This document shows, piece after piece, positions 1-64,000 of a stretch of 64,000 nt of DNA. Position numbers and translations under genes: made by a program. How positions within the stretch are numbered: the first letter of the stretch is position 1; the number at the start of each line of letters is the position of its first letter. Under the pieces are notes generated by a model. That model was not told the origin of the DNA. It worked only from the letters and a program-made list of their open reading frames with translations, and ran no database searches. The DNA is from Phaeosaccion multiseriatum (taxonomy: Eukaryota > Protista > Ochrophyta, other classes). The stretch is taken from contig OZ218955.1 of NCBI GenBank assembly GCA_965112735.1, forward strand, positions 3,596,001 through 3,660,000, in the 5' to 3' direction.

Positions 1-88
1 CGTGGAGGAGAAGGATGAGGACACATAAAGTGAAGTGAAGATCGCGAGCGTGGAGGAGAAGGATGAGGACACGTAAAGTGAAGTGAAG
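1..88. repeat. 48-bp-period tandem duplication (2 copies visible, may continue left of the window)
   Basis: cgtggaggagaaggatgaggacacRtaaagtgaagtgaag occurs at 1-40 and 49-88. Confidence 0.85.
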
Positions 89-1744
89 CGTCGACAGAGT
101 GGTACAAGGGAAGGAGGAGAAAGCCAAATGGAAGCGATGGAGGGGGGGAGGCTTGGGCGGGTGGGTCTCCGTGACGACATGGTGGGATGGGACAGAGAGG
201 CTGCGTGTGGGGGAGGTGGGGAGGGGGGGGGGACTGTGCTCTTCATGGCGCCTTTGGCTTTGTTCAATCACTTCGTGTGTCTGTCAGGGCCTTGGGGCGG
301 TGGGCATAACCTTGCCGTTAATAAAAAATTAAAAAATAACGTGACGGTGTATTGAGTTGATTGTTATACATCACTCGCAGAGGCATATAGCCTAAAGCAT
401 GTCAAATGCAGTACACACCCTGTAGATTCCTGTCTCTCCCATACATTGCCTCTTCCATTGGTGGCGAGAGGCATCAGCCACCTCCTCCGTTCGCCTTGGG
501 GGGGGGAGCGCAGGGCAGGCAGCACTAACGCAGCAAAACGCCCCCGTCTCGTTGGCCCAACCACATCCCCAAGCTTGGCCCCTCCTCCCGGAAGTCAGTG
601 ACTCGCCTCAACCTCTCCACTGCGGGAAGCAGTCGTCCTTCCCCCCCCTCTCTCCAGCGACTCATCACTCGTCCACTGCCATCCCATCCTGCCTGCCACT
701 TGCACAGCTGCACAGCTGTGGCCCTCTGTGTGAAGCTCCTCCTCATCCCCGCCTCACCGTCCAAAGCAAGTGGGCGAATACGGGGGGGGGCTACAGGGTC
801 GTCAGGATAAGTAGACAGACTGAGAGAGAGAGAGAGAAAGAGTCAAGCCACTTGACGGAGAAGAGCTGGCTGCTGCATCACCAACCTTTGCTGCTACTGC
901 TGAGCTGTTTGCATATCACCAACTGCTATGCTCTGCTTGTCCACAGGTCACCCTCAGAGGTGATCAGTGCCGCAGATGGTCCTCCCTGGTGGTTTGACTT
1001 GGGGAGGAGGCGCCCCTTGCAATACCCACTTTATTGTGCCTTCCAGGGCTCTGCACAGAATATTGTAAGGGAACAAAGCCCTGCCGCCCTGCTGATCCAT
1101 CCGCATCATCACATTCGACCGTTGAGACCGTTGAGACCGTTGAGACCGTTGAGGCCCGGCAAGGGTCACTCTCTTGGTTCTTCTCTCTCTCTCTTTCGTT
1201 CTCTTGAGATGCGATACGCGGGCCCAATGAAGAGTTCCAGAACCCGTCAAAAAGTCGTCGGTCCTCGATGTGTGCTCCATTGGGAAGACCAGAGGCCAAC
1301 AAGGGGCAGAGGCGGCCAGAGACCAGCACCAGCACCAGCACCAAGACAGAAATACCATTACCAATACCACACCGTTTCGGAGCCTCTCAGTCTCTCAGCC
1401 TCGGAGTCGAGCTGCGCACGCGCCTCTGAGAGCGGAGCCGCGGGAGGGGAGATGGTACGAGGGGCGGGCGGAGGGAGGAAGCCAAAAGCCCAAACCTCAG
1501 CAGCCCCGACGACCACCCACGACCATCCCCTCCCACCCCACCCCGCGTGTGGGAAGCAGGCATGCCGCACGCACGCCGCACACACGTCCACACGGAGGCA
1601 ATCCTCTGGCGAAGTTCGGGTTTGAGTTTGGGTTCTGCCCCGCCCCAAGAAAGTCAGTTGCCTCACCGCCGTGCGAACAGCATCACGTACAGGAAGTGGT
1701 GAGGGAGCTTGGGTATCCCCCCTCCTTTGGCAAACTGCCACACC

Positions 1745-4302
1745 TCACCGCCGTCGGAACATCACGACATAGAGGAAGTGATCAGGGTGTCTGAGCGTCT
1801 CCCACAGGGCCACAAGAGGCGCGTCCAAAGGTACCTCCACACCCTGCGCCACGGCACCCCACTTGGCGCCTACCTCCTGCTCCCCTCCCTGTGGCTGTAT
1901 CACCAACTCCTGCTGGTCTTGCTGCGGCTCCCCCTCCCCCTCACCATCCTCCCCCTGCTGTTGCTGGCCCGAGGGGGATTGCCGCCCCAGGGGGTCGGGG
2001 GGCAGCAGCAGCTCAGGGCATATGGCCTGCAGCGCCTCAAGAAGCGTCACTGCTCGGCCTGGGGCGGATGGCAGTGGATGGGGGAGGGGGGAGGGGGGGG
2101 AGGGGATCCAAACCTTCAGTTTCAGTGCGAGTTGCAGGTTCAGTGTCCCTCTGCTTCAGGGCAGGAGAGCTCATGCTACATCTTACCTCCTGCCGCCCCT
2201 CCAACTCCTTCGTGTGGGGACGATGAAACTGGCACTGACACTGAAGCCTCCACAGTTGGCGTCACCCCAGCTCCATCTACCGGAGTTTGACTTGCAGTGT
2301 CTGTGTCCGCTGCTGAAGCAGGAACCGTAGTCGTTGGTGATACAGCAGTCGGCGGACCAGCAGGGGCGGCGTGTGGGGGGTGGTAGGGAAGCACTGGTAG
2401 TTGGCGAGCGGGGCTCAACCGAGGAGGAGGTGCAGGTGTTGGTGATAGTGCTACAGGCTTGTCTGCTGCCACTACCCCTGCCTCCGTCTTGGCAATGCTG
2501 AGACTCACTGACTTATTGTGGCTCTCCTCAGCGAGGTAGGGGGGGAGCAGCACCCGCAGGGGAACGCCCTTGACTTCTTCCCTGTGAGAAAGGTCCCCCT
2601 CCCTCACGCCCCATCTGCTGCCGTCTGTGACCCTGCTGCTGCTGCTGCTGCTGCTGCTCCTGCTGTTGCTGGCCTCTTGCGGAGAACTCTCCCCAGAACC
2701 TTCTTTCGAGGCCATACCTCCCCCCTTGGGCGGCCCCTCTAAACCACCAAGCGGCGTGGCGCCAAAGCTCTTCTCGTCGATCTCGGCGTAGCGCTGCCCG
2801 TCGTCTGCAGTACAACACAAGGCAGGGAAAGCCGTCCGACATCGATGGCAGCAGACGACGAGATACAAAGACCAAGCGACCGCGTGAGTGTGTGAGTGCC
2901 GCTGGGGCTCATCGCCATTGTCAGTCGTGAGCGCTCAACTTCGTGCTACACGGCAGAGCGACGGCTCTGCTGTTGCTGCACCTTGACCTTGCACCGCCCC
3001 CTGCCGATCCCCCCCTTCCTCCCGACCTCCAACGCTTGTTCAGACAGCACCATGCTTAGACGCTCAGCGGCACGGAGGGAGCGCCTCAGCATCAGTCCTT
3101 CGATGCCCCCACCCACCCCACCCAGCTCTCACCACATCCAACCAACCAACCAATCAACCTACCAACCAACCAACCAACCAACCAACCAACCCGCCGTCTC
3201 TCTCTTTCCACATAGACACACAGATGGTGCGCAAACTAAAGCCCACAAAGGCACTGAGTGCTCTCCCTCCCTCCCTGCCTGCCTGCCTGCCTGCCTGCCG
3301 TCGTCCGCTGCATCCCCACAACAACCGTCGAGTCCTTTCTTCCCTCTTTCCTCCTCCCTCGTACTCACTCACTTGCACTGATCGCCTGCCACAGCATGTT
3401 CTGCGTGTCCTTGGGTAGGCTCATGCCCAACCTGCTGCTCCGGGTCTGCAGATACAGGGCCTGTTTGAGCGTGTTGATGAGATGGTGTCTCACTGAGTCC
3501 TCCCCTCCCCCCGGCAGGAGCTGTGGGGGTCGGTGGGTCGTGACAAGTCAAGTCAAGTCACAGATAGCGCATGGGCGGTGGAGCGGGACCGTGAGGACGA
3601 TGGGCAAGAGGAGGGGGCATGGAAGTATGGCAGCAGCAAGAGCAACACCAGCAGCAGTGGGTGATGAGGACAGTGGCGCTGTTGGGCGGGCTCACCTTGG
3701 CATCCCGTGGGGGGTTGTGGAAGTGGAGGATAAGTCTCCAAGGCAGAGTTGCGCTGCCGAAACCGGAGGGGGTGGATGGTAGTGGATCGGACTGAGCTGT
3801 GTGTGCCACCTGGGCCTGGTGCAGGTCGAAAAGGACCCCGGTGGGCACGTGCCAAGGCAGCGGCAAGCCCGTTCGGGCATCCTCCACCCACAGCTCCCGC
3901 TGCGCGTCGAGGGCGGCATCACCGAAGGCAGAGAGGACAGGGGCCGTGGCACAGGGCATCCACGACATGCGGGGGAGGAGCACCTGAAAGGGAGGAGGGG
4001 GGGGGCGGGCGTTGCGTTGGACAGCTTGGGTGATGGGCAGAAAAAGCGACGCACTGCAACACAACTCTTCCGCGTGTCCGTCTAGCGAGGGACGGAGACA
4101 TCGACAGTGGACTAACGCTTGCCTCTCCTTTGAGAGAGAAAAGGGAGGCTATCTCTTCGCTACTCACGTAGTGCGGCGGCGGGGGGTGCAGAGAGGTGAC
4201 CTCTTGCTCGTCCATGACGAACTCCGCCGGGATGAAGCCATTCCATAGCCCGTCGGCAACCCTCGACCGGAGATCCAGCTCATCTCCGTCCGGCAAGACC
4301 AT
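1745..4302 (-). CDS. ATG5: Autophagy protein 5 (ATG12 conjugation target), ~5 exons, with long low-complexity insertions
   Basis: Spliced exons give LWNGFIP...HYVLLPRMSW, LPLPWHVPTGVLFDL, LPWRLILHF, HLINTLKQALYL (position of the conserved acceptor Lys), QNMLWQAI and C-terminal QGVEVPLDAPLVALWETLRHPDHFLYVV. These are typical ATG5 blocks, and the GT-AG boundaries keep frame. Confidence 0.93.
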
Positions 4303-4639
4303 CGTCTAGGGGGCGGAGGGCGTTAGCAGGTGCGTGCAGGTGAAGATGTAGTAGGGGCAGTCTGGAACACTTTGCCGGTTGGTGACCCAAGCCAGCCTGT
4401 GAGTTCTCCCTCCTTCCTCTTCCCTCTTCCCCCCCGCCCTTAAGTGCCATCAATGATTGTCTAAAAGCCCTCGAGGTCGTGTCCCTCTGACTCATCAGTT
4501 CTCCCCATTGGAACAAAGTTGATACCAGCCAGGATCCTGTGTCGAACCGATCGTTCGTGTCGGGCCCGCTGGAGCGCTACCTCTTCCCCCCCCCCTCTTA
4601 CTATGTTATTCTTATGACGTGAGACGGGAACAAAATGTC

Positions 4640-5075
4640 AATTTGGAGCACTTCCGAAATAAAGGCTTCACTCCCCTCCATGCATTGGCTAAGGTGGACA
4701 ACAGGGAAGCAAGACACAGAGAGTGTATGTGGAGGTTAGGGGGGTGAGTAGAGTAGCTATGCTGGAGAGCGTCACGTCAAGCGGCTGCACAAGTGCGGGC
4801 TTGACTTTGACGCCGTGCGGGGGAGTAAAGGGCGTGATCCTGGCCAGGCATAGCTTCATTGCGCTGCAAGGAAGGGACAGCTTGACTTGGTCCAGGGACT
4901 AGAGTGGACGGCTGGACTTGGTCCAGGGACAAGAGTGGAGGCGGATGCAGGTATCAGCATGAAGTGCGGTAAAGGAGGGACCGCTTTGACCTGGGCTTCA
5001 GGAAGTCACCGCCTCTTTGATTTTGAGGTACTTGCTGAGGCATGGCGCTGAAGTGGAGGGCAGCGAGGTTCTTAA
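4640..5075 (+). pseudogene. Decayed ankyrin-repeat gene fragment
   Basis: Frame-broken pieces GFTPLHALAK, HVKRLHKCGLDFD, LHCAARKGQLDLVQGL, GGTALTWAS and ILRYLLRHGAEV, with an in-frame stop and an internal ~31-bp duplication (~4881-4941). No intact ORF. Confidence 0.7.
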
Positions 5076-5134
5076 GCCGTCTCTCAACTGTGTTGTAACA
5101 GTACTATCCATTCCAGAGCATCGCATCGTGAGTC

Positions 5135-7344
5135 CTACCAAGTGCCCTTGACATGCGTCACCTCGACCCCTGCTGTACCACCAACTGCTGTAGCCCCAAC
5201 TGGCTGTGTGGGTGCCATCCCTTGGCCTTGGCTGTACCCGCTGAGGCTGCCGCTCTTGAAGGGCCGAAAGTCGCAGCTGGAGAAGCCCAGCGCCGTGAGT
5301 TTGCCCTGCAGCTCCTGAGCACAACCCGACGCCAGCGCTTCATGCAGCACGTCCTGAGGGATGGAAGTGGAAGGGCGTGGATGGGAGTGAATGAGACGTG
5401 ACAGGGCGAAGTTGGGCTGAGTCGGGAGGGTGTGTGGGCACTGCCACCGAGTAGTAACGTCCTTTGACATACGCCTCTTCTCACCCATATTCCTGCTCTC
5501 CAATAAGGCCTTCCCTGTCTCACCCATATGCCTCACCTGATCCACCTCCACCAGCGCCTTCCCTTTGTCCATGTGCCTCACTCGGAGGTTGTGGCTTACG
5601 CTCAGCTGCAGCGCGTCCTTCACCATCTCCTCGGCCATCTCCACCAGGCGGAGCCGCTCTGTGACGGGGGTGAGGGGGAGGGGGGGCACAAAGCACACAT
5701 GCAAGGGACATGAAAGGGCGGACTTCACGAGCTAAGCTTTCGCCTGTGCTGGTACTTTTCTTGCCATGTGTGGGGACTTGACGGACAACGGGGTGGGGAG
5801 GGGGGCTCTTCATCCGCTTCTCACTCACTCACTCATTCACTCACTAGTGTGTATATCTCTCTCTCACTCACTCACCGGGAGTAGCCTCCACCCCGAAAGC
5901 AAGTCGTGAGCGCAGACAGGGGGAAGCCGCGTAGTTCCAGTTTGGCAGCCCAAGCTCCAGGGCCACGCCACGCACCTGAAACACGCAAGCACGCACGCAG
6001 CAGGGAATAGGAACGAAGGAGGTTCCGGTTTGTGACTCACTGTCTGTCTGACTGACTGACCAGCTGACTGAGCGGACTACCTGCCTGATTGACTGACTGA
6101 CTGACTGACTGACTGACTGACTGACTGACTGACTGACACCAGGTACTAACCTCCTCCTTGGTGAGTGAGTCAATGGGTGAGCTGACCCCGAAGTTGCTAG
6201 CCGCCTTCAGACCCACCCTGGTGGGGTCTCTCTTATCGTCCTTGTTGGTGCCGTTGAAGAGCATCACGGGCACCACCCTTTCCCCCACCACCCTCCCCGC
6301 CATGGAGGCCTCTACCCAATCTGTATGTACAGAGGCGGTGGGTGTACTGCCGTGTGGTATAGCCACTTCTGGTTGCGGTTGTGATCCAGTGTGTGTGTGT
6401 GCGCTGAGGGAAGAAGAGAAAGACGACCCTTTCGAGGCATCAGACACTCTAGACGCCTCTGCTGCTACGGCCTGCAGGCTGGAGTATAAGTGCGACTTGC
6501 AGTGAAAGCAGCTCTGACCGGCGTTGGCCACGTAGTGTGCATCTTCTCCTTCTCTCGTCTTGGCGGTGACACAGAGAGGCAAGCAGCAGCATAGGCAGGT
6601 GTCAGGGAGAGAGGCAGAGGGAGCAGATGTAACCCGATCAGGGCTACGCACATCTTTCAATAGGCATACCCATTTCGATCCCATTCTTGGTGAAGGGAGG
6701 GAGGGGCAGGCAGGTAGGTGTATCAAGCGAAACGCTGGGTCGTATCACGGGATGGGGAAGAGATAGCACAGCATCAGGGATGGACGCACCTGGACCTCCC
6801 TGAGCTCGATGCCGATGTGTGCAGCCACCCTCCTGGCAAGCACGTGCTGCGCGGCAGGCAGAGCCGCCGAAAGCCCAATGCAAGCGAAGCTAAGGAGGCG
6901 GTGGAAAGGAACATACGAGAATCAAGGTCACCTAGAGAGTTACAGAGGGACCGGGTGCATCAATGACGAGAGAGGAAGGAATACGAGTAAGAAGACGCAC
7001 CTGTTGTCAGGGTAGACGCTGTGGACTAGGGCAGCGACCAAGGAGCTGTCGACCCCGCCCGAGAAAGCCACCACGTTCACGCCTTCCCCTCCTTCTCTCG
7101 CAGCGGCGCCTCTTCTCTTCATCGCAGAGGACAGACCCTGGCGACGCACTACTTCCCGGAGACGCTGCAGAGTCGAAGAAGCCATGCTGCGTGTGGAGAG
7201 GGAAGAAAGGCGAGAAAGAAGAAAGATGTCAGTCAATGAAAGTCGAATTGACCGAAATAAAGTCGGACTCGGGGCCTCAGGGGGAGAGGGGAGAGGATGG
7301 AAAAGCTTTAAGTGAAGGTGTGAAAGACCTCCAACCCTGCGCAT
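5135..7344 (-). CDS. larE: LarE-family ATP-dependent sulfurtransferase (PP-loop), ~6 exons; possible organellar transit peptide (alternative ATG at 7185)
   Basis: VVAFSGGVDSSLV PP-loop, YVANAGQSCFHCK, FNGTNKDD..DPTRVGLKAA, SPIDSLTKEEVR...LGLPNWNYAASPCLRSR, ERLRLVEMAEE, LRVRH..A.VEVD and LGF....RPFKSGSL match the LarE motif order. Confidence 0.88.
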
Positions 7345-7451
7345 TGAGATTGTGTAGGATGAGGAGTGGGGAGCAGACTGAAAGGAGAAGGAGGGAGGAG
7401 GGTGAGGGAGGGAGCGCCAGCAATAGAAGGAGGAGAGGAGGAAGCAGACGG

Positions 7452-10400
7452 ATGTCGCATATGCTGAGTCTGCTGAGCTTGACGGCGGGAGGACCAGCAT
7501 TAGCCACTGCCTTCATGCCCTCGGCCCCAGCGACTGTCCTCAGCAGCAGCGGCAGGGGGCTTCAGAGGAGCGGCAGCGGTAGCAGCGGTGGTGTGGAGAG
7601 TAGGGTTGTCCTCTCCTTGCACAGCAGAGCAGTCGCGGGTGCGGTGGATCTCCAACACCAGCGACGGAGTAGCAACAACAGGAGACGGGCATGGGACGGT
7701 AGCAGCTGCAGCAGCAGGGGAGCCACCAGCCCTGCTCCATCGCGAGCCAGTGGAGTCAGCCTGGTGACTCTGAACGTGCTCGACGACTTCATGCAAGCTT
7801 CCCTGGCCGGCATTGAGCGCAGTTATGACGAGCTCACCGAGCGGCTGGGAGACCCCGACGTGCTGGAGGACAGCAACCTCCTCATGAAGGTGAGCGATAG
7901 CGATACAGAGGCCCCAAAGAAGCATTCGATAATTAACAATCGTGGTCTCTTGATATTTGTGGTGTGCTTCTCCTTCTCCTTGCTGCGGTTGGCGCTGTCG
8001 CTGTCCTCCTCCTCCTCCTCCCCCCCCCCTTCCTCCTCCTCCTCCTCCTCGTCGTCGTCGTCGTCGTCCTCTTTTGCCTTCCTACAAAGCTAAACCTGCA
8101 ATTGCACCTCAACGAACTACCTCCATCACTAGGTGAGCATGGACCGGAGCCAAGTGGAGCCCACTGTGCTGGCGTTTCAGAAGTACAAGAGCATGCAGGA
8201 GGACCACAAGGGCGCCGAGGAGCTCTTTAGAGAGTCGGGCTCGGACGCAGAGATGAGGGAGATGGCGAGGGATGAGGTGAGCGAAAGTGATTAACCAAGC
8301 GATTAGCCCCTTATTGGCGCAGCGATGATCGCTTCCTGGGGGTGGGAAGATGGATGGTTGCGCGCGACACATGCCAGAGGAACGGAGGCATCGGGAGAGG
8401 GGAGGGGAGGGGGGGGGGGAGAAGGAGCAACGGTCAAGCGGAGGACTTTTTCGAAGCAGTGGCACGGCCCCTTTCGTTGTCGCGGACACTTTTCCCCTAC
8501 ACCTTCTGGGGAACCCTTACCCTCCCTTGCCCTGTACCATACCCTCTATCTTACCCCGAAACCTTTGCCCTGCCCGCCTTTGCTCTTCCCATACACCCTG
8601 TGCCCTTATGCCACTAGATGAATGAGCTGGTCGAGGGTATGGAGAGGCTGGAAGCCGAGCTCGCCATCCTGCTGCTGCCCAAGGACCCCAACGACGAGAG
8701 GAATGTCATGCTCGAAATACGCGCAGGCACGTCCATCATCAGAAGTCATTCCGTCCTCTTACATGCTCTTACGTAATCTTCAAATGTCTTTTCAGGATCG
8801 GTCCATGCTTAGGGCGGGGGTGGATAGGGGCGGGTCTGTTGCTTTGCCGTGTTTTGCGTCTAGCGTTTGTCTTGTTGGCCCTGATCCTGGCCCCTCACCA
8901 CCTCCCTGACCTTCTCACCCTCGCCCCTCACCCTCTCCCTAGTCCTTCACTCCTTCACCTTGACCCTTTTGCTAACCCCTACCCCCCTCCCTCCCCTTCC
9001 CCTTACATCAGGTACGGGTGGGGACGAGGCAGCTCGCTGGGCCGGGGACTTGCTAACCACATACACCAAGTACGCATCGGAGTGCGGCTGGAAGGTCAGT
9101 GAAGCACCATGGAAGGAAGGAGGGACAGAAGGAAGGAAGGAAGGAGGGAATGAAGGGAGGAAGAGAATCAAGGAAGGAAGGAAGGAAGAAGGCAAGAATG
9201 AATGAATGAATGAAGGAAGGAAGGACGGAATGCGCACTCACTCACTCACTCCCTTTTTTCTTGCTGGAAGGTCAAGCTCATCGATGTCGCGGATGGAGAC
9301 GCGGGCGGTTACAAGCAGGTAAGGTGACTGTCCGACGGCAGTGTAGGGTATTGCAGTGTGGTGTAGAGAGTGAGGCAGGGAGGTGTACAGAAGGGCCGTG
9401 AAGTAGTGCAGTGTGGTGTAGAGAGTGAGGCAGGGAGGTGTACAGAAGGGCCGTGAAGTGTCGTGGAGTGTGGTCTAGGGCGGTACCATCTCATTTCCTT
9501 TCGCTCAACCCATCGCTCAATGAATCACTAACTAACTAACTAACTAACTGACTTATTCACTGGCTTACTCCTTCCCTTTCCTCTCATCTCTCTCCTCTAC
9601 TCTCCTCTGCTCTGTGACTGTCCATACACCTCTACCCTGCTCTGTGCCTTGCCCGTTCGCCTCTGCATATCCAGGTGGTCGCGGAGGTCTCCGGGGAGTC
9701 CGTGTATAGCAAACTCAAGTACGAGGCAGGGGTACACAGAGTACAGAGAGTGCCCCAAACGGAGAGCCAAGGTGAGGTATATGGGTCAGTTAGAGGCGTA
9801 TGGGCCATTAGGGGGCATTGCAGGGCACTGTTGCATTGTATGGGATAGGGTAGTATCTCTCTACTAACTACCTACAACTGCGGCTGCCCATACGCCTACG
9901 TCTCCCTCCTGCCTAAATCTACTACTGCCCCATATGCCTCCATCCCTCCTGCCTACATCTGCTGCTACCCCATACACCTCCGTCTCCCTCCTGCCCAAAA
10001 CTGCTGCTTGCCCATATGCCTTCATCTCCCTCCCATATGCCCAATTGCCCGTACCTCCAGGCCGCGTGCACACTTCCACTGCCACTGTGGCGGTGATGCC
10101 CGAGGTGGACGAGGTGACTGTCAACATCGCTCCCGAGGACATCTCCATGACCACCGCCAGGTCGGGGGGGGCAGGGGGGCAGAACGTCAATAAGGTGGGT
10201 ACTGGGGAGGACAAGAAGTTGTGTGTGTGTGTGTATGTGTGTGCGTCGTGTGTTTGTGTATGTGTGTGTGTGTGTGTGCGTGTGTATGTGTGTATGTGTA
10301 CCGATTAGACAGAGAGGCGGAGAGTCTGAGTGCGCAACTGCCCGCCTGTCGCAATGTATCCACCCCCCCCCCCCCTCTCACCCCCTCTCCCTCCCTTCCT

Positions 10401-10898
10401 CCCTCCTCCTCGCGTCGGCTGGTCCCACATCCCATCCCATGGCATGACATGACAGGTGGAGACAGCGTGTGACCTGCTCCACAAGCCTACAGGCATCCGC
10501 ATCTTCTGCACGCAGGAGCGCTCGCAGCTCAAGAATAAGGACCTCGCCATGAAGATGCTCAGGTACATGCACCTTCCCGTGAGAGATGGAGGGTCAGTTT
10601 CGGTTTCAGTTTGCCGTCCTGCCACCCCTCTCTCCTGGCTCCCCTTTGTCGGAACACCCTTCTGTCCTGACGTCTCCCTCTGTCCTGACATCTTCTGTCC
10701 TGGCACTCACGCAGGGCCCGGCTGTACGAGATCGAGCTGGAGAAGCAGCAGGCGTCGGTGTCAGGCAACAGGAAGGCACAGGTTAGAGAGGAGGAAGACG
10801 GGAGGGCAGAGACAGGGGAGGGAGGAAGAGATGAAATTGAGAGAATGTGGTGCCGGTGCAGCAACTTGTGAACTCACACGAGCCAATTATTCCCCCTC

Positions 10899-10933
<35 letters not shown>

Positions 10934-11422
10934 CTCTCTCCGCGTGTGAATGTATGTCACTCCACGTCCTGACACCAGGTGGGGTCCGGTGCCCGCAGTG
11001 AGAAGATCCGCACCTACAACTGGAAGGACTCGCGCTGCTCCGACCACCGCATAGGCAAGGTCAACTCTTATGGACCTATTTGGCCTTCCCTCTTGTTGAC
11101 TTACTGCTATTATCCTACCCTCACCCTCATGACTTACTCGAAGTACTGGCCTACCCTTGACCACAGAGTAGGCAACTAATCTTCCCTCTCAGTGACTTAC
11201 TTGCTACCCTAACCTTAATATTTATGATCACATACACTGCAAACTGAAAACTGACCCTTGCTGCCCTGACCGTTACCCTTAACCGTTACCCCTATAGGCA
11301 AGAACTTCCCTCTGAGTGACTTCATGGGCGGGAACATCGACGCCATGATCCAGGCTTGTTCCGTGGTGGACCAACAAGCCATGATGCAGGAGATGGCAGA
11401 GGAACAGGTTAAGGGCAAATAA
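7452..11422 (+). CDS. prfA: Peptide chain release factor 1, plastid-targeted, ~11 exons (upstream in-frame ATG at 7359 possible)
   Basis: [42 protein letters not shown] (PxT motif of RF1), [38 protein letters not shown] and RSEKIRTYN. The N-terminus is hydrophobic and ends in ATAF-MP (ASAFAP-like). One intron is GC-AG (8727-9011). Confidence 0.95.
9353..9460. repeat. Intronic ~56-bp tandem duplication (2 copies)
   Basis: gcagtgtggtgtagagagtgaggcagggaggtgtacagaagggccgtgaagt occurs twice in a prfA intron. Confidence 0.85.
9880..10045. repeat. Degenerate intronic minisatellite (~35-42 bp unit, ~4 copies)
   Basis: A unit like ctgctgcccataYRcctccRtctccctcctgcc recurs in the prfA intron. Confidence 0.7.
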
Positions 11423-11750
11423 GCAACTTGTTCTGCTTCTACATGTGAAAGCGTAGATGGCAGCAGACGGATGGATGGCAGTAGATGGGAGATGGCTGCT
11501 TCGAAGCCATCTAGCCGTGCACCTGTCTATCCACCCGCCTAATGTATATCCCATGCTCTCTTAGTAATTACACCACACTGCTCGGGCCTGAGAGATCCAG
11601 AGAGAGAGAGAGAGAGGGCTCCACATAAAAGGGAGGGGGGGGGGTTGCTGTAGTGATTGCTGAGACCCTGGAGGGACGCAGAGACGCAGCACCCATAATA
11701 GATCAATAAAAGAGACATTCTAGCCCTTGTGTTCATGGGGTTATGTATGC

Positions 11751-14700
11751 TTATGTATGCTTGTGTAGGAGCGGCTCTTGCTCCTGCCCCTGCTCCTGTT
11801 CCTGCTCCTGCGTGATGATCGGCGGCTGAGGAGACTGAGGCAACCCTTGCCCCTGCTGGACAGATGGCTGCTGCCGCTGCCCCTCCTGCCCCTCCTGTAA
11901 GAATTGCTCGTACTCTTGCTGCGGCTGCCACGGCTGCAAATCCTCCTCAGGAAGCTGCAAATCATCCTCAGACAATGCTGGTGGCGGTGGAGGTTGGGGA
12001 GGTGAAGGTGGAGCGGACCCGTCCTCCTCAAGTGAAGGTGGTGCTGCCGCCGGCTTCCCGGGGGGGAGGACCGTCGCATTGGGGTTGGCCCACCAGTAGA
12101 GAAGCGCCAGGGCCAACAGCACGCTATCCACACCTGGGGGGTGATCCGAGAGGAAGGGAGAGAGAGATGCATGTGCATGTGAGACATGTAAAAGAACAGC
12201 AGAGCAGAGAGAGAGAGAGCGGAGAGAGAGAAGTCACAGATGGCAGATCAGATGTAAGACGCGATTTCCTCACCCTTTCCCTGCCCTCTCCTCTCTCCTC
12301 TGTGCCCCCCCCCCCCCCATCACAGCTGGCGTCCACCTACCTGCGTATATGTAGAAGGCCCGTGCAGTTCCGAAGCCCATGCTGAGAGCCCCCCCGATCA
12401 GGCTCCCGAGGCTTTGCCCGATGCCCCCGTACACGCCTGAACGGAGGCAGAAGCAGCAGTTGGTGATACAGCAGAAGCAGCAGCAGGAGCGGGAGGAGGA
12501 CACGGGTGGCAATTCAGAGGACGAGTCAGAAGGGACACGCCAAGCCAAGCCAAGCCACGAATGGCAACATACACGGCAGTGTATTGCTAAACACACCCCG
12601 TGGGGCTATCTATCCACAGGCATTGGTTCACCACGTCGTCGTCAGAACCGGCAGAGGGGCTCCAGCTCTTATCTCACTGCTCTCTCCCCCTCCCTCACCG
12701 TTGAGCAGGCCCAGCATGGTCGTTGATAAGCCTTGCGGCGCGATTTGGTGGGCATGGAAGGTACTGGCGGCCCAAAAGCCGGCAAACGTCACCCCCCTCA
12801 GGGCCTCGGCAGGCAGGGCGGCCCAGGGCTGCGTGATGGAAGCATAGATTAGGAAGCGCAGGACGTAGGAGAGGAGGGAGAAGACTAGCACTCCCATCAC
12901 GCTGAGGTGCTGCGTGAGGTGACCGCTGTGAGGGGAGGAGGGAGAGGGAGGGAGGGAGGGGAGGGAGGGAGGGAGAGGGTGGGAGGGAGGGGAGGAGAGA
13001 GCGGGTGGGAGGGAGGGGAGGGGGGCACGTGAGGGAGGAGGACAAGCAAGGAGTCACTTGAAATGACTTTATGAATGAATGGAAGGAATGCATGCATCCA
13101 TAGCATCCACTGCCTTTCTCACCTGAAGTAGAACATGGGTATGCCTGCGAGTGAGCTGATGAGCCTGGACACGCCCATGACGCTGCCGGTGGCCCCGAGC
13201 TCCCTCAGCCTCTTGTAGGCAAAGTTTTCAATGACACCGCTGCTCAGCCCCACAGCGAACACCAGCCCGAAGAAAATCATCACTCCCTGCAAAGACGAGA
13301 GAGGAAGAGAGAAGAGGAGGAGGGAGCAGGAGGCAAAAGGAGAGCAAGGGTTGCAAGGGAGGAGAGGGAGGAAGGGAGGGAGGGAGGGAGGGGGTGACGG
13401 AGGCAGGTCGATAACCTGGACTATACTTTAAAACTGGGGGGGACTCTTCTTCAATTCAAGATGGCTGACCGCACAAGCACCCACCCACACACGCACGCAC
13501 CCACACACGCACCTTGTCCTTGGACAGTATCTTAATGCCCTCTTTGAAGCGAGGCGCCTCCTTCTTGACCTTCTTAGGCTTGAACTTGAGCAGCAGGAGG
13601 AGGGTGGGGATGGAGATGCCCGCATGGGCATAGAAGGCGGCCTTGTAGCCCAGCTCGCTCTTGGTGAGCATGGGACCCACAAGGAAGGACCCCACCCCGA
13701 ACCCACACTGGCCCCAGAGCCGTTGCTTGCCGTACTCCTTCTTGTCATGCAGCATGTCAAGCACACTGCTGTCCAGGAGGGGTCTGACGGGTGCGTTGAC
13801 CACGGCTGTGGGTGTTGGGTAGGGGGGTGGTCAGAGGGGCGTTGGCGGAAGGGTGGGGGGCTGAGAACATGGGGTAAGAGGGGGTACACGGTGCTGTACC
13901 GATGAAAGATAAGTGAGCACTTATAGGGAGTGAGTGATTGAGAGAATGGGTGAGTGGGTGAGTGAGTGAGTGAGTGAGTGAGTGAGTGGGTGGGTGGGTG
14001 GGTGATGTGAGTCAGTCCATCCCATGCAATGAATACATCCCCAAACTGTCTTGTACCTGTAGCAGTGATCATAGCCACTATGAAGACGAAGGACTGACGA
14101 GCCACAAGCGCCACACGGAGGCACACGCTGAAGGAGGGGGAGGAGGGGGAGTAGGGGAGGGGGTTGGGGTTGATACGAGACAGTGGCACCCCACATCCTT
14201 CACTTACTCACTCACTTACTCCGTCACTCATTCACCCACTCACCTACTGACGAAAGTGAAGATGAGTATCTCCCTGAGCCTCCCCGTCTTGTCAGTGAAG
14301 AATCCCCACAGCGGCGACACGAAGAACGTAACGGCAGGGGTGATGGCCCCCAAGCGGCCTGTGATGAGAGTGGAGGAGGAGAGGAGAAGGGGGGGGGGGG
14401 GAGAGGAGAGGAAGAGGAGAGGAGAAGGGAGGGGAGGGGAGGAGAGGAGAGGCATATGGGGAGGTAGGAAGAGGAGGAAGGGAGGCAGAGTAGAGGCGTA
14501 CGGGGAGGAAGAGGGAAGGAGGGGAGAGCGGTGGAAGATGGAAGAAGGGAGGAGGTTAGGATAACAGATTCAACGACGCAGGGGAGAGAGGGAGGGAGGC
14601 TCTGTCCTGGCGCCCCTCAGACCGCACCACACCACACCACACCACACCACACCACACCACGCAGTCACGGCAATAGCAAGCTAACGACCGAGCGAGGTCG

Positions 14701-14995
14701 GCGGGCCGGCGCTGCAGAGTACAGACAGACAACACACAGAACGCCCTTCCAGGCGGGGCTTGCGACAGGAAATCTCTCTCCATCTGTCCCTCCCACTCTC
14801 TCTCTCTCCCTCCCTCCCTCCCTCCTTATCCAACACCTCCACCCTCACCTATCTGCTTATCCTCGATGCCCAGGCTGTGGTAATAGACGGGTAGGTACGG
14901 CATGACCGCCCCCAAGCTGCCGTAGAAGAGGAACAACAGCAGCTTCACCAACGGGTACTTGGGGCGAAAGCGCGCGAGCCTATCTCTAGGGGTCG

Positions 14996-15029
<34 letters not shown>

Positions 15030-15041
15030 CACCAACTGCTG

Positions 15042-15086
<45 letters not shown>

Positions 15087-16121
15087 CATGACAACCTCTG
15101 GCCCTGCTGCTACCACGTGCACTAACGACGATGCCGCTGCTGCAAGGGGGCCTTGGCGATGGTCTTGGTCTTGCCCGGTGCCGTAAGGGCTCTGCTCGAG
15201 ACTGCCTTCTCCTCCTGTGCTGTCCTTCCCCATACTGCCCATCAGAGCCTCTGGCACTACGATAGGAGAAGCAGACACTTCGCTCTCTTCCCCCTCCTTC
15301 ACTGTCGGAGGAGAAGGAGCCTCCACTTCGACTGTTGCGACCAGCGATGGTGGGGGTGGAGGCGGTGGAGGACGCACAGTGAAGCCTTCACTTTGTCCAC
15401 TTTGCCGTGATGGTGCTTGAGCTTGAGGCTCCACACCACCACTACTTTCCGGAGGAGGACTGCCCGATGAGGCCTTCTTTGCCGTCGTCTTTAGCATCCC
15501 TGCTGCTGCTTCTCCTTCTCCGGACTTAAGCCCTTCCCCTTCCCCGCGTCCCCCCCCTCCTCCCCCGCCGGCGCCGCCACGCAGTGCCATCTGTTCTCTT
15601 CTGACTGGGCTCCAGCCAGAGCCCCGCCGTCCTCGCATGGCGTTACCACTGACGACGCTGTCTCCTATTTCCCTACGCGATCCACTTCCGCCGCTGCTGC
15701 CTCCAATACTCGGAGTCTCTCTCCTCCGGCCATTTCCTCCTTGTGGTCCCCCTTCCCCTGCCCTCTCCCTGGTCGACACCCGCAGCCATACCCTCCTCCA
15801 CAGCAGCGCGGTGCCTCTCTCGCTGCTGTCACTGTTACTGTTGCTACTGCTACTGCTGCCGCCACTCCTGCCGTTGCTCGCCCTGCCTGCAGCTGCCCTC
15901 CTCAGGCCCTGCCAGAGGGGAACACGTGCAAGCACCTGGTGCTTCTTCAGCCGTTGCTGCGGCTGCCCATGCAAGCTGAGCGGACGAGCCAAAACCGCTG
16001 CCGTCGCCTCGACCTGGAGAAGAGCGATGAGACCAAGCAGCACGCTCCTACTGACTGCAGCAAGCCGTTGCGGTTGCCGCGGCCTCTTTGGCTTGGGGTT
16101 GGGATTGGGTTGGCACACCAT
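11751..16121 (-). CDS. Major facilitator superfamily transporter (MFSD6/MFS_1-like) with long N-terminal presequence, poly-Q tract and Q/E-rich tail
   Basis: FLFYGSLGAVMPYLPVYYHSLG....QIG, PAVTFFVSPLWGFFTDKTGR, PLLDSSVLDML....EYGKQRLWG, GLSSGVIENFAYKRLRELG, LPAEALRGVTFAGFWAA, IAPQGLSTTMLGLLNGVYGGIGQSLGSLIGG. Confidence 0.88.
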
Positions 16122-16383
16122 GGCTGCCTATCCTTCTCTCCCTTTCTCTCTCTCTCTCTCTCTCCAGCCTGCCTTGCTACCCCCGTGCCTTTGCTTCACT
16201 GCCGCGACAGCACTTCATGCCCCATATCGAAGGCACCCTCGACGGTCTCCTCTGTTTTTTCTTGGACGCTTTGAATTTCTTTGCGAATCATGTCATCGCC
16301 GCGCAAAGGCAGGCCTTGTCTCATGCAAGATTTTGCCACACACAGGGCTGAGAGAGATACAAAGAGAAAAAAACCCTTCCGTC

Positions 16384-16517
16384 ATGAGCCGAAAGAACAA
16401 CATGAGCAAGAGGAGGAAGGACCATGCTGCCCTCATTGAGAGGGAGAAGGAGCTTAAGGCAAAGCAGGACAAGAAGAAGGAGAAGCACGAGACTAAGATG
16501 GCCAAGAAGGTGAGGAT

Positions 16518-16563
<46 letters not shown>

Positions 16564-17104
16564 GCCCGCCGGTGATGACAGAAGCCTCGCTCCCCCCCTC
16601 CGCTCCCCCCAGGCCGTGGCCGCCAAGAAGCGCCCCACACTGAAGAAGGCCAAGAACGCCACTCGCAAGCTGCATGGAGTGCTGCGCAGTAAGGAGACGG
16701 AGGGCTTGGAGAAGCTCGCGGCCAGCAGGACCCTCGCCCTCAAAAGCAAGGTCAAGATGTCCAAGGTGCGATGGCGCCTTAACTTCCCCCCTGTCTATCT
16801 CTCTCTTCTCTACCCCCCCCTCTCTCTCTCACCCCCTTCCCTCTCGCGGCAAAGTCGGTTTGTGCTACAGTACCCCCTTCTCTGTTTTGAGACGTACTTG
16901 CTCCTTTTGAGCTTGACTCCGAGCAAATCCACACCCTCGCCCCCGATCCCCCTCTTCTTTCTCGACTCCCCATCCGTCCGGCCGGGTATCTCCGCATCTT
17001 GCCTTGAACACGACATACCACAGACCATGCAGAAACGGCTGAAGGCCAAGGCGGCCGAGAAGGCAGCGAAAGCAAAGGAGGGGGACATGGACACGGACAA
17101 GTAA
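16384..17104 (+). CDS. Small Lys/Arg-rich protein (~120 aa, 3 exons), function unknown; possibly nucleolar or nucleic-acid binding
   Basis: MSRKNNMSKRRKDHAALIERE...KMAKK | AVAAKKRPTLKK...KMSK | TMQKRLKAKAAE...MDTDK*, joined by in-phase GT-AG introns. Confidence 0.75.
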
Positions 17105-18532
17105 GTCCGCGCGAGTCAGTGACTCACTCGCACTCGCCCTTCGTAGTTGGTCCTTCCGTCGAGGTGACCTTGGCGAACTTGGAGCAGCAGCACCAGCTGG
17201 TATATAAGCAGCAAAAGTGGCACCGGAGTCAGTGGGAAGGAAGGCATGTGGACGACACGTATAGCTGTGCCCCCACGGGCAGCAGCCGTGGCCTGAACAG
17301 AGCGTTAAGGGGGGGGTTGCTCCGGCAGTGCGCTGAAGGCGGGGTACACTGCTTCCTGACACCCGGAGCAGCAGCAGTAGCGGTGGTGGGGATGGCGACT
17401 CACGCGAGGGCGAAGAGAGGGATGGACCGGAGGAGAGAGGAATGGACCGGCGCGAGGGGACGGATGGATCGCAAACGGCACAACACAGCAACTGACGCAT
17501 AAGCGGCTGAGCGTGGTGAGATAGATCAGACCATCGCACCGTAGTTACTCGTGAGGGTGATGGCAATGGATGGCATTGGGCGGATGGCAATGGATGGCAA
17601 TGGATGGATGGCTTCCCTCCATGCCGAGCATTGCAGTGAGCAGGGCGGTGTCCAAGTATGCGTCTGTACAGCAGGGCAGAGGCTCGGGATGGCAGTATTT
17701 CACCGGCACTGGATGGATGGCACTGGATGGATGGAGAGAGCACGGGTGGATGGTGGCGCTCTTGCGTGGCTACATACCTCCGCACCTTCGTTGAAGCGTG
17801 GCGTGGCTGGGGGGACAAGTGGGAAGAAAGAGGGGGGAGAGGCGCCTCTCTCTCTCTCTCCTTATTGGGTATCCCAGCCCCCCCCAAGCTTGGCGCCTGC
17901 GACTTTTCCTCTGGGGGTGGGGGGGGGCAAGACAGACCAACCACAAGGGAGCTTGACTTGACTGCCAGGGAAGGCGGGAAGAGCCCCTTCCTCCTCAGTA
18001 TCTTCGGTGCTTCCAGTGCCCTACTTTTGTGCTTCGGACGAGCTGGCTCTCCTCTTTCACACTGACGCAGGCCGTTGCCCACCCACGGGCCCCCGGCCTG
18101 CGTCGGTGTGATGAAAAGAGCCACAAGCTCGTCTGCAGCACAGAAGCACGCTGAGGGGACATGCTCGACCTTGTCGACCTTCTCGGCCCTTCGAACCTGC
18201 ACTGAAAAGGAAGGCACCCAAGTGGATTCACTCGATTTGATACGCCTCTTACACGCTCATGTTGGAGTCGATTGGCCTGTTCGTTTTGTTCCGTGGTGGG
18301 GCCGTGCCTTTTAACTGATGTTAACATTTGAACAAGGGCTACTCTCACCCTCTATTGTAGTCGTCGGTCTCTCCCCTTTCCCTCTCGAGAAAAGCTGTAA
18401 GGCACCCACCAGTTCGTCTAATTGACACACAAGAGCCCCCACTTATCTGCTTCTCTCAGGGCGGGCCCAAAAGGAACCAACTCCCTAATCTTGCACACGA
18501 GAATGTAAATAGGGGGGAAATTCAAATTCAAT

Positions 18533-21455
18533 TTAGTCCTCCCCGTCGATGAGCCTGTCGTGTTCCTCCTCATCATCGTCATCATCGTCATCATCGTCCC
18601 ACAGAGGCTCGTTCTCTGTCCTCGGCTTGGTGTAGTCGCCCCACTCCCCAATTGACTTGGCATCTCCGTATTTCTGAACCGAGGCACCTTCGAAGGCGCC
18701 GTACGACTCGCCCGACGTACTGTAGCAAGGGAGGAGGAGGGGAGGGGAGAGGAGAGGATATGGGCGTGTATACATAGAGGGAGAGAGAGAGACACACACA
18801 GAGAGAGAGAGACGCACATACACAGGGAGAGAGGGAGGAAGGTGCAAAGAGACGAAAAGGGGGGAGCAAGAGGGAAGGTCGAGCAGAACAGTAAGCAAAG
18901 CAAAGCAAAGCAAAGGAAAGGAAAGGAAAGCAGGGACTCAGAAGGAGGCGAGTGGGGCGGTGTGGACACGTGCAAGTGCACCATGAAATCGGCCCTCGAA
19001 GGAAGGAAGCGACGCTCGGCAACGGGACGAGCGCTACACGATACGACACATCCCATCTGACAGGAGTCCACACCCGACGGCCTTGTCTGACTGCCCGTAT
19101 GCCTGCCTGCCTGCCTGCCCATATGCCTCTACTCATTCTCACATGTGCGGCATCTTCTCCCCCTTCCAATTCTTGGGCCTGGGCAGCGCCACCTTGTCCA
19201 CCACACCGTACGAGACGGCCTCGGCGCTGGACAGGTAGAAGTCGCGCTGCAGGTCATCGGCCACCTTGGGGGGTATGAGGGGGGGTTCGAAGGGGATGGT
19301 AGAAAAGGGTGACGTTCAGGGGGTTATCTCTCCCTCCTTTTCCCTCCCTTTCCCTCCCTCCCTCCCTCCCGTCCCCACGCCGCGGCTCCCCTCTCCATCT
19401 CACACTCTCATCCACTGGCATCCATCCCTCCTTACCTTGTGCTCCGGCTGCCCTGTAATGACCTGCAGGCGCTTTACCATCTCTTCATTGATGCGAACAA
19501 CATTCGCCACCTCCAGCGCAATGTCTGTACACTGGCCCTGGTAAGGATCGTCCATGCCTAGGAGGTGGGGAGACAAAGGGGGGGGGCGGGGACGGGGGCA
19601 GCAGAGGGAGGGGAGTGGAGGGGGGCAGGGAGAGAGTGAGTGAGAGAGAGAGAGAGAGAGCAGAGGGAAACAGGAGAAAGGGATTGCCTCCGGTAGGGGT
19701 GTATACAAAGTGGTACCACACCTCAAAGCAAATACAATGCCATGCTCGCACGCACGCACTCACGCCCTTACTGACCCTACTGACGTACGTACCTTGCTTC
19801 TGCATGAGGAACCTTGCGTTGGGCAGAGCGATTCGCTGTCCTCTCGTGCCTGCAGCAATTAGGAAGGACACGAGGCCCGTCGCCAGGCCCACATTGACTG
19901 TGCAGATGTCGTATGGCACCTGAGGGAGGGAGGGAGGGAGGCAGAGAGGGAGGGACGGGGAGCGGGGGTGATGACACTGAAACTGAAACTGAGCTGGGGG
20001 GGGAGGCTGCCCCATATGACTGGCTGCCGCATGCACAAGACCGGATGATTGCCCCATGAATACCCACATGCCCGCCCATACGCCTGCCTGGCTTGACTGA
20101 CTCACGTGCTGCATGACGTCAAAGAGGGACATGGCGGCGCGAGGGTTGGCGCCGGGGCAGTTGAAGTACAGCTGCACCGTGTTGCGGCAGTCGTCCTAGG
20201 TAGGGCACAGAAACAAGCCAACAAACACACACACACACCCACACACGCGCGGTAGCACCCAGCACCAGAGTGGGTCCAGCAGTAGTTGGTCCAGATCATG
20301 TGAAGATGGGGCAGAGTGGGGGGGGTGGGGGGGATTAGAGAAGAGGGTGTGAGAAAGGAGGAGGGAAGCGAGAGACAGAGATTGTATATCCCATCACAAT
20401 GACCATAACTATGCACACAGGGGACACCCCGCAAGCAAAGAGCAAAAAGGAGGAACAGCCTGACTCATTAGCTGGCCGACTGTCTGGACTTTGCTAAAAG
20501 AGCGAGAGAGGGAGTGTCTCTCTATCTATCAAGTGCGCATCCACCGACCTCACCCACCCTACCCAACTATCCACCCACCCACTCGCCCACCCACTCGCCC
20601 ACCGTACCGTGGTTTCCAAGTAGAGCAGCATGGCAATGAGTTGGTTGGCGTATTGGTTGTCAATGTAGCGGTTGATGATGATGATACGCTCCATCTGCAG
20701 GGACTGGGTCAGCCCCATCCACTGCGGGTAGCGAGAGCCGTCCTTCTGGTAAGGGACCTGGAGAAGGAGGAGGGGGAAGAGAGAGATGGCGGAAGTGAAA
20801 GGGGGTGCGAGAGGGTTGAGAGGGGCAGAGGTGAGAGGGGGTTAGAATGGGTGGGCAGGGGCAGCAATGGGAGAGGGGGGGAGGCGAGAGCCACATGGTA
20901 GAGAGTTCGTATTGTGTGGGAGAGCAAAGCATCCCGAGAGACAAGATTCTTAATGCCCAGAGCATTGCAAGCCGGCGCGCAAGTCGAGGTTTCACGGAGA
21001 GGAGAGGGAGAAGGCGCAGAGGGCGAGGCATTGCGATACGGGACGCTCCAAGGAGGGGGGGCATATCCCGATTCATTGAGAAGGGAGCCGTAGCAGCAGT
21101 AGCAGCAGCTTGGTGCCTCCTTGATTGAACGCATAATTCGTCTGCCTCGACTCGCACTTTCGTCTCGTCCCTCTCATGTTAGCACACTCACCGCTGGCTC
21201 GGTGCTTGGCATTCTAATCTCTCCTCTTCTCCAGGCCATCGACAGTGCCGTATCTAGCGATGACCGCGACCCTTCCTCCCCAGCTCTTCCCCCCAGCCCC
21301 TTTCCTCCTGCCACTCCTGCTGATCTTGCATCCCGGAGTACCCGAGCTGCGGGTGTTTGTACAGCCGCCAACGGGCCCGCCAGAAAGGCACCAATCCCCT
21401 GGGGCTGAAGTATGAGCAGCACAAGCTGCACGAGCAGCACGAAGGCCAACCTCAT
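18533..21455 (-). CDS. clpR: Plastid Clp protease non-catalytic subunit (ClpR-type)
   Basis: Signal peptide ending GAF-L, then ERIIII...ANQLIAMLLYLE, LYFNCPG, CTVNVGLATGLVSFLIAAGTRGQRIALPNARFLMQ, TGQP..KVADDLQRDFYLSSAEAVSYGVVDKV. The catalytic Ser (AASM to ATGL) and His (MIHQP to LMQKQ) are missing. Confidence 0.88.
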
Positions 21456-22820
21456 GCTATCCGGTGCTCCCTGCTCCCTATCTCCCAACCTTTTTTTGTT
21501 TGGGATTGGACTGGCGCAGAAATTGAGCTCGATTTTTAATGTCGAATGTAACATCAAAATGCGATATCAATATAGGTGAGGTGACTTCCTCTCTTTCTCT
21601 CCACACCGAGTACTGTGGCAGTGGGCAAGCTGGCAGGCAGGCAGGTACGACCTCGCAAGTCGTCAAGTTATGTCCCTCGAGGGTCAAAAGAAAGACCTCA
21701 AGAAAGGTTCACGGTAAGAGGTTCAAGGTCGGTCGAACCCTCACCCCCATCCGGCTCTGCTAATCCACAGCATGATCAACAGCTTATCCCCAATGTCTTG
21801 CTCCTTGTTGATATCGATGATGAGTCCACTTCCATCCACTGCCACCCATCCGACCTTGATGTGACGCTTGTGTCGTACTGGACACCCCTCCTCCGTCCTC
21901 TCCCCTCCCCGTCCCCTCTTGTCCAACCGTGGCGGTCCTCTACTCCTCTCCCATTCCTCCCGGAGCCCTCATCGCGCACAGTCCAAAGCCTCCTGTACTC
22001 TCCTCTCCTCTCCTCTCCGGTCCTGTTCTGTCCTATCCTCTCCTATTCCCGGCCTCTCTTGTCCTGGCCTCTCTTTTCTTCTCTCGAGGTTTCAGTGCTG
22101 TGGGGTGGGTGGGCGTTGTCCACCTGAACCGTAGCCTCCACATCGGTAGGCAGTAAGTAGGCTCATTGGTACACCAGCCGAGTGTGCACGTCCTCAACTG
22201 GCGACGTTCGCTGCCGCATCACCAATGGAGGCTGCGCTCCTCCCGTCCGCCTTCACGCGACCAACCACCAACAAGTGAGGGACTAAAGTTGGCGATTCGG
22301 GCACTGGCACTGTCCACAGGATGGGAGGGAGGGCAGGCGTTGAAGGCTCCTACTTAACCCACCCGGGCCACGCTTAGGCTCCACAGAGGTGACTTCTCTC
22401 TCCACGGGAGGGTTGCTGCCATGTGCTGTAACGGCCTTTGTCTTGCCGTCAGCACTGAGCCCAAGGGGCGGGCAGGACTCCCTTCAGCGTTGCCTGTCCA
22501 CCGCTCGCCGCTTCCGCCTTACTCACTCATCACTCCCGCCGCCCCGGCTCCTGACTACCCCTGCGCTGCCAGCCTCCCTCCTTGGCCCCTTGGTTACTAC
22601 GAGGGACGCGGGCCGCCGAGGTGTGGTGGGTGCGTATCGAAGCGCGATACACACACACACACACACACCACACAAACACACTCACACACACTCGCACACT
22701 CACGCGCATCAGGTCAGTCGGGTGGTGAAGAAGAGTCACACCCCACCCTCCTCCCTCAAACCCTCGCCAGGCCTTCTCCATGGTCGCTCCGCCCCTCTCA
22801 AAGGCCTCTCTCAGGCCCTT

Positions 22821-24634
<1,814 letters not shown>

Positions 24635-24653
24635 CTACACGCTCGCTCTCAGC

Positions 24654-24702
24654 GATCAGAAGGGATACTTTATTGATCAGAAGGGATGATCAGCAAGGGG
24701 AT
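24654..24702. promoter_or_regulatory. Direct-repeat motif in the 195-bp divergent DPM1/kinesin promoter
   Basis: gatcagaagggat twice plus gatcagcaaggggat between the head-to-head ATGs at 24631 and 24827. A regulatory role is inferred only. Confidence 0.3.
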
Positions 24703-24826
24703 CTAAAACTCGCATTCTTCCGTTACTTCGCAGCTCGGATGTTTTATACTTCGAAGGAGGTCAGAAGGTAGCAGAGAACAAACAACCTTCGCAGAGGGAA
24801 AGGCTGAAGGCCTCAGCGGTAGAAGC

Positions 24827-27800
24827 ATGAGTGTCAGCATCAAGGTGGGCGTGAGGTGTAGGCCCTTCACAATCGACGACAGCCTTGGCGTGGACCTTCA
24901 GCAGAACGATGACGAGAACGGAGAGGTACGAGAGAACACGAGGTTTTTGCCAAATGTGCTTGAGGGCCAGCTTCATTCGTACCCTGCGCCCCTCCTACCC
25001 AGTATTCAGTACTTGGTGCAGCCGTAAGAGCGGGTGGGCGGCGGTAGAGATGTGTGAAGGTGGAGGAGGAAGGGAAAGGAGAGATGAGAGACCTTCGACA
25101 AGAAGCCTCAAACATGCGCCGCACCCCCCTCCCCCCCAGCAAGCTGGATAGTTCCCTATTAACACTCGCCTCCCATGTCTGGAAGTGTCCATCGGCAACC
25201 AAAGAGACGCTCGTGGTCGTACCCTTGACCTCTCACGCCCTTCCTGTTGTGCGTCTCTGCCCCTCCCTCCCTAGGTTAATCTCATCAACTCTACGTACTC
25301 GACCAACCGCTTCCCGTTCACTTACGCTTGGTAAGTGAGCGCACCCGTCTGTGTGTGAAGCGATGCTGTCCTGGGAGGGATAGACAGACACCTAAACAGT
25401 ACAGAGGCATCGAGACTTGCCACGCTCGCTCCTCACCCTACTCACTTTCTCGCTACCCTGACCACTGACCACTACCACCAGCCGCCGGCCCTGCTCTGTC
25501 TAACCTTTTCAATCTCCCCTCTCTTCTAACAAGCGCCCCCTGCTGACCACCACCCATCGACCCACGCATGGTCCCATGTCACGCCGGTCCATGCTCCACA
25601 GGTGGTCGGCCTATGGATACCAGCGCCGCATCCAGAGCGACAACGATGTGGCAGATAACATGAAGCTCATCGACCAAGAGGCCGTGTACACCGCCTGTGG
25701 GCAGAAGATCATGAACGATCTCATGGTACGTGCCTATTGCTTGGTGGTTCGTTATGTCCTTCCTTCATTCGCGAATCGTGTGCTGCATTGATTGCCCTGG
25801 GCATTGCATTGTATCCATCAAGCAAGAACCTTCCTTTTTACACTCAAGCAGTCAGTATGCAGCAGCGTCAACGCACAAGCGCAATATCCGTTCGATCCAT
25901 TCACTCGTGTACTTTGCACTGCATGGATGGCCTGCCGCCTGCTCTCTTGTCACGTTTGCTCTCTTGGGCTCTCTCTCCCTCTCTCGTCCTACCTCTCACA
26001 TGCACGCACACGCACCCCCACTCGCCCCATCTCTCTGCCTACCCCTCTGCCTCTCTCCTACCTCTACCCTCTCTCCCTTGCAGGAAGGAAACGCCGTGGT
26101 GCTCTTCGCCTACGGTCTGTCAGGCTCTGGAAAGACGTTCACCGTCTTCGGACCCGATGCTGTCGACATCCCAGAGGCTTGGTTCAAGTAAGTGAGAGCG
26201 TTGGTGGTTCAAGTGACGGCAGTCATGATCCCAAAACACTACGATTGAACTGAACTGAGTGCCATCCATCCATCCATCCCTCCCTCCATCCATCCCTCCC
26301 CTCCCCTCCTCTCCCCTCCCCTCCCTCACCCCAGGCACGCTGAGCCGCATCCTCTGTGGGGCATCTTCCCCCGCCTTGCCTACGCTCTCTTCAAGGACAA
26401 GAAGGACGGATGGAAGATCACGATGTGAGTGAGTGCGTGAGTGAGGGAGGGAGCGAGGCAAGGAGTGACCCGCTCTCACCTTACCCCCACCTCCACCACC
26501 ACCCTCACCTTCACTCTCCCTCCTCCCCTACCAGGAAGTACTTCCAAAACGTGGTGGATACAGTCCGAGACCTCATGAGCCCCGTGGCCACAGAGTCCCA
26601 CTACAAGAACGGCATGAAGAAGGACGAGGACGGCTTCACCGACATCGAGTGGTGTCAGAGCCTGCCCTTGAACACGTGGGACGATCTAAGAGAGGCGTTT
26701 CAGAAGGCCAACAAGAACAAGGCTATCGCCCCTACGCAGTTCAACCATCAGTCCACGAGAGGCCACTGTATTATGACGCTTGAAGTGGAGATGCCGCACC
26801 CCTCGCAAGAAGGTATGTTGCGTCATCGTAGTGTTCGGTGTTCCCATGTAGCAAAGCGCTCATCTTTCCTTCCATTGTCCCCACTCCCCTTTAGGCATGA
26901 AGCAACGAGGCCGAGTGTACGTGTGTGATCTTGCCGGAACGGAGCCCGCTGGGGACATCGTGTACGCCAAGTACGAGAAGAAGGTGGGTCAGAGACGTCC
27001 TATCACCGGTCATTGACTTACACTGAGTCATTGACTTACACTGAATCGAATCCTAAGAGAGAGACAAACTCTGGAGCCCAGGGAGCCAAGTGAGCCTACT
27101 GACGCACACTCAATCGATCATTGACTTACACTCAATCGATTCGTTCACTGACATGCGACAGGTGTTCGAAAACGGAGAGATCGAGCACATTTACCAGGGT
27201 CCTCACGCGGACGCAAAGAAGACAAAGGAGCTGCAGAGCCAGGTGAGTGGCTGGTTGGTTGGTTGGGGGGTGTCAGGGGGACAGAGGGGGATATGTGAGT
27301 GTCTGAGTGTCAGGACAGAGGGTGGGTGTCTGAGCAGAGGATGGGTGGGTGGGTGGGTGTGGGAATGGGGTGTTGCCCATACGCCTCCAACATGCCCTCC
27401 CCTCCCCTCCCCGCCCCTCTTCTCCTCCCATCTCCCACAGGGCATGAAGATCAACTTGTCTCTGTCCGAGATGGCGCAGTTCTTCATGAAGGTACGTGTG
27501 GTTTCTGTTAGACCATAAAGGAGTGTCTGAGTGGTTGGTTGGTAGTGAGCCGACCATTAAGAGAGCCTCCCTCCTCTAATGCGAGTGCGCCCATACGTCT
27601 CTCTCCTCTGATCCTTGCCCCTCAACAGATGGCGGAGGCTGTGAAGAAGAAGAAACTCAAGCCGGGTGCCTCCATCCCGGGCTGCAACTCATACTTCCTC
27701 TGCAAGTACCTCAAGGACACCATGCTGCAGGTAGAGTCACAGTTGTCGTACAGTTTCACTTTCAGTTTCAGTTTCTCGCCGTCAGAGAGTGTGAGTTCCG

Positions 27801-30800
27801 AGTCGCTTGATGAATCGAAGCTCTGCTGTGCTTCTGCCCCCTCTCACTGAATGTGCCGATCCATCCACTACCATCCACTCACCCATCCACCCACAACCCA
27901 TTTACCCACCCACGCACACACCCACCCTTTCACAACAGGCCCGCACGTATCTCTTCTGTGCGGTGCGTCCCGAGGTCAAGTATCACCCCTACACCTTCTC
28001 CACCCTCGGCTTTGCCACCAATGCCTCTGTAGTGAAGCTTCAGCCCAAGAAGGCCACAACCGCCGCGTCGCCAGCGGAGAGGAAGTTGATGCAGGAGCTG
28101 GAGGAAATGAAGGTGAGGAGGAGGAGGAGGAGGAGGAGGGGGAGAAGGGCATGATGATGAAGTACTGGTGAAGGGCGTGCGCGTGTGCGAGAGAGCGTGT
28201 GTGTGTGTGGGCGTGGGTGTGTGCGTGGGTGCGTCGTGACACCCTGCTAAGGAGTCGAAGGGATCTTACACTCAGTCCCTCTGGTGGCTAGCATTCCACA
28301 TAACGAAGTACACCCCTCCCTTCCTTCCCCCCTCTTTTAACAGGCCATGTTCGAGAAGCTCCGAGAAGAGAACACAAAGCTTGCCCAGGGAGGAGGCGGA
28401 GGAGGGGAGGGAGACTCCTCTCAGCTTGAGGCCATGCTTGCCGCCAAGCAGGACCAGCTCAACAACGTACTCATGGGCAAGGGCGACGCGGAGGGCGGCG
28501 GAGAGCAGGTGAGGTGCACGTAACCGTACTGAAATACAGTTACAGAACTATCCTCCTCCTCCGCCTCCTCTTCCTCCCCCCTCTCTCTCTTTCTCTCTCT
28601 CTCTTCTCTCTCTGTCCTTTCCTTCTTGTCGCACCGCTTGCCAAATTGTCTCACAGTTATCGTACACACATCCTCTCTTGTATATCCAACAGGTGGACAG
28701 CGAGGCGGTGATGATGGCGCAGCAGAGAGAGGAGTACGGCAGGAGGGGTATCGACTTGTCTTACTACGAGAAGGAGACCTCTCAGCCCCACTTGATCAAC
28801 ATCGACGAAGGTGTGTATGTATGTGCGTGTGTGCGTGTGTGCGTGTGTGTGTGTGTGTGTGTGTGCGTGTGCGTGTGCGTGTGTGTGTGCGTGTGCGTGC
28901 GTCGGCAGCGAAGAAGGGCGCCCTGCACGTTCATTCAAGGAGGAGGAGGAGAAGGAGGAGGAAGGCCAAGAAGAAGAACAAGAACAACAAGAAGAGGAGG
29001 AGGAGGATGAGGGGGAGGAGGAAGAGGAGGAGGAGGAGGAGGAAGAGGGGCGGATAAAAGAGAAGAATGAATCCTTTTGTTGTCACTTACTTCCAGCCTG
29101 AGGAGCGAGCACATGACCGATGGGAACACGCCTCAGTTACAGTTTTCTGTTACCTCTCCTCAACCTCTCCCTCCTCTCCCTCCCTCCCTCCCTCCCTCCC
29201 TCCCTCCCTCCCTCCCTCCCTCCCTCCCTCCCTCCCTCCCTCCCTCTCTTCACCACAGACCCATTCCGAAACGAGCGTTTCGTGTACATGCTTGGGCGTG
29301 CCGTGACGGTGTTCGGCCCCTCTGGAGACATCCGCCCCCTCTCCATGGGGGTTGTTAAAGACCATTGCAGTATAGAGAGGATCGGGGGCGAGCCAGAGGA
29401 GGCGGCATCGAGCGAGGCAGCAGGTGATACAGCTGCAGCAGAGGGAGAGGCAGGGGCCGGAGAGGGGGAGGAGAAGGCGGAAGGAGAGGAGCCTGCTGCC
29501 GCCGTGGCTGAAGGGGCCGAGGGAGGAGAGGAAGCAGCAGCACCACCAGCAGAGGGGGCAGAAGCAGCAGCAGAGGGAGAGAAGGCGGTGGGAGGGACGG
29601 AGGGAGAGGGAGGAGGAGAGGAGGGGGAAGGAGCAGCAGCAAGCCCTCCCGTGTCTGCTGGCGCTGTGAGGATTGTGCTGGTGGGTGGTAAGGGTGAGAC
29701 CTTTGTGAATGGAGAGATCGTCGAGGAGGGGCAGAGAGTGGAGTTGAAGACCTTCGACAGGATTGCCTTGGGGAGCGGGGAGCTGCTCTCCTTCCGCCAG
29801 CCCGGTGTGGAGCTGCCTGAGGTGAGTGAGTGTGTGTGTGAGTGAGTGAGTGAGTGAGGGGGGGAGGGAGGTAGGGAGGTAGGGAGGTAGAGAGGGAGGG
29901 AGAGAGGGGAAGAGGGACGCAGAGAGAGGGATGGAGAGAGAGTGAGGTACTAAACTGTTGTTGTTGTTGTTGCTGCTGTTGCTGCTGCTGACGATGTTGC
30001 TGCTGTTGATGTTGTTGCTGTGTCGTGTTCTCTCGCCCCATCGCCTTCCCCAAGGGCCAAGACGCACCCACCCCCGAAGAGGCCGTGGAGGAGCTGCAGA
30101 GAGCGATGGCCAGCAAGGACACAAAGGCACAAGCCATGCTGGAGGAGAGAATGAAGGCCTTCGAGGATGAGAAGAAGAAGTGGTGAGTTGGGGGGGGGGG
30201 GGGGGGATGGAGGGAGGAAAGGAGGGGAGGGAGGGAGGGTTCAGAGGGAGCTTTGTCCTTCGTGCTCCCCATCAATGCGACGCGACGTGACAATACGTAA
30301 CCCTTCCTTGACTTACTGACAGGGCGGAGCGGCAGCAGCATGCGGCGGACTCCGGAGCGACATTCGACGATGAAGAGCCCACCATGGATGAGGAGAAGGA
30401 GCGGGCCTGGCAGGCCATCGACAGGGATATTCTCGAGGTGAGGGCAGAGCAGGCAGGGCAGACTCTCGAGAGGGGCTCTCGAGAAGGGCTATCGAGAGAG
30501 GCTTTTGGAGAGCTCAAGAGGGCTCTCTCTTTCTCGTACCTCACTCGCTCCGTGCTGATTGGCACTCACTCACCCACGCCACTCACGCAATCCGCGCTGA
30601 GTGGCACTCACTCACTGCCTCACTCGCACACTGCCTCTCTCGCAGCTCTCTCTCTCTCACGCCATCTACTACCATATACTACCATCTCTTCTCTGATACC
30701 ATCCACTGCCACCACCCCATCCACTGCCATCCTCCTCCAGGTGCTGCCCAAGACCAAGGAGGCCAAGAACATCGTGAAGCTCATGGACAGGGACTCCCTC

Positions 30801-31601
30801 ACCTTCGACGTAGCCCTGCAGCGCTGCGAGGACAGCTCCAAGAGTGGAGGGGCAGCGGCGGTGCCCAAGGTCAAGGTGAAGGTGGTGAATACGGTGTTCA
30901 GTGAAGGTGGGGACTGTCTGGGATCGAACTCGATTCTGTTGGACCCCATCGACTTCCTCAGAGGCTTCAGCATCCTCAAGGACGAGTTAGTGCACCTCCG
31001 AACGGCCCAAGAGAACGATCGCGAGTACACCGTCAACGATTACAACGACCCCATCAACCTCCTCTTCAACAACACCTTCCACCTCGGCACGGGCATCGTC
31101 TTCCCCGAGTTCAGTCAGTACAACCTCGAGACTGAAGACGACGAGAAGATGGTGAGTCAGAGGCGTACCATCATCCATCATTGACTTACACTCACCAAAT
31201 CATTGACTTATGTTCAGTCGAATCGCGAGATGAGAACGGTGTGTCGACACCGACTAGTGGCTCTCCTTGAGATTTCTCCGAGCCTATGCTCGATAGTGTG
31301 ACCACATTCCTCACTGACTCACACCTAAATCACTACATCACTGACTTACGCTAATCGACCATTGACTTACTCTATTCGATCCTTGACTTACGACAGGTGG
31401 ACATCAAGAACGTGTCCCCACCTTACAACAACATCGGCGCCTTCGAGATCACGTGGACCCCCCTGGGAGGAGCGGATGAGGAGCACTGGGGAGACCCCAT
31501 CACAGAGCCGGAGGAGCCCAAGGACCTAATTGGCAAGGCCTGGACGTATCGAATCAAGATCAAGGGCGCCACAGGTGGGTGTGATGGTGATGGTGATGAT
31601 G

Positions 31602-31633
<32 letters not shown>

Positions 31634-33162
31634 GATGATGATGATGATGAGTATCGAGCACCAATCATCAAGCCTCGGTTTCCTCCTCCCCTTCCTCTCC
31701 CTCCCGCTACTCTCCCGTTCCTTCTTCGTGCTCCAACCCCCCACCCCTCGTCCCGCACCCCCTGTACTCCTTCTCACCCCTCCCCTCCCCTCCCCTCTGC
31801 AGGCCTTCCCATCATGGTGTCCGAGGCATTTGTGCAGTACGACTTCAACGGCACCCTCTTCACCACTGAAACCGTCCAACAGGACACGCACAACCCCCAC
31901 TTCGACTACGAACAAGTGCACCACATCCCGTGCGTAACACAAGAGTTCCTAGAGTGTCTGGAGCGGCCTCTGCAGTTCCACATCTGGGCGTCGCCATATG
32001 TAGTGGCTGCGAAGAATAAGGTTTCCACGTCCAACAAATTCGTGCTGTGCAAGACCCACTCGGAGAGGAGAAGGTCGAGTATGGGGGGAATTGCGGCGAT
32101 GGGAGGCATGGGTGGCAGCGGTTCTGTTGGTGGAGGGGGGGGCGGTGGGAGCGTGCCGCAGTCTCCGAGGGCAGCGGCAGATGCAAACAAGGTGCGTGTT
32201 GGCTAGAGGGAGGGAGGGAGGGAGGGAGGGAGGGGGAGGGAGAGGGAGGGGGAGAGGGAGAGGGAGAGGGAGAGGGAGAGGGAGAGGGAGAGGGAGAGGG
32301 AGAGGGAGAGGGAGAGGGAGAGGGAGAGGGAGAGAGAGAGGGAGAGAGAGAGGGAGAGGGAGAGGGAGGGGGAGCGGGAGGAGGAGATGGGGGTAGAGAT
32401 CAGAGGGACCCAGAGATCAAGAGAGGGAGGGGCTCAGAGAGGATGAAGAATAACCCTTTGACAAGAGAACGCTGTTCTTGATTGAATTCTTACCAAGTTG
32501 TTCTTAACCTCGACCTCTCTCCCTGTCCCTCTCTCTACCTCCCCTCCCCGCCGTCCCGCCTTTCCACCTCCCCTCCCCCCCGCTCCATGCGCTTCACTCT
32601 CCATGACGATCTGTAATGCTCTGTCATAATAATACTCTAATCAGGTGCTGGTGCCCAAGGACCTTGTGCCTCGCTTGGAGGCGGAACTCGAGAACAGCAA
32701 GCTCAAACTCAAGGTGAGAGATAGAGTTGGGGGCGGTACCGCTGGGTGTTAGGACTGGCGGAAAGGACGGGCCATAGGGGGCAGGTACGCCAGGCGGTGT
32801 GCGCTGTTTACGATCGGCGAATCGGAGACTTGAATCGCTACGTGTGCTGCACACACACACTCTGACCTTTCGCATGGCATCCTTCCCGGAGCGCTTACGC
32901 CCTGTGTCATCGATATTCGATGATATGCATCCCCCCTCACCCCCCCTGACCCTGATCCATCCACCCTCCTCTCCCTCTTTCCAACCCTCTGACGCAGTCA
33001 ATGGAGGACGAAATCACGTCCCTGAAGCTTGAGCTGCAGGCCTTTAGGGGCGCTCCGTCCCCCCGGGGCCGTTTGGAGATGGCCAAGAAGCTTGACCAGG
33101 CCGTGGAGGACCTTCCTGCGCCGGAGGAGGAGCTCGCGGCAGGGGGGGAGGGCGGCGCGTGA
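24827..33162 (+). CDS. Divergent kinesin motor protein with coiled coil, FHA-like and C2-like domains (kinesin-3-like architecture), ~21 exons
   Basis: [10 protein letters not shown]-loop [20 protein letters not shown], switch [10 protein letters not shown], switch [31 protein letters not shown]-like [10 protein letters not shown]...HCSI...ETFVNG....[13 protein letters not shown]2-like [13 protein letters not shown]...TTETV...[10 protein letters not shown]. Confidence 0.9.
26984..27161 (+). mobile_element. Candidate introner-like intron A (homologous to intron 31152-31396)
   Basis: 34 of the first 41 nt are identical to the intron at 31152. The two share internal CATTGACTTACACT repeats and a ...cgacag end. 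Confidence 0.55.
31152..31396 (+). mobile_element. Candidate introner-like intron B
   Basis: Homologous ends to intron 26984-27161. The 3' ccttgacttac is a near reverse complement of the 5' gtgagtcagagg. Confidence 0.55.
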
Positions 33163-33570
33163 GGACAATAGTCAGTAGCGGTGAATGAAATGTTGGCCAC
33201 CACATGTGCGTGCGTGTGTGCGTGCGTTGGCGGAGCAGGTGACTGTGGCGGGGGAGCCACGTGTGCCGACGCCACAGCCTGCGATTGCTATAGCTACTGC
33301 TGCTGTAACTGTTAACACTTATTCAGGTAGTGCGCTTTGTTTCAGAGCCTGCTGCTCAACACAGGGGTTGGGCGAGGCACGGGCGAGTCGGATTGGCTGT
33401 GGCATCCACAAGCCCTCACCATCTCTCAGCATCACAATTGATTTTCTTTTCTGATAGCTGTGCGAAGGTCTATTTCAGCCCACCAGAGCCGTTGTTCTTG
33501 CCTCGACCCCAACCGTATCCTCTCTTCCCCTTTTTTAGCCCTCTCTGTATACTTCCAGGGGCGCACACTC

Positions 33571-33700
33571 TTGCCGCCTCATGCAGAGCCAAGCTGTCCT
33601 TTATGTCGGCCACCGACTCGGTCAAGAGCCTAACGATGACAGCGTGGCCTCCCTCGGCTGCGTAAGACAACGTGCTCCAATCGCAGAGCTCATCTTCAGC
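33571..33700 (-). pseudogene. Ankyrin-repeat remnant (duplication unit 1, largely deleted)
   Basis: STLSYAAEGGHAVIVRLLTESVADIKDSLALHEAAR. The upstream part present in unit 2 is missing here. Confidence 0.7.
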
Positions 33701-33803
33701 CCATGTCAACAATGACCCACGCGGGGTTCTCGCTCTTGCCCCCCCTGGGGCTTTTTCACAACCACACACCTTCCTACTCAAAGCAGCCCCCAGCCCACGC
33801 AGA

Positions 33804-36800
33804 ATGCAGTTCGTGAAAGAGTGCTGCGGCCTGGACGTTGAGGAGATCAGCACGTTCCTGGTACGAACATGTCTCTCGAGTTGAGAGCTTCTACTTTGGT
33901 CCCGGGCTCCCGCTCTCTCGCTGCACCCCTTTTCACCCCTTCTCGCCATGCTCCTTGCCCCGCCCTCCTGTCGAGTAGGGCATGCCGCAGCCTGCTGCTC
34001 ACCTGCTTCCTCAGCTTCGCTAACTCGCCTCCTGGCCTGACCTCTTCTTCTCCCTCCCATCCCTCCCGTCCCTCTCTCTCTGTCTCTGCCCATTGACCTC
34101 CCATTCAACTCCCGCGCTTGTTTTCGCAGGCCGCCTCCCCAGAGCCTTTCAGCCCATCCGCGCTGTACAGCTCCAAGGAGGAGAGGAAGTATGTGGACAC
34201 CCAGCAGCGCCTCTCCTGCTTCAGGCTTTTCAAGGATCCCAAGCTCTTCGCCCTCGTGGAATGTATGGCCTCCTCTCCTTGCCTCAAGCAAAGAATTCCA
34301 CAGGGCGCTACCTTCTCTTCTCTTTATCTCCCCCCACCGCGATTGCTTACCTCGTCTTCCCTTCGTCCACCCCAGGCGTGCTGAAGCAGATGAGCGCCGA
34401 GGACGAGCTCAATGACTACATGCTCCTGCGTAACGACTTGACGCACATCAAGTACGCCAAGGGTGGCTTCTTCGAGCGCCACAAGGACTACCTCTCGCTC
34501 ACCTCCAACGTGGTGCAGGAGTACAGCCTCCTCCTCTGCGTCACGCCCCGGGAGCAAGCCGCCAAGTGCCGCGGGGGAGAGACCATGCTACACCTCTCAG
34601 ACAACTTGTCGCACAAGTAAGTTGAGCTGGTAAGCTATAGCCGGTGCATAGCCATGCCTGCCTCTGGGGGAGCGGCGACTCTGCCGGTCTGCCGGCGTTC
34701 CTTCCTTCCTGAACCCCCCTCTCCCTCTAAGGGTAGCTTCTTGTTGATAGACACACGGCCCCTCTCCTGTCGTGTGGCTCTGTGGTGTGCAGGTCCAAGG
34801 CCACGGTGACTCCCGGCGGCGCCCTTCTCTTCCGCAAGGATCTCGTGCACGAGGGGAAGGAGGTGCAGGAGGGTGAGAAGCACATCTTGACCGCCAATGT
34901 GTGGGTAACAAGAAAGGCCTCCGACCAAATCCTCCTCGTGACCTTCCCCGAGCGCCCGGAGGAGGCCGAGGTTGGAGGGGAGCGGAGCTCGACGAAGCCC
35001 CTCTCTGCTTCACTTTTTCACGATGCTGTGGAGGCCCAGGACCGTTCCTACGCCATCGCTCTCTCTGCCTTGGCCGACTTTCCGGAGAACAAGCTCACGG
35101 CACACCTCAGCTTCCTGCGGACTCAAGAAGGGGCCAAAACACAAGGCGAGGAGAGAGGAGCGGCGGCGGCGACGACGGCAGGGGTCGAAGGAGGGGGGGG
35201 AAACTCGGAGGGGAGGCGCGCATCTCAGCAGATCCTCCGCTATGAGTGCACGGACGCTTCCTACGAGCAGTTCGGCCTCATCTTCCGCATCCTGAGCGGC
35301 TCGTACGTGACTGCGGAGGAGGTGATTGCCAACCAGGAGCTGCTGGAGTACTACTGCATCAGCCTCAACAGGGTGCTCGTGGACATGGCTACGCTCGTCA
35401 ACACGGGCCGAGACAAGGTCGTGTCGCCCACTCCGCTCGCCCTCGTGGAGGAGGAGAGGGCGGCTCCCCAGGGCTCGCGCAAGTCGCACAAGCAGAAGGC
35501 CGAGGGAAGGGAGAAGGAGCCTCGAACTTCTCGGCAAGAGGGGGGTCGAGTCGCTGACAAGGAGGAGGGAATAACCAACGGAGGGCAGAAGAGCAACTCT
35601 ACGGGCAAGGGAGGGGAGAAGAGCGGCGGCCAGCAGGAGGAAGAAGGCATCATCGTGTGCAGCAGCTCCGAGCGGACGGTCTACCTGAGCTCCGTGGCCA
35701 AGGGGCTGGGGCTACCCTACGTGCCGTGGAGGATCTTCCTCGTGGAGGGGAGCCTCGACTTTGGCGGCGATGCCGCTGTCGTTGGCCAGACGGCGGATGG
35801 CGAGGACATCATGAGGGACACTGAGAGGCTGCGAATGACCCCGGTTTGGATTAGGTAAGCGCGAGACGGCTGCATGGTTGGTAAACAGACCGGGGCACGG
35901 GGAGCGAGCGAGCTCAAGCGCTGCCTTCGGAGAGAGAACTTCCCTCTCGCTCTCTCTTGCGCTGACTAACGGCCAAGTGCTCCCTCCTCTCTCCTCTCTC
36001 TCTCTCTGACTGGCCGTGTATACCCTCACCCAGCCTCGGGGATTACGACTCAATCTTGGCATACCACTGCCTGGTGAGTCTGGAGGTGCCCGACAAAAAT
36101 CGACTTGCTCAAGTCAGGCTCCTTCTTCGATGACATACTCCTGAAGCTGGAAGAATTACCCCCTGAGTTTCGAGCTGTGCTGGAAGTACCGGACACCCTC
36201 ATCAAGTTCAAGTACGCCGACGGACTGGACGCTGCCACCTTTAGCGCAGAGCGCACTCCAGGTGACGAAGGGGCGACCGCTCAGGAGGGCGTGGGGGACG
36301 AGAGCCACACAGGCGAGTCTCAGTCCGAAGCTTGTGAAGGCAGTGGGACGAAGAGGAAGCGAGTGCTCGCGGGTAGCAACACCCTCAAGACCGCGACTTT
36401 GAATTACAAATACCACCGAACGCAGGATGCGGTGGACTGCGGCCTTCGCCTGGCCCTGTCTCCTGCTCAGCGACAGAGTCCTTGCGGCACTATTGTTCGA
36501 ATGGTGAGTCGCTGGACACTTTCCCTTCAGTCCGAGCCTCGACTTTTGTTCTTTCACAACCCGGCCTCACTCTCTATTCTCATCACGTTTTCAGCGCGAT
36601 TCTTCCTCTCGACTATCGCGATTCCTCTGTGCAGCTTACCGCCTCGATCTCGCTTGGTCCCTGGTGCTGACTCTCTCTCCCTAATGCGTTGCAAGGTGAG
36701 CCGAGTGCCAGTGGACCTCATAGCGCTGGAGGAAGCCACCGTCCTACCTGGGGGGGACTCTTACATGGAAGGCGGCTCCGCTGGCGACCGCCGCGACGGG

Positions 36801-37367
36801 CACGCCTCGCCCTGCTTCCACGTGGACTCTCGAGGGAAGAGCGCCTTCTCCAAGCACGAGGCCGGGGCGGCGAGCCAGCGAGTGAGAGACATGCGGCTAG
36901 TGGAACACGTGAGTCGTACGGGGGTCCTCCTGATACATGTGACTGAGAGGGCTGCCACTGCCTCTCGAGGGTGCGCTGTCTTGCTTTCCGTGCATCGCTC
37001 TCGTCTTGTGCTTCCCAAGAGACATTTCACCTTCCTTCTTCATAACTGCTGGGTACTGCTTGCAACCACCTGATAGGTCAAGGCGAAGGTGGCGTCCACT
37101 TCCTTCCGCGTGCAGCTGCCTCAAATGAGCACCTATCTTGGGCACAGGTCAGTTGAGCGCCTCTGCCGTGCCGCGGACCTGCCGCTTGCCTCCCCGTCCC
37201 TGTATATGCATGTGCCTGTGCTTGACTGTTGCCCCTCATCTCCCGCCACGCCCTGAGTCGCTTTTTGCTTGCTACTGTTGCTGCCACACTGCCACAGCTT
37301 CTGCAACGAGAGCGTGTACGGATCGCTCAACTTTTTAGAAGTCACCGGCCTCATCAAGATGGAGTGA
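33804..37367 (+). pseudogene. 2OG-Fe(II) oxygenase + BTB/POZ-like protein, copy 1; +1 frameshift at A5 run 36095-36099 (pseudogene, truncated allele or homopolymer error)
   Basis: Same 8-exon structure as copy 2. gacaaaaatc (copy 1) vs gacaaaatc (copy 2) gives an early TGA, while the downstream frame is still open. Confidence 0.7.
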
Positions 37368-38312
37368 CGGGAAGCGAAAGGTTGTGCGCTCACAGATTGG
37401 TGGAGCGCGAAGCCCCAACTGCTCTACCACACGCAGCCCAGAAGGGAGGGAAGGAGAGAGGGGTGGAGGGTAGTGTGAGGGAGTGAGAAGGGCACCCCGC
37501 TGGGGAAGCACACAGAAAGGTAGCTCCGCGCCGCAACATCGAAATAAGGAGGCAAAGCAGAGCTGAGAAGGTTGCGTACATGGGCAACATGGAGGGGGTG
37601 TGAGGGATGGGGACCGGACCAGGAATGGAGCTGTGAGCACCAAAGCACGACACATGGACCAGTAACATGAAAACGAACGATACATGAAGCTGTCTGCATC
37701 CCATACACGCTGCAACGATGCGATGGGTGGGAGGGGGGGCTTGGGGGAAGGAAGCGACTACACTTTGAGCTTACCCATCAGCCCACCCTCCGTGAGTCAA
37801 AGCAAGCCCGTGATTCAAGGGCAGGTTCTCTGACCGGTCGCACATGCCACAGAGGAGGCAGCAAGGCACTCGACTGACCTCTCCTTCCCACTGGCTGGAG
37901 TGGAGCGACCTCCGTCACTGGGCACGAGCCAGGCGAACCCAAAGGAGGCGGAGGGTCACGCGCTTCAGACCAATAGGGCCGAGGAAGAGAGCGGAGCTTG
38001 CAGTCGTCGAGGCTATTCGCAGCAGCAGCATGTGTACTGTGTGCACTTGAGTCCATCCCCTTAAACATACCAGCTCTCCTCAGGATAGCAGTTGCGGAGT
38101 AGGCACAGTAGAGGAAAGAGCGCCGCACGCGACCATAAGGAGCACAGCACGAGAGGAGATGCTCTAAGGGCTGCTGCTGTCTCTCTCCCATTCCTCCGCT
38201 CCCTGGGGGCATCATTCCCGAGGGATTTCCCCCCTCCCCCTCTCTCTCAATCTCTCTCACAACTCGACCAACACCCATCCATCCTCTACACAGCGCATTA
38301 CAGACACTCGCC

Positions 38313-39100
38313 ATGACGCCTGCATCTCGCACATTGGCTTTCGCCCTCTGGGCCGCGCTCGGTAAGTGGTCTCTCCTTGAAAGGACTCTGTTTTTGGCTG
38401 TTTCGGCCTCCTGCCGAATGGCGGTTTGCCTGCCTCTTCTCGTGGCCAGAAAACCGGGCAGCAAGCAGCTTTAGCGTGCATTCATTGCTCTAAATGCGGG
38501 TTTGGGCTTGTGCGTAAGGCCAGTGATGCCTCGGCCTCTCTGTGGCATAGCTGCTGAGAGAGAGTCGGCTCGAGCATTGGCGGGAACTTCAGGCCGGACC
38601 TCTTCCGCACTCACATACGCACCGCCGCCCTCTGTGCCCCCCCCCACGCGCTGCTGATGTGCACAGAACTGAGTTTTGCCTGCCGCGACGCGTTTCGTCC
38701 TCGACCCCCGCAAGGACATTTTCTGCAACGTGGCTGGCTGCAGCCCCCCTTCAGGACTACACTGCAACTACGGCGCCTTCGACCAAGCCTGCAGGGGCTG
38801 CTTCCTGTCGCAAGTGAGTGCGCGTTGGCCTGAGAGCGCGATTCTCGCTCATGACCCTCCACGCCTCTTGCTCATACTGCTTTCAGCTGACGTTCTGCAT
38901 TCTGCATTCAACACAACTCTAAGCCCGCTGCCCACCGCTTCCTGCGGCCTTCTACCCTGCCCCCCCCCCCCGCCCTTGCTCCCCTTGCCCGACAGGAGGG
39001 TCTGGAGGCCTACGTCGAGGAGTTCTCCACCCCCAGTGAGGACGCCTCTGCCTTCATTCTGTGCCCCGACGCCACCGCCGCGCCCACTTCACGTCCCTGA
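38313..39100 (+). pseudogene. Truncated, frameshifted copy of the secreted Cys-rich protein
   Basis: The signal-peptide exon is present. Deletions near 38680 shift the frame, and the next exon is cut at the duplication junction (original frame ...DATAAPTSRP*). Confidence 0.8.
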
Positions 39101-39237
39101 AGCTTGAGCTGCAGGCCTTTAGGGGCGCTCCGTCCCCCCGGGGCCGTCTGGAGATGGCCAAGAAGCTTGACCAGGCCGTAGAGGACCTTCCTGCGCCGGA
39201 GGAGGAGCTCGCGGCAGGGGGGGAGGGCGGCGCGTGA
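39089..39237 (+). pseudogene. Orphan duplicate of the kinesin last exon
   Basis: Near-identical to 33014-33162, but lacks its splice acceptor. Confidence 0.85.
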
Positions 39238-39639
39238 GGAGAATAGTCAGTAGCGGTGAATGAAATGTTGGCCACCACATGTGCGTGCGTGTGTGCGTGC
39301 GTTGGCGGAGCAGGTGACTGTGGCGGGGGAGCCACATTTACCACCCCCCTTCTTACTACTACTACTACTGCTGCTGTAACTGTAACACTTATTCAGGTGG
39401 TGCGCTTTGTTTCAGAGCCTGCTGCTCAACACAGGGGTTGGGCGAGGCACGAGTGAGTCGGATTGGCTGTTGTAGCACAACGCCTCACCATCTCTCAGCA
39501 TTTCAATTGATTTTCTTTTCTGACAGCTGTGCGAAGGTCTATTTCAGCCCACCAGAGCCGTTTTTCTTGCCTCGACCCCAACCGTATCCTCTCTTCCCCT
39601 TTTTTAGCCCTCTCTGTATACTTCCAGGGGCGCACACTC

Positions 39640-40060
39640 TTGCCGCCTCATGCAGAGCCAAGCTGTCCTTTATGTCGGCCCCCGACTCGGTCAAGAGCCT
39701 AACGATGGCAGCATGGCCTCCCTCGGCTGTAAGACAACCACGCCCGCAACTTATGTTGCCATCTGCTCCTGACCGCACCAAAGCTCGCACCAGCCCCACC
39801 ATCCGCCTCCGCGCAGCTATCTGCAGCGCAGTAATTCCACGGGTATACCCATTAGTATACCCTTTTGCAGCCTCCTGAGGTTCAGGTTGAATCCCTCGCT
39901 CTTGATGGCTTGCACGTGCGCGAGCATCTCCTCCCCCACCCCCTCCAGCTCTGTCATGTTTGCAAGGACATGAAAAGGGCCGTATCCGGAGATCTTTAGA
40001 GATGTGACGTCCACAGCAGAGCGGATTGCCTTCCAGGGGAGGGAGGTTGGCGTCATTCTC
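39640..40060 (-). pseudogene. Ankyrin-repeat pseudogene (duplication unit 2)
   Basis: GYGPFHVLANM..EMLAHVQAIKSEGFNLN, then after a frameshift GITALQIAARRRMVGLVRALVRSGADGN...AEGGHAAIVRLLTESGADI. Confidence 0.75.
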
Positions 40061-40494
40061 CTCGCTCTGTCGCTGCTGGGTGACCACTGGGGGTGTTTTT
40101 CACAAGCAAGACGTCCTTCGAAAGGCCTAATCCCCCCGGTTTTTCATTTCTTCTTCACTCTACCCACCGCGCGCTCCTCATTGTGCGGCTGATTGCCACC
40201 TGTGTGCTGCTGATCTCTAGGTGTAAGGCAAAGGGAGGGAGAGGGAGGGAAAGACAGGGGAGAGTGGGAGAGCCTTGTTTTCAGCCCATGTCAACAATGA
40301 TCCTAGCGCGGGGTTCCCCCTGACCCCCTTACCCTTCCCCCCCCCGCTCATACACCCTTCCTACTCAGAAGTAGCCCCTCCGTGACTCCAGCCCACTTTC
40401 TACTATTCCTCCTCTCGCTCACTGCTGTCAGACCAGCGACGTCTGAAGGTTTATTGTCTTCCCGGCTTCTCGCTCCGTGCTAGCCACTCTCAGG

Positions 40495-43400
40495 ATGCAG
40501 TTCGTGAAAGAATACAACGGCCTGGACATTGAGGAGATCAACACGTTCCTGGTACGAACATGTCTCTCGAGTTGGGAGTTTCTACTTTGGTCCCGGGCTC
40601 CCGCTCTCTCGCTGCACCCCTTTTCACCCCTTCTCGCCATGCCCCTTGCCCCGCCCTCCTGTCGAGTAGGGCATGGCGCAGCCTGCTGCTGCTCACCTGC
40701 TTCCTCAGCTTCGCTAACTCGCCTCCTGGCCTGACCTCTTCTTCTCCCTCCCATCCCTCCCGTCCCGTTCTCTCTCTGTCTCTGCCCATTGACCTCCCAT
40801 TCAACTCCCGCGCTTGTTTTCGCAGGCCGCCTCCCCAGAGCCTTTCAGCCCATCCGCGCTGTACAGCTCCAAGGAGGAGAGGAAGTATGTGGACACCCAG
40901 CAGCGCCTCTCCTGCTTCAGGCTTTTCAAGGATCCCAAGCTCTTCGCCCTCGTGGAATGTATGGCCTCCTCTCCTTGCCTCAAGCAAAGAATTCCACAGG
41001 GCGCTACCTTCTCTTCTCTTTATCTCCCCCCACCGCGATTGCTTACCTCGTCTTCCCTTCGTCCACCCCAGGCGTGCTGAAGCAGATGAGCGCCGAGGAC
41101 GAGCTCAATGACTACATGCTCCTGCGTAACGACTTGACGCACATCAAGTACGCCAAGGGTGGCTTCTTCGAGCGCCACAAGGACTACCTCTCGCTCACCT
41201 CCAACGTGGTGCAGGAGTACAGCCTCCTCCTCTGCGTCACGCCCCGGGAGCAAGCCGCCAAGTGCCGCGGGGGAGAGACCATGCTACACCTCTCAGACAA
41301 CTTGTCGCACAAGTAAGTTGAGCTGGTAAGCTATAGCCGGTGCATAGCCATGCCTGCCTCTGGGGGAGCGGCGACTCTGCCGGTCTGCCGGCGTTCCTTC
41401 CTTCCTGAACCCCCCTCTCCCTCTAAGGGTAGCTTCTTGTTGATGGACACACGGCCCCTCTCCTGTCGTGTGGCTCTGTGGTGTGCAGGTCCAAGGCCAC
41501 GGTGACTCCCGGCGGCGCCCTTCTCTTCCGCAAGGATCTCGTGCACGAGGGGAGGGAGGTGCAGGAGGGTGAGAAGCACATCTTGACCGCCAATGTGTGG
41601 GTAACAAGAAAGGCCTCCGACCAAATCCTCCTCGTGACCTTCCCCGAGCGCCCGGAGGAGGCCGAGGTTGGAGGGGAGCGGAGCTCGACGAAGCCCCTCT
41701 CTGCTTCACTTTTTCACGATGCTGTGGAGGCCCAGGACCGTTCCTACGCCATCGCTCTCTCTGCCTTGGCCGACTTTCCGGAGAACAAGCTCACGGCACA
41801 CCTCAGCTTCCTGCGGACTCAAGAAGGGGCCAAAACACAAGGCGAGGAGAGAGGAGCGGCGGCGGCGACGACGGCAGGGGTCGAAGGAGGGGGGGGAAAC
41901 TCGGAGGGGAGGCGCGCATCTCAGCAGATCCTCCGCTATGAGTGCACGGACGCTTCCTACGAGCAGTTCGGCCTCATCTTCCGCATCCTGAGCGGCTCGT
42001 ACGTGACTGCGGAGGAGGTGATTGCCAACCGGGAGCTGCTGGAGTACTACTGCATCAGCCTCAACAGGGTGCTCGTGGACATGGCTACGCTCGTCAACAC
42101 GGGCCGAGACAAGGTCGTGTCGCCCACTCCGCTCGCCCTCGTGGAGGAGGAGAGGGCGGCTCCCCAGGGCTCGCGCAAGTCGCACAAGCCGAAGACCGAG
42201 GGAAGGGAGAAGGAGCCTCGAACTTCTCGGCAAGAGGGGGGTCGAGTCGCTGACAAGGAGGAGGGAATAACCAACGGAGGGCAGAAGAGCAACTCTACGG
42301 GCAAGGGAGGGGAGAAGAGCGGCGGCCAGCAGGAGGAAGAAGGCATCATCGTGTGCAGCAGCTCCGAGCGGACGGTCTACCTGAGCTCCGTGGCCAAGGG
42401 GCTGGGGCTACCCTACGTGCCGTGGAGGATCTTCCTCGTGGAGGGGAGCCTCGACTTTGGCGGCGATGACGCTGTCGTTGGCCGGACGGAGGATGGCCAG
42501 TACATCATGAGGGACACTGAGAGGCTGCGAATGACCCCGGTTTGGATTAGGTAAGCGCGAGACGGCTGCATGGCTGGTAAACAGACCGGGGCACGCGGAG
42601 CGAGCGAGCTCAAGCGCTGCCTTCAGAGAGAGAACTTCCCTCTCGCTCTCTCTTGCGCTGACTAACGGCCAAGTGCTCCCTCCTCTCTCCTCTCTCTCTC
42701 TCTGACTGGCCGTGTATACCCTCACCCAGCCTCGGGGATTACGACTCAATCTTGGCATACCACTGCCTGGTGGGTCTGGGGGTGCCCGACAAAATCGACT
42801 TGCTCAAGGCAGACTCCTTCTTCGATGACATACGCCTGAAGCCGGAAAAAGTGACGCCTGGGTTTCGAGCTGCGCTCGAAGTACCGGACACCCTCATCAA
42901 GCTCAAGTACGCCGACGGACAGTACGCTGCCACCTTTAGCGCAGAGCGCACTCCAGGTGACGAAGGGGCGACCGCTCAGGAGGGCGTGGGGGACGAGAGC
43001 CACACAGGCGAGTCTCAGTCCGAAGCTTGTGAAGGCAGTGGGACGAAGAGGAAGCGAGGGCTCGCGGGTATCGGCACCATCAGCGTCGCGACTGTGTTAG
43101 CAAACTCCCGCCGGGTAAGACACCCTGCGGTGGACTGCGGCCTTCGCCTGGCCCTGTCTCCTGCTCAGCGACAGAGTCCTTGCGGCACTGTTGTTCGAAT
43201 GGTGAGTCGCTGGACCCTTTCCCTTCAGTCCGAGCCTCGACTTTTGTTCTTTCACAACTCGGCCTCACTCTCTATTCTCATCACTTTCTCAGCGCGATTC
43301 TTCCTCTCGACTATCGCGATTCCTCTGTGCAGCTTACCGCCTCGATCTCGCTTGGTCCCTGGTGCTGACTCTCTCTCCCTAATGCGTTGCAAGGTGAGCC

Positions 43401-44065
43401 GAGTGCCAGGGGACCTCATAGCGCTGGAGGAAGCCACCGTCCTCCCTGGGGGGGACTCTTACATGGAAGGCGGCTCCGCTGGCGACCGCCGCGACGGGCA
43501 CGCCTCGCCCTGCTTCCACGTGGACTCTCGAGGGAAGAGCGCCTTCTCCAAGGAAGAGGCCGGGGCGGCGAGCCAGCGAGTGAGAGACATGCGGCTAGTG
43601 GAACACGTGAGTCGTACGGGGGTCCTCCTGATACTTGTGACTGAGAGGGCTGCCACTGCCTCTCGAGGGTGCGCTGTCTTGCTTTCCGTGCATCGCTCTC
43701 GTCTTGTGCTTCCCACGAGACATTTCACCTTCCTTCTTCATAACTGCTGGGTACTGCTTGCAACCACCTGATAGGTCAAGGCGAAGGTGGCGTCCACTTC
43801 CTTCCGCGTGCAGCTGCCTCAAATGAGCACCTATCTTGAGCACAGGTCAGTTGAGCGCCTCTGCCGTGCCGCGGACCTGCCGCTTGCCTCCCCGTCCCTG
43901 TATATGCATGTGCCTGTGCTTGACCGCTGCCCGTCATCGCCCGCCACGCCCTGAGTCGCTTCTTGCTTGCTACTGTTGCTGCCACACTGCCACAGCTTCT
44001 GCAACGAGAGCGTATACGGATCGCTCAACTTCTTAGAAGTCACCGGCCTCATCAAGATGGAGTGA
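40495..44065 (+). CDS. 2OG-Fe(II) dioxygenase (prolyl-hydroxylase-like fold) fused to a BTB/POZ-like region and an unknown C-terminal domain, copy 2 (intact, 8 exons)
   Basis: IKYAKGGFFERHKD (HxD), YSLLLCV, GGET, GGALLFRKDLVHEG (distal His), GEKHILTANVW. Then YAIALSALADFPENKLTAHL...FGLIFRILSG...ELLEYY (KCTD/T1-type BTB pattern, weaker call). Ends FCNESVYGSLNFLEVTGLIKME*. Confidence 0.82.
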
Positions 44066-45096
44066 CGGGAAGCGAAAGGTTGTGCGCTCACAGATTGGTG
44101 GAGCGCGAAGCCCCAACTGCTCTACCACACGCAGCCCAGAAGGGAGGGAAGGAGAGAGGGGTGGAGGGTAGTGTGAGGGAGTGAGAAGGGCACCCCGCTG
44201 GGGAAGCACACAGAAAGGTAGCTCCGCGCCGCAATATCGAAATAAGGAGGCAAAGCAGAGCTGAGAAGGTTGCGGTACATGACATGGAGGGGGTGTGAGG
44301 GATGGGGACCGGACTAGGAATGGAGCTGTGAGCACCAAAGCAGGACGTATAAACCAGTAACAAGAAAATATGAAAAAATGAAGCATATCAAGCTGTCTGC
44401 ATCCCATACACGCTGCAACGATGCGATGGGTGGGAGGGGGGGCTTGGGGGAAGGAAGCGACTACACTTGAGCTTACCCATCAGCCCACCCTCCGCGAGTC
44501 GAAGCAAGGCCTTAGTAACAGGTCTCCGTGAGTCAAAGGCACTACCCAGGCCTCCGTGATTCAAGGGCAGGTTCTCTGACCGGTCGCACATGCCACAGAG
44601 GAGGCAGCAAGGCACTCGACTGACACTCCTTCCCACTGGCTGGAGTGGAGCGACCTCCGTCACTGGCCACGAGCCAGGCGAACCCAAAGGATTCGGAGGG
44701 TCACGCGCTTCAGACCAGTAGGGCCGAGGAAGAGAGCGGAGCTTGCAGTAGTAGAGGATATTCGCGGCAGCAGCATGTGTACTGTGTGCACTTGAGTCCA
44801 GCCCACTGTCACTTACCAGCTCTTCGTGGCTTGGCTTGGCTCACTGGTAGGCACAGTAGAGGAAAGAGAGCGCCGCACGCGACCATAGGGAGCACAGCAC
44901 GAGGGGGGAGATGCTCAGAGTGAGCAAGTGCTGCGTGCTTTGGCTGCTCCTCGTGCCCCTCTCCCTTTCCTTCGCCCATTCCTCCCTCCGCCCCCTGGGG
45001 GCATCATTCCCGAGGGGGGTAGTCACACTTAAAATCTCTCTCACAACACGACCAACGCCCATCCATCCGCTACACAGCGCACTACAGACACTCACC

Positions 45097-46808
45097 ATGC
45101 CGCCTGCATCTCGCACATTTGCTTTCGCCCTCTGGGTCGCTCTCGGTATGTGGTCTCTCTTTGAAAGGACTCTGTTTTTGGCTGTTTCGGCCTCCTGCCG
45201 AATGGCGGTTTGCCTGCCTCTTCTCGTGGCCAGAGAAGCGGGCAGCAAGCAGCTTTAGCGTGCATGCATTGCTCTAGATGCGGGTGTGGGCTTGTGTGTG
45301 AGGCCAGTGATGCCTCGGCCTCTCTGTGGCATAGCCGCTGACGCTCGCGTGAGCTCGAGGGGCCTACGGAGAGTCGGCTCGAGCATTGGCGGGAACTTCA
45401 GGCCGGACCTCTTCCACACTCACATACGCACCGCCGCCCTCCCCTCCCCCTTCCTGTGGCCTCCCACGCGCTGCTGATGTGCACAGAACTGGGTTTTGCC
45501 TGCGAGACCGACCAAGACTGCCGCGACACCCTAGCCGACGCCTCTTTCGTCCTTGACCCCCGCAAGGACATTTTCTGCAACGTGGCTGGCTGCAGCCCCC
45601 CTTCTGGACTACACTGCAACTATGGCGGCTTCGACCAAGCCTGCAGGAGCTGCTTTCTCTCGCAAGTGAGTGCGCGTTGGCCTGAGAGCGCGATTCTCGC
45701 TCATGACCCTCCACGCCTCTTGCTCATACTGCTTTCAGCTGACGTTCTGCATTCTGCATTCAACACAACTCTAACCCCGCTGCCCACCGCTTCCTGCGGC
45801 CTTCTACCCTGCCCCTCCCCCCCGCCCTTGCTCCCCCTGCCCGTTAGGAGGGTCTGGAGGCCTACGTCGAGGAGTTCTCCACCCCTAGCGAGGACGCCTC
45901 TGCCTTCATTCTGTGCCCCGACGCCACCGCCGCGCCCACTTCCTCGCCCACGCCCTCGCCCTCGCCCCCCTCCTCACCTCCGACTCCCTCACCCGTCGAC
46001 GGTGACACCGCAGCTCCGACACCCTCCCCGACCATGGCCCCTACCCCGGCGCCTGTGGAGCTCGACACCGCAGCTCCGACGCCCGCCCCGACCATGGCCC
46101 CTACCCCGGCGCCTGTGGGGCTCGACACCGCAGCTCCGACACCCTCCCCGACCATGGCCCCTACCCCGGCGCCTGTGGAGCTCGACACCGCAGCTCCGAC
46201 GCCCTCCCCGACAATGGCCCCTACCCCGGCGCCTGTGGAGCTCGACACCCTCCCCGAAGACGACGAGAGCTGTGCCGCCTGCGTCGATGTGAGCGTCTCA
46301 CAGCAGGAGTTCCTCGATACCTTCTCGAAGGAAATCGTTTGTGATCTGTCCTGTTCCGAGCCAGACGCTCCCCAGCACTGGTGAGTTTGCGTTTCCTCGC
46401 TCCACTTGGGTACCTTCCCCCGCCGTCTCTCGAAGCCACCCTCCTTTCGTCACCCCACACGCCTTCTTGTCGCTGATGTGTACGCAATATCTTCCGTTCT
46501 CCCTCGTCTTCGTGCCCACCCAAGCAACATGCTCGGTCTTGGCCAGAACTGCAGGGGCTGTCACACCAACTGTGAGGGCGCCGCGCTCGAGCTGGCTAGG
46601 ACAGGCGAACCCTCCGGATCCATCTACTGGTACGTCCAGCTGCTGCAGACCCGTGGCCAGCCGAGTGTAGTAGCTAGATCCCTCTCACCATCGCCATTCG
46701 CTGTCTGTCCCCCCCCCTCCCTCTCGTCTCGGGCTGCTGGTCTGCCGCTGCCTGCGCAGGTGCCCAGAGTCAGGTATCGAGGGAAGCTATGCCGACGAGT
46801 GCCTGTGA
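45097..46808 (+). CDS. Secreted protein: signal peptide, two related Cys-rich modules separated by a Pro/Thr mucin-like linker (5 exons)
   Basis: Spliced product: MPPASRTFAFALWVAL|ELGFACETDQDC...FCNVAGCS...HCNYGGFDQACRSC...ILCP, then (DTAAPTPSPTMAPTPAPVEL)x4, then IVCDLSCS...HCNMLGLGQNCRGC...IYWCPESG...ECL*. Confidence 0.82.
46004..46249 (+). repeat. Coding 60-bp tandem repeat, 4 copies
   Basis: gacaccgcagctccgacRccctccccgaccatggcccctaccccggcgcctgtggagctc repeated with period 60. Confidence 0.95.
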
Positions 46809-47731
46809 GCCCGGATGGCCAAGCGAGCGGAGCCACACGCTCGCACGCACGCACGCCCGAGATCATCAGCCAGATCGGCAAGCGGCCCTTAGCTCATCTA
46901 AAGCAGCACAGCATCAGCGGATCGCGGAGCCGGACAGCGCTGCCGCTGCCGGAGTTCACGATGCCTCCGAGTCCCTCGTCGGGCATCTACTGGCGTCTAT
47001 GGGTGGCCTCCCCTCGAGGGTTCGGCCGCTGACAAGCGCCTCTACATTCAAAGCAGCTGCTTTTAGAGCTTTGCTCGGCGGCTTTTTCATGAATGGAACA
47101 CGAATGAAACACATTTTTGCTCAGACGGGGGTGAACCAGGCCGGGAGAGACAGCTCGTGTTGGTTGAAAAGACCTTTGCATTACTTTTACCGCACTGTCG
47201 TATGGAACCCTCAATGCTCCTGTTTCCCCTCCTCGTCCTCGACTGTCCCGGCAGCGGGGCGGGTCAGCGGGCCTGCGCCTTTCAGGGTGGTGCAGAACAG
47301 GCTGTGCCGGTCTGGCTAAAGGAAGGGTCCAATGGGGGTAGAGAGGACATCAGGACAATGGTTAGATAGAACATCAAGACAATGGGGTAGACAGAACATG
47401 AGGGAAGGGGGCCTTTGCTTGCTTCGCGCTTTCTATGGGATGATGGCCCACTGTAGACAGCCCAACACACAAAGGGTAGAAGAAAAGACCACAGGAGTGT
47501 TGGGATGACAAATGGGTTGTGTTGTTGTGTTATACTATGTACAGTGGGCTCAGTGCGCTGACTGCGTTCCATTGTTCGTTCTGCCACTCTATGCTGGCTC
47601 TACTCTCGCGCTTCTTGTACGAAACGAGCCTCGATTACGGAGTCTAGAGCTCGCGCTCTCTGCAGGTGCCATCTTTCACTGGCACGACACATACGTGTAT
47701 ATATATATATATGATGCACCCCCTCGCTCGC

Positions 47732-49829
47732 TCAGCCCTTCGCCTCGCCCTCCCTCCGCGGGGTTGGAGGCGGTGGGGGCGGTGACACGGGTCCAGCGAC
47801 GATCTCATGGGTCAGCACCGGGAGGCCGCTGACGTCCACCACTAACTCGGGGTCGACTTGGTAGCGCTCTGCCTTGCCGGATGCAACGTCTCCGTCCTGC
47901 GCAGCTGCTGCCTCTGCCGCTGCTGCTGCTGCTACTGCTATTGCTGCCTCTGCTGATGCATCCGCCAGTGCCGCTCTTGCGGCTGCCTGCTGCTCTGCCT
48001 CCTCCCTCTGACGGGCCTCCTCGTCCTCTTTTGACACCTGAGGCGGGTAAGCCGGTAAGCAGGTAAGCAGGCAAGCAGGCAAGCAGGCAAGCAGGCAGAT
48101 ATTACAGACAGGAAAGACATGCATGAGCGAGAGAGGATGCGGTAGGCTCGGGTGTTATATACAGAGACGGGGGCACAAATGCGAATACGAACTTGGGGCG
48201 AGCACTAACCTCCGCTCCACCCTCCCGCACACGCACACGCACACACGCACACGTAAACATGCAAGCAGACCAACGCCCGCACCCCCATACCTGCTCGAAC
48301 TTGCGCAGGAGCTGTCGGAGCTTGCCGAGGTTCTCCAGGGCGAAGTCGGCGTTGGTGAGCTCAGGCCCGATGTGCACTGTGTAGAGCTCGCAGTCGCTGG
48401 CGATCTTGCCGCTGCTCTCGGGCGCCTGCCAGATGGGGGGGGGAGGGGGTGGGCAGGCAGGCAGAGAGGAAGGACTCATTCTATTGAGCGCGCCAGCAAG
48501 TGGGTGCGGGTGTGTGTGTGTGTGTGTGTGTGGGTGTGTGCGTGGGTGTGTGCGTGGATAAGCCACGCTCCTCTTCCAGGAGTCGATTCCGCCAACCCAA
48601 ACCCCCCTTCTCTCTCTCTCTCGTACACAAACACACACGCGTTTGTCCTCTCCCCCGCCCCTGGCACCAGTGCACCACCTCCTCTTCCCGCCGTACAAAT
48701 CACCTTCGGGTCCCCAAATCACTCACTCACTCCCTCATTCATTCATTCATTCACCCACTCACTCACTCATGCATTCACCCACTCACTCACTCACTCACTC
48801 ACTCACTGACTCACTCACTGACTCATCACTCACTCACCCAGTCACACCCAGTCACACCCTCACTCCCTCACTCCCTCACTCCCTGCCCCCCTCACTCACT
48901 CACTCACTCACCTGCGGGTCCACAAGCGTATACTGTGACTCTGCGAAGGTGGACGAGAAGTGGCCAGAGGACCCGTCCCCTGCCAGCGAAAGGGCCATGT
49001 TATCTCTCTCCTCCGCCGCCAGCCCTCCTAAAGGCAAAGTCTCCGCCAACTCAACCGCCCCTTCCCTCTCCCCTTCCGCTGCTGCCCCTGCCCCTGCGGC
49101 TTCCCCTCCCACCTTCTCTTCCTCGGGGCTGGCAGGCGCCACAGAAGCTGGTCCCCCCGGGGGAAAGAAGGCCTGCGAAGACGACGCCCCGCCGCCTTCT
49201 TCTCGGTCGCTCGTGCCCTCCAGGGGGGACACGGCCCTCGAGGGGGGACTCAGGCTTCCACCCTTGCCGCCTGCGCCCCCCGCCGGCGTCTGGTCGCTGT
49301 TGATCATGCCCTCTGCCCGCAGCTTTTGGAGCGTTACAAAGGCGTCTTCGTCGGACTTGTCGTCCCCTACACAGAAGATGAAGTCCACTTCTCCCCTCTC
49401 TCGCACCGCTTGTGGGTCTGAGAGGTACTGCAGGATGGTCTCGACAAGGACACTCTTGTTGGCGGCTTGATGCCGTACCTCCACCATGGTGTTGGTCTGC
49501 AGGATCTCCAGGGGGAGGTTTCCGAGCACGTCCTCCATGTGCACCTGGACACACGCACGCACGCACAACCGAACACACGCAGAGAGAGAGAGAGAGGCAT
49601 CCCCAAGTGTGAGCCACAGCCAATCAGCCCCCCTTGTTCCTCGGCATGAGGACTCCCCTCCTACCTACTCTCCATCCCGCCTTCCGCGCCTGTGCGCCTC
49701 TAGGCCGTGACATGTCTCCCTCTTCTCCCTGCCCTGTCCGTTACGGGGGGTCTCTAACCCCCGCCCCTGCCCTGCCCAGAGCGATATGGGGTGTCCCTGG
49801 GGCCCACCCAAAAGAGCGAGAGAGAGAGC

Positions 49830-49909
<80 letters not shown>

Positions 49910-50049
49910 CACTCATCCACCCACCCACCTGCATGTCCTTGGCCTGCCAGAGTCCGAAGTGCGGGTCTGAGTCACGGTAGTGCCAAGTCAGACTGCTCTC
50001 CTTGTTCTCAATGTAGGTCCCTGGGGTGCGCTCGGTGAAGTACTGCACA

Positions 50050-50118
<69 letters not shown>

Positions 50119-53100
50119 ACAATTGGTGCTAAGGTACAACTAGAGTTAACGCACGAAAATAAGAGGGCACAAAACATCAAAATTCCCTAGCTCCAATTCA
50201 CGTGCCACTTGCCAGTCCCCTCTCTGTCCCTCCCTCTCTCCCCCAAACACACACACAACCCCTCCCAAACACACCTGCATGATGGGCTTGATGGTTTTCT
50301 TCCAGCTGAGGTCCACGTCATCATCAATACACTGCCACTTGTCACTCCCCGGCATACGATAATAGAACCCAAACTCCGCCGCCAACCCCAGCCTTAACTT
50401 GCCCAGCCAGGTCTCCATGAAGCGCCGCTCTCGCCCACTAACAATAAAGAGCCTGTTCTTCTCATCCTTAGCGAGATTGTCCAGGGTCCTCGTCAGCAGG
50501 GGAGGGGGGCCCGCCAGTTGGGGCAGCGACTGCAGCTGCGTTAGAGTGCCATCGTAGTCACTGATGATGAGTCTGTTCTTGGCCCGGGCGTAAGCGGCCA
50601 CGCACTCGTCCACGGGCAAGGGAGTGACCTTCTTGGGCGCCGCCGCCGCCACTTCACACACTTCGACAAACTCCTGCATGAAGCTCTTGGCCCAAAACGC
50701 CGCGGTGTGCTGCGACACATAGCGAAAGAGCTTGTGTTGCCTCAGCTCCCGCTCCACGCGGCTAAGCGTCAACGACGTGTGAATGGCCGAGCTCAGCTCC
50801 TCAATGTTCCACGGGTTCACGCGCAGGGCCCCGCTGAGCGACTGCGCACTGCCTGCAAACTCGCTCAACACGAGCACACCCGGTCCGTCCCTGTCGGCAG
50901 GTGGCTCGTTCTGGGCAGCCACGTACTCATGCGAGACCAAGTTCATGCCATCCCGCACCGAGGTGACCAGACAAACATCCGCCACATTGTAGATGGCGAA
51001 CAGCTCATCCTGATCGATGCTCTGGTTGATGTAGTGCACCGGAGAGTACTCCAGCGTCCCGTAGGAGCCATTGATGCGACCCACAAGCTCGTTGACCTGC
51101 CCTGCCAACACCTTGTACTCCGGCACCTCCGTCCGGCTTGGCACCCCCACTTGGATGAGGGTGACCTTGCCTCGCCACTCGGGATGTCGGGAGAGGAACA
51201 GCTCCAGCCCCAGCAGCTTGTGCGGCACTCCCTTAATATAGTCCAGGCGGTCCACGCCGAGCAAAATCTTACGCCCCTTGAATGTATCCATAAGCTCCCT
51301 TACCCGGCCCTTGACCGAGCGCAGCGTGGTCTTGACGTGGTCCGGGTCGATGCCGATGGGGAACACGCCAAGAGACATGACGTGCCCTTTGTACTCGATG
51401 CCCCTCGGTGAGCACTCCACCTCCAGCACCCTGCTGCACGAGGAGAGGAAATGTCTTGCGTAGTCGTACGTATGGAAGCCGAGCAGATCGGCGCTGAGCA
51501 AACCCTCGAGCAGAGGTTTCCGTACCGGTAGGATGCGGTAGATCTCGGACGAGGGAAAGGGCGTGTGCAGGAACCAGCCCACCTTGATGGTTGGGTGCCT
51601 TTGCCGTAGCTCGTAGGGCAGCCTCATGAGGTGGTAATCGTGCACCCATACAAAGTCGCCATCTGCGTATATGCTGCTCACCACTTCTGCGAATTTGATA
51701 TTTGCCGTCTTGTAAGCATTCCACAGGGCCCCGTCGAACTTTTTCTCCCCTCCTGCCTTGTACATGGGCAAGGGCACGTAGTGGAACAGCGGCCATAGCA
51801 CGTCGTTGGAGAAACCGTTGTAGTAATCATCCACCAGCTGCTCGTCCAGGAATACGGGCACACAGCTCGTCTCCCTCATCAGCTGCTTGGCTACCTCCTG
51901 TTTGGTGGGAGGGGAGAAGAGAGAGGCATATAGGTGCAGGAGGGGCACGGAGAGAGGGAAGGGGGGGAGGAGAGGGCGGGCGTGTGGACATGAGACAAGA
52001 AAAGTGACGAAGCCATTCTATGGCTCTACTGGAAACAATACGAGCAGCAGAGCAAGCAGCAAGCAAACCAGACACACTGCTTTGGCCTAGAGCAAAGCAA
52101 AACCAAGAACACTGACTGCCTGACGTACTCTGACTCACTCACTGACTGACTGACCTCCTCCTCCTCCTTGGGTATGAAGACTCCCAACCAGCCCACCCAG
52201 GTGAAGTCGATCATGTCGCGCACCCCCTGTAGCGCCGTTACCAGCCCGCCACTGCTCATCTTGAACGCCCTGCATGCACGCACAGCACAGCACAGCACAG
52301 CACAGCAGTTGGTGATACAGCACCGCACAGCAAAGAGGCGTACGAGGCGTGGGGTGCACTTCTTTCCGCCTCCCCACCCCCACACACCATCCACACACCC
52401 ACGCTGTGTGCTCACCATTTGCCCGTCTTTTCGTCCTTCTTGCCGCTAATTGGCAGCCGATTGGCCACCACGATGACCCGAGTGTCATGCTTCAAGTCCA
52501 CCCCACTGCCGGGTACTTCCTCCCGCGTCTCCGGATTCGTCTCATCCACCTCCTCCTTCTTGAGCAACCACAGCTGCCGCTGCAAGTCTTGAATGTTAGC
52601 CAAAATCTCCTGCTCCGTAACGTTGAGCGGGTCGGTGGGCTCATTGACGTCAACGTCTTCTGCCACGGTCTCCTGGTGCTCTTCAGGGCCGCGCCCCCCC
52701 GAAAGCTCCGAGAGCTGACTGTCCGTGTCCAACACAAACCCAGACGGGTCGGAAGAAGCGGGGAGCCAATCAGCGCGAGCCTCCCCTTCGAGCCCTCCCA
52801 GGGCCTTGCCAAAGTCATTATTGTAGGCGACAGGACCTTCTCTGGACGCCCCCCCGCCCCCCCCCGGGCCTATGCTCCTCGCTGCGTCATTCAGCTCATT
52901 GGTTCCTGGGGGAGGGGCGATCCCCACTCTCCCGTGAGGCAAGCCCAATACCGACCTGGAAACCGCCGGAGAGGCGTTGACAGACCCCATTTGGGCCACT
53001 CTTGATGAAGAGGAGGAGGATATGTCCCCCTCGGGACCGCTGCCCCGCCGCGCAAACACGTCGGGGCCCACAGATGGCACAGGGATCTGGGAGGAGGAGG

Positions 53101-53939
53101 GAGAGGAAGGCAATGGAATGCAAGTGCATGAAAGGGGGAAGGAGACAGATATCAGGGAGGGGAAGGACGAAAACAGAATGGGCGCGGATGATGTCGGGTA
53201 GGAGATGCGAGAGGACGTGCCCATCAGTCAGGTACCTGGTGTCCGGGCCCACCGTAGAAGGGCGGTTTCCTCTCTTGCCCGCCCGCTGCCGCCTCTATGC
53301 CGCCCTGGACGATGCCCGGACTCCACTGGAACGGTACGTGCGCTGGACGAGATGAGATGAGAGCACCAGGAAGAGGAGTACATCAGCAAAAGGCGAGAGG
53401 GAAGGTGGGGGAGGCGGAGGGGTCGATGAGCAGAGCAGCAGGGAAGTAGGGCGGGCTTTCAGAAAGAAGGGAGGGAGGGAGGACAATAAAAGCAGACAGA
53501 GGCGTGGAAGGGTAGACCGTTATGCTTCCAATGAGGACGGTGGAAAGTGGCGGAATGTCCAGGAGTAGAGGGAAAGAGAAGAAGACAGAGAGCAACAGTG
53601 ATGCCACGATCCATCCAAACACTTCTACGCACTTGAGGAGCCCCCAACGGACAGGGTAGCGGGTGGAGAGCTGGGCGAAATGCGCGTAGAGAGGCCTGAT
53701 GCTGCGGCTGATCCTGCTGGTGCTGAACCGGCCGGTCTGTGAGTCGTCCCCATCGATATCTGTGCCCCTAAGGACTCCTGCAAGCTGCCGCTTCGAGTCG
53801 CAGACACGTCTTCGGCGGTAGACTCATTCCTGCTCCCAGACCTGCTCCGTGGCCTGTTATCGCTTCCGCTCCGACTCCGGCTGCCTCCCTTCCCATTGCT
53901 GCCATTACTCCCTGTGCTGCCACTTCGTCGGCCCTTCAT
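47732..53939 (-). CDS. TPS1: Bifunctional trehalose-6-phosphate synthase/phosphatase (GT20 + HAD) with long disordered N-terminus
   Basis: VIVVANRLP, SSGGLVTAL, WVGWLG, YYNGFSNDVLWPLFHY, WVHDYHLM, GWFLHTPFPSSE, GVDRLDYIKG, RDGMNLVSHEY, LSEFAGSAQSL, HAD motif I SDYDGTL, FTERTPG..IE.K and FCVGDDKSDEDAF. The 5' exons are less certain. Confidence 0.95.
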
Positions 53940-54330
53940 TCCCCCCCCCCGCCCCTTACTGACCCCCTTCCCCGCGTGCTAATAGTCTAATATCATTCGC
54001 AACCTCTCCAGTGTCTCCAGCAAGCACCCGATCTGGCTGCTTCCCCCTCTGCTGGAGAAAGTTGGGAGGGAGACAAGAAAGGGGAAGAAGAGAGAGAGAG
54101 AGCGAGATGGGAGGTACAGAGAAGAGGTTCGCGCCGTCACTGCAGCAGGAAGAGGTTAAAAGTCGTCGCTGCGTATTAAGTAAATCTGGCAAGCAGCAGC
54201 AGGGCTCCAGCACAGCTTATTGCTGCTGAAGGGGGACGACGAAGATTTTCAAGGAGGGGGGCAAGGGAGAAATTTAGAAGTGTATGGTTTTCCCGAGGGG
54301 GCTTGTCCCGTCTTTGCCAATCCCACAGCG

Positions 54331-55708
54331 ATGGCTTCTTCGCTGCGCGTGCTGCGGCCTGCTGTGCTGGCCGTGGGTGCGAGCAAGAGACATGTGCCGT
54401 TCGTCGGTGTGTGCCGCTCCCTGGCGTCCGTGTCCCTTTCTTCCTCCTCGACTACCTCCACTTCTTCTCCCTCAAACGCCACCCCTCTATGGACTCCTTG
54501 CAGCCTACAAGAGCCCGTAAAGCTCAACAATCTGGCCCCGAACAAGGGCGCAGTGAAGCAAGTGCGAAGGGTGGGGCGGGGGACGGGCAGCGGCAGGGGA
54601 AAGACGTGCGGCAGAGGTCACAAGGGACAGGGGCAGAGGGGCACGGGCCCACGCCTCGGCTTCGAAGGAGGGCAGACGCCCCTCTACCTTCGCGTGCCTA
54701 AGCGGGGACACAATAAGGGAGGCCACGACCCGCTGGAGACGGTCACGATAGACCGCCTGAGGGAGTTTGTGGCCATGGGCAGGCTCGTGCCTCCTGCAGA
54801 CGGGAGCATGATCACCATGAAGATGCTCCAGGTGTGTGTCGGGAGAACGGGAACGAAGTTACAGTGAAGTAATCGTCTAAGATATGGCACAGTAAAATGG
54901 AACACCGCTACGTCATTGGATAGCCACGACTGGCGTGCTTTGCTTGCCTCCTCACGATGCTCCTACCGTCCCTCTGTCAATGCCCTGTCACAACGTTAGG
55001 ATGCCGGCGTTGTGAACCACATCAAGCACGGAGTCAAGCTGGTCGGAAAGGACAGCTATGCCGGCAGTATCAGGAGTAGTAGTAGCAGCAGCAACAGTAG
55101 CAGCAGCAGTAGTGGCAGCGTCCCGGGCCTTGACGTCCCCCTCCACATGGAGGTCTCTCGCGCCTCTGAGTCTGCCATCGCGGCCATCGAGAAGCAGGGC
55201 GGCACAGTTACGTGCTGCCACTTCAATAGGCTGGCAATTAGGGCACATCTCAAGCCGCACAAGTTCGAGCTCCTCCCAAGGTGCGCTTTACAATCACACA
55301 CTGGGCCGGTCGGGAGAGGGGCGAGTGTGAAGCAGCTTGGGTGGATGGGCAGAGCATACACAAGCGGAAGACAGAGAGGTGCCTGGCATATCCAACTGAG
55401 CTCTAAGCCCTGCGCTGTCCTCCCCTCCCCCGCTTTCTCATCCCCCATCTTGACTGACTTGGGTACCCCCAAACAGACGAGCACGACCCAAGCCCAAGAA
55501 GATGCCCTTCTACCTAGACTACTCCAAGCGCGGCTTCCTCAACCCTGAGATCCAGCTGCGCAACCTCAAGCTCTTTGGAAAAGTCACCTCGGAGGTGCAT
55601 CAGCCGCACTGGGACCTGCTGGAACTGTCGGTTATAGATGACGACGACGACGACGAGGAGCAGGGGGGGGAGGCAAGGGATGGAAGTGGCGACAAAGCCA
55701 AGGTGTGA
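54331..55708 (+). CDS. MRPL15: Mitochondrial ribosomal protein uL15m, 3 exons
   Basis: Arg/Ser-rich transit peptide, [76 protein letters not shown]. Confidence 0.93.
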
Positions 55709-56664
55709 GGAGATTTCCTGACCAGGGGGACACACACACACACTCACACCCCTCCATCTACCTCCTCTCTGCTGTTGGCACTGCGTTGCCATGTGTATGA
55801 GAGCCAGCCACCACTGCACCGCACGGACTGCGGATGGACGTTTTCTGAGCCAAGGAGGCTTCTCCGGTATCGAGGAGAGAGGGGGTGTATAGTGTGTAGG
55901 GCTGTGCGAAACTGGAACTGAGAGCTGCCTTCCGATACTCGCAGTCGGGGACCGAGCCTTGGCCCATGGTGGGGCGTCTTTGGGAGCAGAGCAGAACGGT
56001 GATGGGTGGTGCTTTGGTCGGCGCCGTTCGAGCGTGACAGATGAACGAAGGAGGCACGTACGTGACTGATGGTCCGATGCGTCAACTCGGCGTCTCTCTC
56101 CATGCGGCGATCATTCCCACAATCCTCACGTTGGGAAGCACCCCACCCCGGAGGAGAAGCTTCCTGAGGAGGAGGTATGCTACCCTACCCGTAAGGGCAG
56201 CAGGCCCCCCCGAGCGGAGGGTATGCCCTCCTTCCTTTGGGTATTGTACCCCTCCAGCAACAGCGTGTGTCCCAATACAGTGTTGAAGTGGTGACAATCA
56301 AGCGAAGAGAGATGGCGAAGCAGCTTGGATGTCAGGAGCCACAACCTCGGCCTATGCCATGCCCGAGAGACTTGGAAGGAAGCAAGAGACCCTCAGCATT
56401 CATGGTCATGGTCACTGCCACTTCACCGCCAATCCGGTCACTGCCCACGCAAAATTAGTTTGCCGCAAACCCCTAGGGACACCACACTGTGCCCAGCTTT
56501 TGCTTCACCCCTCCCGTATATTAACGATTATATATATATATAGATACATCTAAAGGGCAGTTGTGGGTGAGGGCTCCATCCCATACCCCACGCAGTGCCC
56601 TTCCCAATTCGAGGAAGGGAAGGCAGCAGATGGCCGAAGGCGTGGATGCTACTAACTGTGCTGC

Positions 56665-56697
<33 letters not shown>

Positions 56698-56785
56698 TAC
56701 TAGTGGTGCTGTTGCTCACTCCGTTGATGCCGCCCCCACAGCACCAGCAGCAGCAGCAGGTGGTGGTGGTGTTTAGTACGAGTAC

Positions 56786-57209
56786 TCACTCTGCCGTCGT
56801 CGCCGCCGCAGTAGCAGCAGTAGCAGCAGCACCAGCAGCAGGTCGTGAGACAATGCTGTCTGCCTGCGCGAGGTGCCTGTAGAACTCCGCCGTCTCCGCC
56901 AACACACTCGATACGCTCTCGAAGCTCTTGTACCTCACTCCATGCTCCTCACACGTCCTCCGCACCACCCCACTGATGCGCCAGAGGTGCTGATGGTTGA
57001 TGGAGGGGAAGAGGTGGTGCTCAATCTGTAAGTTGAGGCCGTTACTGAGCCAGCTCCACAGCCAGCTGTCTACGCAGAAGTTGTTGGACGTTTCTACTTG
57101 CTCCACCGCCCAGCCCTGGCCCTTGGAGACAGCGAGGGATGTTGCTGCTGTATCACCAACTGCTGCTGTCGACCCAAAGCTGCCGCTGGTGCTGGTTTGG
57201 GCGTAACTG

Positions 57210-57243
<34 letters not shown>

Positions 57244-58070
57244 CGCTGCTACTGCTGCTGCTGCTGCTGCTGCTGCTGGTGTTGCTGTTGCTATCCACTT
57301 TCATGCTCGGTAGGTTGAGGTGGTTAATCTGACTGAAAAAGCCAAAGAGCAAGCCTGTAGCATGTGCACACACGTACGCAGACAGAGAGGCCGGTAGACA
57401 GTCAGGCATGCAGGCACGTAAACATTACGTGAGATCGGGACCACCACCACCACCACCACCACCACCAGCACCAGCAGCAGCAGCAACAACAACAGCAGTT
57501 GGTGATACAGCAGCACGAGGACAGTCGGAACAAGCGTCGATCACAACAGAAGACGACAGCACTTCCGCCCAACGAACTTGCAAGGCTCCTCAAGTAAGCC
57601 CTTCGTCGCCTAAGCACCCTCCTCCGTCCTCACTCAGTCGCTCATCACTCCTCACTCACCCGTGGACGCCAAGAATACAAGCGCAGAGGTTAGGCCGTAC
57701 GTGACCCCCTGGAGAGCCACGGGCCTCCACACGATGGCCCACAAGTACACGACCAGGTGACACAGCTGGCAGCAACGGCCGATAGGGGTAAAGGCCTGAG
57801 GTGGTACAGGCGTGTGAAAGGGGAGGGGAGAGGAGGGGCGGGGGCAGGCAGGGCAGGGGAGGAGAGAGTAGGTGCAGGAAAGGAAAGGGAAAGGGCAGGA
57901 GAGGAGGTCAGGGGATAAAATGTCGCGCCACACAGTGGAGGATAAGGGACAGGGACGCGCGCATACACACACGCACGCACTCCTGCCCACGCACAGACAC
58001 ATACCCACACCCACCCACGCGCATACACACCCACACATAAGCACACTCACATCCACACACACATCCACAT

Positions 58071-58134
<64 letters not shown>

Positions 58135-60991
58135 ATGTACACACACACACACACACACACACCTGAGGTACGTCAACTATGCCGTTGATGTCCCCGTTGA
58201 GCAGCGTGTTGAGAGGCAGCCACAGCGCCTCTCCGAACACAACGAAGGCGTACCACACATACACGTACACGCGGTAGGCCTGCGCTTTGTAGCGGCTCGT
58301 CCAGGGGCATTGTGGGTGCGTGCGCAGAAAGGAGAAGTGGTGCAGGTCTGGGTCCAGGTCCACGTCATTTGTGAAACTGTGGTGTGCGAAGGTGTGCTGG
58401 TGCATCCACATGAAGGGACTGCGGTGGGAAAGGGGCACAACGTAGATGCCAAAGAGGGGAGTGGAGAGAGACGGATGGACGGAGGGAGGGAGGGAAGGAG
58501 GCAAAGGGAGAGGGAGAGACACACAGAGAGAGAGGGGGGCGGAGAAGAGACTGGGTTATAACAGGGACAAACGTAAACGCCAACAACGTATGGATGGATA
58601 GTCTCCACTCCCCTCCCCTCAACTCTTCCCTCCCCCAACCCCCCTCCCCTCCCTCCTCCTCCCTTCTCCCCCCTCTCTTCCTCCCCGCTCCTCCCCGTTC
58701 CTCTCCCCTCCCTTTCCTCCCCTACTCTTACCTCGCGATGAGCATCATTCCCAGCGTGCCGAGCTTGTTGAGGAAAGGTCGGGAGCTGCAGGTGAAGTGG
58801 CTGCCGTCGTGGCCCATGGCGCCTGCCAGCCACGATAGCAAAGCGAACAGCACAGCGGCCGAGGGGAAGCGCCACCCGCCTCCACCCGTGCTGTACCTGA
58901 GAGGGAGAGATAGAGGAGAGAGAGAGGAGAGAGAGATAGAGGAGAGAGAGATAGAGGAGAGAGAGAGGAGAGAGAGATAGAGAGAGAGAGAGTAGATGGA
59001 GAGAGACGAGAGAGAGTAGAGGGAGAGAGAAACGATATATATATATATATATATATGGGATTGCGTAAAGGAGGCAGGAGTGTAAGGCCCACCGCAGAAG
59101 GAGGAAGGAGACGGAGGGGAGGGAAACATGCTTGACTTCTTCCAGCCCACATGTTTAGCTTTTTCCAGCCCCCCCATGTGGTCCGGGCTGCCATCTGTGA
59201 GTGAGCCATTTGTGTGGGACACACCAGAAACCTTCCTACCTGGGGTACGTATAGGCCAGTCCGACGACGACGGAGGCGTAGTATAGAAGCCTCCCCTTGG
59301 AGGCCTTGAGCTTTCCTCTGCCCCCTTCCCCGAGGGGGTCCATGCCCTGTTCGCGCAGAACATCCCTCACTCGGCTGCACAGGACGTTGTAGAACGGGTC
59401 CGCCTCTTGTCTGGGGGTAGTGTGAGCAGGGCAGGGGTAGCGGTTGGTGGTACAGTGGCAGAGACAGAAGAGGGAGAGAGAGAATGAGAGAGAGGGAGAG
59501 AGAGAGAGAGAGAGATGAGAGAGAGAGCGAGAGAGACAGAGAGGAGAGAGAGGAAGAGATGGAGAGAATGGAAAGAGAAAGAGGACGAGAGAAGAAAGGA
59601 GGAGAGAGAGAGGAAGAGAGGGAGGGAGAGAGAGAGGGAGAGAGAGAGGGAGAGAGAGAGAGGGGGGGGTCAGACTCATCTCCAATCTCAGGAAAGTAGC
59701 GGCAGGAGGGAGGGAAGGATGGAGGGGAAAAAACACCTCTGTGTCTCTCTTGTCTCTCTCTGCACTCCACACTCCAGAAACGACTCCGGAAGCCGGGATG
59801 TGACGCCTGCCTCACCGCCTGTTCTTTCTCCCCATGTCTGCCCCCATCCTTCCCTCCTTGCCCTCGTGTATAGACTCACCGACTCGGAACCCCATCTCTC
59901 CTCCCTACTGAAGAAGCTCCCACTCCTCCTCCTTTATGTGTTGACGCTTGTGCTGCTGCTACTGCTCCTGCCGTTGGTGATAATAACACTTGCACTGATG
60001 ACGGTGCCGTAGTGGCAAGGGGAGCGGGCTCCGAGACGACATACTGGGCCAGCACGGTACGGTGCTTGTCCGTAAATGGGTGGTATGACTCAAACAGCGC
60101 GGTGCAGTCCCGCCCCTGCCCCAGCAGTATTGCCCAAGACCCCCCGGGGTGCTGATTCACAAATGGCCGCAAGTCGTAGAGCCTCCCGTGCACGAGCCAC
60201 AAGTGCTCTGGCACTGGCACAACCTTGGCAATGTCGGCTCCACTCCGCCGCTCCGTCTCTCCTTCTGTCGCTGTCGCTGCTCCTCCTCCTCCTGGCGACG
60301 CCCTCTCCACCGTCGAGAAAAGAGGACGTGAAAAAGGCTGGGCCTCAACCACACGTGACCTCTCCGTCTCCTCTGATGTGGCGGTACTCGCGAGATTCGC
60401 CCCCGCGGTGGGGGAGCTTTGCCGCCACCTCAGGGCCAGTACAAGGAGCAGAGCTGCCAAAGCTGCTGTTGCTCCCACAGCTAGCAGAGTTGCTTGATCC
60501 CACGCCCTCCACGTGCTGATACCAAGAGAGGAAAGCGCGCATACCTCCCACCCGCCGAGGGAGAGGCCTCCCCACCCGTGCTCCGCCCCCAGCCGAGACG
60601 TCCTGCCCTGCCCCCACAGCAGCCCAGCGGCCAGAAAAGCAACGGGAAACCCCGCATACAGCGCATATAGCGCACTACAAAAAGGCGACAGCGGCCTCGC
60701 CCAGGCCGGTCCTGCAGCGTTGTTGTCAATGTGGACGTCTGACTTGGACGTCTGGGTGTCTTTGGGGCTCGGATGGGTGGGCTTCTGCTCTCGTGCAGGA
60801 GAGGGGAGGAGCAGCGCCTTTGCCCGCACCCATCGCGACCGCAGGGCTACGCACGCTTCATTCACCAGCAGCCAAGCCGCTGCCCTCGCTGAGGGTGTTG
60901 CGGTCTCTGACACATGCTTCGCAAGAGATCTCTTGACGTCCACAGCCAGAATGCGTTTGTCGAGCAAGTTGTCTTCCCCTCCCTTCCCCAT
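56786..60991 (-). CDS. Front-end (cytochrome b5 fusion) fatty acid desaturase, delta4/5/6-like; regiospecificity not determinable
   Basis: Starts MGKGG. b5 domain YDLRPFVNQHPGG...GRDCTALFESYH. His boxes GHDGSH, WMHQHTFAHHSFTN and NLQIEHHLFP (QxxHH). Confidence 0.93.
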
Positions 60992-61478
60992 CAGCGCCAC
61001 GGCACGTCTGATTCAAGCTTGCTGCTGTTTCTACGCCGCTGCGCGGCTGCTGCTCCCAATTCCCGTGGTTGTATGTGGAAGGAAGCCTTTGATCCTTCGC
61101 AAGAGACCCTGGTGATTAAATATACCGCTGCTGCCTGGAAACCCTCTTAGCGCAGCCCCCGCAAGTGATCACAGTCTGTGAGCACAACAAGTGACCACAG
61201 CAACCCCAAGGAGCGCTGACAATAAGAAACTTTGTCCCCTCCTGTTTTTGCGCGAAATGAGTGTCCTTATAATTGTCCACGGATTATGGAGCGAGCGAGA
61301 TAGTGAGGCAAATCGTCAGGAGCCCTTGATACTGCTGCTGCTAATTCTTCATAGCGATCATTGTTGCGTCCAGCTGTTTGCTGAGGGGAAGATTTTATTG
61401 TAATTGTAATTATAGTCGAGAGAGCGCTGAGTCAAATGCGAAAATGTGGTGAGTTTCAGTTTTTTTGGGCGAACCCTT

Positions 61479-61810
61479 CCCATGCCGCTCGACATCTAGC
61501 GGCCGGCCGCTCTAGGCCGCTCACTTTTCAGGTCCTAGGCGGCCTCTAGCCCGCCTCTAGGCAGCCTCCCAGTGACCGTGGGCGCGTGCGTGGTGCCGCT
61601 CAGCCAGTGGGTAGCAGCACACCTGTAGTCTGCACTCCTTTCTCCTCACTTCCAATCCCCTTCACTCTTTGCACTCTGGGCTTTCCCACCGTCCGCCTAG
61701 TTGGCTGGCGTCTGCCCTAGGCGGCGGCATATAGATAGGCCGAGGGCCTACGGCCCTCGCTAGGTCGGGCAATTTTCCCAAATAGACCTAGGCCGCTGGG
61801 CGTGCATGGG
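61479..61810. mobile_element. Possible degenerate MITE / transposon end with clustered CTAG-GC motifs
   Basis: Nine CTAG sites in ~300 bp in ctaggcggcc-like context on both strands. Imperfect inverted ends cccatgc..agcggcc / ggccgct..gcatggg. No TSD seen. Confidence 0.35.
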
Positions 61811-62734
61811 GCTGACTGTACCATCACTTGATATTGACATGGCGCCCCCCCCCCCCACCCTCCCTACAGATTGCTTGCAATAAAATGGCCACACTGGTTG
61901 CTCGGCTTGAAGCCGTGACCACGGATTCGGCCCCTGACAAGGTTCTGAGGCGACCAACAGAAAACTTGGGTCACCTCTGAACCTTGTCAGGGGCCAAACG
62001 GGTACCTCCCCAAGGACCGGCCCCGATTCCCTGGGAGGACCCCCTGGGGGGGCATGAGTGCAATTAAACCAGGATGGGAGCATGGCGATCCTCGACAGTC
62101 CTCGACGGCTAGATGGTGCCGTCCAGCACTCGGGTCGTCAACGAGGCGTAGGTGCTGGCCTGGGAGGGGACCGAGGGGGGGCGCTGAGGAGGAAGGGGGG
62201 GCAGAGAGAGGCCCCATCACCCAGCTACTCCGCCACTCGGGGTGAGGCAGGGAGGGACAAGCGCAATCACAGCAGTCAGCCGCTCGAGCGGCGCCCATCA
62301 CTGCTTGCCTCCCACTCGTCGCGGTTTGTCTGAGATGCAGCGGGAACGAATGTCGAAAGAGAGGGGCTGAGGGGAGCGAGGGGCGCAAGGAATGGAGACT
62401 TTCTTGTGGAGCAAAGGAGAGACACCCAGAGCTGCGCCTCTGCTGCTGTTGCTGCTTGCGGACGATTGTGTATGACTCGCTGCGAAGAGAGAGAGAGAGA
62501 GAGGATGAGAGGAGATCTTTTTCTTTATCATGAATTGCAAACGATATATACTACACCCCCTCTCTCGGGGGGGCTGAGGGGAGATGAGCACTGCGGGCCA
62601 GTAACTGGAGGAGCCAATACCCTTGTCATACCATGTAAACTCTAAACATGGCACTGGACAGGCCAGTGTCTTTCTAATAACGATCAAACTAATTACACTA
62701 CTCGATTCCTTGCCTATATGCCCTATCACCTGTG

Positions 62735-64000
62735 CTATGCGCCAGGGACCCCCTCCTCAATCCCTCCTTCCGCACGGTCATAATCATGCCCGACAATGGG
62801 AAACACGCTCCCGCACCTCAGCCCAGCAAGCTCCGCCTCCAGGCAGCGCAGCAAGGTCTCCCGAGTCTCCACCACGTAGTCCCATGTGGCCCCTTCCTCC
62901 CCCCCTCGACTGGGAAACCCTTCTCCTCCTCCTCCCTCTAGTGGCCAGCCATGCCCGCTCCGCACGTCCCAGCAGAGGTGCCTCCCGCTTGGGAGCGTGA
63001 GGTCGAGGCGGCCCTGTCCCATGCGATAGAGGGCCTTGGCGCCATTGGCCCAGTCCACGGTGAAGTGTGGGAAGGGCTTGTTCTCCATCAGGCGACAAAT
63101 GGCCCTACAGGTAGTGGTGCGGCTTCCCCTGCTTCTCCTTCCATTGCCGCTGCTGTTGCTATCGGCACACTCCTCCTCCTCCTCCTCCTGCTGCTGCTGG
63201 AGCTGGTGCTGCTGCCTCGAGTGTATGTGGAGCGTGACCCGAGGGGTGCGTCTGCGCAGGGCCGTGACGATGCGCTGAAGAGACCGGTAGTGCGAGTGGT
63301 ACGCAGGGGGGAGCTCCGACAAACGGAACGATAAAGTCCCGGCGCTGGCTGACTGCCTGGCTGACTGGCTCATCGACTGCGTAGCTGACTGGGTAGCTGA
63401 CTGGGTAGCTGGCTGGGTAGCGGAGTGACTGGCTGACTGACTGGCAGTCTTGGTCGGTGCAGGGCGCTCGTGGCTCACCTGCACAGTGGACCCGTCGCCC
63501 CAAACGAAGAGGCTGAGGCCGCCGATGGTCAGGCGCGCTCCAACTTCTCCTCCTCCTCCTCCTCCTCCTCCTCCTCCTCCTCCTCCTCCTCCTCCTCCTC
63601 CTCCTGCTCCTCCTCCTCCTCCTCCTCCTCCTCCTCCTCCTGCTGCTGCTGCTGCTACTGCTGTGATGGAGAAAACAGCGGACCTTCCGTGGAGCGAAAC
63701 CCGCCGTGCCTGCACGGCAAGGCGAGCGGTGTGAATGGGTACCAGTGGACAGTCCGCGCTTCTGCTGCCGCTGCTGCTGCTACTACTGCCAAAGCCCCCT
63801 TCCCACCCTTCTGCTCTCGTGCCCTCGCCCACATGTGCTAGCTGTTGCTGCCCTCCCTCCTTCTCCCCCCCCCTCCCCCCTCTTGCTTCCCCCCCCGGTA
63901 GGTTGGCTTGCAGCCTCAGCTTCTGCAGCAACGGGTGGCACAGGGCCAGCGTGTGGTGCCCCAGGCGGGCAGCTTCAGCTTCGTCCACACCGGGGACAGG
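62735..64000 (-). CDS. PLK4: PLK4/SAK-like kinase, 3' part (probable kinase-domain end plus cryptic polo box PB1-PB2); 5' part outside the window
   Basis: PIHTARL, V.GDGSTVQV, FRLSELPPAYHSHYRSLQRIVTALRRRTPRVTL, CRLMENKPFPHFTVDWANGAK, RCLEAE..FPIVG parallel the metazoan PLK4 cryptic polo box (LPEKYWRKYQYA..FV..VRSKSPKIT..KCILMEN..DFEVWFYDGVK), recalled from memory. Confidence 0.75.
   Translation of the reverse strand, partial: PVPGVDEAEAARLGHHTLALCHPLLQKLRLQANLPGGEARGGRGGEKEGGQQQLAHVGEGTRAEGWEGGFGSSSSSSGSRSADCPLVPIHTARLAVQARRVSLHGRSAVFSITAVAAAAAGGGGGGGGGGGAGGGGGGGGGGGGGGGGGGGEVGARLTIGGLSLFVWGDGSTVQVSHERPAPTKTASQSASHSATQPATQSATQSATQSMSQSARQSASAGTLSFRLSELPPAYHSHYRSLQRIVTALRRRTPRVTLHIHSRQQHQLQQQQEEEEEECADSNSSGNGRRSRGSRTTTCRAICRLMENKPFPHFTVDWANGAKALYRMGQGRLDLTLPSGRHLCWDVRSGHGWPLEGGGGEGFPSRGGEEGATWDYVVETRETLLRCLEAELAGLRCGSVFPIVGHDYDRAEGGIEEGVPGA

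Follow-up and report, generated by a model that had tools for sequence, protein, structure and literature searches.

Introner elements, also termed introner-like elements, have been described in Micromonas, Aureococcus, fungi and dinoflagellates (PMC11282704). Their families comprise numerous similar introns, spread over unrelated genes. Introners possess terminal inverted repeats (TIRs) as well as TSDs, and derive one of their splice sites from the duplicated target. Intron transposition by reverse splicing, for which evidence has been reported from Oikopleura (as cited in PMC3296678), should leave homology that ends precisely at the splice sites. Break repair has also been implicated in intron gain, and in most of the cases described the filler either has no known source or stems from paralogue or organelle DNA. 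Besides these, the foldback or subterminal-repeat non-autonomous transposons, including FB elements, En/Spm and Ac/Ds, have a variable centre, with repeats of a short motif in the subterminal region on either side. To our knowledge, introns whose sequence has a nameable source are few, and the debate on how introns are gained and turned over still draws on a small number of examples.

This paper describes two introns, designated A and B, of a single kinesin/FHA gene in a 64,000-nucleotide stretch of DNA (the window) from the stramenopile alga Phaeosaccion multiseriatum. A sequence-only reading of the window had proposed that these introns represent a new introner family. Here, both introns are compared with each other, with the 67-Mb genome in which they reside, and with homologues of their host gene.

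Materials and Methods

Whole introns were searched against the genome by BLAST, and their conserved parts by two sequence profiles, R1 for the 5' module (83 nt) and R2 for the 3' module. Searches with the kinesin gene used its exons one at a time. The codon table was based on homology-verified exons and on a Pfam-verified trehalose-phosphate synthase ORF. The strand of unit-bearing loci was assigned by locus-wide strand scoring, combined with reading by eye.

Results

Introns A and B are separated by approximately 4.2 kb in one kinesin/FHA gene, and the features involved are the following (coordinates are those of the window).

26973..26983, plus strand: exon end before intron A, 11 bases ACGAGAAGAAG, 10/11 identical to the bases before intron B
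26984..27161, plus strand: intron A, 178 nt, phase 0, GT..AG (GTGGGT...GACAG), at the end of the kinesin motor domain
26984..27052, plus strand: 5' module of A, composed of the donor, 26 nt, two TCATTGACTTAC units 18 nt apart, and TCGAATC
27053..27095, plus strand: middle of A, 43 nt, without demonstrable kinship to the middle of B
27096..27161, plus strand: 3' module of A, composed of a degenerate unit, an exact unit flanked on either side by a CACTCAATCGAT tail, another degenerate unit, and CGACAG at the acceptor
27162..27164, plus strand: GTG after intron A, which may form a 3-nt direct repeat or microhomology together with the donor GTG
30306..30323, plus strand: 3' end of the tenth intron of the kinesin gene, TCCTTGACTTAC-T-GACAG
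31141..31151, plus strand: exon end before intron B, 11 bases ACGAGAAGATG
31152..31396, plus strand: intron B, 245 nt, phase 0, GT..AG (GTGAGT...GACAG), located in the gene's conserved tail region
31152..31224, plus strand: 5' module of B, composed of the donor, 26 nt, two units 22 nt apart, and TCGAATC
31225..31309, plus strand: middle of B, 85 nt, without demonstrable kinship to A and unique in the genome
31310..31396, plus strand: 3' module of B, composed of four units at a spacing of approximately 21 nt with (G/T)CTA(A/T)TCGA tails, and CGACAG at the acceptor
31397..31399, plus strand: GTG after intron B

The splice sites, coordinates, phase 0, and the GTG behind each acceptor agreed with the sequence-only reading for both introns. 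To judge from their homologues, A and B are real introns; both junctions were bridged colinearly, with no residues missing, by environmental homologue contigs (21) and by the proteins P0001 and P0113, the homologues being colinear across junction A (YAKYEKK|VFENG) and continuous across junction B (for example, residues 131 to 133 of P0013).

The similarity of A and B is far beyond chance, with a whole-intron local score of 57 against a shuffle maximum of 29. The identity of 34/41 nt counted from the donor was reproduced, and A and B are homologous, as had been claimed, through 5' and 3' modules that are in register with the splice sites. These modules gave z values of 12.9 (5' modules, 69 nt in A and 73 nt in B) and 9.5 (3' modules, 66 and 87 nt), the last 12 nt of the introns are identical at 10/12 positions, and the order and spacing of the parts are alike. 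Moreover, when all core units were masked, 18/22 of the donor-proximal nucleotides were still identical (P about 0.0025). The middles (43 and 85 nt) displayed no significant global similarity (z 1.7), and their local score was not above that of shuffles. The terminal word of B is also found in the tenth intron of the kinesin gene, the remainder of which is unrelated.

Both introns contain the reiterated CATTGACTTAC units from which they were said to be built. Three exact copies of TCATTGACTTAC are present in A, and B contains one exact copy in addition to five with 1-2 mismatches; the units of A and B lie on one strand in 10/10 cases and are not inverted. TRF arrays in the introns were of 18 nt and 21 nt, the 3' module of B having a period of 21 with 2.4 copies, and a repeat search of the introns detected direct-repeat families of 25-36 nt. 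The same type of search yielded 0 pairs of inverted repeats in either A or B, and inverted arms, as found in a foldback or inverted-arm MITE, were absent. The TIR that the donor itself had been thought to form was reduced to an 8-nt complementarity between the donor (GTGAGTCA) and a unit core (TGACTTAC). A structural role at the RNA level was rejected: in the MFE structures of both introns the donor is paired to a unit, yet the fold z values were -0.3 and -1.1. An intron-hosted snoRNA or similar was discarded as well, since neither intron matched Rfam at E values up to 1 and the folds were no stabler than those of shuffles.

The proposal of an introner family was to be abandoned in case these two copies were the only ones, and BLAST together with profiles R1 and R2 revealed just these two. 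Whole-intron BLAST of A and B against their own 67-Mb genome returned self matches only, and neither BLAST nor the two profiles detected a third copy of the 5' or the 3' module in this genome. Profile R1 assigned 77.7 bits to A and 84 bits to B, and at most 24.5 bits to all other loci; with R2 these values were 52, 41, and at most 18 bits, respectively. A strict unit-plus-tail pattern matched in A only, genome-wide, and the relaxed pattern, a unit variant with a CT(N)WWTCG tail, had 6 matches in the genome, 4 of which are in A and B. Apart from A and B, unit tails of the AATCGA type occur in just one other intron. Looser relatives that share only units with A and B were encountered in the introns at L009 and L041, in unrelated genes on other contigs; their z values with A and B were 4-9, compared to at most 3.5 for control introns, and L041 and B have a 16-nt exact word in common. 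The donor word GTGGGTNAGAGGCGTA was found again at other donors. The donor 15-mer GTGRGTCAGAGRCGT with at most 1 mismatch was not enriched (36 matches versus 55 in the control), and about 5/28 of the matches examined were donors in the same register.

The 12-nt unit core proved to be a genome-wide intron-end word, with 127 adjacent pairs versus 4 in the control. In one orientation the core (CCATTGACTTAC) is branch-site-like (TTGAC / CTTAC), and its reverse complement (GTAAGTCAATGG) is 5' splice-site-like; the units may have a role in splicing. In three unrelated genes (L092, L087, and L084) the donor is in the same register within the unit, and two introns (L077 and L088) are foldback-like, with donor-like units at the 5' side and branch-like units at the 3' side.

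The exons that flank A and B had been considered unrelated, which holds for the exons at large and fails for the last 11 bases before the donors, of which 10/11 are identical. On the 5' side the homology thus continues for 11 nt upstream of the splice site into the exon, instead of ending at the splice site as had been supposed. Among 1452 codon-aligned 11-mers from coding sequence of this organism, the empirical probability of an identity of at least 10/11 was 1.1e-4, or 6.7e-4 for stretches that end in [AT]G. Downstream of the acceptors, A and B are identical in GTG only (3/3). Homologues carry YA(K/E)YEK and ETD(D/E)E..M at the same places; by this alignment the flank bases belong to the ancestral coding sequence instead of having been co-inserted, and their identity is therefore pre-existing microhomology. 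The exon flanks of 12 other unit-bearing introns share the usual AG|GT only, without a preference for GAGAAGA, which counts against a target-site preference of a transposon.

The GTG that follows both introns is present as reported but uninformative, since 4/12 acceptors of the kinesin gene are followed by GTG. Most donors begin with GTG as well, and the GTG (or AGGTG / GGTG) at both junctions of A and B is uninformative as a candidate TSD. With two copies only, homology that crosses into the exon, no TIR, and no informative TSD, the introner family is unsupported in the form in which it had been put forward. Internal duplication of the gene was dismissed as the source of the pair, the exons around A (motor) and B (tail) being unrelated and each aligning to its own part of the homologues.

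Discussion

The explanation that we favour, and to which we assign about even confidence, is that A and B are sister introns that originated by gene-local copying of DNA between the two sites, through microhomology-guided repair or conversion. Such local copying is favoured over a genome-wide introner family by the lack of any further copy in the 67-Mb genome. Repair of a break, or of a stalled copy, at either site would have used the other site, 4.2 kb away, as the template. Priming could have occurred in the near-identical 11-nt coding stretch immediately before the donor (ACGAGAAGA[A/T]G), and resolution on the GTG after the acceptor, so that copying would have covered the entire intron, or both ends at the least, in register with the splice sites. 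The copies would subsequently have diverged to about 85% identity, with gain and loss of 21-22-nt units by slippage and replacement of one middle. The outcome may have been a new intron at an intron-less site or the overwriting of an existing intron (ectopic gene conversion), and the copied material would itself consist of the common intron-end word of this genome.

Break repair or ectopic conversion calls for an identifiable template nearby, and A and B are each other's only relatives in the genome; pre-existing coding sequence provides microhomology at both junctions (10/11 upstream, 3/3 downstream). The copied tract is not continuous (z 1.7 for the middles), and because the middles are not demonstrably homologous, a simple whole-intron copy needs a later replacement, or else two separate conversion tracts. 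Several observations speak against copying: a stretch of 11 nt is short for classical gene conversion, conserved ends around a variable middle are also typical of non-autonomous transposons, and the core unit is located at intron ends genome-wide, with the L009 and L041 relatives in other genes.

An old, decayed introner family of non-autonomous DNA transposons, of which A and B would be two survivors, the second created by local hopping within the gene, is possible but in our estimation unlikely. The subterminal, reiterated 12-nt units of such elements would provide branch-site-like and donor-like signals, and insertions would thereby be spliced. This accords with the occurrence of the core word at intron ends in more than 100 places, with the shared unit register of the L092, L087, and L084 donors, with the foldback-like L077 and L088, and with the looser relatives at L009 and L041; conserved ends and a variable middle are likewise encountered in many non-autonomous elements with reiterated subterminal motifs. 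No intron is present at either site in any homologue contig that covers the junction, which nearly all of the 21 contigs do for site B and the ten or so that reach the motor domain do for site A. The contigs, from one metagenome scan and mostly intron-free or cDNA-like, share none of the introns of this gene; the relatives L105, L106, and L114, which do bear introns, have none at site B. However, a third copy of either module is missing from the 67 Mb, despite the identity of about 85% that A and B retain. A TIR is lacking, and the sole candidate TSD, GTG or AGGTG, is ordinary here. Moreover, chance would have to account for the 10/11 identity of the exon flanks (P about 1e-4 to 7e-4), the units at either end of A and B share one direction, and the C8 paralogue in the same genome appears, from HSP ends only, to have an intron at site A and another near site B, in which case the position of A would be old.

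A considerably less probable alternative is an RNA route, in which an excised intron was reverse-spliced into the same transcript, reverse-transcribed, and recombined into the gene. Both copies are in one gene, both are phase 0 at protosplice-like sites ([AT]G|GTG), their homology is in register with both splice sites, and for Oikopleura there is reported evidence that introns were gained by transposition (as cited in PMC3296678). The copy is not limited exactly to the intron, as the 10/11 match of the exon flank illustrates, and neither the 8 additional exon bases that are identical ahead of the protosplice site nor the unrelated middle is explained by this route, which has no specific footprint testable on sequence alone.

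It is very unlikely that A and B arose without any copying between them, by independent build-up of common intron-end words through slippage and selection for splice signals. Units are indeed sorted by orientation along introns in this genome, as strand scoring of the unit-bearing loci indicated, core units are common, and the donor word of A and B recurs elsewhere. Such convergence leaves unaccounted for the 18/22 donor-proximal identity that persists with the core units masked, the nearly private AATCGA-type tails, the common order and spacing of parts, and module profile scores that are 3-4 times those of any other locus.

The dispersal of the core unit at intron ends, and the kinship of the L009 and L041 introns to A and B, imply that some dispersal process exists in this genome. 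Tentatively, and with rather low probability, the 12-nt core might mark an introner-like system of this stramenopile alga that is large and has not been described. If so, this would be a modular, minisatellite-forming element with a unit that serves as a 5' splice site or as a branch site, depending on its orientation, and its arrays or foldbacks could build both intron ends in either orientation of insertion. A and B would then constitute one locally propagated sublineage, and the L009 and L041 introns older members.

In case the target site was intron-less, the pair would show, as a clean footprint, that an intron was gained by templated repair. The probable template, a sister intron at a distance of 4 kb, can be read directly, and so can the likely priming and resolution sites, which are the 11-nt and 3-nt identities in ancestral coding sequence. 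The pair also cautions against calling introner families from pairs, and introns in this genome share splice-signal-like repeat words for reasons that are not necessarily transposition.

Among the known systems, introners resemble the A/B pair in intron-intron homology between mostly unrelated exons, in the splice-site register, and in splice-signal-like words. They differ from it in copy number and distribution, A and B being two copies in one gene, in the TIRs and informative TSDs that A and B do not have, and in the 11 nt by which the A/B homology enters the exon. FB elements, En/Spm, and Ac/Ds share the short motif that is reiterated in both subterminal regions and the variable centre, and in L077 and L088 of this genome the unit does form inverted arms as in foldback elements, whereas the units of A and B all have the same direction, and neither a terminal inverted repeat nor multiple copies were found for A and B. 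Intron transposition by reverse splicing, as reported from Oikopleura (cited in PMC3296678), is comparable in its homologous introns in one gene and its protosplice-like sites; the A/B homology, in contrast to what this mechanism predicts, continues into the exon upstream, and A and B have different middles. Finally, the copying of introns during break repair has in common with A and B the identities at both junctions (10/11 upstream, GTG downstream), the templated sequence, and the local nature of the event, and what sets A and B apart from the break-repair cases described is their likely template, namely a second intron within the gene itself.

Two introns of a kinesin gene share homologous ends

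The gene that harbors the two introns lies on the plus strand and encodes a kinesin with an FHA domain, as judged from the Pfam FHA match and from homologues matching the motor-domain exons. Named homologues come from Triparma (kinesin motor domain-containing proteins), Phaeothamnion (a partial protein), and Albugo. Exon-by-exon searches showed that the translations of the exons flanking A and B are directly adjacent in 21 environmental contigs and in the homologous proteins P0001 and P0113, with 0 residues missing, and both are therefore true introns.

Intron A: 26984-27161, plus strand, 178 nt
Intron B: 31152-31396, plus strand, 245 nt

The 34 of 41 matching nucleotides reported by the sequence-only reading were recovered over the first 41 nt from the donors, as were the reiterated units in both introns, which measure 21-22 nt and have the core TCATTGACTTAC. 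This core occurs in A as three exact and two degenerate copies, and in B as one exact copy and five copies with 1-2 mismatches, all units being on the same strand. Similarity between A and B greatly exceeds chance expectation: the local score was 57 with a shuffle maximum of 29, and the donor-proximal 22 nt matched at 18 of 22 positions (P about 0.0025) when all cores were masked. Segment-wise comparison yielded z-scores of 12.9 for the 5' modules (69 and 73 nt in A and B) and 9.5 for the 3' modules (66 and 87 nt), versus 1.7 for the middles (43 and 85 nt), of which the local score was not above that of shuffles. Both ends are thus homologous, in register with donor and acceptor, whereas relatedness of the centres is not demonstrable. 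A cheap-gap global alignment contained 157 matches and 27 mismatches, its middle part being untrustworthy.

Two further introns of this gene were also observed. One has a 3' end, at window positions 30306-30323, equal to the terminal word of B (TCCTTGACTTAC, then GACAG); the remainder of this intron is G-rich and unrelated. In the other (window 28812-29258), (GAGGAG)n makes up the 5' half and (CTCC)n the 3' half, which together gave miRNA-precursor-like Rfam matches; these were sub-threshold and reflect a low-complexity hairpin, providing no evidence of a miRNA.

Copy number and transposon hallmarks

Whole-intron BLAST of A and B against their own genome (67 Mb, 22 contigs) returned only the introns themselves. 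The profile of the 83-nt 5' module scored 84 bits for B and 78 bits for A, followed by the 3' unit of A itself (24.5 bits) and at most 21 bits at all other loci, and the 3' module profile scored 52 bits for A, 41 bits for B, and at most 18 bits elsewhere. Moreover, four of the six genomic occurrences of the unit variant with the CT(N)WWTCG tail lie inside A and B. The introns as such therefore exist in two copies only, and the proposal that they represent a family of introners, i.e., non-autonomous transposons creating spliceosomal introns, is not sustained for them.

A search for inverted repeats in A and B found none, and the terminal inverted repeat proposed at the donor is an 8-nt complementarity of GTGAGTCA and TGACTTAC; RNAfold pairs these words in both introns, in folds no stabler than shuffles (z -0.3 and -1.1). 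The GTG is indeed present at both junctions of A and B and is ordinary here: it stands after 4 of the 12 acceptors of the kinesin gene and begins most of the donors. No Rfam family matched A or B.

Two introns elsewhere in the genome (G000) are looser relatives, neither with profile scores as high as those of A or B:

L009 intron: L009:1468-1606 (G000:C12 near 724000), minus strand, 139 nt, in a putative dynein heavy chain gene, judged by eye
L041 intron: L041:1501-1712 (G000:C3:4967125-4967336)

In comparisons with A and B, the former reached z-scores of 6.3 and 8.6 and the latter 3.7 and 6.2, with control introns at 3.5 or less. The parts of the L009 intron are arranged as in A and B, from the donor through two units, TCGAATC, and one more unit to the acceptor. 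Outside the kinesin gene, the CT(N)WWTCG tail type has two genomic matches, one of which is the L041 intron; its donor word agrees with that of A and B at 14/15, and its 3' unit with tail (TGACTTACTCTATTCG) shares an exact 16-nt stretch with a unit and tail of B.

Exon flanks and age of the intron positions

Homology had been proposed to stop at the splice sites, but it crosses the 5' splice site: the 11 exon bases that precede the donor, ACGAGAAGAAG for A and ACGAGAAGATG for B, are alike at 10 of 11 positions. Verified coding sequence of the same organism supplied 1452 codon-aligned 11-mers, from which the chance of at least 10/11 is 1.1e-4, or 6.7e-4 for pairs that share the ending [AT]G. 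The flanks are ancestral coding sequence: homologues carry YA(K/E)YEK at site A and ETD(D/E)E..M at site B. Target-site preference is an unlikely cause of their identity, because a dozen other unit-bearing introns are flanked by exon sequence with just the usual AG|GT. The pattern is the expected trace of copying primed on short pre-existing identity, and neither random transposon insertion nor reverse splicing explains it easily.

No intron is present at A or B in any homologue contig that covers the junctions concerned; since the relatives share none of the introns of this gene, this absence says little about A and B in particular. Three environmental contigs (L105, L106, and L114) have clear introns elsewhere in the kinesin gene and none at B, and P0001, the closest relative, is uninterrupted over eight intron positions of the kinesin gene, B included. 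The genome also contains a paralogue of the gene:

Kinesin/FHA paralogue: G000:C8:2880676-2887791, 41-80% identical to P0113 per exon

The two genes seem to have some intron positions in common, at about P0113 residues 280, 310, and 362, and to differ in others. HSPs of the paralogue end at P0113 residues 279/284, which corresponds to site A, and a further break falls between residues 799 and 813, close to site B. These breaks suggest that position A, at least, is old.

The core word at intron ends across the genome

The core word is not private to the kinesin gene: TCATTGACTTACACT with at most one mismatch occurs 46 times in the genome versus 2 for the reversed control, and two copies of TTGACTTAC within 8-38 nt were found at 127 places versus 4 in the control. 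These pairs mostly represent arrays of 19-29-nt units, e.g., CCATTGACTTAC followed by TACCCACCCA. In the fetched loci 40 distinct arrays were inspected, with gene strand inferred by the codon table of verified exons and junctions read by eye. In gene sense, arrays in the donor-like orientation (GTAAGTCAATGG, the reverse complement of CCATTGACTTAC) lie right at the 5' end of the intron in 11 cases, and those in the branch-like orientation (CCATTGACTTAC) end 3-45 nt upstream of acceptors in about 15.

Arrays at 5' ends, examples: L092, L087, L084, L069, L064, L072
Arrays at 3' ends, examples: L065, L067, L081, L083, L076

Loci L092, L087, and L084, in unrelated genes, have the donor in the same register, GTGGG(T/C)GGGTAGTA(A/C)GTCAATG. 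The introns of L063, L087, and L009 carry branch-like units beside the donor, as in A and B. Both orientations occur, foldback-like, in a myosin-gene intron (L077-L080, G000:C3:2046160-2046360) and in intron L088:1180-1560, where the 5' end is made of GTAAGTCAATGG units and the 3' end of CCATTGACTTAC units, a layout that would read alike in either insertion orientation.

Additional observations concern related words. The word GTGGGTNAGAGGCGTATG(G/A), another G-rich intron-start word of this genome, recurs at the centres of L041, L050, L054, L047, and L060, partly at true donors. In the intron at window 11060-11297, both junctions carry the 9-nt direct repeat ATAGGCAAG, and three unit-like words (TTGACTTAC, ATGACTTAC, and GTGACTTAC) lie inside. 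Two GT/GC..AG readings of this intron give identical mRNA. Two five-unit arrays with identical unit variants in the same order, at G000:C5:231989-232112 and G000:C5:517867-517990, 286 kb apart, could have arisen by segmental duplication or be copies of a single element.

Origin of the intron pair

The A-B pair is real and specific. Its most economical explanation, which we consider about evenly balanced between right and wrong, is gene-local copying between sites A and B, guided by short homology, after which units would have slipped and one middle would have been replaced. Descent from an old introner lineage that has almost died out, combined with a local hop, is a good deal less probable. 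Reverse splicing fits poorly and is improbable, and convergence fits poorly as well and is the least credible. The genome-wide intron-end word is a more unusual observation than the A-B pair itself.
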